From Candidatus Methanomethylophilaceae archaeon (GTDB lineage: Archaea > Thermoplasmatota > Thermoplasmata > Methanomassiliicoccales > Methanomethylophilaceae), in the NCBI GenBank assembly GCA_050944155.1, contig JBMNQN010000002.1, positions 1-64,000 on the forward strand: DNA of 64,000 bases. Direction: 5' to 3'. A program made the position numbers and the translations under genes. Below, piece after piece: positions 1-64,000 of the stretch (position 1 is its first letter; the number at the start of each line of letters is the position of its first letter). The notes beneath the pieces were generated by a model. That model was not told the origin of the DNA. It did no database searches and saw only the letters and a program-made list of their open reading frames with translations.

Positions 1-1
1 G

Positions 2-110
2 TCCCCACCCCCTGATTTGAACAGGGGACCTGCTGATTTCGGCGGCTGTACCGGAAAAATCCGGAAACTCTCTACAGTCAGCCGCTCTGGCCAGACTGAG
101 CTAGGTGGGG
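2..110 (-). tRNA. tRNA-Tyr(GUA) with 34-nt intron at 37/38 (intron about 38..71)
   Basis: Minus strand CCCCACC...GGTGGGG-A acceptor stem with C1-G72, anticodon arm GCTGA-CT-GTA-G|intron|A-TCAGC, TTCAAAT T-loop. Confidence 0.93.
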
Positions 111-160
111 ACGGAGAGAGACTATAGACGCATTGTTTAAAATCATTTGGGTCTGAAAGC

Positions 161-907
161 TCATCCGATGTAGCCCAAATCGTCGTTGGAACAGCGGCTG
201 TTTTCCAGTTCTTTTACTTTCTGGTTCAGCTCGTCAATCATCGCGGCATGGGTATCCAGTTCCTGCATGTCAACTTCCACGCCGATTCTCTTTGCAACGA
301 TTTTCAGTACCTCCGAAGCGCTCTTGTGGTCTATGAAATAGCCGGAAGTTTCGCCCATCAGGCAGACGGAATCTATTTTGTACATCTGGCCGAAAGCCAG
401 GAACATGGCGCTTGCACCCACTATACCGCCTTTGGGTTCATGGGGTTCGAAGGTAACGCCGATTTTTTCGTATTCTTCCTTCAGTTCAATGCGGGAAACG
501 GCCCCGAACACTCTGGGTTCCGTCACGATTCCTCCGGTTCCGTATCCTCCGAGGGTCAGAATTTCCTTCAAATCGTACTTCATCATTTCTTCCATTATGT
601 CGTGGCATACCAGAAACTGCCCCTCCGGGCTGGATCCCTGGTAGTCGCCGAGAAGAAATACGATGTCTTTTTCTCCGGCTTTGGCGTGCCAAAGTTCGTT
701 TCTTGCGAAATCCGCGACCCCGTCTTCCCCTATGGTTACCTGGGGAGGAAAGTCGGGAGAATATATGCAGGCGAATCTTTTCGCGTTCAGCTTTTCGGCA
801 AGATGGTCCGCAGCTATCTTTCCCACGTTTCCGATCCCGGGAAGTCCCTCTATGAACACGATATCCGACAGTTCGGGTCTGAAATCATACCTTACTATAC
901 TTTCCAT
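161..907 (-). CDS. PAC2-family proteasome assembly chaperone
   Basis: EGLPGIGNVGKIA and GETSGY motifs; canonical position after nop10. Confidence 0.9.
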   Translation of the reverse strand: MESIVRYDFRPELSDIVFIEGLPGIGNVGKIAADHLAEKLNAKRFACIYSPDFPPQVTIGEDGVADFARNELWHAKAGEKDIVFLLGDYQGSSPEGQFLVCHDIMEEMMKYDLKEILTLGGYGTGGIVTEPRVFGAVSRIELKEEYEKIGVTFEPHEPKGGIVGASAMFLAFGQMYKIDSVCLMGETSGYFIDHKSASEVLKIVAKRIGVEVDMQELDTHAAMIDELNQKVKELENSRCSNDDLGYIG

Positions 908-1073
908 TTTCGCCGTAAGCCTCCTCTATGGCTTTTCTGCGGTATGCTCCGTACTTGTCTTCGGGAGAATACTTGGGGGGAACCGGAGAATAAGCGGGCG
1001 AACCGCACACCGGACATTCCGTTTTGTAAGTGTAGCGTCCGCATCCGCCGCAGCGTTTCATGCGTTCGCTCAT
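885..1073 (-). CDS. nop10: H/ACA RNP protein Nop10
   Basis: CxxC...YT.K..CPxC zinc knuckle, PPKYSPEDKYGAYRR; operon context. Confidence 0.95.
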   Translation of the reverse strand: MSERMKRCGGCGRYTYKTECPVCGSPAYSPVPPKYSPEDKYGAYRRKAIEEAYGENGKYSKV

Positions 1074-1074
1074 G

Positions 1075-1857
1075 TCATCTGTTCTCGCGTTTGAGAACGG
1101 CGCTTCCGCCGGCCGCTTCGAGATTGTCGATTGCGGCCGTAGAGACGTTTTTCATAATCTCTTCGGCTTCTTTGTAGTCCCCTGCTTTGACGACCACTCT
1201 GTATCTGGGACATCCCACGCAGGTTATTTCCACGTCGGAATCTTCTCCTGCCGCGAGTCCCGCTTCCAGAGCATTCTTTATGCGGACGATACCGTCGGAA
1301 GCCGCCGACGTCATAACAAGAACGCCGTCGATCTGAACGCTGGAAACGGCTACGTTTTCTTTCGCGACCTCTATGAATGTCTCAATCCACTCGCCGGTGA
1401 AATATTCGATGAAACCTTCCGGGTCGGCGACCACGGACTCGAACGCTCCGTAAAGAGTTTCGTAGGTTTCCAGAAGTTCGTCTCCGAACATGTCGTAAGC
1501 AGCGTCTTCCGTAATCGACATACGTTCGGCAATGATTTCAATGAGTTTCTCCGCCTTCTTCTCGTTTTTCCAGTGCTGGATTTTTTCCCTTTTCTGGTGA
1601 TCGTTGACGGATTTGAGAGAAAGATCGATCTGACCTTTTTTGGAGTCCACGCCCAGGACTTTGCAGACGATCTTTTGTCCTTCCCTTGTGTAGTCTCTTA
1701 TGTATTTTACCCATCCGGTGGCGATATCCCTGACGTGGACGAAACCTTCTTTGTCGTCGTATTCGTCCAATGTGACGAATGCACCGAAGTTTTTGACGTT
1801 CGTTACGGTGCAGACAACCAGTTCGCCGTTCTCGGGAAATCCTTTGGATCGGGCCAT
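1075..1857 (-). CDS. eif2a: Translation initiation factor aIF2 alpha
   Basis: N-terminal S1 domain (FPENGELVV...GAFVTLDEY...IDLSLK), C-terminal GCPRYRV. Confidence 0.96.
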   Translation of the reverse strand: MARSKGFPENGELVVCTVTNVKNFGAFVTLDEYDDKEGFVHVRDIATGWVKYIRDYTREGQKIVCKVLGVDSKKGQIDLSLKSVNDHQKREKIQHWKNEKKAEKLIEIIAERMSITEDAAYDMFGDELLETYETLYGAFESVVADPEGFIEYFTGEWIETFIEVAKENVAVSSVQIDGVLVMTSAASDGIVRIKNALEAGLAAGEDSDVEITCVGCPRYRVVVKAGDYKEAEEIMKNVSTAAIDNLEAAGGSAVLKRENR

Positions 1858-1858
1858 C

Positions 1859-2026
1859 TCAGCCGACCACCTCGAGCACTTCGCCTCTGATGTCTCCCAC
1901 TCCGCCTTTGGGGGCGATGAGGACGGAGCCGCATACCTGGCATCTTACCTGGGTTGCGGCTTTTCTGAAGGCAATCTGCTCGTTTCCGCAGTCCGCGCAT
2001 TTGATTTTGATAAAGTCGCCGGTCAT
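1859..2026 (-). CDS. rps27e: 30S ribosomal protein S27e (55 aa, below ORF-track cutoff)
   Basis: Manual translation MTGDFIKIKCADCGNEQIAFRKAATQVRCQVCGSVLIAPKGG...; lies between rpl44e and eif2a. Confidence 0.95.
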   Translation of the reverse strand: MTGDFIKIKCADCGNEQIAFRKAATQVRCQVCGSVLIAPKGGVGDIRGEVLEVVG

Positions 2027-2030
2027 TTAA

Positions 2031-2309
2031 TCACTCTGTGAGTTCGAACTTTTTGGCTCTGATACAGCTGGAAAGATGCGCTTTCTTGCACTCGGTGCAT
2101 CTGTATCTGATGTTCACTCTTTTGGTCGGTTTTTCTCTTCCTTCCGGTTTGGGTCTGGGAAAACCTCCGTAACCGGATGTTACTTCTCTGAATCTCCTCT
2201 GACCCCATTTGAGCTCGCTGGCCTTCTTCTTCTTGACTCTCTCTACGTCGTGCAGAGTGTGAGTCTTGCAGTAAGGACAGTAAGCTTTTATCGCCCTGGG
2301 CATTTTCAT
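2031..2309 (-). CDS. rpl44e: 50S ribosomal protein L44e
   Basis: YCPYCKTHTLH...GYGGFPRP...KPTKR...CTEC; GAGGTGA RBS. Confidence 0.97.
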   Translation of the reverse strand: MKMPRAIKAYCPYCKTHTLHDVERVKKKKASELKWGQRRFREVTSGYGGFPRPKPEGREKPTKRVNIRYRCTECKKAHLSSCIRAKKFELTE

Positions 2310-2649
2310 ATTAAATCACCTCGTCTGTTGAGACGAAACGTGTAAACATAGAAGACGTATAAATAAACTTATCCTTGAATAAGTGTCCTTTCTTAAGAAG
2401 GGATATACGTATGCGCATCGCATCGGATCCTCTGCAACCGCCGGAATTTTTTTACCGGATATCGGAAGGCGGTTCCGCATTTAACTCTGCGGCGGGATTC
2501 TGGCACATACAATTCTGCGAATGCGCACACCGTATCTCTGCAATTATATCAGATGTATGCGAAGTAATTGCGGATTATCATCGTGTCATACGAAGTAATA
2601 ATGCGTCGGACGCAGAAAGTTTAATTACGGATGTGCAAAATCGATTATT

Positions 2650-2997
2650 ATGGCAGATTAGAATGCCGCCCGGGCAGAGGACATGCTGGTTTTCCTCGGT
2701 ATACACAGGAATGCCGCAAAAATCTTTCTGCACATGGCGGTAAACGGCAGCACCACATCCGACGATTTGGAAAAAGCGCTGAACATGGGTCAGCCCAGTG
2801 TATCTACCGCGATAAAATTCCTCAACGATATGAATTGGCTGCGCACCGAGTTCATAAGATCCGACGGCAAGGGACGTCCGAGACACAGATATTCCCTCGC
2901 GGAAGATTTGGACACCACAATCGGCGAAATCGAAAACCTGGTCAATGAAGCGATATGCAGACTGAACGACGGTCTGGAATCCCTCAAAGTCTTGTGA
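2650..2997 (+). CDS. Winged-HTH transcriptional regulator (COG4738-like); probable start 2650 with in-frame TAG at 2659-2661 (ORF track starts at 2683)
   Basis: LGIHRNAAK...QPSVSTAIK.L...W...GKGRP..RYSL motif; ATG GCA GAT TAG AAT... in frame; TTTAATTA box at 2620. Confidence 0.75.
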
Positions 2998-3682
2998 TTG
3001 TTTTCACGTTTCCCGATTTTTCCACAACAACAGCCGCAGAGGCAACATTCAGAAACAGACCGTTGTCAACGACTCCGGGTATCACGTTAATCCTGGATTC
3101 CAGGAAAAACGGACGGTCTATGACTTCGAATTTGCAGTCGTAAATGTAATTCCCTCCGTCCGTGACGAATATTTCTCCGTCCTTCATCCTCAAGACCGCT
3201 TCGCATCCCTGCTTTTCCAGCGCGAATTTCGTTCTTTCGTACCCGAATCTCAGGACTTCCACGGGGAGAGGACAGACGGAACCTAGCTTTTCCACCAGTT
3301 TCGAGTCGTCCGCGATTATTATTTCTTTTTCCGTGGCGGCCGCTACGATTTTCTCTCTGAGCAGTGCGCCGCCGAGACCTTTGATTAACTGAAGGTCGGG
3401 ATCGATTTCGTCCGCTCCGTCTATCGTAACGTCGATCTTTCCGGTGCCTTCGAAGGGAACTACGTTGAGTCCGCATTCCCTTCCGATTCTGGCACTTATC
3501 TCCGAAGTGGAAACACAGGATATTTCCAGACCCTCCTCGGCAACCCGTTTCCCCAAGTGTTTTATGGCAAAGTATGCCGTGGATCCGGTTCCGAGTCCCA
3601 CGGTCATTCCGTCTCTGACGTAATCGTTTACCGCTTTTTCCGCGGCCGCTTTTTTCATGGAATCGCTGTCTGTCAGAACCAT
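2984..3682 (-). CDS. rpiA: Ribose-5-phosphate isomerase A
   Basis: GLGTGSTA, DGADEID, IKGLGGALLREKIVA motifs; start moved to the ATG at 3682. Confidence 0.96.
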   Translation of the reverse strand: MVLTDSDSMKKAAAEKAVNDYVRDGMTVGLGTGSTAYFAIKHLGKRVAEEGLEISCVSTSEISARIGRECGLNVVPFEGTGKIDVTIDGADEIDPDLQLIKGLGGALLREKIVAAATEKEIIIADDSKLVEKLGSVCPLPVEVLRFGYERTKFALEKQGCEAVLRMKDGEIFVTDGGNYIYDCKFEVIDRPFFLESRINVIPGVVDNGLFLNVASAAVVVEKSGNVKTITRL

Positions 3683-3795
3683 TATGTGCTCTCCGACGGA
3701 ACGGCTGCCGGAAACCCGTAGGAAAAGGACCCCGGCTCCGTTTTTCCGTTTGCGGATGGACACATATTAATTTAACATAATCTGTTGGAACGGCC

Positions 3796-4476
3796 GTGAA
3801 ATTGGCATCCCTGTTCTCCGGAGGAAAAGATTCCGTATTTTCCATGTATCTCGCGGTTCAGTCGGGCCACGAAGTCCCCTACCTTGTTACCGTAAAGCCG
3901 GAAAACGATTCTTCATGGGTTTTTCACGTACCCAACGTCGACACCGTCGGAGTTACCGCAGAGGCTCTGGGAGCGGAAACTTCGGAAGCGTTTACCGACG
4001 GAACCGAAGCGGGAGATATGAGGGCTCTTGCGGAAGCCCTCGGAGGCCTCGACATAGACGGGGTGGTCACAGGGGCGGTTCTTTCCGATTACCAGTCGGA
4101 CAGGATAAACCGCGTATGCGGAGATCTGGGTCTTGCCGTTTTTTCTCCCATGTGGAGGAAAGACCAGTATTCCCTTCTTCGCGAAATCATAGATTCCGGA
4201 ATCGAAGCGTACATAATCGGATATTACGCGGAAGGGTTCGATTCTTCCTGGTTGGGACGTAAAATAGACGAAAAAACCGCCGGAGACCTTCTCGAACTGA
4301 ACGGAAAATACGGCGTAAGCGTCATGGGGGAAGGCGGAGAGTACGAAACCCTGGTAACCGATTCTCCCATGCACGGGTATCCTTTGAAAATGCGTCCTTT
4401 CGAGAAAACCGTTTCCGCCCGTTCGGGAACCATGATTGCGGAGCTTATGCCAGACTCGGCGGGGAATAGCCTTTGA
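3796..4476 (+). CDS. dph6: Diphthine--ammonia ligase (Dph6, PP-loop ATPase)
   Basis: SGGKDS PP-loop, GEGGEYET motif; GTG start. Confidence 0.88.
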   Translation: MKLASLFSGGKDSVFSMYLAVQSGHEVPYLVTVKPENDSSWVFHVPNVDTVGVTAEALGAETSEAFTDGTEAGDMRALAEALGGLDIDGVVTGAVLSDYQSDRINRVCGDLGLAVFSPMWRKDQYSLLREIIDSGIEAYIIGYYAEGFDSSWLGRKIDEKTAGDLLELNGKYGVSVMGEGGEYETLVTDSPMHGYPLKMRPFEKTVSARSGTMIAELMPDSAGNSL

Positions 4477-6676
4477 GTCTCAGGGCGTTGCCAACCACCG
4501 AAAGCGACGACAGGGACATTGCAACGGCGGATATTACGGGCATCATAGTTATTTCTCCCATTCCGAAAATATACGGGAGGCCAGCCGCTACGGGTATGCA
4601 GACGGTGTTGTAAAGAAATGCCAGAAAAAGATTCTGCTTTATGTTTCTCATCGTCGCCTTTCCCACTTCCAGGACGGCGGGAATCGAACGAACATCGTCC
4701 GTCATGAGGACCGCGTCCGCGGAATCGGTTGCTATATCCGTTCCCGTTCTCACGGCTATACCAAGATCCGACTGGGTCAGGGCGGGGGCGTCGTTTATTC
4801 CGTCCCCCACCATCGCAACGTATTTTCCCTCGGTCTGAAGGTCTTTCACGATGTCCAGTTTACGGCCGGGGGAGGCTTCCGCAACGAATTCGGTAATTCC
4901 CGCTTCCGCGGAGACCGAACGCGCGGTACCGGTACTGTCTCCGGTAACCATCATCGGAACCGCTCCGTTTGCCGATATACGGGATACCGCGAATTCCGCG
5001 TTCGGTTTCAGGGGGTCGGAAACGGCAACGAGACCCAGAGCCTTTCCGTCTTCCGCGGCGTAGAAATAAGTTTTTCCGGCACGGGAGAATTCCGCCGCCT
5101 TCGCGTCGTAGGAAGAAACGTCCGCTCCGACGTCCTTCATCAGGGATATATTTCCGACGTAAACTGTTTTTCCGTCCATTCCGCACGAAATCCCCTTTCC
5201 GGTGTAGGACGCGAAATCTCCGCATTCCGGAACGGATATTCCTTTTTCTGAAACGTATCTTTTCACGGCGGATGCGATGGGATGTTCCGAACTGCTTTCC
5301 GCCGCCGCAACCTTTTTCATCAGCTCTTCCGGATTATCGGATACCACGTCGGTGACTTCCGGATATCCCGCGGTCACCGTTCCCGTTTTGTCCAGTATTA
5401 CGATATCGATCGACCCGGCTCTCTCCAGGGCCGAAGCGTTTTTGAAAAGAATTCCTTTGTTTGCTGCCATCCCCGTTCCCACGGTTATCGCAAGGGGAGT
5501 AGCGAGACCCAGTGCACAGGGACACGAAATAACGAGAACCGAAATGAACACGTTGAGAGAGAATCCCACGGATTTTCCGGCAATGAGCCAGGCGATTCCG
5601 GAAACAGCCGCTATCGCCATCACCGCGGGTACGAAAACCCCCGAAACCCTGTCGGCAATCCTTGCTACGGGAGCTTTGGTTCCCTGGGCGGTTTCGACCA
5701 TTTCTATGATTTGGTAAAGTACCGTATCTTTTCCGGTTTTCACTGCTTTCATGCGGAAACTTCCGGAGCCGTTGACGGTTCCGGAAAATACCTGGCTCCC
5801 GGGATTTTTGAGCACGGGAACGCTTTCCCCCGTAAGCATGGATTCATTAACCGACGAAGACCCGGAAACGACGTCCCCGTCTGCGGGAACCCTTTCCCCG
5901 GGACGGATCAGAAGAATGTCCCCGGGAACCAATTCCGAAATTTCCGCCGTGATTTCTTTCCCGTCCCGTATCACGGTGGCGGTATCTGGACGCAGATCGA
6001 TGAGTTTCCTGACGGCGGAGCCGGTCCTTTTCTTGGAACGGGCTTCGAGATATTTACCCAGGGAAATCAGTGCGATAATCATCGCCGCAGACCCGTAGGT
6101 CAGCATGGATGCGGATTTTCCGGACACAATCATCGCTGTGTTGTAAAGCGCATAAAGGAAAGATGCGGAAGTCCCTATCGCTATGAGAGAATCCATCGTG
6201 GGAGTTCCGCGGAAGAGAGCCGGAAATCCCCGTCTGTAGAAATTCCGTCCCGCATATATGACGGGTAGGCACAGTGCCAGTTCCGAAAAAGCCAGTGCCG
6301 TGCGGTTATCCGAGAGGAACGGTATTTCCGCGAACATGTCGGCAATAACAATGACGAACAGCGGAATGGTGAAAACCGCGGCGATAATCAGGTTTCTTTT
6401 CATCGCTGCCAATTCTTTGGCCTCGTTGGCGGCAACGGCTTCCGCATCCCCCTCTATTACGGAATAGCCTGATCTTTTTACGACCGCAACAAGTCTATCC
6501 CTATCGGTAACGCCGGAATCGTAACTTACCGCCGCTACGCTGTTGCCGAAATTAACCGACGCTTCGTATACGCCCGCGGCGTTGCGGAGATCCTTTTCGA
6601 TTTTTGCGGCGCAGGCGGAACAGGACATCCCCGCTATTCGCAGAGTTGTCCTCTCTTTTCTTTCAGAAGAGTCCAT
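4445..6676 (-). CDS. copA: Copper-translocating P1B-type ATPase
   Basis: GMSCSAC HMA domain, TGES, CPCALGLA, DKTGT, SEHP, GDGINDAP, YN and MSLSS motifs. Confidence 0.95.
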   Translation of the reverse strand: MDSSERKERTTLRIAGMSCSACAAKIEKDLRNAAGVYEASVNFGNSVAAVSYDSGVTDRDRLVAVVKRSGYSVIEGDAEAVAANEAKELAAMKRNLIIAAVFTIPLFVIVIADMFAEIPFLSDNRTALAFSELALCLPVIYAGRNFYRRGFPALFRGTPTMDSLIAIGTSASFLYALYNTAMIVSGKSASMLTYGSAAMIIALISLGKYLEARSKKRTGSAVRKLIDLRPDTATVIRDGKEITAEISELVPGDILLIRPGERVPADGDVVSGSSSVNESMLTGESVPVLKNPGSQVFSGTVNGSGSFRMKAVKTGKDTVLYQIIEMVETAQGTKAPVARIADRVSGVFVPAVMAIAAVSGIAWLIAGKSVGFSLNVFISVLVISCPCALGLATPLAITVGTGMAANKGILFKNASALERAGSIDIVILDKTGTVTAGYPEVTDVVSDNPEELMKKVAAAESSSEHPIASAVKRYVSEKGISVPECGDFASYTGKGISCGMDGKTVYVGNISLMKDVGADVSSYDAKAAEFSRAGKTYFYAAEDGKALGLVAVSDPLKPNAEFAVSRISANGAVPMMVTGDSTGTARSVSAEAGITEFVAEASPGRKLDIVKDLQTEGKYVAMVGDGINDAPALTQSDLGIAVRTGTDIATDSADAVLMTDDVRSIPAVLEVGKATMRNIKQNLFLAFLYNTVCIPVAAGLPYIFGMGEITMMPVISAVAMSLSSLSVVGNALRLKGYSPPSLA

Positions 6677-6887
6677 GTTTTATCTCTGCTCTGTATCCCG
6701 CATCGATTACCGTACGGACCAGCTTCTTGGGGTCCGTTTCGGACTCGTCGTAATGAACTACGGCGGTGCCTTTTTTCAGATTCACGGAAACATCCGTCAC
6801 TCCCTTCGCGGATTTCAGTGCGCCATCCACCTTGTCGGAGCACACGGGGCATGTCATACCATCGATTTTCAGCGTGATTTTTGCCAT
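6663..6887 (-). CDS. copZ: Copper chaperone (HMA domain)
   Basis: GMTCPVC motif, 74 aa, overlaps copA start. Confidence 0.9.
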   Translation of the reverse strand: MAKITLKIDGMTCPVCSDKVDGALKSAKGVTDVSVNLKKGTAVVHYDESETDPKKLVRTVIDAGYRAEIKHGLF

Positions 6888-6921
6888 AAATCCGTATCGC
6901 GGTCGTTATATTTAGGCGATA

Positions 6922-9900
6922 TCAGTTTCTGTTTTCTATCGCTTTGACGATTCTGCCTATCTCCCTTTCGGAATCTTTCCACATTCCGGGCGTCCAGACC
7001 CTGTGCATCTTCCATCCGCTGGCTTCGAGATATTTCTGTCTGTGGTAATCTCTTTCCCTTGCGGAACGGGACGTCTCGTAAAGATGGCTGTCGCATTCTA
7101 TTCCGAGGATGTAGTTTCCGTTCTGTTTCACCGCAAGGTCGATCTGATATCCTCCGATTCCCACGTGGCGGTCCACGGTGTACCCTTTGCGTATCAGCGC
7201 GTTGTAGACTCTGTCGGCGATGCTGCTTTCGGTTTCCATAATCGGAGTTTCCCGCCACCTTTCGTCGTTGAACGAATGGAGGATGCTGTCGGCCATTCCT
7301 CTGTCCCCGTCGCTTATCGCTCTTGCGTACTGCAGGTATTTTCTCAGAATCTTGGGTCCGGCGTTCAGAGTGTCGTCCACCTTCAGGTCTTCCGGGTCGA
7401 TGGACGTTACCACGTAGATCTGCCTTTTCGCACGGCTCACTGCAACGTTGAGACGGTTCTCTCCCCCGCGGTTGTTAAGCCATCCGAACCTCTGCATCAT
7501 TTTGCCCTCGGGGTTGGGAGCGTATCCTATCGAGAACATGATGACGTCGCGTTCGTCCCCCTGAACGGATTCGATGTTTTTGATGAAAAGACCCACGTCT
7601 TCCCCGTTGTCGAATCTTCTCATTTCGTCCGCAACTATGCGGCCGAACGTCGGGTCTTTGGCGCACTCGTCGTCCAGCATGTCGTTTATCAGGTCTCTCT
7701 GGGCCGCGTTGAAAGTTATCACTCCGACGGTTTCGTTGTTGCGCCTCTTGAGGAAGAACTCCCTCAGAAGTTCTATTATTTTTCTGGCCTCGGCTATGTT
7801 TCTGGTATTGTCCCAGATACCGTCCACTTTGAACATCTGAATGGGCGGTTTTTCGGTTTCCGCTATGTTGGGGGAAACGTAAAGACGCCCGTTGTAAAAC
7901 GCGTAGTTGGAGAAGGCTATCAGCTCTTCGTATTTTGAACGGTAGTGGAAGTTGAGCAGTATGGAGTCGTATCTGGCTCTTGCGAGATCCAGGAGACTTT
8001 CTTCTTCCAGCGCGGCGGAATCCTCGTCGCTTTCCGTTCCGTCGTATTCTATGCGTCCGGAACCGAGACTGCTGGGCCTCAGCTGTTTGTGGTCTCCGGC
8101 GATAACGACCTTTTTGGCTCTGTATATGGACGGAATTCCCCTTTCCACGTACATCTGCGATGCTTCGTCGAATATGACGAGATCGAAAAGTCCCATCCTG
8201 AGAGGCAGTATTTCGGAAACAACGTCAGGGGTCAGAAGCCAGACGCGCACGCCTCTGAAAAGTTCGTAGCTGTAACGTTCCACGAATTTGTTTATGTTCC
8301 ATTTGCGTTTGCTTTCCGCTATTCTGGTTATGTCGCCGTGTCTCTTGGATTCGGTCATGTTTCTGAGGTTTTCCCGGAAACAGTATTCGGCGGCGGCCCT
8401 GGAGTTTTCCATCTTTTCATTTATGCACACATCGATTCTGTTGACTATCCTGTCGAAGTCCTGTATGTACTGCATCAGATCCTTGTTTTCGGCATCGAAC
8501 TTCTGCAGCCGTTCGTTGAGAACGTATCTGTAAATCTGATCGTTGCATTTCTGGGGGCTGTACTTCATGGATTCCGAAAGTTCCATGAGAATCCTGCCGT
8601 AGGTTTTCTCATCGGGAGTCATGCGGTTGTACACGGTGCTGCGTTCGGAGAACATCTCGTAATCGTCCAGAGACGAAAGGAACGTCTGCGGGTCGTCTAT
8701 GAGATTTTTAACCATATCTTCGCCGAAATCGTCGAAACAGCGGGACAGGATTTCGGAAGCGGAAGCTTCGATTTTCTTCCTGCCCATGGAGCGGGAGATG
8801 GCGTTTTTATTTTTCCACGATTCGACCTTTTCGATGAACGCCCTCAGTATGGCTCTGGTCTCGTCCAAATCGTATTCCGTGAGATTGTGGCGCATGGTCT
8901 TTATCCACGGAGTTCTGGTCGCGCAGTCCCTGTATTCTTTGAATCCGCTTACGGTAATCGGATCGGAAAACGTTTTGTGGAGCTTTTTGATTTCCGGATA
9001 CGAAAGAGCGAGTATGGACGGATCTATTCCTGCCCTGAGCTCCCTGTACTCTTCCAGGTCGTGTCTGTCGCTCAGGTCGAGCCACCTGTCCATGGAATAC
9101 AGTTTGTAAGGTGCCAGACCGAAAGAATCGGGAGAATACATACGGTCGGCTATCCCGTTGAGAACGGCCACGTTACGGTCCACGGTTTCCGACAGTTCGC
9201 TCAGGTCGGCGTTTTTCTGTCCGGGAACGGTTTCCAGCATGCGGCGTATCTGGGAATAGAATTCCTCCTTGTCGCCGGCGTCGTCCACTATGAGACAGTA
9301 CTTCGACAGGGCTCCCAGTCTGGAATAAACCACGTCCAAAGCGGTTTTCTTTTCGGAAACCATCAGCACGTTGCGGCCGTTGAGAACTTCGGAAATTATC
9401 AGCCCGGTGATGACCTGGGATTTTCCGGTTCCCGGCGGACCCTGAATCACCAGTTCCTTGCTTTTCTGAATTCCGGTAAGCACGTTTTCCTGTGCGCTGT
9501 TGAGGGGATTGATGTAAATCAAGTCCTTTTCCGACGCTTCCATTCCTTTGGATCTGATTTCCGTGTCGGAAAGAGGGGCCTTCCCTTCGTCGTAGAAATC
9601 CCCAGGTTCCAGGTCCACGATCAAATCGTTCAGTATCTCGTTGATTTCGTTGCTTTCGATGATGCGGTCGAAATCCAGCTGTATGGAACTCGAAAAGGAG
9701 GGATACCGTCCCAGGACGATGTTGGGAACCATGTTCAGGTCCCCGGGCAGGTATTTGGGGAATTCTCCGTAGCGGTATTCCTCGAACGGAACGGGTTCGG
9801 GGTCGCAGGGTTCCATCGTAATTCCCTGTTCCGAATAGAATTTCAGAAGGTTTCCGAAGAAGTTCTCTTCTGTGTATCCTTCCACGGTAAGATCGGGCAT

Positions 9901-10632
9901 CGGGCGGTTCTGTCCCGCCGCCTTTATGTAAGCGAGAACCAAGGTTCCGTTGTACATGGGATCCCTGTCTCTGTCCATGGTCAGGGTGACGTATCTGGAA
10001 TCTTTTTCGAGGACTACCGGGAAAAGAGCCAGAGGCGCGCGTATGTTCAGTCCCTCTCCGGACATCATTCCCTGTACGAAAGGATACGCTATGAACAAAT
10101 CGTACTGTCCGGTTTCCCTTGCGCTGCGGTTTACTTCCCTGATCATTCCGGTCAGGGTTCTGTACATCTTCATCTGTTCCGCGTCGGCGGCGGAGTCGCA
10201 GAGACGTATGGTGCGCTTGTTTCCGAAAAGCAGATCCGAAAAGTCGACGTCGATATTAGTAAGGTCGAAGGTCAGACTTTTGGACATCCTTCCCTGATAG
10301 AGCATGCGGTTGTTTTTGTTAATGTTGACAAGTTTTTTCTCCAGCTCCCTGAGTGTCGAGGCGGTCTTCTTCGCCATATCCTTTCCGTTTTCGCCGGACG
10401 AGCGGAATTTCAGTATTACGGCAAGAAATTCTCCTCCGTAGGTGTCCGAAAAACCGGGGCTCAGTCCCGGAATCTTTTCAAGTTCGTCGGGTGTCGAAGG
10501 CAGTTTTTCCGCCATCGCGCGCAGGGCCTCGTCGGAACATATTTCCGGTACGCGGTTCCCCACGTCCGACTCGTTCCGCCGGAGTCTCTCCCTCAGGCTG
10601 CAGAGTGCTTCGTAAATCTCGTTATTTCCCAT
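6922..10632 (-). CDS. HRDC-like + DUF4011-like + SF1 (Upf1-like) helicase + Vsr/MTES_1575-like nuclease (Hhe-like)
   Basis: QGPPGTGKS, DEASQ, GDHKQL, HYRS, ESVQGDERD, RLNVAVSRAK; C-terminal IDLAV...GIECD...RERD..RQ.YLE..GW..HRVW; N-terminal ICSDEALRAMAEKLPST.DELEKIPG. Confidence 0.85.
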   Translation of the reverse strand: MGNNEIYEALCSLRERLRRNESDVGNRVPEICSDEALRAMAEKLPSTPDELEKIPGLSPGFSDTYGGEFLAVILKFRSSGENGKDMAKKTASTLRELEKKLVNINKNNRMLYQGRMSKSLTFDLTNIDVDFSDLLFGNKRTIRLCDSAADAEQMKMYRTLTGMIREVNRSARETGQYDLFIAYPFVQGMMSGEGLNIRAPLALFPVVLEKDSRYVTLTMDRDRDPMYNGTLVLAYIKAAGQNRPMPDLTVEGYTEENFFGNLLKFYSEQGITMEPCDPEPVPFEEYRYGEFPKYLPGDLNMVPNIVLGRYPSFSSSIQLDFDRIIESNEINEILNDLIVDLEPGDFYDEGKAPLSDTEIRSKGMEASEKDLIYINPLNSAQENVLTGIQKSKELVIQGPPGTGKSQVITGLIISEVLNGRNVLMVSEKKTALDVVYSRLGALSKYCLIVDDAGDKEEFYSQIRRMLETVPGQKNADLSELSETVDRNVAVLNGIADRMYSPDSFGLAPYKLYSMDRWLDLSDRHDLEEYRELRAGIDPSILALSYPEIKKLHKTFSDPITVSGFKEYRDCATRTPWIKTMRHNLTEYDLDETRAILRAFIEKVESWKNKNAISRSMGRKKIEASASEILSRCFDDFGEDMVKNLIDDPQTFLSSLDDYEMFSERSTVYNRMTPDEKTYGRILMELSESMKYSPQKCNDQIYRYVLNERLQKFDAENKDLMQYIQDFDRIVNRIDVCINEKMENSRAAAEYCFRENLRNMTESKRHGDITRIAESKRKWNINKFVERYSYELFRGVRVWLLTPDVVSEILPLRMGLFDLVIFDEASQMYVERGIPSIYRAKKVVIAGDHKQLRPSSLGSGRIEYDGTESDEDSAALEEESLLDLARARYDSILLNFHYRSKYEELIAFSNYAFYNGRLYVSPNIAETEKPPIQMFKVDGIWDNTRNIAEARKIIELLREFFLKRRNNETVGVITFNAAQRDLINDMLDDECAKDPTFGRIVADEMRRFDNGEDVGLFIKNIESVQGDERDVIMFSIGYAPNPEGKMMQRFGWLNNRGGENRLNVAVSRAKRQIYVVTSIDPEDLKVDDTLNAGPKILRKYLQYARAISDGDRGMADSILHSFNDERWRETPIMETESSIADRVYNALIRKGYTVDRHVGIGGYQIDLAVKQNGNYILGIECDSHLYETSRSARERDYHRQKYLEASGWKMHRVWTPGMWKDSEREIGRIVKAIENRN

Positions 10633-10695
10633 CGCACTCTAATACTCCGGGGACATTATAAAGTCTAGCGAACAGCGATCGGACGAGGGTACGTT

Positions 10696-11145
10696 ATGGA
10701 AGAAAAATCGAAAGGTCTGAGAAAAGGAATCAGGGGAACGGGGTCGGAAAAGGTTACCGAAGAGAGAACCGCTCTCGGCATAGGGAGCGGGACGCTGAGA
10801 GTATACGGCACTCCCGCCGCGTCGGCTCTTGCGGAAAATACGGCTTACAGATCCGTATCCGATTTCCTGGAAGAGGGACAGTGCACCGTGGGTTCATCGA
10901 TGTCGATAAAACATCTGGCACCTACGTATTTGGGCGGAGAGGTGGTCTGCGAAACCGAACTCACGGAGGTAGACGGAAGGCGTCTGGTTTTTTCGTTTTC
11001 TTTACGGGATTCGTCGGGGCTTATCGCCGAAGGCGTTCACGAGCGGTACGTTACCGACTGCGCAAGATTTACGGACAAAGCAAAATCCAGATTACAGAAG
11101 GCCGAGTCCGGAAACGATCACGGGAAGCATCAGGCATCCCGTTAA
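10696..11145 (+). CDS. Hot-dog fold thioesterase (fluoroacetyl-CoA thioesterase FlK-like)
   Basis: GSG.L.VYGTP...AE...TVG....IKHLAPT...EG.HER pattern. Confidence 0.85.
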   Translation: MEEKSKGLRKGIRGTGSEKVTEERTALGIGSGTLRVYGTPAASALAENTAYRSVSDFLEEGQCTVGSSMSIKHLAPTYLGGEVVCETELTEVDGRRLVFSFSLRDSSGLIAEGVHERYVTDCARFTDKAKSRLQKAESGNDHGKHQASR

Positions 11146-12363
11146 AGGTATGCGGCTTATTCCCTCCCTCTGAGGAACAAGACCCAGCAGTGAAGAAAGG
11201 GCGAGAACAGCCAGACCTCCCGCCCCCGTCATAAGGAACACCAGCGACACAATCAGTACGAATGCGTATCTGTTCATTTTTCCCGCGTCGGCGTTTCCGG
11301 CAATCTTCGAAATGCCTTTTCCGGCAGCAAGGGTGACGGCATAACCCAAAGCGGCCGCGCAACAAACCGCCGTAAGCAGCAGAAGAAAATCGGAGGAACA
11401 GAAACCGCTCAGTCCGTCTCCTATGATTTCTTTAATAACCGCCGACGTTCCCGACCTCCCGCTTCCCGTAACCGACAGGGTTACGATGGAAAAAACGGAA
11501 GTGACGGTTCCGATGGACGCAACCAGTGAAATGAATTTTTCCGGACTTTCTTCTTTCGTTACTGCCGCGGACAATGCCGCCCCCGCCGCTGCGGTGATCC
11601 CGGGAAACCACCCCGCAATGCATCCCGTGACAACGCCTTTGAGGCCCGGCAGGATTCCGACGCTTTCTTCGTCATCCGTCTGTTCGGGTATTCCCGCGGT
11701 TCCGGCCGACTCCAAAAGGGGAGGGATTCCGAACAGGCCGGTCAGCATGGGAAACAGCAGGGTTCCTTCGCACAGGATTCCCGACGAGGGTATCCCCGTG
11801 TAAGAACATGCAAGACCCAGCACTCCGGAAGCGGCGAACAGGGAAGCGGCGAGAAGTCTGTCCCATAAATCCGAGGCGGAAAACACAATGACGAAAGAAA
11901 CGGTTATGACGACGAAAATGGTGATTTCGTCCATTATTCCTGCCAGACCTTCAATCATCAGATACTGGAAAGGAACCGAGAGAAGAACCGAAAAGAAAGC
12001 GCCGACCGCGCTTCCCGCCGCCGCGGCTCTGACGGCGGCCATGCCCCTGCCGTCCATGAGAAGTCTGTGCCCTGGCAGCATCGTAAGAGCTTCGTCCGCG
12101 TCCGGTGCGCCTATGAAAACCGACGGAATGAAATCGACGAAGGAATGGACGACCGACGCGGACACTATGCACGCGGAAACCATAACCGGAACGTATTCGG
12201 GAGGAGCGAATCCCTCCGTTACGGACGAAACCGCCGGATAGGAAGCGAGCATTACCGCAGCCAAGGTGTTTACGTGTATTCCGGGCACAAGGCCCGTAAA
12301 CGTACCCAAGGCTGATCCCGCGAGACTCATTATAAGAACGAACAGCAGAACGTCGGCGCCCAT
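11092..12363 (-). CDS. TctA/DUF112-family integral membrane protein
   Basis: GTFTGLVPGIHVN, FIPSVFIGAP, LPGHRLL..GRG; many TM segments. Confidence 0.85.
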   Translation of the reverse strand: MGADVLLFVLIMSLAGSALGTFTGLVPGIHVNTLAAVMLASYPAVSSVTEGFAPPEYVPVMVSACIVSASVVHSFVDFIPSVFIGAPDADEALTMLPGHRLLMDGRGMAAVRAAAAGSAVGAFFSVLLSVPFQYLMIEGLAGIMDEITIFVVITVSFVIVFSASDLWDRLLAASLFAASGVLGLACSYTGIPSSGILCEGTLLFPMLTGLFGIPPLLESAGTAGIPEQTDDEESVGILPGLKGVVTGCIAGWFPGITAAAGAALSAAVTKEESPEKFISLVASIGTVTSVFSIVTLSVTGSGRSGTSAVIKEIIGDGLSGFCSSDFLLLLTAVCCAAALGYAVTLAAGKGISKIAGNADAGKMNRYAFVLIVSLVFLMTGAGGLAVLALSSLLGLVPQREGISRIPLTGCLMLPVIVSGLGLL

Positions 12364-12408
12364 GCATGCGCGTTCGCCGTTGCGGGGAATATAAGCGGGA
12401 TGCTACAG

Positions 12409-12960
12409 TCAGTATTCTTTGATGCAGGGTCTGCCGTCTTTCACTCCCACCCTGAGAATACTCTTTATTTCGACGCCCTCCATCGTTACGGGGGATTCGG
12501 TTTTGTCGAAGACGGTTACGAGTTCGTTAAGTACGATTCCTCTCTCCTTCAGCGCTGCGTTTATGGCTCTGACCGTACCGCCCGTACTCAGAACGTCATC
12601 CACGATTGCAACTTTGTCTCCGGCTTTCAGTCCGTTGATGTAAAGAAATCCGGACGAGTAGCCGGTCGCTCTTTTCACGGTAATCTCTCCCGGAAGTCCG
12701 TATTTTCTTTTGCGGATGACGCTGTACGGTATTCCCGTTTTCAAAGAAATCGGAACTGCCAGAGGTATGCCCATGGCTTCGGGTGCCAGAATAACGTCGC
12801 AGTCGAATTTTCCTATGGACAGAAGGCCGTCCACCGTTTCTTCGAGAAGCGCGGGGTCCACCCTGGGTATGCCGTCGCTTATGGGATTGACGAAATACGG
12901 GTAGCCGTCCCTGTCCGTAACAGGGCTTTCCAGGAAGTATTTTTTCAGAAGTCCGTCCAC
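12409..12960 (-). CDS. hpt: Archaeal purine (hypoxanthine/guanine) phosphoribosyltransferase
   Basis: YPYFVNPISDG, EAMGIP, RKRKYGL, VDDVLSTGGT; GTG start inferred from TATA spacing. Confidence 0.85.
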   Translation of the reverse strand: MDGLLKKYFLESPVTDRDGYPYFVNPISDGIPRVDPALLEETVDGLLSIGKFDCDVILAPEAMGIPLAVPISLKTGIPYSVIRKRKYGLPGEITVKRATGYSSGFLYINGLKAGDKVAIVDDVLSTGGTVRAINAALKERGIVLNELVTVFDKTESPVTMEGVEIKSILRVGVKDGRPCIKEY

Positions 12961-13067
12961 GTTCCCGTATCGTATCGTGAGTATATACCCGTTTTTTCCG
13001 TCCGGAACCGAACTGAAACCCTCGAAGAACATATTTAAGTGAAGGCACGATTGCTGGTTCCATCGAA

Positions 13068-14132
13068 ATGAACGCCGACGAAAGATACGCGCTGGTAACG
13101 CGCAATGCCGAGGAAATCGTTACCGAGGAAGAACTCAAATCATTGATGGAGAAGAAGGAACCCACCGCGTATATCGGATTCGAACCTTCCGGTCTCGTTC
13201 ACATGGGCTGGGCCCTCGTGGCATCCAAAATCCGCGATCTTACCGATGCCGGGTTCAGAGTGATTGTATTCTGGGCCGATTGGCACGCGGCAATCAACGA
13301 TAAACTCGGAGGCGACATCGAGAATATCCGTACATGTGCCAGATACATGCAGGACTGTTTTACGGCGCTGGGTATACCTGCCGACAAAGTCGATTACAGA
13401 TACGCCAGCGATTTGGTCAGCGACACCGAATACTGGGCAAAAGCGATAAAGATTGCCAAAGCAACATCCCTGAGCAGGGTCAAACGCGCGATGACGATTA
13501 TGGGACGTTCGGAAGACGAGGCGGAAGTGGACACTTCGAAAATATTCTACCCGATTCTGCAGGCGACGGACATATTCTGCATGGATGTGGACCTGGCATA
13601 TGCGGGAATCGATCAGCGCAGGGCCCACATGCTTGCCAGGGATGCAGCGGATAAGCTGGGATGGAGAAAACCCATAGCCCTTCACACACCTTTGCTGCCG
13701 GGACTTGCCGGAGGAAACAGAATGGACCCCGCAGAATCCAAAATGTCCAAAAGCAAACCCGATAAAAATATCACGATTCACGATACCAAAGAAGACATAG
13801 CCAGGAAGATGAAAAAGGCGTTCTGCCCCCAAGACAGGGAGTCCGAAGATACCAACCCCGTCCTGATGCTTTGCAGGTACGTAATTTTCCCGCGTCTCGG
13901 AAAACTCGACATAAACCGTCCCGAAAAATTCGGAGGGCCCGTATCTTACGGAAGCTATTCGGAACTGACAGAAGCATATTTCTCCGGCGGTCTGTTCCCG
14001 CTCGATCTCAAGAACGGAGTTACGGACGCTCTGGCGGAGATTCTGAAACCGGTGGAAGAATACTTCAGGGAAAAACCGGAAAATATGGAAGCCCTGAAAG
14101 AAGTTCTTAGAAAATTGGGAAAACTCAATTGA
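13068..14132 (+). CDS. tyrS: Tyrosyl-tRNA synthetase (archaeal type)
   Basis: YIGFEPSG..HMG, YPILQATD, GIDQR, KMSKS. Confidence 0.96.
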   Translation: MNADERYALVTRNAEEIVTEEELKSLMEKKEPTAYIGFEPSGLVHMGWALVASKIRDLTDAGFRVIVFWADWHAAINDKLGGDIENIRTCARYMQDCFTALGIPADKVDYRYASDLVSDTEYWAKAIKIAKATSLSRVKRAMTIMGRSEDEAEVDTSKIFYPILQATDIFCMDVDLAYAGIDQRRAHMLARDAADKLGWRKPIALHTPLLPGLAGGNRMDPAESKMSKSKPDKNITIHDTKEDIARKMKKAFCPQDRESEDTNPVLMLCRYVIFPRLGKLDINRPEKFGGPVSYGSYSELTEAYFSGGLFPLDLKNGVTDALAEILKPVEEYFREKPENMEALKEVLRKLGKLN

Positions 14133-15087
14133 AATTCTTCGATTCGGATTTAATCCTGCGGAACTCATCCATGGTTCTGGAAACGCACATGTTCAGCATG
14201 GCTTCCGCATCGCCGGTTCCGGATATTCCTGCCGCACCGGTGTGACCGCCTCCGTTGCAGTTCGTATCCGAACCCACGTCCTTGAGAATATCTCCCAGAG
14301 CTATGCCTTTGCGGACCGCGTCCATGGTGGCTCTGGCACTTATTCTGAAGAAGTCGTCCTTCTGCGTTGCTACGAAGGCGACGTCGGCTCCGGCGCCTAT
14401 CATAGCTTTGCAGGCGGAGGATTCGAAACTGCTTCCCACCGCATATGCCACAATCATTTCTCCCACTCTTTCGAACTTCAGATTTTCCATGGTTTTGAGT
14501 ACGGCGTTCCTTTCGCTCATGCGCAGATCGGCGCGGGTAACCGCCATCGCTTCGTCCATGAAGATGCCGCACTCTCCCATTATGCGGGCGAAACGCTTCA
14601 GGGTTTCCGGTTTGGCATACTGAAGATGTCCGCTGTCCGTAATCATTCCGCCCAGAAGTGCCAGGCCCGTGGTCTTATCCATCCCGATTCCCGCTTCGAA
14701 GATAATTTCGGAAATCAGTTCGCAACAGGAAATGCTGTTTTCGTCGCAGAAGAAACGGACGTTTTTCCATTCTCCCGAAGGCATGTGATGGTCGATGACG
14801 ATGCTGTTTTCGGGAACTTCGGTCTCCAGCATTGCCGGGGACGAAGTATCCACCACGACCGTCAGGTCGTAGTCTTCCGGATTGTAAGTATCGGAAATTT
14901 TTATGCCCAGCTTTTCGACCGCGTTGCCGGCAACGTAGTCGATTCCTCCGCAGGCGCATATCGTCGATTCCGGAAAACAGCGGGAAAGAGCAAAAGCCGA
15001 GCCTACGGCATCCATGTCGGCGTTGTTGTGCACCAGTATGGCCTTCTTTCCCCCGGCGAGAGCTTCTGCGATTTCCGAAAATTCCAT
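14125..15087 (-). CDS. DHH/DHHA1-family phosphoesterase
   Basis: H.NAD.DAVG, VVDT, IDHH, TDSG, GGGH motifs. Confidence 0.9.
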   Translation of the reverse strand: MEFSEIAEALAGGKKAILVHNNADMDAVGSAFALSRCFPESTICACGGIDYVAGNAVEKLGIKISDTYNPEDYDLTVVVDTSSPAMLETEVPENSIVIDHHMPSGEWKNVRFFCDENSISCCELISEIIFEAGIGMDKTTGLALLGGMITDSGHLQYAKPETLKRFARIMGECGIFMDEAMAVTRADLRMSERNAVLKTMENLKFERVGEMIVAYAVGSSFESSACKAMIGAGADVAFVATQKDDFFRISARATMDAVRKGIALGDILKDVGSDTNCNGGGHTGAAGISGTGDAEAMLNMCVSRTMDEFRRIKSESKNFN

Positions 15088-15093
15088 CTCACA

Positions 15094-16449
15094 TCAAGCC
15101 TCGGATTTCTTTTTGTATTTTGCGAAGAAGCGTCCTATTCTGGTCTGTCCGATTCCCACCAGGAGTATGTCCGAATTGTATATTTTCACGGTAATCATTA
15201 TCATTGCTATTGCGAACAGGGTGCAGTATCCGAGCCCCGCGAATACCAGGATATTGTTTCCGAACATCAGGTTCTGCATGCCCATCATGGGATGGGAGAA
15301 GGGTATGGCGAACAGTATCGCTTTCATAACGGGAGACAGAGAATTCCAGTCGGAAAACATGAACACCATCATGGGAATTATCGTAAGCATGGTGACGGGC
15401 AGGGCCATGGTCTGCGCACTCTTGAAATTCTTGACGAAAGCACCCAGAATCATGCACATACCCAGAGCGCAGAGTATGGACGCGAACATGAGCAGGGAAA
15501 TCATAATCCATCCTGCGGCGTCCAGACTCATTCCGTAATCCGCCAGATTTATTCCGCCGGCGCCTTTGAACATACTTTGCATGTAAACGTACATCCCGCT
15601 TATGTACACGACTCCGTAAATCATTCCCATTATTCCTGCGGAGAGGACTTTGCTTGCCACGACCGTAGTTCTCCTGACCGGCAGCGTAAGCAGGGTTTCC
15701 AGAGTTTTGTTTTCCTTTTCGTTGCCCATGGATGATATTACGATACCTCCCACCATGGTGATTATGATCATTATCACTACGGGAATCATCAGAGTCTGGC
15801 TCATTATGGCTCCGTTGATTTCCGCAGGGGTGATGCCGTCGTACAGGCTTCCTTCGATGTAGGTGTGGCTGCTGTTCTGGTAGAAATACACGGGGTGCTT
15901 CAGAAAAGTCCCGTCGGGGATTCCTCCCTCTGCGATGAGTTTGTTGGACACCGCTTCGTTAATTACGGAGACGTAAGCAGACATTATTTCGGAACTTATT
16001 CCCGCAAAGGCTCCCGAATACTGAGAGATATAGTATGCATCGATTTTTCCCGGGTTTCCGCTGCCGATATCGGCGGAGAAGTTTCTGTCTATGACGAGAA
16101 CGCTGCTTACGCCTACTTCGTGCATTGCGTCGAACAGCGTTTCGCTGTCGCTTTCCGAAAAGGATTCGGGATCCATGAAAACCACGTAGTTGCTTCTTTC
16201 CTCATCGGACATGTCTCCGTAGGGCGGAATTCCGTTGATGGTTTCGTTCACCAGGGCGTAGTACGGAGAGGTTTCGTCGTCCAGATTGACGACGCCGAAT
16301 TTGGCCGGCGACATTATTTCCTCGGTCTGGGTATTTATCATGGCACCCATTCCCACGAATATCATCAGGACCACAAACATTGCGGCCATGGACTGTATGG
16401 TAATCAGTTCTTTGAGTTCTTTTTTGATGAGATTGAAAAGGTTGCTCAT
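15094..16449 (-). CDS. ABC-2 exporter permease (NatB-like)
   Basis: IKKELKE N-terminus, EKENKTLETLLTLPV motif, about 6 TM segments. Confidence 0.88.
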   Translation of the reverse strand: MSNLFNLIKKELKELITIQSMAAMFVVLMIFVGMGAMINTQTEEIMSPAKFGVVNLDDETSPYYALVNETINGIPPYGDMSDEERSNYVVFMDPESFSESDSETLFDAMHEVGVSSVLVIDRNFSADIGSGNPGKIDAYYISQYSGAFAGISSEIMSAYVSVINEAVSNKLIAEGGIPDGTFLKHPVYFYQNSSHTYIEGSLYDGITPAEINGAIMSQTLMIPVVIMIIITMVGGIVISSMGNEKENKTLETLLTLPVRRTTVVASKVLSAGIMGMIYGVVYISGMYVYMQSMFKGAGGINLADYGMSLDAAGWIMISLLMFASILCALGMCMILGAFVKNFKSAQTMALPVTMLTIIPMMVFMFSDWNSLSPVMKAILFAIPFSHPMMGMQNLMFGNNILVFAGLGYCTLFAIAMIMITVKIYNSDILLVGIGQTRIGRFFAKYKKKSEA

Positions 16450-17168
16450 TTTTTGCCGGCCCCCTTTATGAAAACTTCCTCCAGATTTTTGGCTCCGTAT
16501 TTCTCGATGAGTTCGGCGGGAGAACCTTGCATTATTATTTCCCCTCCGTTAATCATGGCGATTCTGTCACACAGGAGTTCCACTTCGAACATGTTGTGAG
16601 AGGACAGCAATACGGTGACGCCCGACTTCGCTATCCCCCGTATGAGTTCCCTGATATCGTGGGCGTTCATAACGTCCAGTCCGGACGTGACCTCGTCCAT
16701 TATGGCAAATTTGGGCGAAGGCATTATGGCTCTGGCTATGAGAAGGCGTCTCATCATTCCTTTGCTGTAGGTACTCACCTTGCTGTCTATCCTGTCCCCC
16801 AGATTCGCTATTTCCATGCCTCTGTTGCACATTTCTTCCAGTTCATTCCCGCTCGCAAAGAAACCGGCTATGAATTTCAGATACGCTCTGCCGGTGAGGT
16901 CTTTGTAGGCTCCGGCGTCCTCGGGGAGGTAGCTTATTACTTTTCTTACGCTGTCTCCCTGGGTTGCAACGTCGTACCCGCACACGCTGATCTCTCCGGA
17001 AGTTATCGAAATGAGAGTTGAAATCATTCTCAGAGTGGTGGTTTTTCCCGCACCGTTCGGTCCGATGAGACCGAAAATTTCCCCTTCTTTCACGGAAAAA
17101 CTGATATTTTTTACGGCTTCTATATCGCCGAACATTTTACTGACGTTCCTGATGACCAGCGTTTCCAT
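16446..17168 (-). CDS. ABC exporter ATP-binding subunit
   Basis: GPNGAGKTT, YSKGM, MDE, SSH. Confidence 0.93.
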   Translation of the reverse strand: METLVIRNVSKMFGDIEAVKNISFSVKEGEIFGLIGPNGAGKTTTLRMISTLISITSGEISVCGYDVATQGDSVRKVISYLPEDAGAYKDLTGRAYLKFIAGFFASGNELEEMCNRGMEIANLGDRIDSKVSTYSKGMMRRLLIARAIMPSPKFAIMDEVTSGLDVMNAHDIRELIRGIAKSGVTVLLSSHNMFEVELLCDRIAMINGGEIIMQGSPAELIEKYGAKNLEEVFIKGAGKK

Positions 17169-17267
17169 GGACGTCGAACCGTATGTATGTATTAAATTCT
17201 TGTCGGCGCGGAGTTTTCGACAAGGCGTATAAAAAATGTATCTGGGTCTTTGTGACCCGTAAGGGGT

Positions 17268-17621
17268 TTACTCTTCGGCCGGGACGTTTCCCATAGCTTT
17301 GTTGATGGTTTCCCGGAGAGAGTTGTATTTGTCTTTCAGAGTCTTTTCCTGGCGCTCGAAACTCTTGACTCTTATTTCCATGGTTTCAGCGGATTCTTCC
17401 AGTTCCGACTTCAGAGCGTCTTTGTCGTCCACCTTTATCAGCAGGGCACCGGCACTTTTGTAAACGTCTCCGGTGGCTTTGTCCAGTTCTTCGAGGGTGC
17501 GTTTGAGTTCTCTGAGCTGGATGTCCATCTGGGTCTTTTGGGCGCTGACGTTCTGTAGCTGCTGCTGCACCTGCTGGAACTGGGTTATCTGGTTCTGGAG
17601 CTGAGGGCTAATATTATCCAT
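17268..17621 (-). CDS. pfdB: Prefoldin beta subunit
   Basis: Q-rich coiled coil with VYKSAGALLIK hairpin; superoperon context. Confidence 0.95.
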   Translation of the reverse strand: MDNISPQLQNQITQFQQVQQQLQNVSAQKTQMDIQLRELKRTLEELDKATGDVYKSAGALLIKVDDKDALKSELEESAETMEIRVKSFERQEKTLKDKYNSLRETINKAMGNVPAEE

Positions 17622-17625
17622 TATA

Positions 17626-17844
17626 TCACCTTGTTATTTTTCCGATGTCTTCGGTTATCGATATGCATTCTAAGCAGGAGTTGAGGGCCGCCCTCATGGC
17701 AGAGGTGTCGGCCGCCGTTATCTCGATAACGGTTTTCCCTTCTCCGATGCGTACGGAAGTCCGGGTGCGGGGCTGATCAGTCAGATCGGGGCCTACCGAC
17801 GCGGCTGCGCTTTCGTCCCCTATTTCCAACACGGCGTTCAGCAT
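17626..17844 (-). CDS. pcc1: KEOPS subunit Pcc1
   Basis: IEITAADTSAMRAALNS; lies between rpoP and pfdB. Confidence 0.85.
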   Translation of the reverse strand: MLNAVLEIGDESAAASVGPDLTDQPRTRTSVRIGEGKTVIEITAADTSAMRAALNSCLECISITEDIGKITR

Positions 17845-17848
17845 GGCT

Positions 17849-17980
17849 TCAGTCGGATTTAAGGACCTTCTTTACGTTAGGTCTTTCTTTGAAGAAAATC
17901 TTCGAACCGCACTTCTCGCACTGAAGACCCAGAGCGTTGACGTTGCGTATGGGTTCGTTGCATTTGGCGCATCTGTACAT
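17849..17980 (-). CDS. rpoP: RNA polymerase subunit P (Rpo12)
   Basis: MYRCAKC...CEKCGSKIFFKERP; start trimmed to 17980. Confidence 0.93.
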   Translation of the reverse strand: MYRCAKCNEPIRNVNALGLQCEKCGSKIFFKERPNVKKVLKSD

Positions 17981-17982
17981 GC

Positions 17983-18234
17983 TTACTGCTCCGACACCCT
18001 GGAGATTTCCTTTTTGGCTTTGGGACTGTAGGCTTCGGCCGCGAATTTGGTGTCGCAGCGTCTGCATTCCCAGATGCCGGAACTTACTCTCCCGACGCTC
18101 TTGTGGTGGCATACGGGGCATTCGTGTCTCTTCTTCTGCTGGGCTTCGATGATCTTAACCCTGTTGCGGACTATGACACCGTACCTTGCTCCGTACCTTC
18201 CCGAGCTTCCGGCTTTTTTCGTTCTTTTCGACAT
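17983..18234 (-). CDS. rpl37ae: 50S ribosomal protein L37ae
   Basis: GRYGARYG...CPVC...GIWECRRC. Confidence 0.96.
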   Translation of the reverse strand: MSKRTKKAGSSGRYGARYGVIVRNRVKIIEAQQKKRHECPVCHHKSVGRVSSGIWECRRCDTKFAAEAYSPKAKKEISRVSEQ

Positions 18235-18239
18235 TGGTT

Positions 18240-19013
18240 TCACCCGATTATTTTTCTGATTTCCGCGCCTTTTTCGACGGCTCTGTCAAGGCATAATGAG
18301 AGTTCGTCCAGGGAAATGGCTCCCTGACCGCCCTTCTGCATCGCTCTGAAGTTGCCGTCGTCGTCCGTGGTGACGGTGAGGCGGGCAGAAGATATGTGCT
18401 CTTCGTCGAAATTTGGGTCTACTATTAAGTCTTTTCCTATTTTGACTTCGGTGACCGAAATCGGGGTGCAGGTTACGGGCATGGGGTAGTTCTCGCCCTT
18501 TCCGTAGGCTTCGGCGGGAACCACGGCGTTTTTGATTGCCGCCACGGCCGCAAGGTTGCACGCATCGAAAAGATTTCCGCAGTAGTCTATTATGTAAATG
18601 TCGATGTAGCACATCCAGACCTCTTCTCCGGGCGTGATGCACAGTTTGCTCACGTCGATCATTCCCGACTCTCTTATTCCGCGGTCCACGACTCTGGCGA
18701 GTTCGATGGCGTCCTCTCCGGGAGGTCCGGATTCGAAAGAGGCGTGGGCCAGGGGTATAAGTTCGGCGCCGGTGGTCAGAACTCCGAGGTTGGGCGTGTC
18801 CGGGAACGGGGTTCCGGGGACTATTTTAACTCCGGCGATGACAACGGTGTCTCCCAGGGAAACTTTCGCAGATCCGTCCGCGCTTTCTATGAGTCCCGTT
18901 TCGATTTTTATCTCTCTGAAGTCGGTTGTGCCGCGGCCGTCGGTTCTTTTGCCTTCCTTAAGCATGTTGACTATGTGGTCGCGTCTGATTTCGGAAATAA
19001 TTTCACTGCTCAT
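18240..19013 (-). CDS. rrp42: Exosome subunit Rrp42
   Basis: RNase PH fold, PFPDTP, FESGPP...[12 protein letters not shown]. Confidence 0.95.
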
Positions 19014-19755
19014 CGGAATCATCCTCCTCTTCCGTGTTTACGGTATAGCGTCTTTTCAGTGCGTCTTTCTGCAGTGCGTAAAGTTCTTTGCATCCGCCCA
19101 CCGCCAGTTCTATGGCATGGTCGAATTCCTCGCGGGTCATGTTCCCGTCCATCTGCAGGAGGACGATCTCGTCGGTGCTGGGGACGATGGCTATGGGAAC
19201 GTCCGCCTGTCCGTAGTTGTCCTCTTCTTTGTTCAGGTCGAGAAGCACGTGGCCGTCGGCTTTGCCCGCGGCCATGGCGGGAACTATGTCCCTCATGGGT
19301 ATTCCCGCGTCGGCGAGAGCCACCGAAGCGGCGGTGAGCCCGGCGCATCTGGTTCCCGCGTTTGCCTGAAGAATCTCTATGTAAACGTCGATGGAGGCTC
19401 TGGGATACAGTCCGGTAAGAACCACGTATTCCAGCGCTTCCGCCGTTATTTTCGAAATTTCCACGGATCTTCTGTCTGTTCCGGGTCTTTTTCTGTCTCC
19501 CACCGAATAAGCCTGCATGTTGTACTTGCACTGGATTATTGCTTTGGTGGGGTTCTGAAGGTGCCTGGGGTGGCATTCCCTGGGGCCGTAAACCGCCGCC
19601 AGAACTTTGTTTTTCCCTATTTCGACGTATGCGGAACCGTCGGCGTTCTTGAGAACGCCCGCCTCGATTTTTACTTCTCTGTGTTCTTCGGCGGTTCTTC
19701 CGTCGATTCTGATTCCGTTACTGTCGACCAATACCATGTCTGTCTGTCCGCTCAT
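19003..19755 (-). CDS. rrp41: Exosome subunit Rrp41
   Basis: [33 protein letters not shown]. Confidence 0.96.
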
Positions 19756-19757
19756 AA

Positions 19758-20477
19758 TCACTCATCCCTCTCTTCGTCTTCTTCTTTCCCCGGGATTTCT
19801 TTTTCCAAAAATTTCTTGACCCTCTCGGTCAGGTTCGACGCCTGCGCTTCCGCGTTTATCATCTCTATCGCTTTCGTCGCGGCGTCCATGTTTTCGTTTT
19901 CTCCGTCAATCCAGATGACTCCGTTCTGCCCCATTATTATACGGCAGTCCGTCAGATTTTTGATCATCTGAATCATCGATCCGCTCTTTCCGATGACTCT
20001 GGAAACTTTGGTATGGGAGATCTTGATGATTCTTCCCCCTTCCAGTTTTCTCAGTCCCGATTCCTTCATGGTGACGGATATTTTGTTGCTTTCGTCCACC
20101 ATGAGAACCTTCAGAATAACGGCGTCTCCAATGTTCAGATACTTGGAAGTGTCTCCGAAGGCGACTTTCCACGGGACTTCGCTGACGTGCAGAGGCGCGG
20201 GATACGGGGCCTCTATGTCAATCATCCAGTTGGATCCTCCGGTGTCTTCCACCACTCCGATGACCGTGTCGCCGGTCGCAGGCATGTAGCGTCCGCCGAG
20301 AGGTATGACGCTTACGGTGTTCTGTCTTACGTTCGTAACTCCGAGTATGCCCGAGCGGATTTCTCCGTTGAGCAGGTATGTGTTCTCTCCCGCTTTCAGT
20401 CCGGCGCCGTCCAATACTTCTCCGGGGACGACGACTTTGCGGGGACTTCTTTCGTTCTTTCTTTCCACGTTTATCAC
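19758..20477 (-). CDS. rrp4: Exosome RNA-binding subunit Rrp4
   Basis: VVPGE, S1 domain, KH domain RVIGKSGSM...GQNG.IW. Confidence 0.95.
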
Positions 20478-20486
20478 ATCATGAAT

Positions 20487-21182
20487 TCAATTCAGCACCT
20501 TTACCGATGCCGTTCCTTTTGTTTTGTTCTTCAGGCGTTCCGCCAGTTCGACGGTGAGCCCGGCGGGCACTTCTATGATTCCCATCCACGAACCGTCGCT
20601 GCCCCATTCTTCCCTTTCCACTTTGCCGCAGTGCATTATTTCCTCGTAGCAGCGGCTGTAGTCCGTACCGTGCAGTTTTACCGCAACTTTGCTCTTCTCG
20701 AACCTTATGGGAATCAGAGGACGGAGAAGTTTCATCGCCTCGTCTATCTCCTGATCCATGGATTTGAACAGGTTCGGGCGGAATTTTGCCTCTTCCAGAG
20801 CGAGTTCGATTCTCTGGTACGGGTGGGGGAGTTTGGTCTGCGGGTTGACGGCGTTGGCGGAGATGTAGGTGATTATGCGTCTCCTTTTCGCTTCCAGCAT
20901 TTCCTTTTTCTGTTCGGAAGTTATCTGAACCTCCCCTTTTTCGATAATCCGTTTCGCAACGGTTATCGGGTCGGTGGTGCCGAAAGCCTCTTTCAGTTTT
21001 TCTTCGGTGGGACGGGTTCCCTTTCCCGCGTTGCTGAACACGTCCTCGACGGCAAGAAATTCGGAAAGGTCAACCTCTTTGCCCTGCTTTATCAGATCGA
21101 TGGCCGCAGGGTCCAGCAGCACTTCGAACGTTGCGCCGTGACTGTCCAGTCGCGCGATTATCGCATCGTCCAGGTTGACCAT
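20487..21182 (-). CDS. Ribosome maturation factor SBDS/Sdo1
   Basis: IARL..HG..FEVL, KGEVQIT..Q, NPQTKLPHP. Confidence 0.95.
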   Translation of the reverse strand: MVNLDDAIIARLDSHGATFEVLLDPAAIDLIKQGKEVDLSEFLAVEDVFSNAGKGTRPTEEKLKEAFGTTDPITVAKRIIEKGEVQITSEQKKEMLEAKRRRIITYISANAVNPQTKLPHPYQRIELALEEAKFRPNLFKSMDQEIDEAMKLLRPLIPIRFEKSKVAVKLHGTDYSRCYEEIMHCGKVEREEWGSDGSWMGIIEVPAGLTVELAERLKNKTKGTASVKVLN

Positions 21183-21188
21183 TCCCGC

Positions 21189-21896
21189 TCACTCTTTCAG
21201 AAGATCGGAAATCTCTTCGGTCGAGAGTCTGCGGAACTTTTTGCCGGTTTCCACCACAGCGATTTCGACGTTTTCCGGAACGGGTTTTTCTTCCAGGGCG
21301 CTTTCCAGAGCTTTGAGTCCCAGTTTCAGGGCTTCGCCGCAGTCAAGGCCGTCTTCGTACTCCTTTTCGAAGATGTCCATGACCGCCGAGCGTCCGGATC
21401 CTATGCAGGTCGCCTTGTACGAAACGAGAGCTCCCGAGGGGTCGGTTTCGAACAGGTGGCGTCCGGTGTCGTCGATTCCCGCTATGAGCAGAGCCGTTCC
21501 GAAGGGGCGGACTCCGCCGTATTGAGTGTAATTCTGTTTGAAGTCGCAGATTTTCTTTACGAGCATCTCCACGGCCACGTTTTCGTCGTAGGTGATTCTG
21601 TGGATCTGCGCGTTCTTTCTGGCTTCGTCGACGAGTATTCTCGCGTCGGCGACCAGTCCCGAAGTGGCGCATCCTATGTGCTCGTCTATGTCGTAAATTT
21701 TTTCAATCGATTCGGGTTCCACGAGTTTGCTGGATACCTTCTTGTCAACGATGAGGGCCACTCCGTCTTTGTACTTCAGTCCGACGGTCGTAGTCCCTTT
21801 TTTTACGGCTTCGCGGGCATATTCGACCTGAAAAAGTCTTCCGTCCGGAGAGAAAACCGTAATGCCTCTGTCATAAGCCATCTGTCCCGGTTGCAT
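21189..21896 (-). CDS. psmA: 20S proteasome alpha subunit
   Basis: YDRGITVFSPDGRLFQVEYA signature; AGGAG RBS before the ATG at 21896. Confidence 0.97.
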   Translation of the reverse strand: MQPGQMAYDRGITVFSPDGRLFQVEYAREAVKKGTTTVGLKYKDGVALIVDKKVSSKLVEPESIEKIYDIDEHIGCATSGLVADARILVDEARKNAQIHRITYDENVAVEMLVKKICDFKQNYTQYGGVRPFGTALLIAGIDDTGRHLFETDPSGALVSYKATCIGSGRSAVMDIFEKEYEDGLDCGEALKLGLKALESALEEKPVPENVEIAVVETGKKFRRLSTEEISDLLKE

Positions 21897-21948
21897 ATCA
21901 TATCTCCTTTGTGTTCGCGGATACACGGGCGGTTTGGTATATATTACT

Positions 21949-22248
21949 TTACGGCCCGCCGGGCGGAGCCGGAGGCTTCCTGCGGAGTGCTCCGTAACGG
22001 TCTCTCAGGCTCTTCAGGGTGCCGGATGTTCTGAGGGATACCGAACCGGGAATCTTTTCCGTAACGGCCTTTATCACACCCTCCGTTTTCTCGGGGGAAG
22101 TGCGCACGACGGCCATTCCGTCTTTCACCGTGATTACTTTCGAATTCCGGTCCGCCGCACGGGCCGCAGCCGCAACACCGTTCCGGGAAGCGTTTACACC
22201 GTCGAAAACAATGTATCTGCGTCTTCCGCGGACGCTTTTGACCGTCAT
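21949..22248 (-). CDS. RNase P protein Pop5/Rpp14 family
   Basis: RGRRRYIVF...SLRTSGTLKSL; conserved position upstream of psmA. Confidence 0.85.
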   Translation of the reverse strand: MTVKSVRGRRRYIVFDGVNASRNGVAAAARAADRNSKVITVKDGMAVVRTSPEKTEGVIKAVTEKIPGSVSLRTSGTLKSLRDRYGALRRKPPAPPGGP

Positions 22249-22781
22249 CTCGATTCCGTCTCCTTCCGTGATGTTTTTCTTTTTCCGTCCGGACACATTC
22301 TGACCTTTTCGTACAGTGCGCCGCATTTTCCGCAGAGCGGTCTTCCGCAGTCGACCTTGCCGCCGCAGGAACATTCGAAGGTTCCGTCTCTGTGCGGAAA
22401 CACCGCTCCGCACGCACAGACGCTTGTTTTGAGGAAGCGTCCGCACACGGGGCAGCGGGCTCTGACGGGCTCTCTCGACACCATGTCCCCGTAGCTTCCG
22501 CCGCAGTAGGGGCACTGCTCCGTAGGTGAGGCGCAGGCGTCGTGGAATATCTTTCCGCAACCGCATTCGGCTACGGATTCGACTCCGATTTTTCCGAAAC
22601 AGATCTCACATCTTTTTTCGGAATCGGAATCGTCCAGAAAATAAGTAGCAATTCCGCCGTTGCGGCGTCGGGTTTCGGATTCTTTCCTTGCCGCATCAAG
22701 CTTCAGCAGGAAGTAGATGGATGTGGATACAGCCATCATGGAAAGAAGACCCAGTATCAACACTCCGTCCGCAGCGTCCAT
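22245..22781 (-). CDS. Membrane-anchored Cys-rich protein with RING-like domain and further zinc ribbons
   Basis: N-terminal TM helix; CEIC-x11-CGC-x4-H-x2-C-x6-CPYC, then CPVC/CAC/CSC/CGKC. Confidence 0.7.
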   Translation of the reverse strand: MDAADGVLILGLLSMMAVSTSIYFLLKLDAARKESETRRRNGGIATYFLDDSDSEKRCEICFGKIGVESVAECGCGKIFHDACASPTEQCPYCGGSYGDMVSREPVRARCPVCGRFLKTSVCACGAVFPHRDGTFECSCGGKVDCGRPLCGKCGALYEKVRMCPDGKRKTSRKETESR

Positions 22782-23124
22782 CGGACTGGTTAATAAGCGT
22801 TTTGTAATTTAAAGCAAACGGACGCAAAGGCGGGAACCGATTGGCCGGTGTATAAAAAATTTAAGATCTTATCTGCATTCTTACAATATTTTTGGTAGTA
22901 TTATCTCAAAGATTAATACATAAAAACGGCCATATTCCTGGACACTGGCACATTGGGATTTTTCATCGACAACTATAGTGTACGGAGAGAAATTGTTCTT
23001 TGATAGAAAATATTAGAATGTATAGGGTCTCTGTATTTAAATTGATTACGTAGAAGGGTTAATAATACCTGATATTCTATTCGCAGACGTTCCAAACACT
23101 TTTAGGAAAAACGGAGGCAAAGAT
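22782..23124. promoter_or_regulatory. AT-rich divergent promoter region for hdrA-mvhDGA and the RING-Pop5-psmA operon
   Basis: Several TATA-like boxes (TTTAAA, TTAATAATA); GGAGG RBS before the hdrA TTG. Confidence 0.6.
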
Positions 23125-26100
23125 TTGAGCAAATCAGCATTGGTGATTGGCGGAGGAATCGCAGGTATACAGGCCTCGTTGGACCTTGCGGACAGGGGCA
23201 TACACGTCTACCTGGTGGAGAAAGATCCCACCATAGGCGGAAAGATGGCCCGTCTCGACAAGACGTTCCCGACGAACGACTGTTCGGCATGTATTCTCTC
23301 CCCTAAAATGGCAGACTGTGCAGGCCACCCGAACATTTCGATGCTCACTTACCATGAGGTAATGAAAGTCGAAGGAGAGGCCGGCGACTTCAAGGTAACC
23401 GTCAAAAAGAAGCCCAGGTACGTCAACCCCGACGAATGTACCGGCTGCGGAGACTGTATAGCTAAATGTCCCGTCAAAAACGTTCCCGACGAGTACGAAT
23501 TCGGACTCGCCAACAGGAAAGCGATATACATCCCCCACGCACAGGCCGTGCCCAGGGTTGCACTCATCGACGGCGACAACTGCAGGATGATCCAGAAAGG
23601 CAAGTGCGGTCTCTGCGAGAAAACCTGTCAGAAGGGAGCTATCCACTACGACGACAAGGAAGAAGAAATTGTTCTCGACGTGGGTTCCGTCGTTGCGGCT
23701 ACCGGATTCCAGCTGTGGGACGCTAAGATTGCGACCGAGTACGGATACGGAAGAATACAGAACGTAGTTACCGCAATGGAATTCGAGAGAATGATGTGCG
23801 CGTCCGGCTGCAGCAGCGGACACATCGAATGCCCCTCTTCCGGCCAGGAGCCCAAGAGAGTCGCGTTCGTTCAGTGCTGCGGTTCCAGGTCCGAGAAAGA
23901 CGGATGGAAGAAGTACTGCTCTTCCGTGTGCTGCATGTACGCCACGAAAGAAGCGATGCTCACCAAGGAACACATCGCCGACGTGGACATAGACATATTC
24001 TTCATGGATATCAGGTCTTACGGAAAAGAGTTCGAAGACTACATACACAGAGCCGAAGACCAGTACGAGATCGGCATGATTAGGGGAGCCCGTGTTTCCA
24101 ACATCGAGGAAGACCCCGTAACCAAACAGGTTCTCATCAACTACACCGACGACGAGAACAACGGAAGGACCGAAGTTTACGACATGGCCGTTCTTTCCGT
24201 GGGGCTCACTCCTCCCGAGGGAGCCAAGGAGTTCGCCGACATCTTGGGAATCGAACTCAACGAGTACGGATTCTGCAAGACCGGAATATACACTCCTCTT
24301 GAGACCACCAGAGAAGGTGTCTTCGTAACCGGTGCCTTTGCGGCCCCCAAGGACATCCCCACTTCCGTCGCGGAAGCCAGCGGTGCGTCCGCCAAGGCGG
24401 AGAAATACATCGTTGACGAAAACTTCAAGGCGTGCGCGCCCAAGAAGTACCCTGCCGAGAAGGACGTTTCCGGACAGGAGCCCCGCATAGGAGTATGGGT
24501 CTGCCACTGCGGATCCAACATCGCAGGCACCGTCGACGTTGAAGCGGTTGCCAAATACGCCGAAAAACTCCCCGGAGTGGTTTACTCCACGGATGTTAAG
24601 TACGCATGTGCACAGGATGCCCTCAAGCAGATTTCCGAGGCTATCAAAGAGAAGGACCTCAACAGAGTGGTCGTTGCTTCGTGCACGCCCAGAACTCACG
24701 AGCCCCTCTTCAGGGAAGCCTGCCAGGACGGAGGACTCAACAAGTACCTCTTTAACATGGCCAACATACGCGACCAGTGCTCCTGGGTTCACATGCAGCA
24801 GCCCGAAGCGGCCACCAGAAAGTCCAAAGACCTTCTCAGAATGGCCGTCGCCAAAGCCGCTCTGCTCGAACCCCTTGTCGGTTCCGAAGTTCCGGTCAAC
24901 CAGACCGCCGCAGTCATAGGCGGAGGAATAACCGGCATGACCGCGGCAATCGATCTTGCCGCACAGGGATTCGACGTACACCTGGTCGAGAGGGAGAAAG
25001 AACTGGGAGGATTCGCACGCAACTTCAACCACAAGGAAGACGGAAAGTCCGTAACGGAATTCCTTGACGAAACCATCGCCAAGGTCAAGTCCTACAGCAA
25101 CATCAAGGTGCACACCGGCGTTTCCGTTAAGGACATCCCCGGATACGTGGGCAACTTCACCGTAAAGCTTTCCGACGGATCCGAGTTCGAAGCCGGAGCG
25201 GTTCTGCTCGCATTGGGAGCGTCCCAGTACAAGCCCACCGAGTTCAACTACGGCAAGGACCCCAAGGTCATGACCACTCTCGAAGCCGAGAAGAAAATCG
25301 CCGCCGGCGAATTCAAGGGCGAGAAGATTGCCTTCATCAGCTGCGTCGGATCCAGGTCCAAGGATGTGGCGTACTGCTCCCGCGTGTGCTGCACCGGAGC
25401 TCTGCGTAACGCCATCCAGATCAAGATGGCCAACCCCATGGCCGACGTCACCTACTTCCACAAGGACGTAAGGACGTACGGATTCCGCGAGGAACTTTAC
25501 AACAAAGCTTCCCAGCTGGGAATCAGATTCGTCAGATACCCGGTCAACAACGACCTTCCGTCCTATGACGGAAATGCCGTTACGGCTTTCGACGCAACCC
25601 TCGGAGAAGAAATAACCATCCCCGTGGACACCGTCGTTCTCGCCGCCGGAATGACTCCGGACCGCTCCGAGAAGGAAGAAATCGCACAGATGGTCAAGGT
25701 CCCCCTGAGCAAGGACGGCTTCTACTTCGAAGCCCACCAGAAACTCAGACCCGTGGACTTCGCCACCGAAGGAGTTTTCGTTGCGGGAACCGCCCACTGG
25801 CCCAAGTTCATGGACGAGTGCATGGCACAGGCTTCCGGAGCCGCCTCCAGAATGGCCACGATCATATCCAAGACCAAGCGCGTGTCCGAAGGTATCGTCG
25901 CTTCGCCCAACCCCGCCAGATGCGACGGGTGCGGAGTCTGCGAAGGATGCTGTGACTTCAACGCGATAACAATCGTGGACTGCGGCAACGGAAAGATGAA
26001 GAGCAACGTCAACCCCGCCCTGTGCAAGGGATGCGGAAGCTGCGTTGCTTCCTGTCCCGCCGGAGCCATGGAGCAGGCCGGATTCAAGAACAACCAGATA

Positions 26101-26145
26101 TGCGCCGAAATCGACGCCTGTCTGAACCCCATAGGAGGAGAGTGA
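23125..26145 (+). CDS. hdrA: Heterodisulfide reductase subunit A, long two-module form (1006 aa)
   Basis: GGGIAG and GGGITG FAD motifs, LDKTFPT.DCSACI, CGSR...YCSSVCC, internal RIGVWVCHCG domain, CxxCxxCxxxC ferredoxins; TTG start. Confidence 0.95.
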   Translation: MSKSALVIGGGIAGIQASLDLADRGIHVYLVEKDPTIGGKMARLDKTFPTNDCSACILSPKMADCAGHPNISMLTYHEVMKVEGEAGDFKVTVKKKPRYVNPDECTGCGDCIAKCPVKNVPDEYEFGLANRKAIYIPHAQAVPRVALIDGDNCRMIQKGKCGLCEKTCQKGAIHYDDKEEEIVLDVGSVVAATGFQLWDAKIATEYGYGRIQNVVTAMEFERMMCASGCSSGHIECPSSGQEPKRVAFVQCCGSRSEKDGWKKYCSSVCCMYATKEAMLTKEHIADVDIDIFFMDIRSYGKEFEDYIHRAEDQYEIGMIRGARVSNIEEDPVTKQVLINYTDDENNGRTEVYDMAVLSVGLTPPEGAKEFADILGIELNEYGFCKTGIYTPLETTREGVFVTGAFAAPKDIPTSVAEASGASAKAEKYIVDENFKACAPKKYPAEKDVSGQEPRIGVWVCHCGSNIAGTVDVEAVAKYAEKLPGVVYSTDVKYACAQDALKQISEAIKEKDLNRVVVASCTPRTHEPLFREACQDGGLNKYLFNMANIRDQCSWVHMQQPEAATRKSKDLLRMAVAKAALLEPLVGSEVPVNQTAAVIGGGITGMTAAIDLAAQGFDVHLVEREKELGGFARNFNHKEDGKSVTEFLDETIAKVKSYSNIKVHTGVSVKDIPGYVGNFTVKLSDGSEFEAGAVLLALGASQYKPTEFNYGKDPKVMTTLEAEKKIAAGEFKGEKIAFISCVGSRSKDVAYCSRVCCTGALRNAIQIKMANPMADVTYFHKDVRTYGFREELYNKASQLGIRFVRYPVNNDLPSYDGNAVTAFDATLGEEITIPVDTVVLAAGMTPDRSEKEEIAQMVKVPLSKDGFYFEAHQKLRPVDFATEGVFVAGTAHWPKFMDECMAQASGAASRMATIISKTKRVSEGIVASPNPARCDGCGVCEGCCDFNAITIVDCGNGKMKSNVNPALCKGCGSCVASCPAGAMEQAGFKNNQICAEIDACLNPIGGE

Positions 26146-26150
26146 TTACG

Positions 26151-26597
26151 ATGGCCGAATACGAACCTAAGATCGTTGCGTTCTGCTGCAACTGGTGTTC
26201 GTACGCGGGCGCCGACGGAGCAGGCGTAGCCAGGCTCCAGATGCCCACGAACTTCCGCATCATAAGAACCATGTGTTCCGCCAGAATCGACCCCGAGTTC
26301 ATACTCAGGGCGTTCTCCAAAGGCGCCGACGGAGTGGTCATCCTGGGATGCCACCCCGCAGACTGCCACTACATAGGCGGAAACTACAGGGCGAGAAGAA
26401 GAATCGCGCTCCTCAGAATGGTTCTGGAACAGTACGGATTCGACCCCAGAAGGCTCAGGCTCGAATGGGTTTCCGCATCCGAAGGAGCGAAATTCCAGGC
26501 CACCATCACGGAATTCGTGAACACCATAAAAGAACTCGGACCTACTCCTCTGGTCGTAGCCAAAAACCCCAGAGAAGCGGTAAAGGAGGCTGAATAA
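26151..26597 (+). CDS. mvhD: F420-non-reducing hydrogenase [2Fe-2S] subunit D
   Basis: FCCNWCSYAGAD, MCSARID, GCHPADCHY, WVSASEG. Confidence 0.96.
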   Translation: MAEYEPKIVAFCCNWCSYAGADGAGVARLQMPTNFRIIRTMCSARIDPEFILRAFSKGADGVVILGCHPADCHYIGGNYRARRRIALLRMVLEQYGFDPRRLRLEWVSASEGAKFQATITEFVNTIKELGPTPLVVAKNPREAVKEAE

Positions 26598-26598
26598 A

Positions 26599-27837
26599 AT
26601 GGCATTAGACGGTCTTAAAAACTGGTGGGCCGACAGAAAGAAAAAGAAAGAAGAAGAGAAGGGAGCCAAGCCCGCCTGCGCGGACGACACCGCGGCGGCA
26701 AAGGCCCAGAAGAAAGAAGCTCCCGCAGTCGATGTCTGCGCCATGGACCCCGAACCCATAGGGCTCGAGGCCGCGGATCTCGGACCCCTTCTGCCCGGCG
26801 CCCCGCCCAACGGCAAAATAAACCTCGCGGTTTACTGGGCGGCAGCCTGCGGAGGATGCGACGTCTCGCTTCTCGACACTAACGAAAGAATCCTTACCAT
26901 AGGCGATATGGCCAACCTCGTGATGTGGCCCATAGCCATGGACGGCAAGGAAAAAGACATCGCGGCCATGGAAGACGGTTCCATAACCGTCGCCATAATC
27001 AACGGAGCCATAAGGAACTCCGAAAACGAACACATGGTGAAACTGCTCAGGCAGAAATCCCTCATCGTGGTTTCGTACGGAACCTGCGCGTGCTTCGGAG
27101 GAACCCCCGCGCTGGCGAATCTGGTCCCCGGAGGAAAGGACGAGATTCTCGACTACGTTTACAAGGAGACGAAATCCTCGGCCACCTTCCAGGAAGCGTA
27201 CCACAAGGACAGCCCGTCCGTTCCCAGAACTTCCACGGAAGTCCCCGAAGGAGAGCTCACCCTTCCGGTGCTCTACGACACCGTTTACGCGCTGGACCAG
27301 GTAATCGACGTGGATTACTACATCCCCGGATGCCCTCCCCTCCAGGAGTCCATATCCCACCTGCTCAAGGCGGTTGCCGACTTCGCCTACAACGGCGTCG
27401 CTCTGCCCCCCAAGGGAACGGTCGTGGGAATAACCTCCAAGACTCTGTGCGAGGAGTGCCCCAGGGAGAAGACGTTTGCGAGAATAACCGAAGTAAAAGA
27501 ACCCTATCAGGTGGACACCAACAACAACAAGTGTCTCATGGACCAGGGAATCCTCTGTCTCGGACCTTCCACAATGGGAGGATGCGGAGCCAGATGCACC
27601 AAGGCGGGACAGCCCTGCCGCGGATGCTACGGACCTTCGCCGGACGTTCAGGAACAGGGAGCCAGCATACTATCTGCGGTTGCGTCGCTGTTCCCGGTCA
27701 TCGACGAGGATCCCACCATGGGCGAAGACAAGGTTGAGGAAATCATGAGCCAGATCAAGGACCCGCTCGGGTACTTCTATGCGTTCACGATGTCCAAGTC
27801 CCTGATAAGAAACTCCGTCAGAGAAGGAGGTCAGTAA
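26599..27837 (+). CDS. mvhG: F420-non-reducing hydrogenase small subunit
   Basis: CGGC, GTCACFGG, PGCPP, C-terminal Cys clusters. Confidence 0.94.
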   Translation: MALDGLKNWWADRKKKKEEEKGAKPACADDTAAAKAQKKEAPAVDVCAMDPEPIGLEAADLGPLLPGAPPNGKINLAVYWAAACGGCDVSLLDTNERILTIGDMANLVMWPIAMDGKEKDIAAMEDGSITVAIINGAIRNSENEHMVKLLRQKSLIVVSYGTCACFGGTPALANLVPGGKDEILDYVYKETKSSATFQEAYHKDSPSVPRTSTEVPEGELTLPVLYDTVYALDQVIDVDYYIPGCPPLQESISHLLKAVADFAYNGVALPPKGTVVGITSKTLCEECPREKTFARITEVKEPYQVDTNNNKCLMDQGILCLGPSTMGGCGARCTKAGQPCRGCYGPSPDVQEQGASILSAVASLFPVIDEDPTMGEDKVEEIMSQIKDPLGYFYAFTMSKSLIRNSVREGGQ

Positions 27838-27838
27838 A

Positions 27839-29356
27839 ATGGACGGACCTATCATTTGGGATAAGAAACACAAGACCACAGAGAAGAGGATCACCGTGGA
27901 TCCCATTACCCGTCTCGAGGGTCACGGAAAAATCGAAATATTCCTCGACGACGACGGCAACGTAAAGAACGCCTACTGGCAGGTTCCGGAGCTGAGAGGC
28001 TTTGAGAGATTCTGCGTAGGAAGAAAGGTTACGGAACTGCCCCAGATTACCGCAAGACTCTGCGGTGTCTGCCCCGGCGCTCACCACATGGCTGCAAACA
28101 AAGCCGTGGACGGCTGCTACAACGCCAAACCCACCGAGGCTGCGTTCCACATAAGGGACACGTTCTACCACGCCCACTTCGTGCACAGCCACATAGCGCA
28201 CTTCTATGCGCTGGCTTCCGCGGACTTCGTCTGCGGTCCCGCTGCGCCCGTGGCGGAGAGGAACGTTCTCGGAGTCGTGGCCCGCGTGGGCCTCGACCTG
28301 GGAGGAGCGGTTCTCGCCACCCGTGCGAAAGCCCAGAAGATCCAGGCAATAATAGGCGGAAAGGCAACGCACCCGGTCATGGGAGTTCCCGGAGGAGTCT
28401 CCAAACTGATCAGCAAGGAAGAGCAGGCCGAAATTCAGTCCATGGCCAAAGACCTCGTGGAGTTCGGACAGACCTCCATACAGGTGTTCAAGGACATAGT
28501 TCTCGGCAACAAGGAGTACGTTGACATAATCGCCAACAAGGACCTCTACTACAACGAGACCTACCACATGGGAATTGTCAACGACAAGAACCAGCTGGAA
28601 TTCCACGACGGTCCGGTCAGAGTAGTCGATCAGGACAGGAAAGAGTACTGCAAGTACGACCCGTACGACTACCTCGACAACGTGGCCGAGGCCTCCGAGC
28701 CCTGGTCTTACGAGAAGTTCCCCTACCTGAAGAACGTCGGATACAAGGGAATGACTGCGGGACGCGACAGCGGATTCTACAGGGCCACGCCTCTGTCCAG
28801 AATCAACGTCGCGGACAGCATATCCACGCCTCTGGCCCAGAGCGAGTTCGAGTACTTCCACGAATTCTTCAAGGATCTGGGAGTCGAGGGCGCGGTCCAG
28901 TTCACCCTGGCCACCCACTGGGCGAGACTTATCGAGCTTCTCTACGCAGCCGAAAAGTGCTACCAGGACTCCATGGACGACAAGCTCACCGACCCGAACA
29001 TAAAGCAGTACGACCTCCAGCCCGGAGGACGCGGAGTGGGTATCGTAGAGGCTCCCAGAGGAACCCTGACCCACGACTACGTCTGCGACGAGGACGGAAT
29101 AGTTACCTCGTGCAACCTGGTTGTCGGAACGACCAACAACAACGGTCCGATTAACTGCGACGTTGCCAAGGTCGCCAAGACTCTGATAAAGAACTTCGAG
29201 GTATCCCCCGGTCTGCTGAACATGGTGGAGATGGCGTTCAGGGCATACGACCCCTGCAACTCCTGCGCTACCCACAGCCTCCCGGGACAGATGCCTCTGG
29301 TTGCAGAAGTCAGGTACGCGGACGGCGAACTGCTTCAGACCGTTAAACGGGACTGA
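27839..29356 (+). CDS. mvhA: F420-non-reducing [NiFe] hydrogenase large subunit (group 3c)
   Basis: TRLEGH, RLCGVC, DPCNSCATH plus cleavable C-terminal tail. Confidence 0.96.
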   Translation: MDGPIIWDKKHKTTEKRITVDPITRLEGHGKIEIFLDDDGNVKNAYWQVPELRGFERFCVGRKVTELPQITARLCGVCPGAHHMAANKAVDGCYNAKPTEAAFHIRDTFYHAHFVHSHIAHFYALASADFVCGPAAPVAERNVLGVVARVGLDLGGAVLATRAKAQKIQAIIGGKATHPVMGVPGGVSKLISKEEQAEIQSMAKDLVEFGQTSIQVFKDIVLGNKEYVDIIANKDLYYNETYHMGIVNDKNQLEFHDGPVRVVDQDRKEYCKYDPYDYLDNVAEASEPWSYEKFPYLKNVGYKGMTAGRDSGFYRATPLSRINVADSISTPLAQSEFEYFHEFFKDLGVEGAVQFTLATHWARLIELLYAAEKCYQDSMDDKLTDPNIKQYDLQPGGRGVGIVEAPRGTLTHDYVCDEDGIVTSCNLVVGTTNNNGPINCDVAKVAKTLIKNFEVSPGLLNMVEMAFRAYDPCNSCATHSLPGQMPLVAEVRYADGELLQTVKRD

Positions 29357-29366
29357 GCCGGAAACA

Positions 29367-29390
29367 GGAGGGAGAAATCCCTCCGTCTTT
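29367..29390. terminator. Hairpin between convergent mvhA and metallophosphoesterase genes
   Basis: GGAGGGA-GAAA-TCCCTCC followed by T-rich sequence. Confidence 0.6.
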
Positions 29391-30157
29391 CATTTTTTTG
29401 ATTTTCTGATTTTTCTTCCGGTCCCTTTGGTCATAAGGTCGGATCTTTTTCCGAGATAGACGCCGTCGAGAAGGTATATTTCCGCGTTGTCGAGATCCGG
29501 AAGTTCGCTGTTCATAAGCGGCCCCAGAAGTCCTTCCCCGACAACGTTCACGGGGGAGCCGCCCAGCATTCTGTTGAAAGCCGGAACGATTACGAATTCG
29601 GAAGGAACCTGCGGATATTTTTCCGACGTTCCGGAAAAAGTTCCCCGGACCCAGCAGGGTTCGGTGGTTATCTTTCCTATCCCGTCCTTAAACATCACGG
29701 CAGGGTGGCTGTGCGCCATAACTATCGTTTCGCATCTCATGACCTCTTCGGAAGGCCAGGTATGGCCGTGTATGTATCCGACTCCGTCGTGAACGGTTCC
29801 GGATGCGGGGCGTATGCGGACTCTTCCGGGAAGGAATTCTTCGATTCCCGTGTCGTGGTTTCCCCGTACGAGTTCCACGGAACCGAAATGCTCCAGCAAT
29901 CCCTCGAAGAAATCCGGAATCTCTCTGTATTCCTGTTTGGAAGTGCCGGGAACCGAGTCTTTCACGTCGCCTATTATTATCAGTTTATGCGAATCTCCGG
30001 CCGCCTCTATTACGGAATCGAACATTTCTCCGGTTTTCGACGTTATATGGAAACCTTTGGACATAAGATGGGATTCCAGTCCTATGTGCAGATCGCCGAT
30101 TACCAGAACGCCGTTTCCCCGCAGAGCGGGTATACCGTACACGGGCTGAAGTTCCAT
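29390..30157 (-). CDS. Calcineurin-like metallophosphoesterase
   Basis: GDLHIG, GDVK, GNHD, HGH, HSHP. Confidence 0.9.
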   Translation of the reverse strand: MELQPVYGIPALRGNGVLVIGDLHIGLESHLMSKGFHITSKTGEMFDSVIEAAGDSHKLIIIGDVKDSVPGTSKQEYREIPDFFEGLLEHFGSVELVRGNHDTGIEEFLPGRVRIRPASGTVHDGVGYIHGHTWPSEEVMRCETIVMAHSHPAVMFKDGIGKITTEPCWVRGTFSGTSEKYPQVPSEFVIVPAFNRMLGGSPVNVVGEGLLGPLMNSELPDLDNAEIYLLDGVYLGKRSDLMTKGTGRKIRKSKK

Positions 30158-30158
30158 T

Positions 30159-31553
30159 TCACTCCTTCAGTTCTTCGGAGAGAACTTTTGGTATTTTTTC
30201 GAGAACGTCGGTGGCGATAAGACCGTAGGATTTATCGGAAAAGGCATACTCTCCGGCCCTGCCGCATATGTATGCGCCGAGGCAGGCCGCATGGAACGGC
30301 TCCATGCCCTTGGACACGAGACCGGCGACGGTACCCGCCAGAACGTCTCCCGTACCCGCTCCGGTCATGGCCGGCGTTCCTGTGACATTCTTTCTTGTTC
30401 TGACGCCGTTCGAAACGATATCGGTGTTTCCCTTGGCGAGAATCACCGAATTCAGGGAACGGGCAACGCGTTCCACCTCCTCTTCCGTGACGGTTTTTCC
30501 TCCCAGTCTCAGAAACTCTCCTCTGTGCGGCGTCAGGACGGCGGGGACGGCCGTTCTGAAATCGGAACCCAAAGCCGTTATGGCATCCGCGTCAATGACC
30601 AGCGGGACGCTGCATCCGGAAACGAAATTCTTCACGGCTTTTACGGTTTTTTCGTCGGTACCCAATCCGGGCCCTATAAGTACGGTGTCGTAGTTTTTCG
30701 AAATTTCCGAAAGATACGGCACGCTGTCCGGAGTCAGAACGTTTCCGCCCAGATTTTTTACGATAAAAACGGGGGAAAACGCGGACACGGCTTCGGCTGC
30801 GGCGTCGGGAACGGCTATTACCGTAAGATCCGCCCCTACGCGCAGGGCGGCTGCACCCGCCATGGCGGGAGCCCCGTAATACGGTCCGCCCCCGATCAGA
30901 AGAACGCGTCCGTTGCGTCCTTTATGACTGTCTTTTTCCGGAACGGGATACCTGAGCATGTCTCCGGGACCGACGGTATCCGAAGCTTCGCGGGGAATGC
31001 CTATATCCGCAACGATTATTTCTCCGGAATTTTCGGGTGTCATACCTTCTTTCACGTCATGGAAACATACGGTCAGCTCGGGTTTCACGCCCCCGTCGCT
31101 CCCCAGCCCGGAGGGAATGTCGGCGGAAACGACGGTGCCGCTGAAAGAACGTGCTTTTTCCGCATATTCGGAATAGGGGCTGCGCAGTCTGCCTTCGGAA
31201 CCCGTACCCAGAGCGCAGTCCACGAGAACGCCGTAGGCGCCGAAATCCGTCTCGCCGAAATCCAGCACGGGACATTCCAGCTTCGAGAAGTACTTCAGAG
31301 AAATTTCGGATTTGATTTTATCCGCGGGTTTCAGAAGGCATACCGATACGTCTCCGGACATTTTTCCGGCGGCGGCGAAACCGTCGCCTCCGTTGTTGCC
31401 GGTGCCGCATACAAAAAGAAATTTTTCGCCGCCGTATCTTTTTTCCAGAACCGAAGCGAGAGCCGCTCCCGCATTGTCCATGAGGGATTCCGTGCTAATA
31501 CCCAGAGCTTCGGAATTTATGTCCAGAATGCGGGATTCCAGGCGGGTTATCAT
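30159..31553 (-). CDS. nnr: Bifunctional NAD(P)HX epimerase/dehydratase
   Basis: GNNGGDG, SHKG.NG, IGPGLG, VIDADA, TPHRGEF, GTGDVLAG. Confidence 0.94.
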   Translation of the reverse strand: MITRLESRILDINSEALGISTESLMDNAGAALASVLEKRYGGEKFLFVCGTGNNGGDGFAAAGKMSGDVSVCLLKPADKIKSEISLKYFSKLECPVLDFGETDFGAYGVLVDCALGTGSEGRLRSPYSEYAEKARSFSGTVVSADIPSGLGSDGGVKPELTVCFHDVKEGMTPENSGEIIVADIGIPREASDTVGPGDMLRYPVPEKDSHKGRNGRVLLIGGGPYYGAPAMAGAAALRVGADLTVIAVPDAAAEAVSAFSPVFIVKNLGGNVLTPDSVPYLSEISKNYDTVLIGPGLGTDEKTVKAVKNFVSGCSVPLVIDADAITALGSDFRTAVPAVLTPHRGEFLRLGGKTVTEEEVERVARSLNSVILAKGNTDIVSNGVRTRKNVTGTPAMTGAGTGDVLAGTVAGLVSKGMEPFHAACLGAYICGRAGEYAFSDKSYGLIATDVLEKIPKVLSEELKE

Positions 31554-31557
31554 CCTA

Positions 31558-31851
31558 TCACTTCTGATTTTTCACCAAAATTTCGCCTAATTTGGGAAGA
31601 AGTTCCGTTTTTTTCATTACGCCTTTTTCTATTCTGACGCATCCCCTTTTGGCCGGGGCGTTTCCGGGATATGATTTTTCTTCGATTATTCTGTAATCCA
31701 GGTTGAGAATTATAGCGCCCTTCGCTATGCAATCTAGATCGGGATTTTTAACGCAAAGATTCAGGGGAAGTCTCCTTCCTTCTTTACGGGTACGTTCTGC
31801 ATCGAAGTACTCGGGCCAGACAACTATGGCGTTATCCTCGTCGTATGCCAT
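31558..31851 (-). CDS. srp19: Signal recognition particle protein SRP19
   Basis: VVWPEYFD..RTRKEGRR.P. Confidence 0.92.
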   Translation of the reverse strand: MAYDEDNAIVVWPEYFDAERTRKEGRRLPLNLCVKNPDLDCIAKGAIILNLDYRIIEEKSYPGNAPAKRGCVRIEKGVMKKTELLPKLGEILVKNQK

Positions 31852-31932
31852 GATATCATCCGTAGCACGGTTGTGTTAGAAACAAATTGCGGAAAAGCAG
31901 GGAAAAGGCCGCCGAAGCGGCCGTTATTGTGT

Positions 31933-32310
31933 TTAAATCAGAATGGCGTTGACGACCCCGTCCTGTCCGGGCCTGGAAGTGACGACGGCATCGCCGGCTT
32001 CGGTGGTTATGGTGGCGCCTTTGTTCAGAATGTTACGCTGAACGTAGTTGGGGTCGGCGGGGTTGGTCTTGACGGTTACGATTTTGACTTTCTTGGCGGT
32101 GTTGGTCTTCTTGTCGAGAACGTTGGCGTATTCCGCTCCGATAAGTCCGGTTTTTACGTTTCCGCCCATTCCGCGGTAGCTTTTAGCGGAGTGGGGACCG
32201 ACTCTGGTGAACTGTTTCTCTCTGCCAATCTCGAATTTTCTTTTGCCGGCGCAAAGAACGCGCCTTCCGCCCGTAGGCTTTCTTCTGGATTTACCCTGCC
32301 AAAGTGCCAT
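31933..32310 (-). CDS. rps8e: 30S ribosomal protein S8e
   Basis: SRRKPTGG...KRKFEIGR...VTSRPGQDGVVNA. Confidence 0.97.
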   Translation of the reverse strand: MALWQGKSRRKPTGGRRVLCAGKRKFEIGREKQFTRVGPHSAKSYRGMGGNVKTGLIGAEYANVLDKKTNTAKKVKIVTVKTNPADPNYVQRNILNKGATITTEAGDAVVTSRPGQDGVVNAILI

Positions 32311-33091
32311 TCTAATCGACTCCTGCTATTGATGTTCCGTATAAAAGCTTTGCGCGGGACGGTACTCTGTTGCATAATTCCTGAGTAAGGCCGAAAATCG
32401 CCTCATTTTTGATTAAAACGCCGTTTTTCTACCCCTTTACTCCATATCCGCAACCCCTTTCCGCACTCTTTTTTTCGGGCTCTCTGCTATTTATTTTTTT
32501 GATAAACATAAGTATGAATTCTGTCAAGCCACGCATACAACCAGACGGTAGAGAAAAAGTCGCAAAAGAAAAACGAGTAGGACGGTCCCGCAGCCACAAT
32601 AAAAACCTTCTGCGGGACGGTCACTCAGGAAACACGATAGGACGACGTACAGCTAAGGCAGAACGGAATAAAATCCGGAAATCGGAAAAAGAGATATAAA
32701 AAAGTACGAAAACTCATTTTTCACGAAAATCACGCTAACAACAACGTATTCTTGCGCACGGATCCGAGATTTTCAACATAAATTCCCGATTAAAATCGTA
32801 AAACAACCTGGAACGTACAAATTCCGGAAAACGGGGCAGATTCTACGTTTACTGCAATTCCATGATTATACAATAATCGCCGTCATGAGTTTTTCAGAGA
32901 GGCAGCTGTCCGCGGCGCCGCAGGCACCGCGGCCGGTATCCTTGAATCCCGAAAGTCCCGCATTACTCCAGGATACCGAAAAGAATATCGGATCCCGCCC
33001 CCGGAACTGCCCGGAAACCGGCAGCCTATTGGTTATACGACAGAGTAACGGATGTGCATATCTTTTTAAGCGGAAAAGTGCTGATTTAATC

Positions 33092-34900
33092 ATAAGTCGG
33101 TACAGCACGTCGAATGATGCGCATAAGGACAGCTTCTTTACGAAACGCACCCTGGTTTTGTCCGCGGCCTTTTTCTTTTTGGCGGTCGCATCGTTCAGGT
33201 TTATGACGGGTTTCGCCGATGATGCGGACGCAATCTCGTTCGACAAGGACGGATTCATATACCAAACCACCTCCGTCGACGAAGAAGTTACGGTTACCGG
33301 CACTGAATTGACCTCCGGGAATCTGGAAATACCTTCCTCAGTCGATTACGACGGGAAGACTTACAAAGTCACCTCTATCGGAAATTCCGCATTCTACGGC
33401 TGTTCCGGGTTCACCGGCAACCTTACGATACCCAGCGGCGTCACGACCATCGGAGATTACGCATTCCAGAATTGTTCCGGGTTCACTGGCTCCCTCACGA
33501 TACCTAGCAGTGTTACGTCCATCGGAGATTACGCATTTTACGGGGCGAATTCTTTGTCGGGCCTGACTTTCGCCGGAGAAAGTCTTCCCGCAATCGGAAG
33601 TAATGCATTTAATTTCAACACGACTTCGACGGAAAAACCCTACGATCTTAAATTCCAGTCCAACAGGCCGTTGCCCGACGAACTGAAATACAATTACACG
33701 AAATTCCAATGCGAAATAATCTGGAACGTCGGTGGCACATCGCATACGCTGAAACACGTCTACGGTACCCTTCCGGAATATGACGGAACCACACCTGTAT
33801 CCACGCCCGACGGAAATTTCTATACGTGGAATCCGGCGGTCGAAGAGGTAACCGGTCCGAAAGAGTATACCGTCGCGTACAAGGAAATCACCGTGGATTT
33901 CGGTGGCGTCGATTACTACTACACGGGCTCCCCGATAACACCGGAAGTAACCGTTAAAATCGGTTCCGTTGAACTGGAAAAGGATACAGACTACGAGATT
34001 TCTTATTCTGAAACCTATGTAGGCTCCGCCACTGTCACGATTAAGGGCATCGGTAAATACGGAGGAACCGTCGAAAAAGGATTCGAGATCCTCAAGGCGA
34101 AGCTGACAATAACAGCCGAAGACAAAGCCGTCGTTTTCTCCGAAGCGGCTCCCGAGTTTACCGCGAAATACGAAGGGTTCGTGAGCGGCGACGACGAAAG
34201 CGTCCTTGTCGGAACCCTGGAATTCGACTGCGGTTACGACGGATCCGTTCACGCGGAAACTTTCGATATAATGCCCAAGGGATTAACATCGGACAACTAC
34301 GACATAACGTTCGTCAAGGGAACGCTTTCCTTCGTGGAGGCGACGATTGACATTCCGACCGCCGTATCCGGACTTACCTACAACGGTGCGGAACAGACCG
34401 GCGTCCCCGAGGGCGACGGTTACACAATAACCGGAAACACCGGCATATATCCCGGCGATTACTCGGCGACATTAACCCTAAATGACGGTTACGCCTGGTC
34501 CGACGGGTCCGTCGATGCCAAGACGGTTGAGTGGTCCATAGCCAAGGCGAAGCTGACAATAACAGCCGAAGACAAGACGGTTACCTTCTCCGAAGCAGCT
34601 CCCGGGTTCACCGCGAAGTACGAAGGGTTCGTAAACGACGAGAACGAAAGCGCTCTCGGCGGAACTCTGGAATTCGACTGCGGTTACGACGGATCCGTTT
34701 ACGCGGAAACTTTCGACATAACGCCAAAAGGACTCACTTCGGACAACTACGACATAACCTTTGCGAAGGGTACTCTCACCGTGGTGTCAAACGCCCCCGC
34801 CGAGAATACGGGCGTCTCCCTGGGCGTGATTGCCGCAACCGTCGCGGTTCTGTCGACGGCTGCCGCGGGATCCATGTATTGGGTGCTGAGACGGAAGTGA
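33092..34900 (+). CDS. Cell-surface adhesin-like protein: signal peptide, BspA-type LRR_5 repeats, two MBG-like domains, C-terminal TM anchor (start uncertain; ORF open from 32885)
   Basis: TIPSxVTxIGDYAFxxCSGFTG repeats, LTITAEDK...NYDITFxKGTL twice, C-terminal hydrophobic helix followed by RRK. Confidence 0.85.
   Translation: MSRYSTSNDAHKDSFFTKRTLVLSAAFFFLAVASFRFMTGFADDADAISFDKDGFIYQTTSVDEEVTVTGTELTSGNLEIPSSVDYDGKTYKVTSIGNSAFYGCSGFTGNLTIPSGVTTIGDYAFQNCSGFTGSLTIPSSVTSIGDYAFYGANSLSGLTFAGESLPAIGSNAFNFNTTSTEKPYDLKFQSNRPLPDELKYNYTKFQCEIIWNVGGTSHTLKHVYGTLPEYDGTTPVSTPDGNFYTWNPAVEEVTGPKEYTVAYKEITVDFGGVDYYYTGSPITPEVTVKIGSVELEKDTDYEISYSETYVGSATVTIKGIGKYGGTVEKGFEILKAKLTITAEDKAVVFSEAAPEFTAKYEGFVSGDDESVLVGTLEFDCGYDGSVHAETFDIMPKGLTSDNYDITFVKGTLSFVEATIDIPTAVSGLTYNGAEQTGVPEGDGYTITGNTGIYPGDYSATLTLNDGYAWSDGSVDAKTVEWSIAKAKLTITAEDKTVTFSEAAPGFTAKYEGFVNDENESALGGTLEFDCGYDGSVYAETFDITPKGLTSDNYDITFAKGTLTVVSNAPAENTGVSLGVIAATVAVLSTAAAGSMYWVLRRK
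34094..34777 (+). repeat. Intragenic direct repeat of about 234 bp, two copies 450 bp apart (34094-34327 and 34544-34777)
   Basis: Both copies begin AAGGCGAAGCTGACAATAACAGCCGAAGACAA and share CTGGAATTCGACTGCGGTTACGACGGATCCGTT. Confidence 0.9.
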
Positions 34901-34906
34901 GTCCGT

Positions 34907-34927
34907 GACGCCCGCGCTGCGGGCGTC
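34907..34927. terminator. GC-rich hairpin after the adhesin gene
   Basis: GACGCCCGC-GCT-GCGGGCGTC. Confidence 0.5.
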
Positions 34928-35117
34928 CGGACAAAACCTTTACCGTATATTCCCCGAATCATCGCAAACAGGCTCTTCGGGTTCAGCTGCGCAATGAACC
35001 GATAAACTCCGAATCAGTGTTCATACACTTTATCCGGTGATCGTAACGATATTTTCCTTCGAACGTAACCCGACCGGAGAGATTCCTGCCGTCAGGAATT
35101 TCGTTTTCATACTGATT

Positions 35118-35759
35118 TCAGTCCCGCGGACCGAGCATCTTTACATCTATGCCCCCGCCGTCGATTTCTATAACGGCAGCATATCCGTCTCTTGCGGGAC
35201 CAGGATTTACGAAAACGGTGCCGTTCTTTTTCACGGTTCCGATGGCTTCGTGCACATGGCCGGACAGGGCCAGAACGGGACCGAATTCTTCGACTATGCG
35301 TCCCACGGCGGGACTTCCCACGTTCAGTCCGGACGGAATTTCGTCCAGTATTCCGTACGAAGGGACGTGCGTCATCAGGACCATTCCTTTTTCGGATACG
35401 GTTTTCAGTCCTTCGTACAGTTCTTCCTCGGTGAGCTCGAAAGGAGTCCCGAAAATGGTTATGTTCGAACCTCCCAGTCCGGCGAAACGGAGACCCATAA
35501 TATCCGCGCTCTTTCCGTGCATGTCGTGCGCTATATCGCTCACCGCGGAGGGCATGTCTCTGGGATCGCAGTTTCCGGGTATGACGTAAACTTCGGAATC
35601 GATTTCGGAAAGGATGGAAACGGCGTCTTCACCCGTTCCCATATCCGTAACGTCTCCCAGGAATACCGTGAAATCCGCTCCGTATTCCTTAATCCTGGAG
35701 TTTATGGAGGGTATTCTCGATTTTTTCTGATGCAGGTCCGAAATGACAAGGAATTTCAT
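35118..35759 (-). CDS. Metallophosphoesterase (Icc-like)
   Basis: SDLH, GDVT, GNCD, THVP, GHVHE, VNPG. Confidence 0.9.
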   Translation of the reverse strand: MKFLVISDLHQKKSRIPSINSRIKEYGADFTVFLGDVTDMGTGEDAVSILSEIDSEVYVIPGNCDPRDMPSAVSDIAHDMHGKSADIMGLRFAGLGGSNITIFGTPFELTEEELYEGLKTVSEKGMVLMTHVPSYGILDEIPSGLNVGSPAVGRIVEEFGPVLALSGHVHEAIGTVKKNGTVFVNPGPARDGYAAVIEIDGGGIDVKMLGPRD

Positions 35760-35818
35760 GAAACGTCATGGCTCCGCATGGTAATCAATTGTTCTCTCCG
35801 CGACGGAATGTTATCCGT

Positions 35819-36667
35819 TCACCTGAGGTAAATCACTATACCCCCGTATTCGGGACTGTATTCGGAGATCATGGTCGTCCGTTCCGAAAACGGAAGTACC
35901 ATGTTCAGACCGTTCAGCATCATGGTGTGGCGCATACACACCACATCCCCGTTTTCGTGGGGCCTCACCACCAGTATTCTGTAGTCGGCGCTTATGTGGA
36001 CGAAATATCTTGTTTTGCAGAAAGATTCGCTGTAAATTTCGTCGGGACCGATTCTTTCGACGGTAATCCTCTCCGGACGGAAAGACGTAAAACCGTCGGC
36101 ATTCGGTATGGTTTCTCCGCAGGGTTCCGGGGGACGCATCTCGTACATCCGTACTTTTTCCTCCAGGGAAGATATGATCTGCCGGTTTTCCTTGTCTTTT
36201 CCTTCGAGTTCTTCGATTTTGGAATTCAGTTCGCTTATGTGTTCTTCCTTTTCTTTGACGGCTTCCGCAACCTTCTCGCCGATGAATTTTTTGGTGATTT
36301 CTTTGTATTTTTCTTCAAGCAGAGGTTCCACCGCGTCCCTGTGCTTCGTAAGTATGATTTCCACTATGTCTTCTATCTGATCTCCCCTCATTTCCATAAG
36401 AAAAGCGCCGTCGACTCTGTGTACGGCTTTGGCGAAATAGTAATGTCCCATCAGCGTGAGGGTACAGAGCCAGGTTTCTCCCTCGTGTATTATGTTTTCG
36501 AAGGCCCGGTCTCTGTATACGTTGCGGCCTCTGTATTTGGACAGAATTATGTTTCTGACGGGATCTCTGTAGAAGGTTAGGGCGACCGCGCTTTCGATGC
36601 TGTCCAATCCGTCGTCCGCCAGATTCCATTTGTCCATGAAATCGTTCGATGCTTTGTGGAATTCCAT
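35819..36667 (-). CDS. Hypothetical protein with central coiled coil
   Basis: 282-aa ORF abutting the NYN stop (TAAATG); heptad-rich EKEEHISELNSKIEELEGK. Confidence 0.75.
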   Translation of the reverse strand: MEFHKASNDFMDKWNLADDGLDSIESAVALTFYRDPVRNIILSKYRGRNVYRDRAFENIIHEGETWLCTLTLMGHYYFAKAVHRVDGAFLMEMRGDQIEDIVEIILTKHRDAVEPLLEEKYKEITKKFIGEKVAEAVKEKEEHISELNSKIEELEGKDKENRQIISSLEEKVRMYEMRPPEPCGETIPNADGFTSFRPERITVERIGPDEIYSESFCKTRYFVHISADYRILVVRPHENGDVVCMRHTMMLNGLNMVLPFSERTTMISEYSPEYGGIVIYLR

Positions 36668-37237
36668 TTATTCAGCCTCCTCGGATGCGGTTTCGTTTTC
36701 GGTTTCTTTCGGAGGGTTGAACACGGACAGAAGAGGCATTTTTTCGAGAGCGTGGAAACTGTCTCCCGCCTTTCTCATTTCGTTGCCCACCGAATAGGCG
36801 AAAGCGGCCACTTCCACCTTTTTTCCGGCGGACTGTATCTGCTGTATCGCGGGTACGAAGTCTCTGTCCCCGCTTACGACCACGGCAACGTCGTAATGGT
36901 TTCTGAGTGCGTGTACGACCATTTCGCAGGCCATGGCCACGTCTACTTCTTTCTGCTCGTCCCTTTCGGAATCGTAAGCTTCCCTGGCTATCACCCTGTA
37001 TCCCATATATCTGAGTTTGTCGTGCAGTTTTCTGGAAGAATCGTTTTCTCCGAAGGGTGCCTGTGTGTCGAATATGTATGCGGCAACCAGTTCCCTCTGG
37101 TCGAGGAGCTGAATCGCCAGCGTATAGAAGTCCAGTCTGAATACTTTGTTTTCGCTCAGCTGGACGCTTTTGAGAACGTTTCTGATATCAACAAAAATCA
37201 TGACACGGTCCGTTTTGTTTTTCGTGATCAGTGAAAT
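36668..37237 (-). CDS. NYN/LabA (DUF88) PIN-fold nuclease; start ATG 37201 or ATT 37237
   Basis: IFVD.RN, QKEVDVAMA, SGDRDFVP motifs. Confidence 0.88.
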   Translation of the reverse strand: MSLITKNKTDRVMIFVDIRNVLKSVQLSENKVFRLDFYTLAIQLLDQRELVAAYIFDTQAPFGENDSSRKLHDKLRYMGYRVIAREAYDSERDEQKEVDVAMACEMVVHALRNHYDVAVVVSGDRDFVPAIQQIQSAGKKVEVAAFAYSVGNEMRKAGDSFHALEKMPLLSVFNPPKETENETASEEAE

Positions 37238-37332
37238 GGAATCACCGGCGCGTATATTGTAAGAATAGAATATCTAATATACGGACGAAGAGGGGCGCAT
37301 GTCTCGAAAATCCGTTATGTTTTGCAGAATAA

Positions 37333-37420
37333 TGGCGTGGAGGGCGAGATTCGAACTCGCGAGTCCTTTTGGGACAATAGATTAGCAGTCTATCGCCTTG
37401 CCAGGCTGGGCCACCTCCAC
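37333..37420 (-). tRNA. tRNA-Ser(GCU), CCA encoded
   Basis: GTGGAGG/CCTCCAC acceptor, ATAGA-CT-GCT-AA-TCTAT, long variable arm. Confidence 0.96.
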
Positions 37421-37734
37421 AGCATCAAGCCGTATGAACTCGGATTATTAAAGATTTGGACTTAACAGAGGGGGAAAACCGTCGGGAAAAGGTATTTCCG
37501 CCGTTCTGCGGCGTTATTCCGCAAATCCGAAAACATCGGTGCCGTACTGTATTTTCGGATTCGAAGTATACGCGCTGTTCTAATGCGACACGTGCGTAAA
37601 AATCGGGGCAACTATCTGCCGGCAGGAGGCCGTAAAATACGGAATGCGGAAAAATCATGATTGTTATTTTATACTCCTAATATGATGTTATATTTCCCGC
37701 GTGTATCGGACGGGTATCGGCGGAATCATAATCG

Positions 37735-37769
37735 TTATATACCCGACCGTTATACAAGGAGATGCGCGA
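37735..37769 (+). promoter_or_regulatory. 16S rRNA promoter (TATA box plus GGAGATGCGCGA initiator region)
   Basis: TTATATAC at 37735; 12-mer at 37758 also present at the 23S promoter. Confidence 0.7.
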
Positions 37770-37852
37770 CTTGGCGACCACATGTTCTGTGGTCTCTGAT
37801 GCCGCGATGATGGAGAGTCAAGATCTCCGCTTCGGCGTGTTCTCTTGAACTC

Positions 37853-39594
<1,742 letters not shown>

Positions 39595-39716
39595 ATCCTT
39601 CATTTTTATCATTCATACGTATCTGTTTACGGCATCCCGTATCGATTTTTCCGACGGATGTTGATTTCTTTTCGGGGTTTTTTAGAAATTTACGTGCCGT
39701 TTACGGGTTGAAAAGG

Positions 39717-39789
39717 TAGTCCTGCCCGGATTCGAACCGGAGTCTCCGGCTCCAAAGGCCGGAATGATTGACCGCTACACTACAGGACT
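39717..39789 (-). tRNA. tRNA-Gln(UUG)
   Basis: AGTCCTG/CAGGACT acceptor (A1-U72), CCGGC-CT-TTG-GA-GCCGG. Confidence 0.95.
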
Positions 39790-39810
39790 TTCGGGCGCTT
39801 ATCCCGTTCT

Positions 39811-41046
39811 TTATATAACGATTTTACCGATAAGATGGGTAGGTTTGCATCCGGTTATTTCCGCCTCGGCAAAGGTGCCCAGAGGCAGACCCTCCGCTAT
39901 TCCCACGGGACGGTAGCTGTCCGTTCTGGCTATGACGGATCCGTCCTTTCCTTTTTCCGTCACAAGAATTCTGAAGGTTTTTCCCACGGTCTTTCTGTTG
40001 TTTTCCAGACAGATTTTGTTTTTGATTTCGGTGAGTTCGGCCGAACGCTCTTTCGCAATCCTTCCGTTGACCTGTTCCATCTCCGCGGCCTTCGTCCCCG
40101 GACGGGGGGAAAATCTCGTTATGTTGACCGTATCGGCTCTGAGTTTTTTCAGAATCTCTGCACTCATGCGGTGGTCTTCCTCCGTTTCTCCGGGAAATCC
40201 CGTAATCATGTCGGTGGATATGCTCATATCGGGATAGACGGAACGGATTTTTTTCACCAGTTCGATGTATTCCCCTGCGGTGTAACCCCTCCCCATAGCT
40301 TTCAGTATGTCGTCGCTGCCGCTCTGCAGCGGTATGTGAAGAAATCTGTACACTCTCGGATCTTCGAAAACTTCCAGAAGTCCGTCGAGAACCGGAGGGA
40401 TTCTGCAGGGATTCATCATTCCGATGCGCACTCTGTAGTCTCCGTCTTTTTCCAGCATGCGTTTCAGAAGAACGGAAAGATCCGTTCCCGAATCCGCTCC
40501 GTAGCAGACGGTATCCTGGGACGTTATCAGAATTTCCTTTGCTCCGCCGTCGATTTTTTTCCGGAATTCTTTAATCAGTTCCTCTTCGGGATAGCTTTTC
40601 AGTTTTCCCCTGGCGAAGCGCGTTATGCAGTATGTGCACGCTCCCAGACACCCCTGGGCGACGGGGAGTATCGCGGACACGGATGTTTTTCTGTGCTCCG
40701 AAGGAGCGCTCTGTCCGTATCTGTTCCCCACTTTTTCGGAAAAATCGGAATAATTTTTGGGAGTAATCACCAGGGAACCGGGAAGTCTTACCGCGATTCT
40801 TCCGGGCTGTACTTCCGCCATGCATCCCGTTACGATAACCTCTTTCCCGAGATTTCTCAGTTCGGTCATCCTTTTGACCATTTTTTTCTCGGTGGCCTCC
40901 ACTACCGTGCAGGTGTTCAGAATGACTATGTCGGCTTCTTCAGCCGATTCCGCTTCGGAATATCCCATCCCGGACATCCGCTCCGACAGCTGCTCTCCTT
41001 CACCGAAGTTCATGGTGCAGCCGTACGATTCCACGTAATGCTTCAT
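39811..41046 (-). CDS. tRNA t6A37 methylthiotransferase (MtaB/MiaB-like radical SAM)
   Basis: ESYGCTMN, NTCTV, GCLGACTYC, HIPLQSG, C-terminal TRAM domain; start trimmed to 41046. Confidence 0.92.
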   Translation of the reverse strand: MKHYVESYGCTMNFGEGEQLSERMSGMGYSEAESAEEADIVILNTCTVVEATEKKMVKRMTELRNLGKEVIVTGCMAEVQPGRIAVRLPGSLVITPKNYSDFSEKVGNRYGQSAPSEHRKTSVSAILPVAQGCLGACTYCITRFARGKLKSYPEEELIKEFRKKIDGGAKEILITSQDTVCYGADSGTDLSVLLKRMLEKDGDYRVRIGMMNPCRIPPVLDGLLEVFEDPRVYRFLHIPLQSGSDDILKAMGRGYTAGEYIELVKKIRSVYPDMSISTDMITGFPGETEEDHRMSAEILKKLRADTVNITRFSPRPGTKAAEMEQVNGRIAKERSAELTEIKNKICLENNRKTVGKTFRILVTEKGKDGSVIARTDSYRPVGIAEGLPLGTFAEAEITGCKPTHLIGKIVI

Positions 41047-41678
41047 CAGCGGGTCGGAGCCTCGTCGGTAACCTGTCCAAATGCAGTTTTTGCCGAGATG
41101 TTCGTAATCTTGGCGCGGACGCGGGAGCCTTTGGCGGTTCCGGGAACTATGATGACAAAATCTCCGAATTTGCCTATTCCGTCTCCTTTCTTTCCCACGT
41201 CGTTGATGCTGAGTTCCAGAACGTCTCCCACCTTCAGAACGTCCGCGTCCGCTTTCACGGTTTTGCGGACGGATATGGGACGCCGTGCGCCGCAGGCTTC
41301 GCACTCCAGCATCACTATGCGGTCCTCTTTGGTGAGTTTCGTGTCGGGACGTCCGCATTCGGTGCACAATACGTAAGTGTCCACGTACTGCTGCAGTCTG
41401 TCCGATATGTTCTGAGCGGGAATTTTAGCTTTGAACACCGCTCTTCTGTTGTCTACGTCGCCGGGGGTTCCCAGTTCCCTGAGCAGGAAATGCAGAAGGT
41501 GCTGGGGATCTCTCCGTACTTTGTCGGCGATGTCCATGAAGTTTCTGAGAATGGTGATTTTTCCTTCCTGAATCACGTCGAGTTCGGGAAGCGCGAATCT
41601 TTCGTGATTCTCTATGGTTTCGGGAAGGTTCATTTTGGCTCTTTCGAGCAGTGCCAAGTAATCGCTGTCGTCTTCCAT
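41046..41678 (-). CDS. eif2b: Translation initiation factor aIF2 beta with C-terminal TRAM domain
   Basis: ERF.LP...LRELGT...YVLCTECGRPDT...CEACGA, then KKGDGIG TRAM. Confidence 0.95.
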   Translation of the reverse strand: MEDDSDYLALLERAKMNLPETIENHERFALPELDVIQEGKITILRNFMDIADKVRRDPQHLLHFLLRELGTPGDVDNRRAVFKAKIPAQNISDRLQQYVDTYVLCTECGRPDTKLTKEDRIVMLECEACGARRPISVRKTVKADADVLKVGDVLELSINDVGKKGDGIGKFGDFVIIVPGTAKGSRVRAKITNISAKTAFGQVTDEAPTR

Positions 41679-41922
41679 AACTTATCCCTGACTCCGTTTA
41701 AGCGGACCAGCTTTTAAAACTTGTGCATGATACGCTGTATTATACATGCTTCGCGGGGAATCCCAAACGTCTCTCCGCGGTGCTTTTTCACCCATCGGAG
41801 CAAGTGTCAGGTGTAAAAGGTCTTAAATAGAGGGTTATGCTAGCCATGCTCCGCTATAGACCTTCAATATAGGTCTTTAAATATAGCGCGTGTATCGCGT
41901 TAACACTCATCGAGGTGAAAAA

Positions 41923-42351
41923 TTGGGAAGAGGTCTTAACACCGCAAGAAAAATGGAGGATGACAGGCAGAAATTCCGCTGGCTGGACAGAGGCTATAAG
42001 AAAAGAGTGCTCAAACTGAGGGAGAAATCCGACCCGTTGGAAGGATCCTCTCAGGCCAGAGGCATAGTGCTTGAGAAAGTGGGAATCGAAGCCAAGCAGC
42101 CCAACTCCGCCATACGCAAGTGCGTAAAGGTTCAGCTTATCAAAAACGGCCGTCAGGTTACCGCGTTTGCGGTAGGAGACGGAGCCATCAACTTCATAGA
42201 CGAGCACGACGAGGTTCTCATCGAAGGTATCGGCGGAAGAATGGGCCGTTCCTACGGGGACATTCCCGGAGTGCGTTTCAAAGTAGTCAAGGTCAACAAC
42301 GTTTCTCTTGACGAAATGGTCAGAGGAAGGACCGAGAAACCCGTAAGGTGA
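41923..42351 (+). CDS. rps12: 30S ribosomal protein S12 (uS12)
   Basis: [12 protein letters not shown]; TTG start after GAGGTGA. Confidence 0.98.
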
Positions 42352-42356
42352 TTCAG

Positions 42357-42959
42357 ATGGCCGAAGAAGCAGTTTCAGGAAATACAGCGGCGGCCCCCAA
42401 GGCACTGATGTTCGGTAAGTACGATTCGACGGAAGTTGTCGTTGAAGACAGCGGCCTCGCCAAGTACATAGACCTCACCCCCACCAACATCCCCCATTCC
42501 GGAGGAAAGCACGCCAACAGATGGTTCGGAAAATCCAAACTGAGCATCGTCGAGAGGCTCATTAACGATATCATGAGAACCGAAAAATACACCGGCAAGA
42601 AGATGAAAGCTTACAAGACCGTTTCCCAGGCTTTCGACATAGTTGCCGAGAAGACCAAACAGAACCCTCTGCAGGTTCTTGTGACCGGGCTGCAGAACGC
42701 CGCCCCCAGGGAAGAGATAACCAGGCTTCAGTTCGGAGGAATTTCCGTTCCCAAAGCCGTGGACATCTCCCCCCAGAGAAGACTCGACATCGCCCTGCGC
42801 AACATGAGTGCCGGCGTTGTACAGGCGTCTTCCAAGAGCAAAAAATCCATCTCCGAATGTCTTGCCGACGAGATGCTTCTCGCCTCCAGAGGCGACATGC
42901 AGTCTTTCGCCGTATCCAAAAAGGAAGAGATAGAGAGAGTGGCGCAGGCCGCCAGGTGA
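42357..42959 (+). CDS. rps7: 30S ribosomal protein S7 (uS7)
   Basis: IVERLIN, NAAPREE, AVDISPQRR, KKEEIERVAQAAR. Confidence 0.98.
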   Translation: MAEEAVSGNTAAAPKALMFGKYDSTEVVVEDSGLAKYIDLTPTNIPHSGGKHANRWFGKSKLSIVERLINDIMRTEKYTGKKMKAYKTVSQAFDIVAEKTKQNPLQVLVTGLQNAAPREEITRLQFGGISVPKAVDISPQRRLDIALRNMSAGVVQASSKSKKSISECLADEMLLASRGDMQSFAVSKKEEIERVAQAAR

Positions 42960-42979
42960 TTCCGTACGGGTGAAATGAT

Positions 42980-45187
42980 ATGGCAAGAAAAGAAGAAAAC
43001 GCGCGAAAGGCAACCAAACTGATGAGATCTCCCGAGTTCATCAGAAACATAGGAACCGCAGCGCATATCGATCACGGAAAGACCACATTCTCTGACAACC
43101 TGATTGCGGGTGCCGGAATGATGTCCGCCGAACTCGCAGGAGAACAACGCGTTCTCGATTTCGACGACCAGGAAGCGGCGAGAGGAATAACCATCAACGC
43201 CGCCAGCGCATCCATGGTCCACCACTGGGAAGGAAAAGACTATCTCATCAACCTGATAGACACCCCCGGACACGTGGACTTCGGAGGAGACGTCACCAGG
43301 GCTATGAGGGCTCTCGACGGTGTGTTCATTCTCTGCTGCGCCGTGGAAGGAATCATGCCTCAGACCGAAACGGTCATCAAACAGGCTCTCAAAGAACGCG
43401 TCAGACCCATGCTGTTCATCAACAAAGTGGACAGAATGATCGTCGAACAGCAGGTTACCAAGGAAATGATGATCGAGAAGTTCTCGAGAATCATCGCCGA
43501 ATTCAACCAGAAGATCTACGCGAACCTCCCCGCCCCCCTCAACAAAGAGTGGCAGGTGAGCATTCAGGACGGCACCGTGGGATTCGGTTCCGCCTACAAC
43601 AACTGGGCAATAACCTCCACGGCCATGAAGAAGTACAACTTCTCCTTCAGCGATATTTTCGAATACTGCAAGAAGGAAGGCGGCCAGGCTGAGCTTGCCA
43701 AGAAAATACCCCTTCACGAAGTTGCTCTGGGAATGGCCATAAGGCACGTCCCCAACCCCGTTGAAGCGCAGAAACTCCGTATCCCCGTCATCTGGAAAGG
43801 AGACCTCAGTTCCACTGCCGGAAAGGCGATGGTTGCCTGCGACCCCAACGGACCCACTTCCCTGATGGTCACCAAAATCATCATGGATCCACACGCCGGC
43901 GAAGTTGCCTTCGGAAGACTGTTCTCCGGTTCCGTGAAAAAGGGAGATTCCCTGTACATATCCGGAATTTCCAACCCCCAGAGGGTTCAGACCGTCTCGC
44001 TTATGGTGGGAGGGGACAGAATCGCCATCGACGAGTGCGACGCCGGAAACATCGTTGCAATTACCGGTCTGAAAGACGCGATAGCCGGTTCCACCCTTAC
44101 TTCCGACAAAGACACGGAACCCTTCGAGAAGATGACCCACTATTCCGAGCCCGTGGTCACCAAAGCCATCGAGGCGAAGAACATGAAGGACCTTCCGAAG
44201 CTGGTGGAAGTACTCAGATCCATAGCGAAGGCGGACCCGTCTCTTAACATCGAAATCAACAACGACACCGGCGAACACCTGATATCCGGTATGGGAGAGC
44301 TTCACCTGGAGATTACCGAATACCGCATTATCAACGAACAGAAAGTGGATATCGTATCCTCTCCGCCTATCGTCGTTTACAGAGAGAGCGTCAAAGGACC
44401 CAACAACAGCGAGTTCGAAGGGAAATCCCCCAACAAGCACAACAAGTTCTACTTCATCGTAAAGCCTCTCGACGAGAGCATCATGGCGGCAATACGTGCC
44501 GGCGACATCGATGTGGAATCTAAAATAAAGGATCCGAAAGCTCTTGCGCACCAGCTCGAAGAGCTCGGAATGTCCAAAGACGAAGCCAAAGGCGTCGTCT
44601 GCTTCAAGAACACCAACGTCCTGCTCGACTGCACCAAAGGTATCCAGTACCTCCACGAAACCATGGAACTGGTGAAACAGGCCTTCGAAGAAGCCATGGT
44701 AAGAGGACCCCTCGCCAACGAGAAAGTCTCCGGCGTCAAGGTCATGCTCATGGACGCAAAACTTCACGAAGACACGATCCACAGAGGTCCCGCCCAGGTC
44801 ATCCCGGCGGTAAGGGACGGTATTTACGGTGCTATGTGTCAGGCCGGAAGAATCCTTCTTGAACCCATGCAGAAACTGTTCATCAGCGTTCCCCCGGATT
44901 ACATGGGAGGCGCGGTCAACATGGTGACCCAGCGTCGCGGAACGATTCTCGAGATGGGGCAGGAAGGAGCCGATTCCACCGTAACCGCAACGGTCCCCGT
45001 TTCGGACATGTTCGGATTCGCATCGGATATCCGCAGCGCAACACAGGGACGTGCCCTTTGGTCCACCGAGAACTCCGGATTCCAGCAGGTTCCCGCGGAA
45101 CTCCAGAAAAAGGTGGTTTCGGAGATCAGAACCAGGAAAGGACTCAATCCCGAGCCCTATGACGAACGCTATTACGCGGGAGTGTAA
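42980..45187 (+). CDS. fusA: Elongation factor aEF-2
   Basis: AHIDHGKTT, RGITI, DTPGH, NKVD, diphthamide loop HEDTIHRG. Confidence 0.99.
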   Translation: MARKEENARKATKLMRSPEFIRNIGTAAHIDHGKTTFSDNLIAGAGMMSAELAGEQRVLDFDDQEAARGITINAASASMVHHWEGKDYLINLIDTPGHVDFGGDVTRAMRALDGVFILCCAVEGIMPQTETVIKQALKERVRPMLFINKVDRMIVEQQVTKEMMIEKFSRIIAEFNQKIYANLPAPLNKEWQVSIQDGTVGFGSAYNNWAITSTAMKKYNFSFSDIFEYCKKEGGQAELAKKIPLHEVALGMAIRHVPNPVEAQKLRIPVIWKGDLSSTAGKAMVACDPNGPTSLMVTKIIMDPHAGEVAFGRLFSGSVKKGDSLYISGISNPQRVQTVSLMVGGDRIAIDECDAGNIVAITGLKDAIAGSTLTSDKDTEPFEKMTHYSEPVVTKAIEAKNMKDLPKLVEVLRSIAKADPSLNIEINNDTGEHLISGMGELHLEITEYRIINEQKVDIVSSPPIVVYRESVKGPNNSEFEGKSPNKHNKFYFIVKPLDESIMAAIRAGDIDVESKIKDPKALAHQLEELGMSKDEAKGVVCFKNTNVLLDCTKGIQYLHETMELVKQAFEEAMVRGPLANEKVSGVKVMLMDAKLHEDTIHRGPAQVIPAVRDGIYGAMCQAGRILLEPMQKLFISVPPDYMGGAVNMVTQRRGTILEMGQEGADSTVTATVPVSDMFGFASDIRSATQGRALWSTENSGFQQVPAELQKKVVSEIRTRKGLNPEPYDERYYAGV

Positions 45188-45253
45188 ACATTAAATAATA
45201 AACATCTTATGCTAACACAATCCAAGAGAATATAAATCAAAGGAGAGAAAGAA

Positions 45254-46516
45254 ATGGCTGACAAAGAGCACATGAATCTGGTCATCATCGGTCACGTCGA
45301 CCACGGAAAGTCCACCCTTACCGGAAGGATTCTTCTCGAAGCCGGCGCAATCGAGCCCCACATAGTCGAGAAATACAAGAAAGAAGCCGAGGAGAAAGGG
45401 AAAGGTACCTTCTACTTCGCCTGGGTCATGGACGGACTCAAGGAAGAGAGGGAGAGGGGAGTCACCATCGACCTGGCACACAAGAAGTTCTACACCGACA
45501 AGTACTTCTACACTGTCATTGACGCACCCGGTCACCGTGACTTCGTCAAGAACATGATCACCGGTACCTCTCAGGCGGACTGCGCAATCATCACCTGTTC
45601 TGCAATCGAAGGACCTCAGGCCCAGACCAAAGAGCACGTGTTCCTCGCGACCACCCTGGGTATCAAACAGATTGTCGTCGCAATCAACAAAATGGACGCA
45701 GTCAACTACGACCAGAAAAAATTCGAAGACGCCAAGAATGCCATGCTCAAACTCATGGCGACCGTAGGAGCCAAACCCATGGAGGTCATACCCGTTTCCG
45801 CTTACATGGGAGACAACATAAAGACCAAGTCCGACAAGACCCCCTGGTACACCGGAGCTACTCTCTTCCAGGCTCTCGACAACTTCAAAGTTCCCGAGAA
45901 GCACACCGAGAAGCCCCTCAGGCTGCCCATACAGGACGTCTACACCATCACCGGTATCGGAACCGTTCCCGTAGGACGTGTTGAAACCGGAGTACTCAAG
46001 CCCAACATGAAAGTCATGTTCGAGCCCTCCCACGTAGTCGGAGAAGTGAAATCCATCGAGGCTCACCACGAGACTCTCCCCAGCGCGGTTCCCGGAGACA
46101 ACGTCGGATTCAACGTCCGCGGAGTTTCCAAGAACGATGTGAAGAGAGGAGACGTAGCCGGACCCGTTGACAACCCGCCCTCCGTTGCGAAATCTTTCGT
46201 GGCGCAGATCGTTGTTCTCAACCACCCCTCCGTGATTACCGTCGGATACACCCCCGTGTTCCACTGCCACACTTCGCAGACCGCATGCAGAATCACCGAG
46301 CTCATCAAAACCATCGACCCCAAATCCGGTGCCGTAAAGAAGGAGCACCCCGACTTCATTAAGACCGGGGACATTGCCTTCGTAAGATGCGAGCCCACCA
46401 AACCGATGGTCATCGAAACTGCGAAAGAGTACCCCCCTCTCGGAAGGTTCGCCATCCGCGATATGGGACAGACTGTCGCTGCCGGTGCCTGCGTAGAAGT
46501 CGAGAAATCCAACTGA
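45254..46516 (+). CDS. tuf: Elongation factor aEF-1 alpha
   Basis: [18 protein letters not shown]. Confidence 0.99.
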
Positions 46517-46525
46517 GGGCTTTGA

Positions 46526-46840
46526 ATGGCACAGCGCGCAAGAATATCTCTCAGCGGTTGCGACCCGGTAAAGGTCGGCAACGTATGCAGTCAGATTAAG
46601 ACCATTTCCCAGAGGACCGGCGTGGATATCCGCGGCCCCGTCCCCCTTCCCACCAAGAAGCTCAGGGTTCCCTGCAGAAAGAGCCCCGACGGAGAGGGAA
46701 GCGAAACCTGGGATCACTGGGAGATGCGCATCCACAAGAGACTCATCGACCTGGATGCGGACGAGCGCGCGCTCAGGCAGCTCATGAGAATAGATGTTCC
46801 CGACGGCGTGAACATCGAAATCGTTCTGCGCAGCGTCTGA
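46526..46840 (+). CDS. rps10: 30S ribosomal protein S10 (uS10)
   Basis: GPVPLPTK...[11 protein letters not shown]. Confidence 0.98.
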
Positions 46841-46857
46841 AACACTTTTAATATCAC

Positions 46858-46890
46858 GGCGGGGATTTCCCCGCCTCCCCTTTTCTTTAA
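46858..46890 (+). terminator. Hairpin plus T-tract terminator of the str operon
   Basis: GGCGGGG-ATTT-CCCCGCC followed by TCCCCTTTTCTTT. Confidence 0.7.
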
Positions 46891-46937
46891 TCAGTTATTT
46901 ATTGCAGTTACCGATAGCCCTATGCAGGGTAACGCAG

Positions 46938-48584
46938 ATGAGAAGCGACGCAGTCAAAAAAGGCATCGACAAAGCGCCCGCCAGAAGTCTTCTGAGGGCG
47001 GACGGTCTTAAAGACGAAGATTTTGAAAAACCCTTCATAGGGATCGCAAATTCCTGGAACGAAGTCGTTCCCGGACATATACACCTCAACGAACTCGTGG
47101 AGGAAGTGAAAAAAGGAATCATCGAAGCCGGAGGATATCCGTTCGTTTTCGGAGTTCCCGCCGTCTGCGACGGAATAGCCATGGGACACAACGGAATGAG
47201 ATATTCCCTGATATCCAGAGAAGTGATTTCCGACTGCTGCGAGGTTATGGTCGAAGGACATGCTTTCGACGGATGGGTGGGAGTGACCAACTGCGACAAA
47301 GTGACTCCCGGGATGCTGATGGCCGCGGGAAGGATGAACATTCCAGCAATCATGCTGACGGGCGGTGCCATGGAAGCGGGAAAAGAAGGGGACAGCAATC
47401 TGGACCTTCAGTCCGTGTTCGAAGCCCTCGGCGAATATTCCGCGGGAAAAGCGGACGAAGCTTACGTCAAAAACATAGAATGCAGGGCATGCCCCGGAAG
47501 GGGAAGCTGCTCCGGACTTTTCACGGCAAACACCATGGCGTGTCTGACGGAGACGCTGGGACTCAGTCTCGAAGGATGCGCGACCACAATCGCCACCGAT
47601 AAAAAGAAACTGAAAATCGCCCGCGAAACCGGTAGAAAAGCGGTGGAACTGGCAATCAATAACATAAGACCCAGAGACATAGCTTCGGACGCTTCCTTCA
47701 GAAACGCCGTAAGAACGGATATGGCAATCGGTGGTTCCACAAACACCGCTCTTCACATTCCCGCCATTTCCAAGGATTTCGGATGTTCCGTCGATTTAAA
47801 CGACTTCGACAGAATATCCAGGGAGGTCCCCCACATAACCAGTCTAAGGCCTGCGGGACCCTACAGCATCGCGGATCTGGACGCGGCGGGAGGAATCCCG
47901 GCGGTTCTCCACAGACTTTACAATGTTCTGGAAGACGCCCCCACGGTGAACGGCAGAAACATCAAAGAGATAGCCGCTTCCGCGAAAGTCGTCGATCCCG
48001 AAATCATAAGGCCTATGGACAGGCCATTCCACGAACAGGGAGGCATAGCCGTTCTGAAAGGGAACCTGGCACCTTTGGGTTCCGTCGTGAAACAGGCCGC
48101 GGTAAGTCCCGAAATGATGAAGTTTTCCGGACGTGCCAGAGTGTTCGACGGCGAGAAAAGCGCCACCGAAGCGATCGTGAACGGATCCGTAAAACCCGGC
48201 GACGTCGTGGTGATAAGATACGAAGGTCCCAAGGGAGCTCCGGGTATGCCCGAAATGCTCTCCCCCACCAGTCTCATAATAGGACGCGGACTGGGAGATT
48301 CCGTCGCCCTCATAACGGACGGAAGGTTCTCCGGCGCCTCCAGAGGCGGAGCCATCGGCCATGTTTCCCCCGAAGCTTACGAAGGAGGGCCCATAGCGGC
48401 GGTGAAAGACGGAGACATAATCGACATCGACATTCCTTCAAGGACTCTTAACGTAAGACTGTCGGACGCCGAAATAAAGAAAAGGCTGTCCGAAGCCAAA
48501 AGAGTCGAACGTCCGGTCAACGGCGTGCAGAAGAAGTACAGGAAACTGGTGTCCAACGGAGCCAACGGCGCGTATATGGAATGA
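46938..48584 (+). CDS. ilvD: Dihydroxy-acid dehydratase
   Basis: CDGIAMGH, CDK, CSGLFTANTM, GGSTN, GMPEM, TDGRFSG. Confidence 0.97.
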   Translation: MRSDAVKKGIDKAPARSLLRADGLKDEDFEKPFIGIANSWNEVVPGHIHLNELVEEVKKGIIEAGGYPFVFGVPAVCDGIAMGHNGMRYSLISREVISDCCEVMVEGHAFDGWVGVTNCDKVTPGMLMAAGRMNIPAIMLTGGAMEAGKEGDSNLDLQSVFEALGEYSAGKADEAYVKNIECRACPGRGSCSGLFTANTMACLTETLGLSLEGCATTIATDKKKLKIARETGRKAVELAINNIRPRDIASDASFRNAVRTDMAIGGSTNTALHIPAISKDFGCSVDLNDFDRISREVPHITSLRPAGPYSIADLDAAGGIPAVLHRLYNVLEDAPTVNGRNIKEIAASAKVVDPEIIRPMDRPFHEQGGIAVLKGNLAPLGSVVKQAAVSPEMMKFSGRARVFDGEKSATEAIVNGSVKPGDVVVIRYEGPKGAPGMPEMLSPTSLIIGRGLGDSVALITDGRFSGASRGGAIGHVSPEAYEGGPIAAVKDGDIIDIDIPSRTLNVRLSDAEIKKRLSEAKRVERPVNGVQKKYRKLVSNGANGAYME

Positions 48585-48590
48585 TGTTCC

Positions 48591-49100
48591 ATGGTCGTAA
48601 GGGACGAATTCAAAGTCGACGAACACGGGTTCACCCGTGACGGATACGAGGTTCTTCCGAAACGTTCGATCGGCAGTATGTACGTCGGAAAAATCATTAC
48701 GTTCGTCATCTTAGCGGCGGTGTTCTACGGTGTTTACTATTTCGGCGACTTGCCCAAAATAGCAGAAATCCTTATGCTGGCACTTTTTGCGGTAATAACG
48801 GCATATCTTTTTCTGAGCCCCCCGGTTTACTACGCTCGCTACAGGTATAAAATCGACAAAGACCGCATAGACATCCGTCACGGGGTCATCTTCATAACCC
48901 ACGACATAGTGCCCATAGAAAGAATACACCAGCTGGCGGTTTCCCGCGGTCCTGTAAACAATATGTTCCGTCTTGCGGATGTTGCCGTAACAACCGCAGG
49001 AGGGACAGTAACCCTGAAGTTCCTGGAAATAGAAACCGCCGAAGATATTGCGGACAAACTCAACGAATACATCGAGGAACTGCTGAGAAAGAGGGAATGA
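48591..49100 (+). CDS. YdbS-like membrane protein with bacterial PH domain
   Basis: 2 TM segments, then RY.I...I.HG......VP.ERI.....GP...TAGG. Confidence 0.85.
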   Translation: MVVRDEFKVDEHGFTRDGYEVLPKRSIGSMYVGKIITFVILAAVFYGVYYFGDLPKIAEILMLALFAVITAYLFLSPPVYYARYRYKIDKDRIDIRHGVIFITHDIVPIERIHQLAVSRGPVNNMFRLADVAVTTAGGTVTLKFLEIETAEDIADKLNEYIEELLRKRE

Positions 49101-49101
49101 A

Positions 49102-50634
49102 GTGCAGGACGGACAGAACGGAATGCCGGATTTCGCGGAAAACCCTCAGTCAGTGTCGGAAGCCGTACCTCCGGTCGAAAAGATTCGCTGCCATCCCGTG
49201 ATGGTTGTCGAATTTGCTCTGCAGGGTCTTATTTTCGGCATCATCGTGGCATATGTCGCGGGCGCATTTCTCGCGGATTATCCGGAGATACCCGGAATTT
49301 ATGTTTCCGACGCTCTGCTGGTTCTGTTTCTGGCATCCTTCATTTGGATAGGTTACTGGCGTTGGAAAAAAACCACGGTCACTTTCACGGAAAACGAAAT
49401 GACCGTCGTCCGTGACACGGTTTTCAAACTCAACAAAAGAATTCCTTATTCGAAAATTGCGTCCGTGAACGCAAACAGGGGAATTCTTAACCGTATTACA
49501 GGAACGACGAAGCTTCTGTTCAACGTCAACAGTGCCGTGAATGCGGCTCTTCCGGAAGTTTCTCTGATATTCGGCAAGGAAACGGCGGACAGAATAAGAT
49601 CCGATCTTTCCGGAAAGATGTACGATAACAACATGGTTCCGGAAAACGAAAAATCCATTCCGTCCATCGTCGACGTGACAGCCAAAGACATCGTGTTTCA
49701 CAGTTTCCTGTCGCAGCCCACCGCCGTTTCGATATACGGTCTCATTTTCTTCGTCATAGGGCTGCTACAGATAATATTCCAGGGTGCAACGGCCGGATTC
49801 ACGGCAACGGTCATGCTGTTCGTTCCCGGTTACGTTTTCCCCGTAATAACTACGATTTTTTACTACTACGGATACAAAATATACCGTATCGGTGATACGA
49901 TTTACATCAGTCACGGGCTGATAAGGGAGTACAAAACCTCTTTCAAAATCAACAAAATAAACGCCGTGGTGGTATTTTCTCCGCTGTTTCCCAGAATGAT
50001 AAAAATGAAGATGATCCGCGCGGAGGTTCTGGGTCTCGGTTCATCCGAGGAAAAGGGGCAGACCCCTCTTCTGTGTCCGCTCAAAGACAGCCTAACGGTG
50101 GAAAAGATTCTGAACGCGCTGGTCCCCGAACTCAACGAGAAATTCGAAACGGATCTGCAGCCTCCCGAAGCGGCGAAGCCGATTCTCACAAATGCTCTGC
50201 TGTGGTCGATTGTAACCGCTGCGGTGATTTTCATTGTTTTTGCGGCCGTATCCAGAAGCTACGACGTCGGCGTTTACGGAATACTGTTCCCGATTGCCGC
50301 CGCTCTGGCTGTCATTGCGTATTTTGCTTACGGCATACGTTCCACAAAGGTTCTGAAATACGGTCTGGGAACCGACGTTTTTACGATGGTTACCGGAGTA
50401 ATAGACCGCGCCGAGATGACTATGTATTACGATAAAGTACAGATAGCCAGCGTGAAGAACGGCCCCGTCTCCAGAATATGGAATGTTTCCAGATGCGAAG
50501 TGAGTCTTCTTTCCGCCTCGGGAGAAAAGAAAACCAAATCCGGTTATTTCAGAACCGAAGATTTAGAGAAAATTCCGGATATTGTGGTGGACCGCATCGT
50601 GGAGGGACGCTACGATTACAGAAAATATCTGTGA
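49102..50634 (+). CDS. YdbT-like membrane protein with three bacterial PH domains
   Basis: Three TM-pair plus PH units (IPYSKIASV, KINKINAV, YDKVQ); follows the ydbS-like gene. Confidence 0.8.
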   Translation: MQDGQNGMPDFAENPQSVSEAVPPVEKIRCHPVMVVEFALQGLIFGIIVAYVAGAFLADYPEIPGIYVSDALLVLFLASFIWIGYWRWKKTTVTFTENEMTVVRDTVFKLNKRIPYSKIASVNANRGILNRITGTTKLLFNVNSAVNAALPEVSLIFGKETADRIRSDLSGKMYDNNMVPENEKSIPSIVDVTAKDIVFHSFLSQPTAVSIYGLIFFVIGLLQIIFQGATAGFTATVMLFVPGYVFPVITTIFYYYGYKIYRIGDTIYISHGLIREYKTSFKINKINAVVVFSPLFPRMIKMKMIRAEVLGLGSSEEKGQTPLLCPLKDSLTVEKILNALVPELNEKFETDLQPPEAAKPILTNALLWSIVTAAVIFIVFAAVSRSYDVGVYGILFPIAAALAVIAYFAYGIRSTKVLKYGLGTDVFTMVTGVIDRAEMTMYYDKVQIASVKNGPVSRIWNVSRCEVSLLSASGEKKTKSGYFRTEDLEKIPDIVVDRIVEGRYDYRKYL

Positions 50635-50892
50635 TTACTGAACTTTTTTTGCCCACTCTATGAGGAAACGGGCAAGAGATTCGGATTTATCGGGATCTAT
50701 TCCGAAATCAAGTGCCAGCCTCCGGTATCTTTCTTTTACCAGGGTTTCCGTTTCGGGGTCTTCCACTTCCAGATCGTTGAAGAATTTGTAACGTCCGATT
50801 TCTTCGGCGGTACGGAGTCTTTCCGCAACCAGATACAGAATTTCGTAATCGATGTCGGCTATGAGTTTTCTCAGTTTTTCTATGTCGGTCAT
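50635..50892 (-). CDS. Chorismate mutase (AroQ type)
   Basis: LRK.IADID.EIL.L..ER......IG.YK; ATGA overlap with aroC. Confidence 0.85.
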   Translation of the reverse strand: MTDIEKLRKLIADIDYEILYLVAERLRTAEEIGRYKFFNDLEVEDPETETLVKERYRRLALDFGIDPDKSESLARFLIEWAKKVQ

Positions 50893-51941
50893 AATCCCCT
50901 CGCAATCTGATCCGCTATTACCAGAGCCGTAACCGATTCGACCGCAACGGCCGCTCTCGGCACTATGCACGGGTCGTGCCTTCCTCTGACTCTTATTTTC
51001 ACTTCCTCCATGGTCCTCATGTCGACGGTTTTCTGCAGCCGGTCTATGGACGGCGTGGGTTTGAAAACCGCACGGAAAACCAGGGGGGCGCCGTCGCTCA
51101 TTCCTCCGACAATTCCGCCCATGTTGTTGGAAGAAGTTTTGATTCCGTTGTCAAAGTAATATTGATCGTTGCTTTCGGAGCCTCTCATTCCGGCCATTCC
51201 GAATCCCTTTCCGAATTCGATTCCTTTGCAGCCCGGAACGCTGAGAACGGCATGTGCCAGTTCCGAATCCAGAGCTTCGAACCAAAGCCCGCCGAAACCT
51301 ACGGGAAGTCCGACCGTTATGCATTCCACGACTCCGCCCACGCTGTCTTCGGAACCGGCGGTGTCTTCGATGGCCCCTCTCATTTTTACGTCCAGTTCTT
51401 CCGTGCAGGAGCGGGTTACGTATTTTTCCGACTCCAAAGCCTCTTCGTAACTTCTTTCTTCAACGTCGGTAACGTCTCCGATGGATTTGGAAAAGGAAGC
51501 CGTCGAGATTCCGTGTTCGGAAACGAACTGTCTGGCTATGCTGCCTCCGGCGACTATCGCCGCAGTCATCCTTCCCGAAAATATACCTCCGCCAAGATAG
51601 TCCGAGCCTTTTACGTACGCGGGAAGGTCCGCGTGTCCGGGGCGGGGCGTGAATTCGTAGGCGGAATAATCCGAACCTCTTGCGTCGGTGTTTGCGATTT
51701 TTATCATAAGAGGCATGCCGTCCGTCTTTCCGTTCCTTATTCCGGAAACGAACTCGGGCATGTCGGGTTCGAGACGGCCGGTACCGATTCCTTCTGACGG
51801 TCTTCGCAGATCCATGTATTTGGAAACGGATCCGAAATCGATTTCCATTCCGGCGGGAAGTCCTTCCAAAATACACCCGACCGAATTGCCGTGACTGCTG
51901 CCGAAGAGCGAAAATACTATTTTTTTACCCAGACGGAACAC
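50889..51941 (-). CDS. aroC: Chorismate synthase
   Basis: RPGHAD, DSVGG, FKPTPSI, GRHDPC. Confidence 0.95.
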   Translation of the reverse strand: MFRLGKKIVFSLFGSSHGNSVGCILEGLPAGMEIDFGSVSKYMDLRRPSEGIGTGRLEPDMPEFVSGIRNGKTDGMPLMIKIANTDARGSDYSAYEFTPRPGHADLPAYVKGSDYLGGGIFSGRMTAAIVAGGSIARQFVSEHGISTASFSKSIGDVTDVEERSYEEALESEKYVTRSCTEELDVKMRGAIEDTAGSEDSVGGVVECITVGLPVGFGGLWFEALDSELAHAVLSVPGCKGIEFGKGFGMAGMRGSESNDQYYFDNGIKTSSNNMGGIVGGMSDGAPLVFRAVFKPTPSIDRLQKTVDMRTMEEVKIRVRGRHDPCIVPRAAVAVESVTALVIADQIARGL

Positions 51942-51955
51942 GGATACGGATATCG

Positions 51956-52795
51956 TTACGGGGCTTTTTCACTTTCGCATAATTTTCTGGTTTTTGTTAC
52001 GATAACATCCTTCGATTCGGTTTCTTTCATGAAACTTTCCGCCGTATCCTTTTCCAGAATCACTGCGGTTGCGGGACCGAAACCGGAGATTCCGGCGGCA
52101 AGCGCTCCGTGACGCAGGGCGTTTTCCGCAAAACGGTTATCGAGTCCCAACGTTTCCGCCACGAATCTTCCGTTGAGAGTCAGTGCTTCAAACGGATCGG
52201 TTTCCGCAAGAGCCAGAGCCTTAGCCTGTCCGGCCGCGGCGGCTCTAAGTAGTTCGGGGTTTCTTTCCGCCGTGCGGGGCGGGACGCGAATAACGACGTC
52301 GTATTCCGGAAAATCTCTCAGGAAAATAATCTCGTTGCTTCCGTTGTCGGTCATGACGTACCCTCCGAAATGGCATCCGCAGGCGTCGTCGAAGGCTCCG
52401 GTAACGGAAACTCCCGCACGTCTGGCACACTCTGTTCCGGATTTCAGAAAGGTTATCGGATCCGTACGGAAATTCAGCTCGTCCAGAACGGAAAGAATAA
52501 CCGCGTTGCACACGGAACTGGAGCTTTTGAGCCCCGCCGAAGGAGGTATTTCTGAAGTTACGGAAAGGGTCCAGTTTTCCGGTTCCTTTTCCCCTGCGAT
52601 ACGGTATGCGGCACTCACGCATATTTCGAGAAGTTCGAAAAATCCCGGATTTGTTTTTTCCGTTCCCGCCGTTCTCCCGTTTCCTTTTCTTTCGAAAAGT
52701 GCCTCGGTTTTAAGATCGATACCGATTGTCGCTCCGATTCCGGTGGGAACCGCGTTAAGTACGCTGACGGCACCGAAAGAGACGCCGTATCCCAT
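51956..52795 (-). CDS. aroK: Archaeal GHMP-type shikimate kinase
   Basis: NAVPTG.G, GLKSSS, SVTGAFDDA; start trimmed to 52795. Confidence 0.9.
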   Translation of the reverse strand: MGYGVSFGAVSVLNAVPTGIGATIGIDLKTEALFERKGNGRTAGTEKTNPGFFELLEICVSAAYRIAGEKEPENWTLSVTSEIPPSAGLKSSSSVCNAVILSVLDELNFRTDPITFLKSGTECARRAGVSVTGAFDDACGCHFGGYVMTDNGSNEIIFLRDFPEYDVVIRVPPRTAERNPELLRAAAAGQAKALALAETDPFEALTLNGRFVAETLGLDNRFAENALRHGALAAGISGFGPATAVILEKDTAESFMKETESKDVIVTKTRKLCESEKAP

Positions 52796-53574
52796 CAGAG
52801 GAGTCTCCCGGCTTCCTCCGCGTCGGAGCCGTTTTTGACTATGTCGGCGATGGCAGCCGTTATTTTTTCGGGGTTTCTGTGCTGGAATATGTTTCTTCCT
52901 ATGGACACTCCGGAAGCTCCCGCGGACATGGCACCATATACCATGTCCAGAATATCCCGGTCGGACTCCATTACCGGCCCTCCGGCAACAACCACCGGCA
53001 CGAGGGAAGCTTCGACAACCGTGCGGAAGGAATCCGGATCTCCCGTGTAATCGCATTTGACGACGTCTGCTCCCAGTTCCGAAACCACGCGGACCGCATG
53101 GGCCGCATCTTCCGTTTCGGACGGAGCGTTTCCGCGGACGTACGCCATGCACACGAGGGGCACCCCCCATTCGGAACACTCCTGGGAGACCATACCCAGA
53201 TCGTGAAGCATTTCGGGTTCGCTTTTCGAACCCAGGTTTATGTGCAGCGAAACGGCATCGGCACCGGTTTTTATCGCTTCCCGTACGGAAGAAACCAGAA
53301 CTTTGCAGTCTTCCGTATTGCCGAATTCGGTGGAAGCAGACAGGTGAAGTATAAGACCCAGATCTCTTTCGTGTCCGGGGTAGGCGGAAGCGACCGTGCC
53401 TTTATGCATAAGAATGGCGGTGGCTCCTCCTTCGGCGACGGAACCCACGGTTTTCATTAAATCGTTAAGTCCCTTTACGGGACCGACGGTGACGCCGTGA
53501 TCCAGGGGGACGATGATGTACTTACCCGTATCCCTGTCTCTTATTCTGCCGAGTCTGATGTCCTTTCCCAACAT
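52795..53574 (-). CDS. 2-amino-3,7-dideoxy-D-threo-hept-6-ulosonate synthase (class I aldolase, AroA')
   Basis: GK.IRL.RI, VPLDHG, HLSAST, GADVVK.DYTG, GRNIFQH; heads the aro operon. Confidence 0.85.
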   Translation of the reverse strand: MLGKDIRLGRIRDRDTGKYIIVPLDHGVTVGPVKGLNDLMKTVGSVAEGGATAILMHKGTVASAYPGHERDLGLILHLSASTEFGNTEDCKVLVSSVREAIKTGADAVSLHINLGSKSEPEMLHDLGMVSQECSEWGVPLVCMAYVRGNAPSETEDAAHAVRVVSELGADVVKCDYTGDPDSFRTVVEASLVPVVVAGGPVMESDRDILDMVYGAMSAGASGVSIGRNIFQHRNPEKITAAIADIVKNGSDAEEAGRLL

Positions 53575-53642
53575 AGGTAATTCCGAGCCGAAATAACTTA
53601 GAGCGAAACCTATATAATACTTCTTCAAATTGACTTGGACGT

Positions 53643-53718
53643 GGGCTGGTAGATCAGCTGGCAGATCGCTTGCTTTGCAAGCAAGAAGTCGCGAGTTCAA
53701 ATCTCGCCCAGTCCACCA
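53643..53718 (+). tRNA. tRNA-Ala(UGC), CCA encoded
   Basis: GGGCTGG/CCAGTCC acceptor with G3:U70, CTTGC-TT-TGC-AA-GCAAG. Confidence 0.97.
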
Positions 53719-53721
53719 ATT

Positions 53722-54558
53722 TCAAATCCGATTTCGGCGGCACGTTGCCGTTAAATCCCCGTAAAGTTCCGGTTTTCTTTCGGATATGTAATAATTGTTT
53801 CCCATGATCCCGCCTTTGCGGGCCTTTGCGAGTTTTTCTCCGTCCAGTCCGGCGAGTACGATTTTTTCTTCGGATGAGTAGTCTTCGGCCAAAACTCTCC
53901 CTTTGAAGTCGAGTGCCAGCACTCCGCCTCCGGCAACACCCTCGGTTTCTCTGCGCAGCATGTTGCATGTAAGAACGTAAACGGTATCGTCCGAGGCACG
54001 GGTCGGAAGATATTTTCCCCAGATCTCCCTGCGGCTGTTTCCCCCGGGTCCCGACGCATAAGGTATCAGAACGATGTCGGCTCCTTTGACCGCGAGTATC
54101 CTGGTTATTTCGGGAAATCTGGATTCCCAGCAGAGGCATATTCCCGTTTTTCCGAACGAGGTATCGAACACTGGTATCGTGTTTCCGGCTTCGAAATAGT
54201 TTCTTTCGTTATGACCCAGATGTGTTTTTCTGTACTTTCCGACGATACTCCCGTTTTCCGCCAGAACGTGCGTTATGTATTTTTTCCCGCCGTCTTTTTC
54301 GACGAATCCCGCGGAGACGCATATGCCGTATTTTTTACTGATACCGCATATTCTTTTCACGGAAAGACCGTCCGCCGTTTCCGCGCATTCCGCAGCTTCG
54401 GGCAGAACGTAACCGGTTACGGAAAGTTCCGGAAAACATATCAGACGGGCTCTCCTGCGGGACGCTTCGGCGGAGAAGGATTCGATCGAATTCAGGTTAG
54501 CCTCCGTATCCGCAGGAACGGGCAGGAAATTCACCAGGGCCGCCGTAATGCTTTCCAT
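53722..54558 (-). CDS. Carbon-nitrogen hydrolase (nitrilase family)
   Basis: FPELSVTGY, YRKTHL, LCWESRFPE (E-K-C triad). Confidence 0.92.
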   Translation of the reverse strand: MESITAALVNFLPVPADTEANLNSIESFSAEASRRRARLICFPELSVTGYVLPEAAECAETADGLSVKRICGISKKYGICVSAGFVEKDGGKKYITHVLAENGSIVGKYRKTHLGHNERNYFEAGNTIPVFDTSFGKTGICLCWESRFPEITRILAVKGADIVLIPYASGPGGNSRREIWGKYLPTRASDDTVYVLTCNMLRRETEGVAGGGVLALDFKGRVLAEDYSSEEKIVLAGLDGEKLAKARKGGIMGNNYYISERKPELYGDLTATCRRNRI

Positions 54559-54598
54559 GCACCGGAATGCGAAATCCGGCTTATCATGTTACCGCAGG

Positions 54599-56368
54599 TC
54601 AGTTGAAGTCGCCCACGACGGCCTTTATTCTTCTCACTCCGGCCGCGGAACTTTCTTCCTTCGTAATTTTGAACCCTTTGAGTTCTCCGGTGTGTTTAAC
54701 GTGGGGTCCCCCGCAGATTTCGCAGGAAACGTCTCCTATGGAGTACACTTTCACGCGTTCGCCGTATTTATCCTGGAACACGCCTATGACGTTTCTTTCC
54801 TTGGCATCTTCGTAGGCGACTTCCTCGCATACGACGGGAAGGTCCATTCTGATGATTTCGTTGACGTATTCTTCGATTTCTTTGAGTTCTTCGGGAGTGA
54901 CCTTGCGGTCCAGGTTGAAGTCGAATCTGAGTCTTTCGGCTGTGATGTTGCTTCCTTTCTGCTTTATGTCCGGAGATACGATTTTTCTGAGCGCCGCGTT
55001 GAGAAGATGGGTCGCCGTGTGAAGTTTGGTGGTCTCTTCGCTGTGGTCGGCGAGCCCTCCCTTGAATTGATGTTCGGACCCGGCTCTGGAAACGTCCTGA
55101 TGTTCCTTGAAGCGTTTTTCGAAATCCTCCCTGTCGACCTTCAGGCCCTTTTCTTTGGCGAGTTCTTCAGTCAGTTCCACCGGGAAACCGAAGGTATCGT
55201 ACAGTCTGAACACCTGTTCTCCGTCGAGTACCTGCCCTGCCGAACATCCGGAAACGGTTTCTTCGAATCTGCGGAGTCCTTTTCTCAGAGTCCTGACGAA
55301 TTTTTCTTCTTCGGACTTCATTCCGTTTAATATGGCGTCCCGGTTCCTTTCAAGTTCGGGATATGCGGAAGAGTATCCGTCGATTATGACTTCGCAGATG
55401 CTTTCTATGCTGGCTTTTTCGTTTCCGATACGGGACATGTATCTGATTGCTCTGCGTATGAGTCTTCTGAGAATGTATCCCTGGCCCATTTTCGACGGAA
55501 CCACTCCGTCTCCCATTATGAAAACGGCCGCTCTCACGTGATCGGCGATTATTCTGAACGAGCGGACGTCGTCTTCGTACGATCCGCCGGTGATTTTTTC
55601 GATTTCTTTGATTATATCTTCGAAAAGTTCGGTGTCGTAGACGGTTTCTTTTCCGTTGATTATTCTAAGAACCCTTTCGAGACCCATACCCGTATCGACG
55701 TTTTTCTGGGCCAGAGGGGTGAATTTTCCCTCCGCGTCCTTGAAATACTCCATGAAAACGTTGTTCCAGATTTCGGTGAATTTGCCGCATTTACAGGAAG
55801 GCCCGCAGTCGGGACCACATTTCGGCCTCCCGTCGTCGAAGAATATTTCGGTATCCGGGCCGCAGGGTCCGGTCTGTCCGGCGGGTCCCCACCAGTTGTC
55901 CTTCCTTCCGTAGAAGTAAATCTGTTCTTTGGGTATACCCAGGCTTTCCCAGATTTCGGCGGTTTCGGTGTCTCTGGGAATATCGCCTTCTCCTTCGAAG
56001 GCGGTTACCGAAATCTGGTCAACTCTCAGTTTGAGAACTTCGGTGAGGAATTCGAAACTGTATGTTATGGATTCTTTTTTGAAATAGTCGCCCAGAGACC
56101 AGTTTCCGAGCATCTCGAAGAACGTAAGGTGGCTGGCATCGCCCACTTCGTCTATGTCGCCGGTTCTGATGCATTTCTGATAGTTTACCAGTCTTTTTCC
56201 CTGAGGGTGTTTCTCACCCAGGAGGTAAGGTACCAGAGGGTGCATTCCCGCAGTGGTGAACAGTACGGTCGGATCGTTCTCCGGTACCAGCGATGCGGAC
56301 CGGACAAATGCGTGTCCCCGTTCTTTGAAGAAATCGACGTATGCTTCTCTGAGCTCCTGTGCTTTCAT
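54599..56368 (-). CDS. alaS: Alanyl-tRNA synthetase, short form (589 aa)
   Basis: LFTTAGM, QKCIR, HLTFFEMLGNWS.GDYFK, DTGMGLER, HTATH, CGGPH, GVRRIKA. Confidence 0.95.
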   Translation of the reverse strand: MKAQELREAYVDFFKERGHAFVRSASLVPENDPTVLFTTAGMHPLVPYLLGEKHPQGKRLVNYQKCIRTGDIDEVGDASHLTFFEMLGNWSLGDYFKKESITYSFEFLTEVLKLRVDQISVTAFEGEGDIPRDTETAEIWESLGIPKEQIYFYGRKDNWWGPAGQTGPCGPDTEIFFDDGRPKCGPDCGPSCKCGKFTEIWNNVFMEYFKDAEGKFTPLAQKNVDTGMGLERVLRIINGKETVYDTELFEDIIKEIEKITGGSYEDDVRSFRIIADHVRAAVFIMGDGVVPSKMGQGYILRRLIRRAIRYMSRIGNEKASIESICEVIIDGYSSAYPELERNRDAILNGMKSEEEKFVRTLRKGLRRFEETVSGCSAGQVLDGEQVFRLYDTFGFPVELTEELAKEKGLKVDREDFEKRFKEHQDVSRAGSEHQFKGGLADHSEETTKLHTATHLLNAALRKIVSPDIKQKGSNITAERLRFDFNLDRKVTPEELKEIEEYVNEIIRMDLPVVCEEVAYEDAKERNVIGVFQDKYGERVKVYSIGDVSCEICGGPHVKHTGELKGFKITKEESSAAGVRRIKAVVGDFN

Positions 56369-56421
56369 ATTTACACCGAATGAACGCGTGATGGGCTGGT
56401 CCCATAAAAACAATGGCTTTT

Positions 56422-57690
56422 TCAGGACAGCAGAATGGCTTCCGCCGCGTCCTTTGCGGCTTTTTCCGCCGGGCCCTCCGTCACTGTGACCGCCATGCCT
56501 CTGGAGGAAAGAACGCTCTTGGGCATATGTCCTATTTCGGAAACGGCGACGGCTCTGCAGTCTTTCAGCAGATCCGCCAGATGTCCGATTCTTCCTCTGT
56601 GCCCAGGTCCGGCCGTTTCGGTGTCCCTTTTCACTTCGACGTCTCTGACGAATCTTGCTTTCCTTCCGTCGGAGGCGAATATTCTGAACATCGGAGCGTT
56701 TCCGAATCCGCAGTCGGCGTTTTTCCCGTCGGAAGTGGCCACGGCTACGAATATTTCGTCGGGACGGAGAACGTCCGCGGGCATGGAAACGGGTTCGGAA
56801 GGTTCCGTAGGTCCGCATCCGGAACCGCAGGGTTTCGCGAATTCCGAGGAACGGTCTTCTCCCAGGAGGCCGACGGCGTCGGCGCGGCACTGTTTGCAGT
56901 GCCTCATCACTTTGGCGTATCCCGAGCACTTGTCCATGAGATCCTTCCTTTCTTTGGGAGTCGGTGCTTTTCTTTCCGCAAAAGGAGTTCCTTCGACGGG
57001 TATGAGAGGGAGTATGTTTACGGTGTACGCGCCCAATTTTTTGACTTCTCTTACGAGTTCGGGAATTTCACCGTCGTTGATCCCGGGAATCATAACCGTG
57101 TTGACTTTGACAACCATTCCCAGTCCTGCACAGATTCTGATTCCTTCTTTCTGATTCTCTATGAGACGTTCGGCGGCGGCCTTTCCGGTAAGTCTTTCTC
57201 CTTTCCACCTCACGCTTCCGTAAATCTGTCCCCCGGTCTCCGGATTCAGGGCGTTCATGGTTACGGTTATGAACCTGACGCCCAGACCGTAAAGTTCTTC
57301 CGCCCTTTCCGGAAGAGCCAATCCGTTGGTGGAAACGCAGGCGGTGAGTTCCGGATATCTCTCTTTCATCAGACGGAGGGTTTCGAAAGTTTCCTCGTTC
57401 GCAAGAGGATCGCCGGGTCCGGCTATTCCAAGAACTTTTAGATGGGGTATTTTTTCGAGAACGGTTCCGACTCTGTCCATTGCGGCCTCGGGGGAAAGCA
57501 CCTCGCTGGTGACCCCGGGACGGGATTCGTTGGAGCAGTCGTACTTTCTGTTGCAGTAATTGCACTGTATGTTGCATTTCGGTGCCACGGGAAGATGCAT
57601 TCTCGCAAACTTCGTGTGCGCCTCTTCGCTGTAGCAGGGATGGGTTTCCAATGCGGCTCTGAGTTTCTCTTCCGTGTTCACGTCCTCCAT
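56422..57690 (-). CDS. nifB: NifB radical SAM enzyme with C-terminal NifX-like domain
   Basis: HPC, CNIQCNYC, ESRPG, AGPGDPLAN, CKQCRADAVG; C-terminal VAVATSDG...FG.A..F. Confidence 0.92.
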   Translation of the reverse strand: MEDVNTEEKLRAALETHPCYSEEAHTKFARMHLPVAPKCNIQCNYCNRKYDCSNESRPGVTSEVLSPEAAMDRVGTVLEKIPHLKVLGIAGPGDPLANEETFETLRLMKERYPELTACVSTNGLALPERAEELYGLGVRFITVTMNALNPETGGQIYGSVRWKGERLTGKAAAERLIENQKEGIRICAGLGMVVKVNTVMIPGINDGEIPELVREVKKLGAYTVNILPLIPVEGTPFAERKAPTPKERKDLMDKCSGYAKVMRHCKQCRADAVGLLGEDRSSEFAKPCGSGCGPTEPSEPVSMPADVLRPDEIFVAVATSDGKNADCGFGNAPMFRIFASDGRKARFVRDVEVKRDTETAGPGHRGRIGHLADLLKDCRAVAVSEIGHMPKSVLSSRGMAVTVTEGPAEKAAKDAAEAILLS

Positions 57691-57728
57691 ATCTTCATTT
57701 AATTATTATAAGATAGATATGGGCACTT

Positions 57729-58130
57729 ATGGAAAGAGACGTCCGGTTCATGAAATCGATCATGAGCGACATGAATTCCAATCTCCCCGCGGAGAGGCGC
57801 ACTCTCACGGATTATCTGGAAAACGGGAATCTCTTTTACCGGAACAGAGCGGGAGACACTTTCGGAATAAACCTTTCGGAACTGGAAGATCTCGCGTCTT
57901 TCTGCACCGAACAGGAGAAGTTCGTACTCAGGATTCCGTTAATCATAAGCACGGATGTGTCGGGTGACCGCGGCGCATGGAAAACCGAAGGCGTCGCGGA
58001 AACTTCGGTTCTTTCCAAAATAACGGGGAAAAAGGTTTACGGGAAGAATATCCTGCGTTTGTACCATCCGGATCTGGCGGAGCTGCGCCGCAGATTTCCC
58101 ACGGCGACGGTTATAGCGTTCGTTCCGTAA
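57729..58130 (+). CDS. DUF61/UPF0216-like protein
   Basis: N.NLP..R.TL..L...R.G......EL...LRIP...TATVIAF pattern. Confidence 0.7.
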   Translation: MERDVRFMKSIMSDMNSNLPAERRTLTDYLENGNLFYRNRAGDTFGINLSELEDLASFCTEQEKFVLRIPLIISTDVSGDRGAWKTEGVAETSVLSKITGKKVYGKNILRLYHPDLAELRRRFPTATVIAFVP

Positions 58131-58228
58131 TTTCCGGCACGGAAAAACCGTTCCTTTCGGGAAAAAACGTCCGTCCCGGCATAAGACGGCGGTATCGGTC
58201 CTCGGCCGGGGCCCGTCTTTGCTAAACC

Positions 58229-58264
58229 TATAAATATGAGTGTAGATTAGAGGGAGATGCGCGA
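58229..58264 (+). promoter_or_regulatory. 23S rRNA promoter
   Basis: TATAAATA at 58229; GGAGATGCGCGA at 58253. Confidence 0.7.
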
Positions 58265-58472
58265 TGCAGCCCGCACGGATATGTACCGTGATAGAAAGGG
58301 CGTCGACGAGGTATTATATACCTCCTCGGTAATCCGCAATCCCGCCAGATTCCGGCTTGGAATATGGCTAAATGTAAGATAACGTGCACCCCGGGAGAGG
58401 TCCTCCTTGGGGGAAGTGGCGGAAGGGCCCCGTAAATGGAGGATGAGATCGGATAAGCCCGATGACCGCCGA

Positions 58473-61457
<2,985 letters not shown>

Positions 61458-61742
61458 AAAATTCTCATCCTCATTTCCATTTTATTTCGTTTTTTCCTGC
61501 GGAACAGCGTAAGTTTTCGGTACCGTTTCCGGCAAATCCCGCCGATATTCCGATTATGCGCGCCGCACAGATCCGATTGTTTTTCGCCTGATGCGAATGT
61601 GTTCCCGGGACGGAGACGAACCCGCCTTTTTCGGCCGTTGTTGCATTCGCCGTACACCGTCGGAACGCCGTTTCGGCTCCCGAACGGCACCCGGATTGTT
61701 TCGCGCTATAATGTTAAATAGAGTGACAGAATCAGTTAATTC

Positions 61743-62375
61743 ATGGCGATATTCAGAATCGGTTCCCCCGTTCCCTACGATTCAAATATCTACCTCGTCA
61801 CCGGCGAGCGCACGATGCTGGTGGATACGGGAACCGGAAAGGCATCCGAACCGATTATCGGAAATATCGCGGAAATTCTGAACGGCAGAAAGCTGGATTT
61901 CGTGGTTCTGACCCACGGACATTTCGACCACATCGGCGGCCTGAAAGACATAGTCTCGAAGTTCCGTCCCGAAGTGTCGGCGGGCGCGGCGGATGCGGAA
62001 ACAATACGCAGGGGAGGCAGAGATTCCATCTTCGGAATGACACTGCACCCATGCGAGAACGTAAAAGAACTGTCGGAAAACGACATAATCGACTTGGGCG
62101 ACCGCCGTTTCCGCGTCATAGAGACGCCGGGACACACCGAAGGCTGCATATGTCTGTACGACGACGAATCCGGAGACCTTTTTTCCGGAGACACGGTGTT
62201 CGCCGACGGAATCGGACGTACCGATTTCGAAGGCGGCAGCATAACAAGCCTCAGAGAATCACTGAGAAAGCTTTCGCGGCTGAAGATCAAAGGACTATAT
62301 TCCGGTCACGGTCCCTGCGTCGAAAACGGCGGAGGAGAATCCGTAGCCAGAGGGCTCGTTTATGCCGGAGGATGA
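61743..62375 (+). CDS. Metallo-beta-lactamase-fold hydrolase
   Basis: THGHFDHIGG, TPGHT, SGDT, GHG. Confidence 0.92.
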   Translation: MAIFRIGSPVPYDSNIYLVTGERTMLVDTGTGKASEPIIGNIAEILNGRKLDFVVLTHGHFDHIGGLKDIVSKFRPEVSAGAADAETIRRGGRDSIFGMTLHPCENVKELSENDIIDLGDRRFRVIETPGHTEGCICLYDDESGDLFSGDTVFADGIGRTDFEGGSITSLRESLRKLSRLKIKGLYSGHGPCVENGGGESVARGLVYAGG

Positions 62376-62380
62376 ATCTA

Positions 62381-63016
62381 ATGAACGTATTGAAATGCAA
62401 CCCCAAACAGATTGACGCAGAAACCATGGACGCCATCATGCACGCCGCGGAGGACGTAGCGGCGGGAAAACTGATTGTGTATCCTACGGAAACCGTTTAC
62501 GGCATAGGAGCAGACCCATTCAACCAGAAGGCCGTGAAGAATCTCTACATGGCGAAAAAGAGGCCCTTCGACATGCCTCTTTCGGTCGCGGTTTCCGACA
62601 AGAAAATGATGGAAAAGGTCGCGGTTCTCAACGAAAACGCGGAAAAACTCATAGACACGTTCCTGCCCGGACCTCTCACTATAATAATCAAGAAGAGAGA
62701 GGAAATTCCCGATTTGGTCACTTCGGGTTCGCAGAAGGTCGGACTCAGGATTCCCGAAAACCGGATAGCCCTCGAACTCGTGAAACGCACCGGTCCGATA
62801 ATATCCACTTCGGCAAACCTGCATTCCCATCCCGACGCGGTGGACGTGAATCCGGCAATCAGGGACCTCGGAGACAAAGTATCCACGTATCTCGATGCCG
62901 GACCCTGCACTCTCGGAAAGCCGTCTACGATTGTCTGGCTCAATGCAGGAGAGATCGAAATCGTAAGACAGGGCGCAATAACCAAAGAGCAGATTGAGGA
63001 GGCTCTGCGTTGCTGA
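62381..63016 (+). CDS. sua5: L-threonylcarbamoyladenylate synthase (TsaC-type, single domain)
   Basis: YPTETVYG, K.RP..PL, PGPLT, STSAN, PSTIV. Confidence 0.94.
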   Translation: MNVLKCNPKQIDAETMDAIMHAAEDVAAGKLIVYPTETVYGIGADPFNQKAVKNLYMAKKRPFDMPLSVAVSDKKMMEKVAVLNENAEKLIDTFLPGPLTIIIKKREEIPDLVTSGSQKVGLRIPENRIALELVKRTGPIISTSANLHSHPDAVDVNPAIRDLGDKVSTYLDAGPCTLGKPSTIVWLNAGEIEIVRQGAITKEQIEEALRC

Positions 63017-63900
63017 CCGCAGACGAGCTTTCCAAACTCAGAAAGGCGGGACGGGTAGCCGGCGAGGCCAGGGAAATAGGCCTTAATATGGTGAAACCCG
63101 GAGCGAAAGTTTACGACATAGCCCAGGAAGTCGAAGGCTACATACGCTCCCACGGCTGCGGTCTGGCATTTCCGTGCAACATAAGCATAAACGAAGTTGC
63201 CGCCCATTACACCCCCTCCGTAAACGATAAAAAAACCATCGAGGCGGGAGACGTAGTCAAGGTGGACTGCGGAGCCCATCTCGACGGCTTGGTCGGCGAC
63301 ACCGCCGGCACCGCCGAAGCCGGAACGTCCGCTTACACCCAACTCATACGCGCGTCCAGGGAGGCCAGGGACACCGTCGCGGAATTCATCGGAAACGGAA
63401 CGCCTCTTTCCGAAATCGGAAGAGCCGTGGAAATGACCATAAAATCCGAAGGTTTCGTACCCGTGAAGAATCTCTGCGGCCACCAGATAGACAGATACAA
63501 CCTTCATGCCGGTCTGTCCGTACCCAACTACGACGACGGAGACGGAACCATGCTCAACGGGGGCATGGTCGTCGCAATCGAACCTTTTGCCACCGACGGC
63601 GTAGGCGAAGTGGTTAACGGAAGGCCCGGAAACATAGTCAGAATACTCAGGGAAAGGGAAATCGAAGATCCCGACGCAAGACAGTTTTTCGAATACGCGA
63701 AAGAAGAATTCAGGACGTTTCCCTTCTGTGCCAGAAGCTGCGATTGGCCCAATGCGGAAAAATACGTAAGCAGGCTGATCAGACGGGGAGTGCTTTCCAG
63801 CTATGCCCAGCTTACGGAAGCGGGAAAAGGCATAGTGACCCAGCACGAACACACCTTCTATATAACCGAGGACAGGGCGGAAGTAACGACTCTTCCGTGA
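63010..63900 (+). CDS. map: Methionine aminopeptidase type II
   Basis: AFPCNIS.N..AAHYTP, D.G.H.DG...DTA, GH, IEPF, QHEHT; TTG start. Confidence 0.96.
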   Translation: MLTADELSKLRKAGRVAGEAREIGLNMVKPGAKVYDIAQEVEGYIRSHGCGLAFPCNISINEVAAHYTPSVNDKKTIEAGDVVKVDCGAHLDGLVGDTAGTAEAGTSAYTQLIRASREARDTVAEFIGNGTPLSEIGRAVEMTIKSEGFVPVKNLCGHQIDRYNLHAGLSVPNYDDGDGTMLNGGMVVAIEPFATDGVGEVVNGRPGNIVRILREREIEDPDARQFFEYAKEEFRTFPFCARSCDWPNAEKYVSRLIRRGVLSSYAQLTEAGKGIVTQHEHTFYITEDRAEVTTLP

Positions 63901-63934
63901 GTTTTATTAACGAAACGTCTTTACGTTCAACTGC

Positions 63935-64000
63935 GCCGGAGTTGCCAAGCCAGGTCAAAGGCGGCAGACTCAAGATCTGTTCCCGCAGGGGTTCGCCGGT
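63935..64000 (+). tRNA. tRNA-Leu(CAA), truncated by window end
   Basis: GCCGGAG-TT-GCCAAGCCAGGTCAAAGGC, GCAGA-CT-CAA-GA-TCTGT, variable arm. Confidence 0.92.

Follow-up and report, generated by a model that had tools for sequence, protein, structure and literature searches.

An amber codon at position 4 of an MreA-like regulator gene in an uncultured Methanomethylophilaceae archaeon: most likely a further case of genome-wide TAG-to-pyrrolysine reading

The closest described systems for a methanogen gene with an in-frame amber codon come from the same family. In Ca. M. alvus, 1.6% TAG stops and 16 predicted extra pyrrolysine (Pyl) proteins were reported, and the authors argued for a constant presence of Pyl-tRNA (Borrel 2014, BMC Genomics 15:679). 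Proteomics of M. alvi found Pyl in 12 of the 15 expressed predicted Pyl proteins; according to that preprint, Pyl occurs mostly in lineage-specific singletons, and TAGs can be close to the N-terminus, in which case annotation misses the part of the protein that precedes them (Kivenson 2024, bioRxiv 10.1101/2024.09.30.615893). In Methanosarcina, UAG is described as having two readings, stop and Pyl (Shalvarjian 2025, PMC12626013). Methanosarcina acetivorans also provides the best named match of the protein discussed here: MreA (MA3302), reported as a global regulator of methanogenic pathways that represses methylotrophic genes (Reichlen 2012).

Here we describe a gene for a small winged-helix regulator whose fourth codon is TAG, located in a 64,000-nucleotide stretch of archaeal DNA (the whole stretch analysed, hereafter the window). 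The regulator is most likely a further case of the genome-wide TAG-to-Pyl reading known in Methanomethylophilaceae. We address the gene and its start, the use of TAG across the genome, and the competing readings of the amber codon.

The regulator gene, its start and its relatives

The features of the gene are collected in Table 1. From ATG2650, one frame runs through GCA, GAT and the TAG, then AAT GCC GCC CGG GCA GAG GAC, to the ATG at 2683, and stays open until the TGA at 2995–2997; a standard table-11 ORF scan lists it only from 2683. TTTAATTA lies 30 nt 5' of ATG2650 with AGAAAG directly before it—from consensus knowledge, we take these to be a TATA-like box and a BRE-like element. Genome-wide, AT-only 8-mers before first ATGs peak at −30, where 36 of 616 ORFs have one, and at a comparison site in the window TTAAATA at 61714 is followed by an ATG at 61743. 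The box shares an alignment column with a conserved ATTAATATAT in 15 genus orthologues, where the TATA-like box sits at about −33 as against −30 here.

Table 1. Features of the regulator gene, with positions numbered along the window.
Feature	Position	Strand	Basis
BRE-like AGAAAG and TATA-like box TTTAATTA	2614..2627 (box 2620–2627)	+	Sequence, spacing, alignment column
Ancestral start ATG	2650..2652	+	Aligned with the start ATG of 15/15 genus orthologues
Amber TAG, codon 4, likely read as pyrrolysine	2659..2661	+	Frame; contigs of two runs; sense codons in orthologues
Full CDS, 115-residue MreA-like / Lrs14-like winged-helix regulator	2650..2997	+	NCBIfam, PDB profiles, AlphaFold, Foldseek, synteny
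GAGG, weak Shine-Dalgarno-like motif, poorly spaced for ATG2683	2677..2680	+	Starts at −6
Internal ATG (Met12), possible fallback or re-initiation start	2683..2685	+	104-residue product without most of the first helix

A syntenic orthologue is found in all 15 other species of the genus; each is exactly 115 codons long and starts at an ATG aligned with 2650, which precedes the M2683-aligned residue by exactly 11 codons. Because all 15 share start spacing, length and box column, the combination of start and TATA-like box is not due to chance, and by this alignment ATG2650 is the ancestral start. The TATA spacing indicates that it is probably the 5' end of a leaderless mRNA, or adjoins it.

The alternative start at 2683 is preceded by GAGG alone, with a gap of 2 nt to the ATG, whereas Shine-Dalgarno-like motifs in this genome start mostly at −13 to −10. 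The letters of this GAGG double as codons for Ala-Glu-Asp, which is conserved in the N-terminal helix. A further AT-only 8-mer, ATTATTAT at 2644–2651, lies 39 nt 5' of 2683, a distance within the shoulder of the genome-wide peak (−39 in 16 of 616); it is not a new TATA box, because relatives have the same AT-rich stretch before the ATG. The first-pass annotation, made from the window alone, had proposed the continuous frame, the box 30 nt before 2650 with comparable spacing at 61714 to 61743, the want of a clear ribosome-binding site for 2683, and a start at 2650 on a leaderless-looking mRNA; each of these agrees with the sequence and, for the start, with the alignment.

The best named match of the protein is the NCBIfam model MreA (NF053756). 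Because its score of 68.9 bits falls below the 100-bit cut-off, we call the protein MreA-like and do not file it as an MreA member; the same model matches 24 of 24 aligned orthologues (best E-value 8.2e-41). PDB profiles match Lrs14-like 6cmv, 2d1h and 1ku9, Foldseek matches 6cmv and 3r0a, and Pfam MarR_2 and TrmB match below cut-off only. The protein has a single winged-helix (TrmB/Lrs14-like) domain and no sensor domain; for its 115 residues AlphaFold (pLDDT 91.5) predicts a winged HTH fold with four helices and a wing, in which a helix covers residues 2–15 and a long helix forms the C-terminus. As the first-pass annotation had expected, the N-terminal stretch is predicted to supply a helix and to be part of the fold, with residues 2–15 forming one helix; a start at Met12 would remove 11 of the 14 residues of this family-wide element. 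Related family members also occur in MAGs labelled only Thermoplasmata or Ferroglobus.

The TAG at 2659 is real and not an assembly error, a point that the first-pass annotation had wished to see supported by reads. Two independent DNA runs from separate studies, one of a digester (X11) and one of a landfill (X15), yielded contigs that cover 2379–2885 with 0 differences; no strain variation is seen in these contigs, in which rare variants would be invisible. The gene body is also present in contigs of two RNA libraries. One RNA contig of low depth (X17) begins at 2679, and no RNA contig spans 2650–2678; RNA contigs cannot reveal a transcript start, and this one offers a weak and inconclusive hint for a downstream start.

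Judged by its sequence, the gene is not decaying, because all 12 invariant columns are kept and its divergence from relatives (47%) is typical of deep genus lineages (49–50% in the others). There is no frameshift, and both Ala-Glu-Asp and the precise spacing of 11 codons persist. As far as the flanking sequence extends in 28 related loci, the L44e/S27e genes and rpiA flank the regulator.

TAG occurs in two of the 16 genus orthologues and at different codons: codon 4 here and codon 2 in a second species, G102. The other orthologues have GAA, GAC, AAT, AAG, GTC or GGC at the codon-4 position; the amber, whose conservation the first-pass annotation had put in question, is not conserved. Manual reading of 80 metagenome and 80 species-representative loci found the N-terminal stretch in every locus with upstream sequence, with no stop in it except that of G102, and no TAG in the more distant homologues. 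Two species, then, have independently gained an amber in the same N-terminal helix, each with a new downstream Met.

That downstream Met is in frame and sets both amber orthologues apart from the others of the genus: Met12 here and Met8 in G102. The former arises by a Leu-to-Met change (Leu, Ile or Ala stands there in each of the other 29 family loci), and the latter is unique to G102; Met is also found at the 2683-aligned position in five distant homologues with normal N-termini. The pairing of amber and new Met, judged post hoc at a rough estimate of p = 0.01–0.05, suggests that UAG terminates at least part-time and that the downstream start matters.

Pyrrolysine machinery and TAG usage across the genome

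The genome contains a full pyl system: pylT, pylS, pylB, pylC and pylD. Against the NCBIfam models, PylS scores 273 bits (cut-off 178), PylB 420 (348), PylC 300 (248) and PylD 205 (150); PylS is above its cut-off in 15 of the 16 genus genomes, including that of G102. The candidate pylT, 71 nt long and tRNA-like, has a CUA anticodon loop and lies upstream of pylS. It was found by reading the DNA 5' of pylS, and ARAGORN, Rfam and an anticodon-loop pattern scan called no pylT in the genome; its support comes from folding and conservation—it is 90–97% identical in 14 of the 15 other genus genomes—with a fold no better than that of shuffled sequence (z = −1.0). A partial mtmB adjoins the pyl cluster, where the contig end cuts the gene and leaves its Pyl codon out of view, and the MtbB and MttB models have no match in this 92%-complete assembly.

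Generally, TAG is a rare stop in these genomes. With a coding-score gene finder, TAG-terminated ORFs make up 11 of 947 here (1.2%) and 10 of 1062 in a relative, G035 (0.9%), and in seven of these 11 cases the alignment with the G035 homologue runs through the TAG. An earlier longest-ORF call gave 4–6% TAG stops, with about one third of its ORFs being shadow frames; its figures for stop codons, for the length of read-through extensions and for overlap classes are superseded, including a count of 12 of 41 TAGs whose read-through would overlap another gene out of frame by >60 nt ('Category 4'), which was made on an ORF set with many shadow ORFs.

In-frame TAGs are also found inside conserved genes. 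An Orc1/Cdc6 gene has a TAG at codon 40, upstream of its AAA, lid and winged-helix domains, and is otherwise intact; it is 83% identical to the G035 copy, and the flanks of the TAG are identical at 19 of 20 and 14 of 20 positions. In an RNase III-like gene a TAG falls within the Pfam domain, and for the C13 protein the alignment continues past a TAG as far as the protein's end. G035, too, carries internal TAGs, a set of its own. By sequence comparison, TAG is nearly gone as a stop in the genus and occurs inside conserved genes. Because Orc1/Cdc6 needs read-through of its TAG, Pyl-tRNA is probably required at all times, as was argued for Ca. M. alvus (Borrel 2014).

An in-frame TAG alone is no proof of decoding, because nonsense pseudogenes exist in this reduced genome—an aquaporin gene (TGA and TAG) and a permease gene (TAA). 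The aquaporin gene was rejected as a Pyl example when the TGA control found a TGA beside the TAG in the same gene. Controls fell inside a Pfam domain at one of 20 TAA sites and one of 51 TGA sites. Of 14 TAGs with coding-like flanks, most proved by eye to be shadow frames; four of the 14 were checked against Pfam. Whole-genome comparison with G035 produced many false in-frame stops from over-extended N-termini; a strict automatic filter on this comparison did not separate the three stop codons and dropped Orc1/Cdc6 too, and the credible in-frame TAG cases against G035 are the product of manual curation.

Readings of the codon-4 amber

Since the TAG is real, the pyl genes are present, TAG stops are rare and Orc1/Cdc6 carries a TAG, the best reading is an MreA-like winged-helix regulator of 115 residues whose fourth residue is pyrrolysine, made by ordinary TAG reading; we hold this with moderate confidence. 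Translation would begin at ATG2650, probably on a leaderless mRNA, and Pyl-tRNA(CUA) would decode the codon-4 UAG, so that pyrrolysine would sit in the opening turn of the N-terminal helix. The most likely product, going by the sequence, is the one that the first-pass annotation had put forward, MAD-Pyl-NAARAEDML..., of 115 residues. We infer both that this UAG is read as Pyl and how efficiently. Because TAG has nearly vanished as a stop and occurs inside conserved genes of the genus, the amber would be a tolerated, near-neutral substitution at a variable, solvent-exposed position and not a regulatory device.

A tentative alternative is that one mRNA yields two products, a 115-residue Pyl read-through form and a re-initiated form of 104 residues. 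All ribosomes would start at the 5'-terminal AUG2650; those that do not read UAG as Pyl would release Met-Ala-Asp and begin again at AUG2683, 21 nt further on, and the ratio of the two forms would track Pyl-tRNA supply as a by-product, with no selected function needed. The new downstream Met in both amber orthologues (codon 12 here, codon 8 in G102) is consistent with this, as is the RNA contig beginning at 2679. Additionally, UAG is reported to yield long and short forms of RdmS in M. acetivorans (Shalvarjian 2025, PMC12626013), and charging of tRNA-Pyl is described as varying with methylamine supply in Methanosarcina (Britt 2026). However, the five distant homologues with normal N-termini show that Met is tolerated at the 2683 position, the GAGG is badly placed for 2683, and the Met12 form would by the structural model lose most of the family-wide helix. 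Other in-frame TAGs of the genus also have no nearby new rescue Met: the Met distance after the TAG is 34 residues in Orc1/Cdc6 and 38 in a 187-residue protein of G035, and in the RNase III-like gene, where a Met follows after 11 residues, G035 has the same Met.

It is doubtful that the TAG is a plain nonsense stop, with ATG2650 dead and a shortened regulator made only from ATG2683. The two independent stops are both TAG, neither TAA nor TGA; the frame has no frameshift, Ala-Glu-Asp and the spacing of exactly 11 codons are retained, and the promoter box still stands at −30 of 2650. TAG almost never terminates here, and Orc1/Cdc6 needs its TAG decoded. A start shift would fit the Leu-to-Met change that is unique to this gene at 2683, its parallel in G102, the RNA contig beginning at 2679 and the frame that the table-11 scan gives from 2683 only; it could also draw on ATTATTAT 39 nt before 2683, but that AT-rich stretch is shared with relatives.

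Improbable, in our view, is an early UAG combined with a newly evolved in-frame AUG on a leaderless mRNA, evolved independently in two species, that selects between isoforms according to Pyl-tRNA. Ample Pyl-tRNA would give the full regulator with its N-terminal helix; scarce Pyl-tRNA would give a peptide of 1–3 residues, re-initiation, and a helix-less variant with altered activity. If true, an MreA-type methanogenesis regulator would be coupled to pyrrolysine supply.

Still less probable is a dedicated gate, in which the UAG was selected so that the regulator or its long isoform needs charged Pyl-tRNA, tying the regulon to methylamine status. The case for it begins with the best named match, MreA, a reported global regulator of methanogenic pathways (Reichlen 2012); against this, the match is below cut-off and the family is found also in MAGs labelled only Thermoplasmata or Ferroglobus. 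An early UAG on a leaderless mRNA would be a cheap checkpoint site, and the amber arose twice in a short N-terminal segment among 16 species, where by rough estimate about 0.005–0.05 further TAGs are expected; neutral TAGs, however, are expected to gather at variable N-terminal positions, the TAG is missing in 14 of the 16 orthologues, and its two positions differ. The Orc1/Cdc6 TAG means that Pyl supply can hardly be allowed to fall, a variable supply is described for Methanosarcina only, and the in-frame ATG2683, seven codons past the TAG, offers a possible Pyl-independent start. The gene is also unlinked to pyl/mtm; in all loci checked it has ribosomal-protein genes on one side and rpiA on the other. 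What the first-pass annotation had claimed of the start, the leaderless look, the helix, the pyl system and the likely product stands; its proposal that synthesis of the protein requires charged Pyl-tRNA is not supported, given the non-conserved TAG, the TAG in Orc1/Cdc6, the rarity of TAG stops and the presence of ATG2683.

Finally, a dead gene or artefact, whether by assembly error or by recent inactivation with no protein made, is barely credible: nonsense pseudogenes do occur here, but contigs from two independent DNA runs carry one and the same sequence, the remainder of the frame is undamaged and keeps every invariant residue, the divergence is that of deep genus lineages, and the gene body is present in contigs of two RNA libraries.

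Significance and comparison with known systems

Standard gene callers would start the regulator at Met12 and lose its true N-terminus, and they would also split or shorten other genes of the genus, such as Orc1/Cdc6; genomes of this uncultured genus of methanogens from digesters and landfills are best annotated with TAG as a sense codon. On the Pyl reading, the M. alvus-type pattern of TAG as pyrrolysine everywhere would extend to a further Methanomethylophilaceae genus, and a transcription factor would join the predicted Pyl proteins. The recurrent amber with its paired new Met, in two species, is in addition a small case for the question of whether UAG stays ambiguous—the matter in dispute between the Code 34 view and the lasting-ambiguity view of amber-codon usage.

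Like M. alvus and the reported Genetic Code 34 organisms, the genome here has a complete pylTSBCD set, ends about 1% of its ORFs with TAG (1.6% in M. alvus), carries in-frame TAGs in conserved housekeeping genes, and has Pyl codons that are singletons and not conserved. In contrast to those cases, it belongs to a different, uncultured genus, absent from a set of eight genera named in the Kivenson 2024 preprint. Pyl here is predicted from sequence, the protein is a transcription regulator, and its TAG stands three codons from the start of a leaderless-looking mRNA.

The sensor kinase RdmS of M. acetivorans likewise combines a regulatory role with an in-frame UAG in a methanogen that decodes Pyl, and its UAG is reported to yield read-through and terminated forms (Shalvarjian et al. 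2025, PNAS, PMC12626013). Unlike the regulator here, RdmS is described as a large kinase whose UAG falls within a PAS domain and whose short form is truncated, not re-initiated (Shalvarjian 2025, PMC12626013). Its UAG is not known to serve regulation either.

The regulator resembles MreA (NF053756) and Lrs14-like / AbfR2 proteins (6cmv, 3r0a) in being a small single winged-helix protein without a sensor domain. It differs from MreA in its score, 68.9 bits against a cut-off of 100, and in its setting; MreA was studied in an acetate-using methanogen, and the present lineage is one that we take to be methyl-reducing. Start-stop and other minimal uORFs tune downstream initiation in plants and in E. 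coli. If the UAG terminates, AUG-GCA-GAU-UAG here and AUG-UAG in G102 would resemble such elements, each lying a few codons upstream of an in-frame AUG; unlike them, the 'uORF' here is the gene's own ancestral in-frame start, with a stop that can be decoded by a natural suppressor tRNA.

Start codon and N-terminus of the regulator

A six-frame search places the MreA-like regulator protein in 29 of 151 sampled family genomes and in 16 of 16 genomes of its uncultured Methanomethylophilaceae genus. Wherever flanking sequence is available, divergent L44e/S27e ribosomal-protein genes lie on one side and convergent rpiA on the other—a conserved order that makes the family loci positional orthologues. 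All 15 other genus orthologues are 115 codons long, start at an ATG exactly 11 codons ahead of the residue aligned with the internal Met12 (ATG2683), begin M-[S/L]-x6-A-E-[D/S/N/Y], and have a conserved ATTAATATAT box whose end lies about 23 nt upstream of the start ATG. The window gene (MAD-TAG-NAAR-AED) agrees with this N-terminus in length and in its Ala-Glu-Asp motif; the other 29 family loci have Leu, Ile or Ala where it has Met12. Compared in this way, the orthologues settle the predicted start codon as ATG2650. Across 80 metagenome and 80 species-representative loci, with translations read by eye, every distant locus with upstream sequence has an N-terminal stretch of about 11-17 residues, and no stop falls within it except in the orthologue of G102, a relative in the same genus; an amber codon is not a conserved feature of the gene, and stands in the window copy and in G102 among these loci.

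The local signals bear out the first-pass annotation, whose single frame from ATG2650 through TAG to ATG2683 matches the sequence letter for letter. Counted over 616 long ORFs in the source genome, AT-only 8-mers are commonest at -30 from the first ATG (36 against a background of about 5), so TTTAATTA is placed as for a leaderless gene starting at 2650; the comparison site offered for this spacing, TTAAATA at 61714 with ATG at 61743, is also as described. Shine-Dalgarno-like words begin mainly at -13 to -10 in the same set, which leaves GAGG off-peak for 2683. The spacing of ATTATTAT from 2683 sits on the shoulder of the 8-mer distribution (16 at -39). Two overlapping ORFs in other frames, 2375-2743 (+, 122 codons) and 2578-2886 (-, 102 codons), run across regulator and promoter and look like chance frames.

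Coordinates of the regulator gene and of in-frame stops elsewhere (G000, source genome; G035, a relative in the same genus; L-numbers, stored loci)
Feature	Position	Strand	Detail
TTTAATTA box	2620-2627	+	purine-rich AGAAAG directly before
AT-only 8-mer ATTATTAT	2644-2651	+	39 nt upstream of 2683
ATG start	2650	+	then GCA, GAT, single frame
Amber codon TAG	2659-2661	+	then AAT GCC GCC CGG GCA GAG GAC
GAGG	2677-2680	+	2 bases from ATG2683; sole Shine-Dalgarno-like letters ahead of it
Internal ATG	2683	+	same frame as ATG2650 and TAG
TGA stop	2995-2997	+	end of frame from 2650
Orc1/Cdc6 TAG, codon 40	L256:244-246 (G000 contig 12, base 12543)		flanks 19/20 and 14/20 identical to G035
RNase III-like gene TAG	L123:1150-1152 (G000 contig 5, base 47997)		inside Pfam domain; Pro in G035
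G035 187-residue protein TAG, codon 14	L251:11591-11593 (G035 contig 1, base 1091591)		Ser in source genome
Aquaporin (MIP) gene	L195 and L125 (G000 contig 16, 14308-15111)		TGA near codon 24, in-frame TAG further on
Xanthine/uracil-type permease domain	L145 (G000 contig 20, 7106-8098)		broken by in-frame TAA

A confident AlphaFold model built on a 24-sequence alignment (pLDDT 91.5) places residues 2-15 in one helix, as the first-pass annotation had expected of this stretch, with a winged helix-turn-helix next and a long helix at the C-terminus; the closest solved structures are Lrs14-like 6cmv, 2d1h, 1ku9 and 3r0a. Pfam gives sub-threshold matches only (MarR_2 and TrmB); within NCBIfam the MreA family scores best, at 68.9 bits where the cut-off is 100, and all 24 aligned orthologues match it. 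In M. acetivorans, MreA is described as regulating methanogenic pathways globally (Reichlen 2012); we class the window protein as MreA-like, below the family cut-off. Its divergence from relatives is 47%, against 49-50% in other deep genus lineages, with rpiA in step, and by its sequence the regulator itself is not decaying.

The TAG is intact in contigs from two independent DNA runs of separate studies, which show 0 differences over 2379-2885, although contigs would mask rare variants; this stretch occurs in DNA runs sampled from digesters, landfills, sludge and bioreactors. Two RNA libraries give low-depth contigs over the gene body (2679-2949 and 2733-2889), none of which reaches into 2650-2678.

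Probable pyrrolysine decoding in the genome

The pyl genes expected by the first-pass annotation are present in the source assembly (1.04 Mb, 27 contigs, 92% complete), in which the window makes up the first 64 kb of contig 2. On a single 4.6-kb contig the order is mtmB (3' part only, 277 bits, truncated at the contig end with its Pyl codon out of view), a CUA tRNA-like element, pylS, pylB, pylC and pylD, these last four each above the NCBIfam cut-off; MtbB and MttB were not found in this 92%-complete assembly. The element (L001:636-706) is 71 nt long, has CUCUAAA as its anticodon loop and ends in CCA. Neither ARAGORN nor the Rfam tRNA model calls it, and folding prediction does no better for it than for shuffled sequence (z = -1.0); of the 15 other genus genomes, 14 have it beside pylS at 90-97% identity. 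Automated pipelines would list the genome as lacking pylT. Of the 16 genus genomes, 15 have a PylS above cut-off, and the remaining one is 76% complete. The pylB stop is itself TAG (L259:2615-2617), one base ahead of the pylC start codon, and may be one of few TAGs that close a gene naturally; reading through it would append 19 residues in out-of-frame overlap with pylC, and the PylB model stops about 11 residues short of the TAG.

TAG is the stop of 11 of 947 ORFs in the source genome and of 10 of 1062 in G035 when genes are called by codon score; a share of 4-6% from a longest-ORF call was discarded, about one third of those ORFs being shadow frames. The G035 homologue aligns past the TAG for 7 of the 11, which is not proof each time—the pylB extension overlaps pylC, and three ORFs score low for coding. 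By tblastn against the 1.17-Mb G035 contig (about 300,000 aligned residues each), raw in-frame stops numbered 22 TAA, 12 TAG and 12 TGA in the source genome and 29 TGA, 21 TAA and 8 TAG in G035, most of them either before the true start, where ORFs were called too long, or at natural C-termini. Automatic filtering sorted these poorly, so the credible list comes from manual reading, in which convincing internal stops in both genomes are nearly all TAG.

The source-genome cases are Orc1/Cdc6, the RNase III-like gene, the regulator and a contig-13 protein of 327 residues. In G035 they are a conserved 187-residue protein without a Pfam family, its amber codon near the N-terminus, and a second well-flanked TAG at residue 174 of 184 of another protein; the case is weaker for a membrane protein, whose right flank is identical at 3/20 positions, and for two more genes. 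The candidates with other stops are one ORF, decayed or a shadow frame, that has three of them, one C-terminus that is shorter, and two small ORFs of doubtful status. As a control, a Pfam domain spans the stop at 1 of 20 candidate TAA sites (the permease gene, which looks like a second nonsense pseudogene of this small genome) and 1 of 51 TGA sites (the aquaporin gene, most likely a pseudogene). The aquaporin TAG was rejected as a Pyl case because the same gene carries the in-frame TGA.

The key case is Orc1/Cdc6, whose TAG precedes the Walker A motif and the AAA, Cdc6_lid and Cdc6_C Pfam domains. The remaining 410 of its 411 codons stay open, with 83% identity to the G035 copy; the sole paralogue is 27% identical. 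Table-11 annotation would shorten or overlook the gene.

Readings of the amber codon

On balance we lean towards a regulator made from ATG2650: translation would begin there, TAG codon 4 would be read as pyrrolysine, and Pyl, sitting in the first turn of the N-terminal helix, would be a substitution that the protein tolerates.

That the gene yields two products is possible but unlikely. Both TAG-bearing orthologues pair the stop with a new Met: G102 (a MAG of 72% completeness), the sole other orthologue with a stop in the N-terminal segment, likewise has TAG in its assembly, at codon 2, and its new Met at codon 8 replaces a Leu found in its nearest relatives (L012, L014, L016, L018). Among the roughly 160 N-terminal codons of the 16 species, two amber codons are far more than the genome-wide in-frame TAG rate predicts, and the pairing is suggestive (rough post hoc p = 0.01-0.05). 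However, Met stands at position 12 in five distant homologues with normal N-termini, and neutral TAGs are expected to gather at variable protein ends. Weighed together, these observations leave a pure shift of the start to ATG2683 less probable again, and a selected Pyl-sensitive isoform switch very improbable; the shift would remove 11 of the 14 residues of the predicted helix. The first-pass proposal that the TAG gates translation on charged Pyl-tRNA, tying a regulon to pyrrolysine or methylamine status, fails on three grounds: the TAG is unconserved, Pyl-tRNA is hardly dispensable because Orc1/Cdc6 needs TAG decoding, and a Pyl-independent start is possible.

Comparison with known systems

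For Ca. M. alvus, Borrel et al. (2014) report that TAG accounts for 1.6% of stops and predict 16 additional Pyl proteins; they argue that its pyl genes must be constitutive, which would make an in-frame amber mutation a stable change. The preprint of Kivenson et al. (2024), which proposes Genetic Code 34 (TAG read as Pyl genome-wide), reports proteomics from M. alvi with Pyl at TAG in 12 of 15 expressed predicted Pyl proteins, and describes Pyl mainly as lineage-specific singletons, some near protein ends. For M. acetivorans, Shalvarjian et al. (2025) describe methylamine-responsive pyl genes and a sensor kinase, RdmS, whose UAG gives both a long and a short form; Britt et al. (2026) report that tRNA-Pyl charging depends on substrate.
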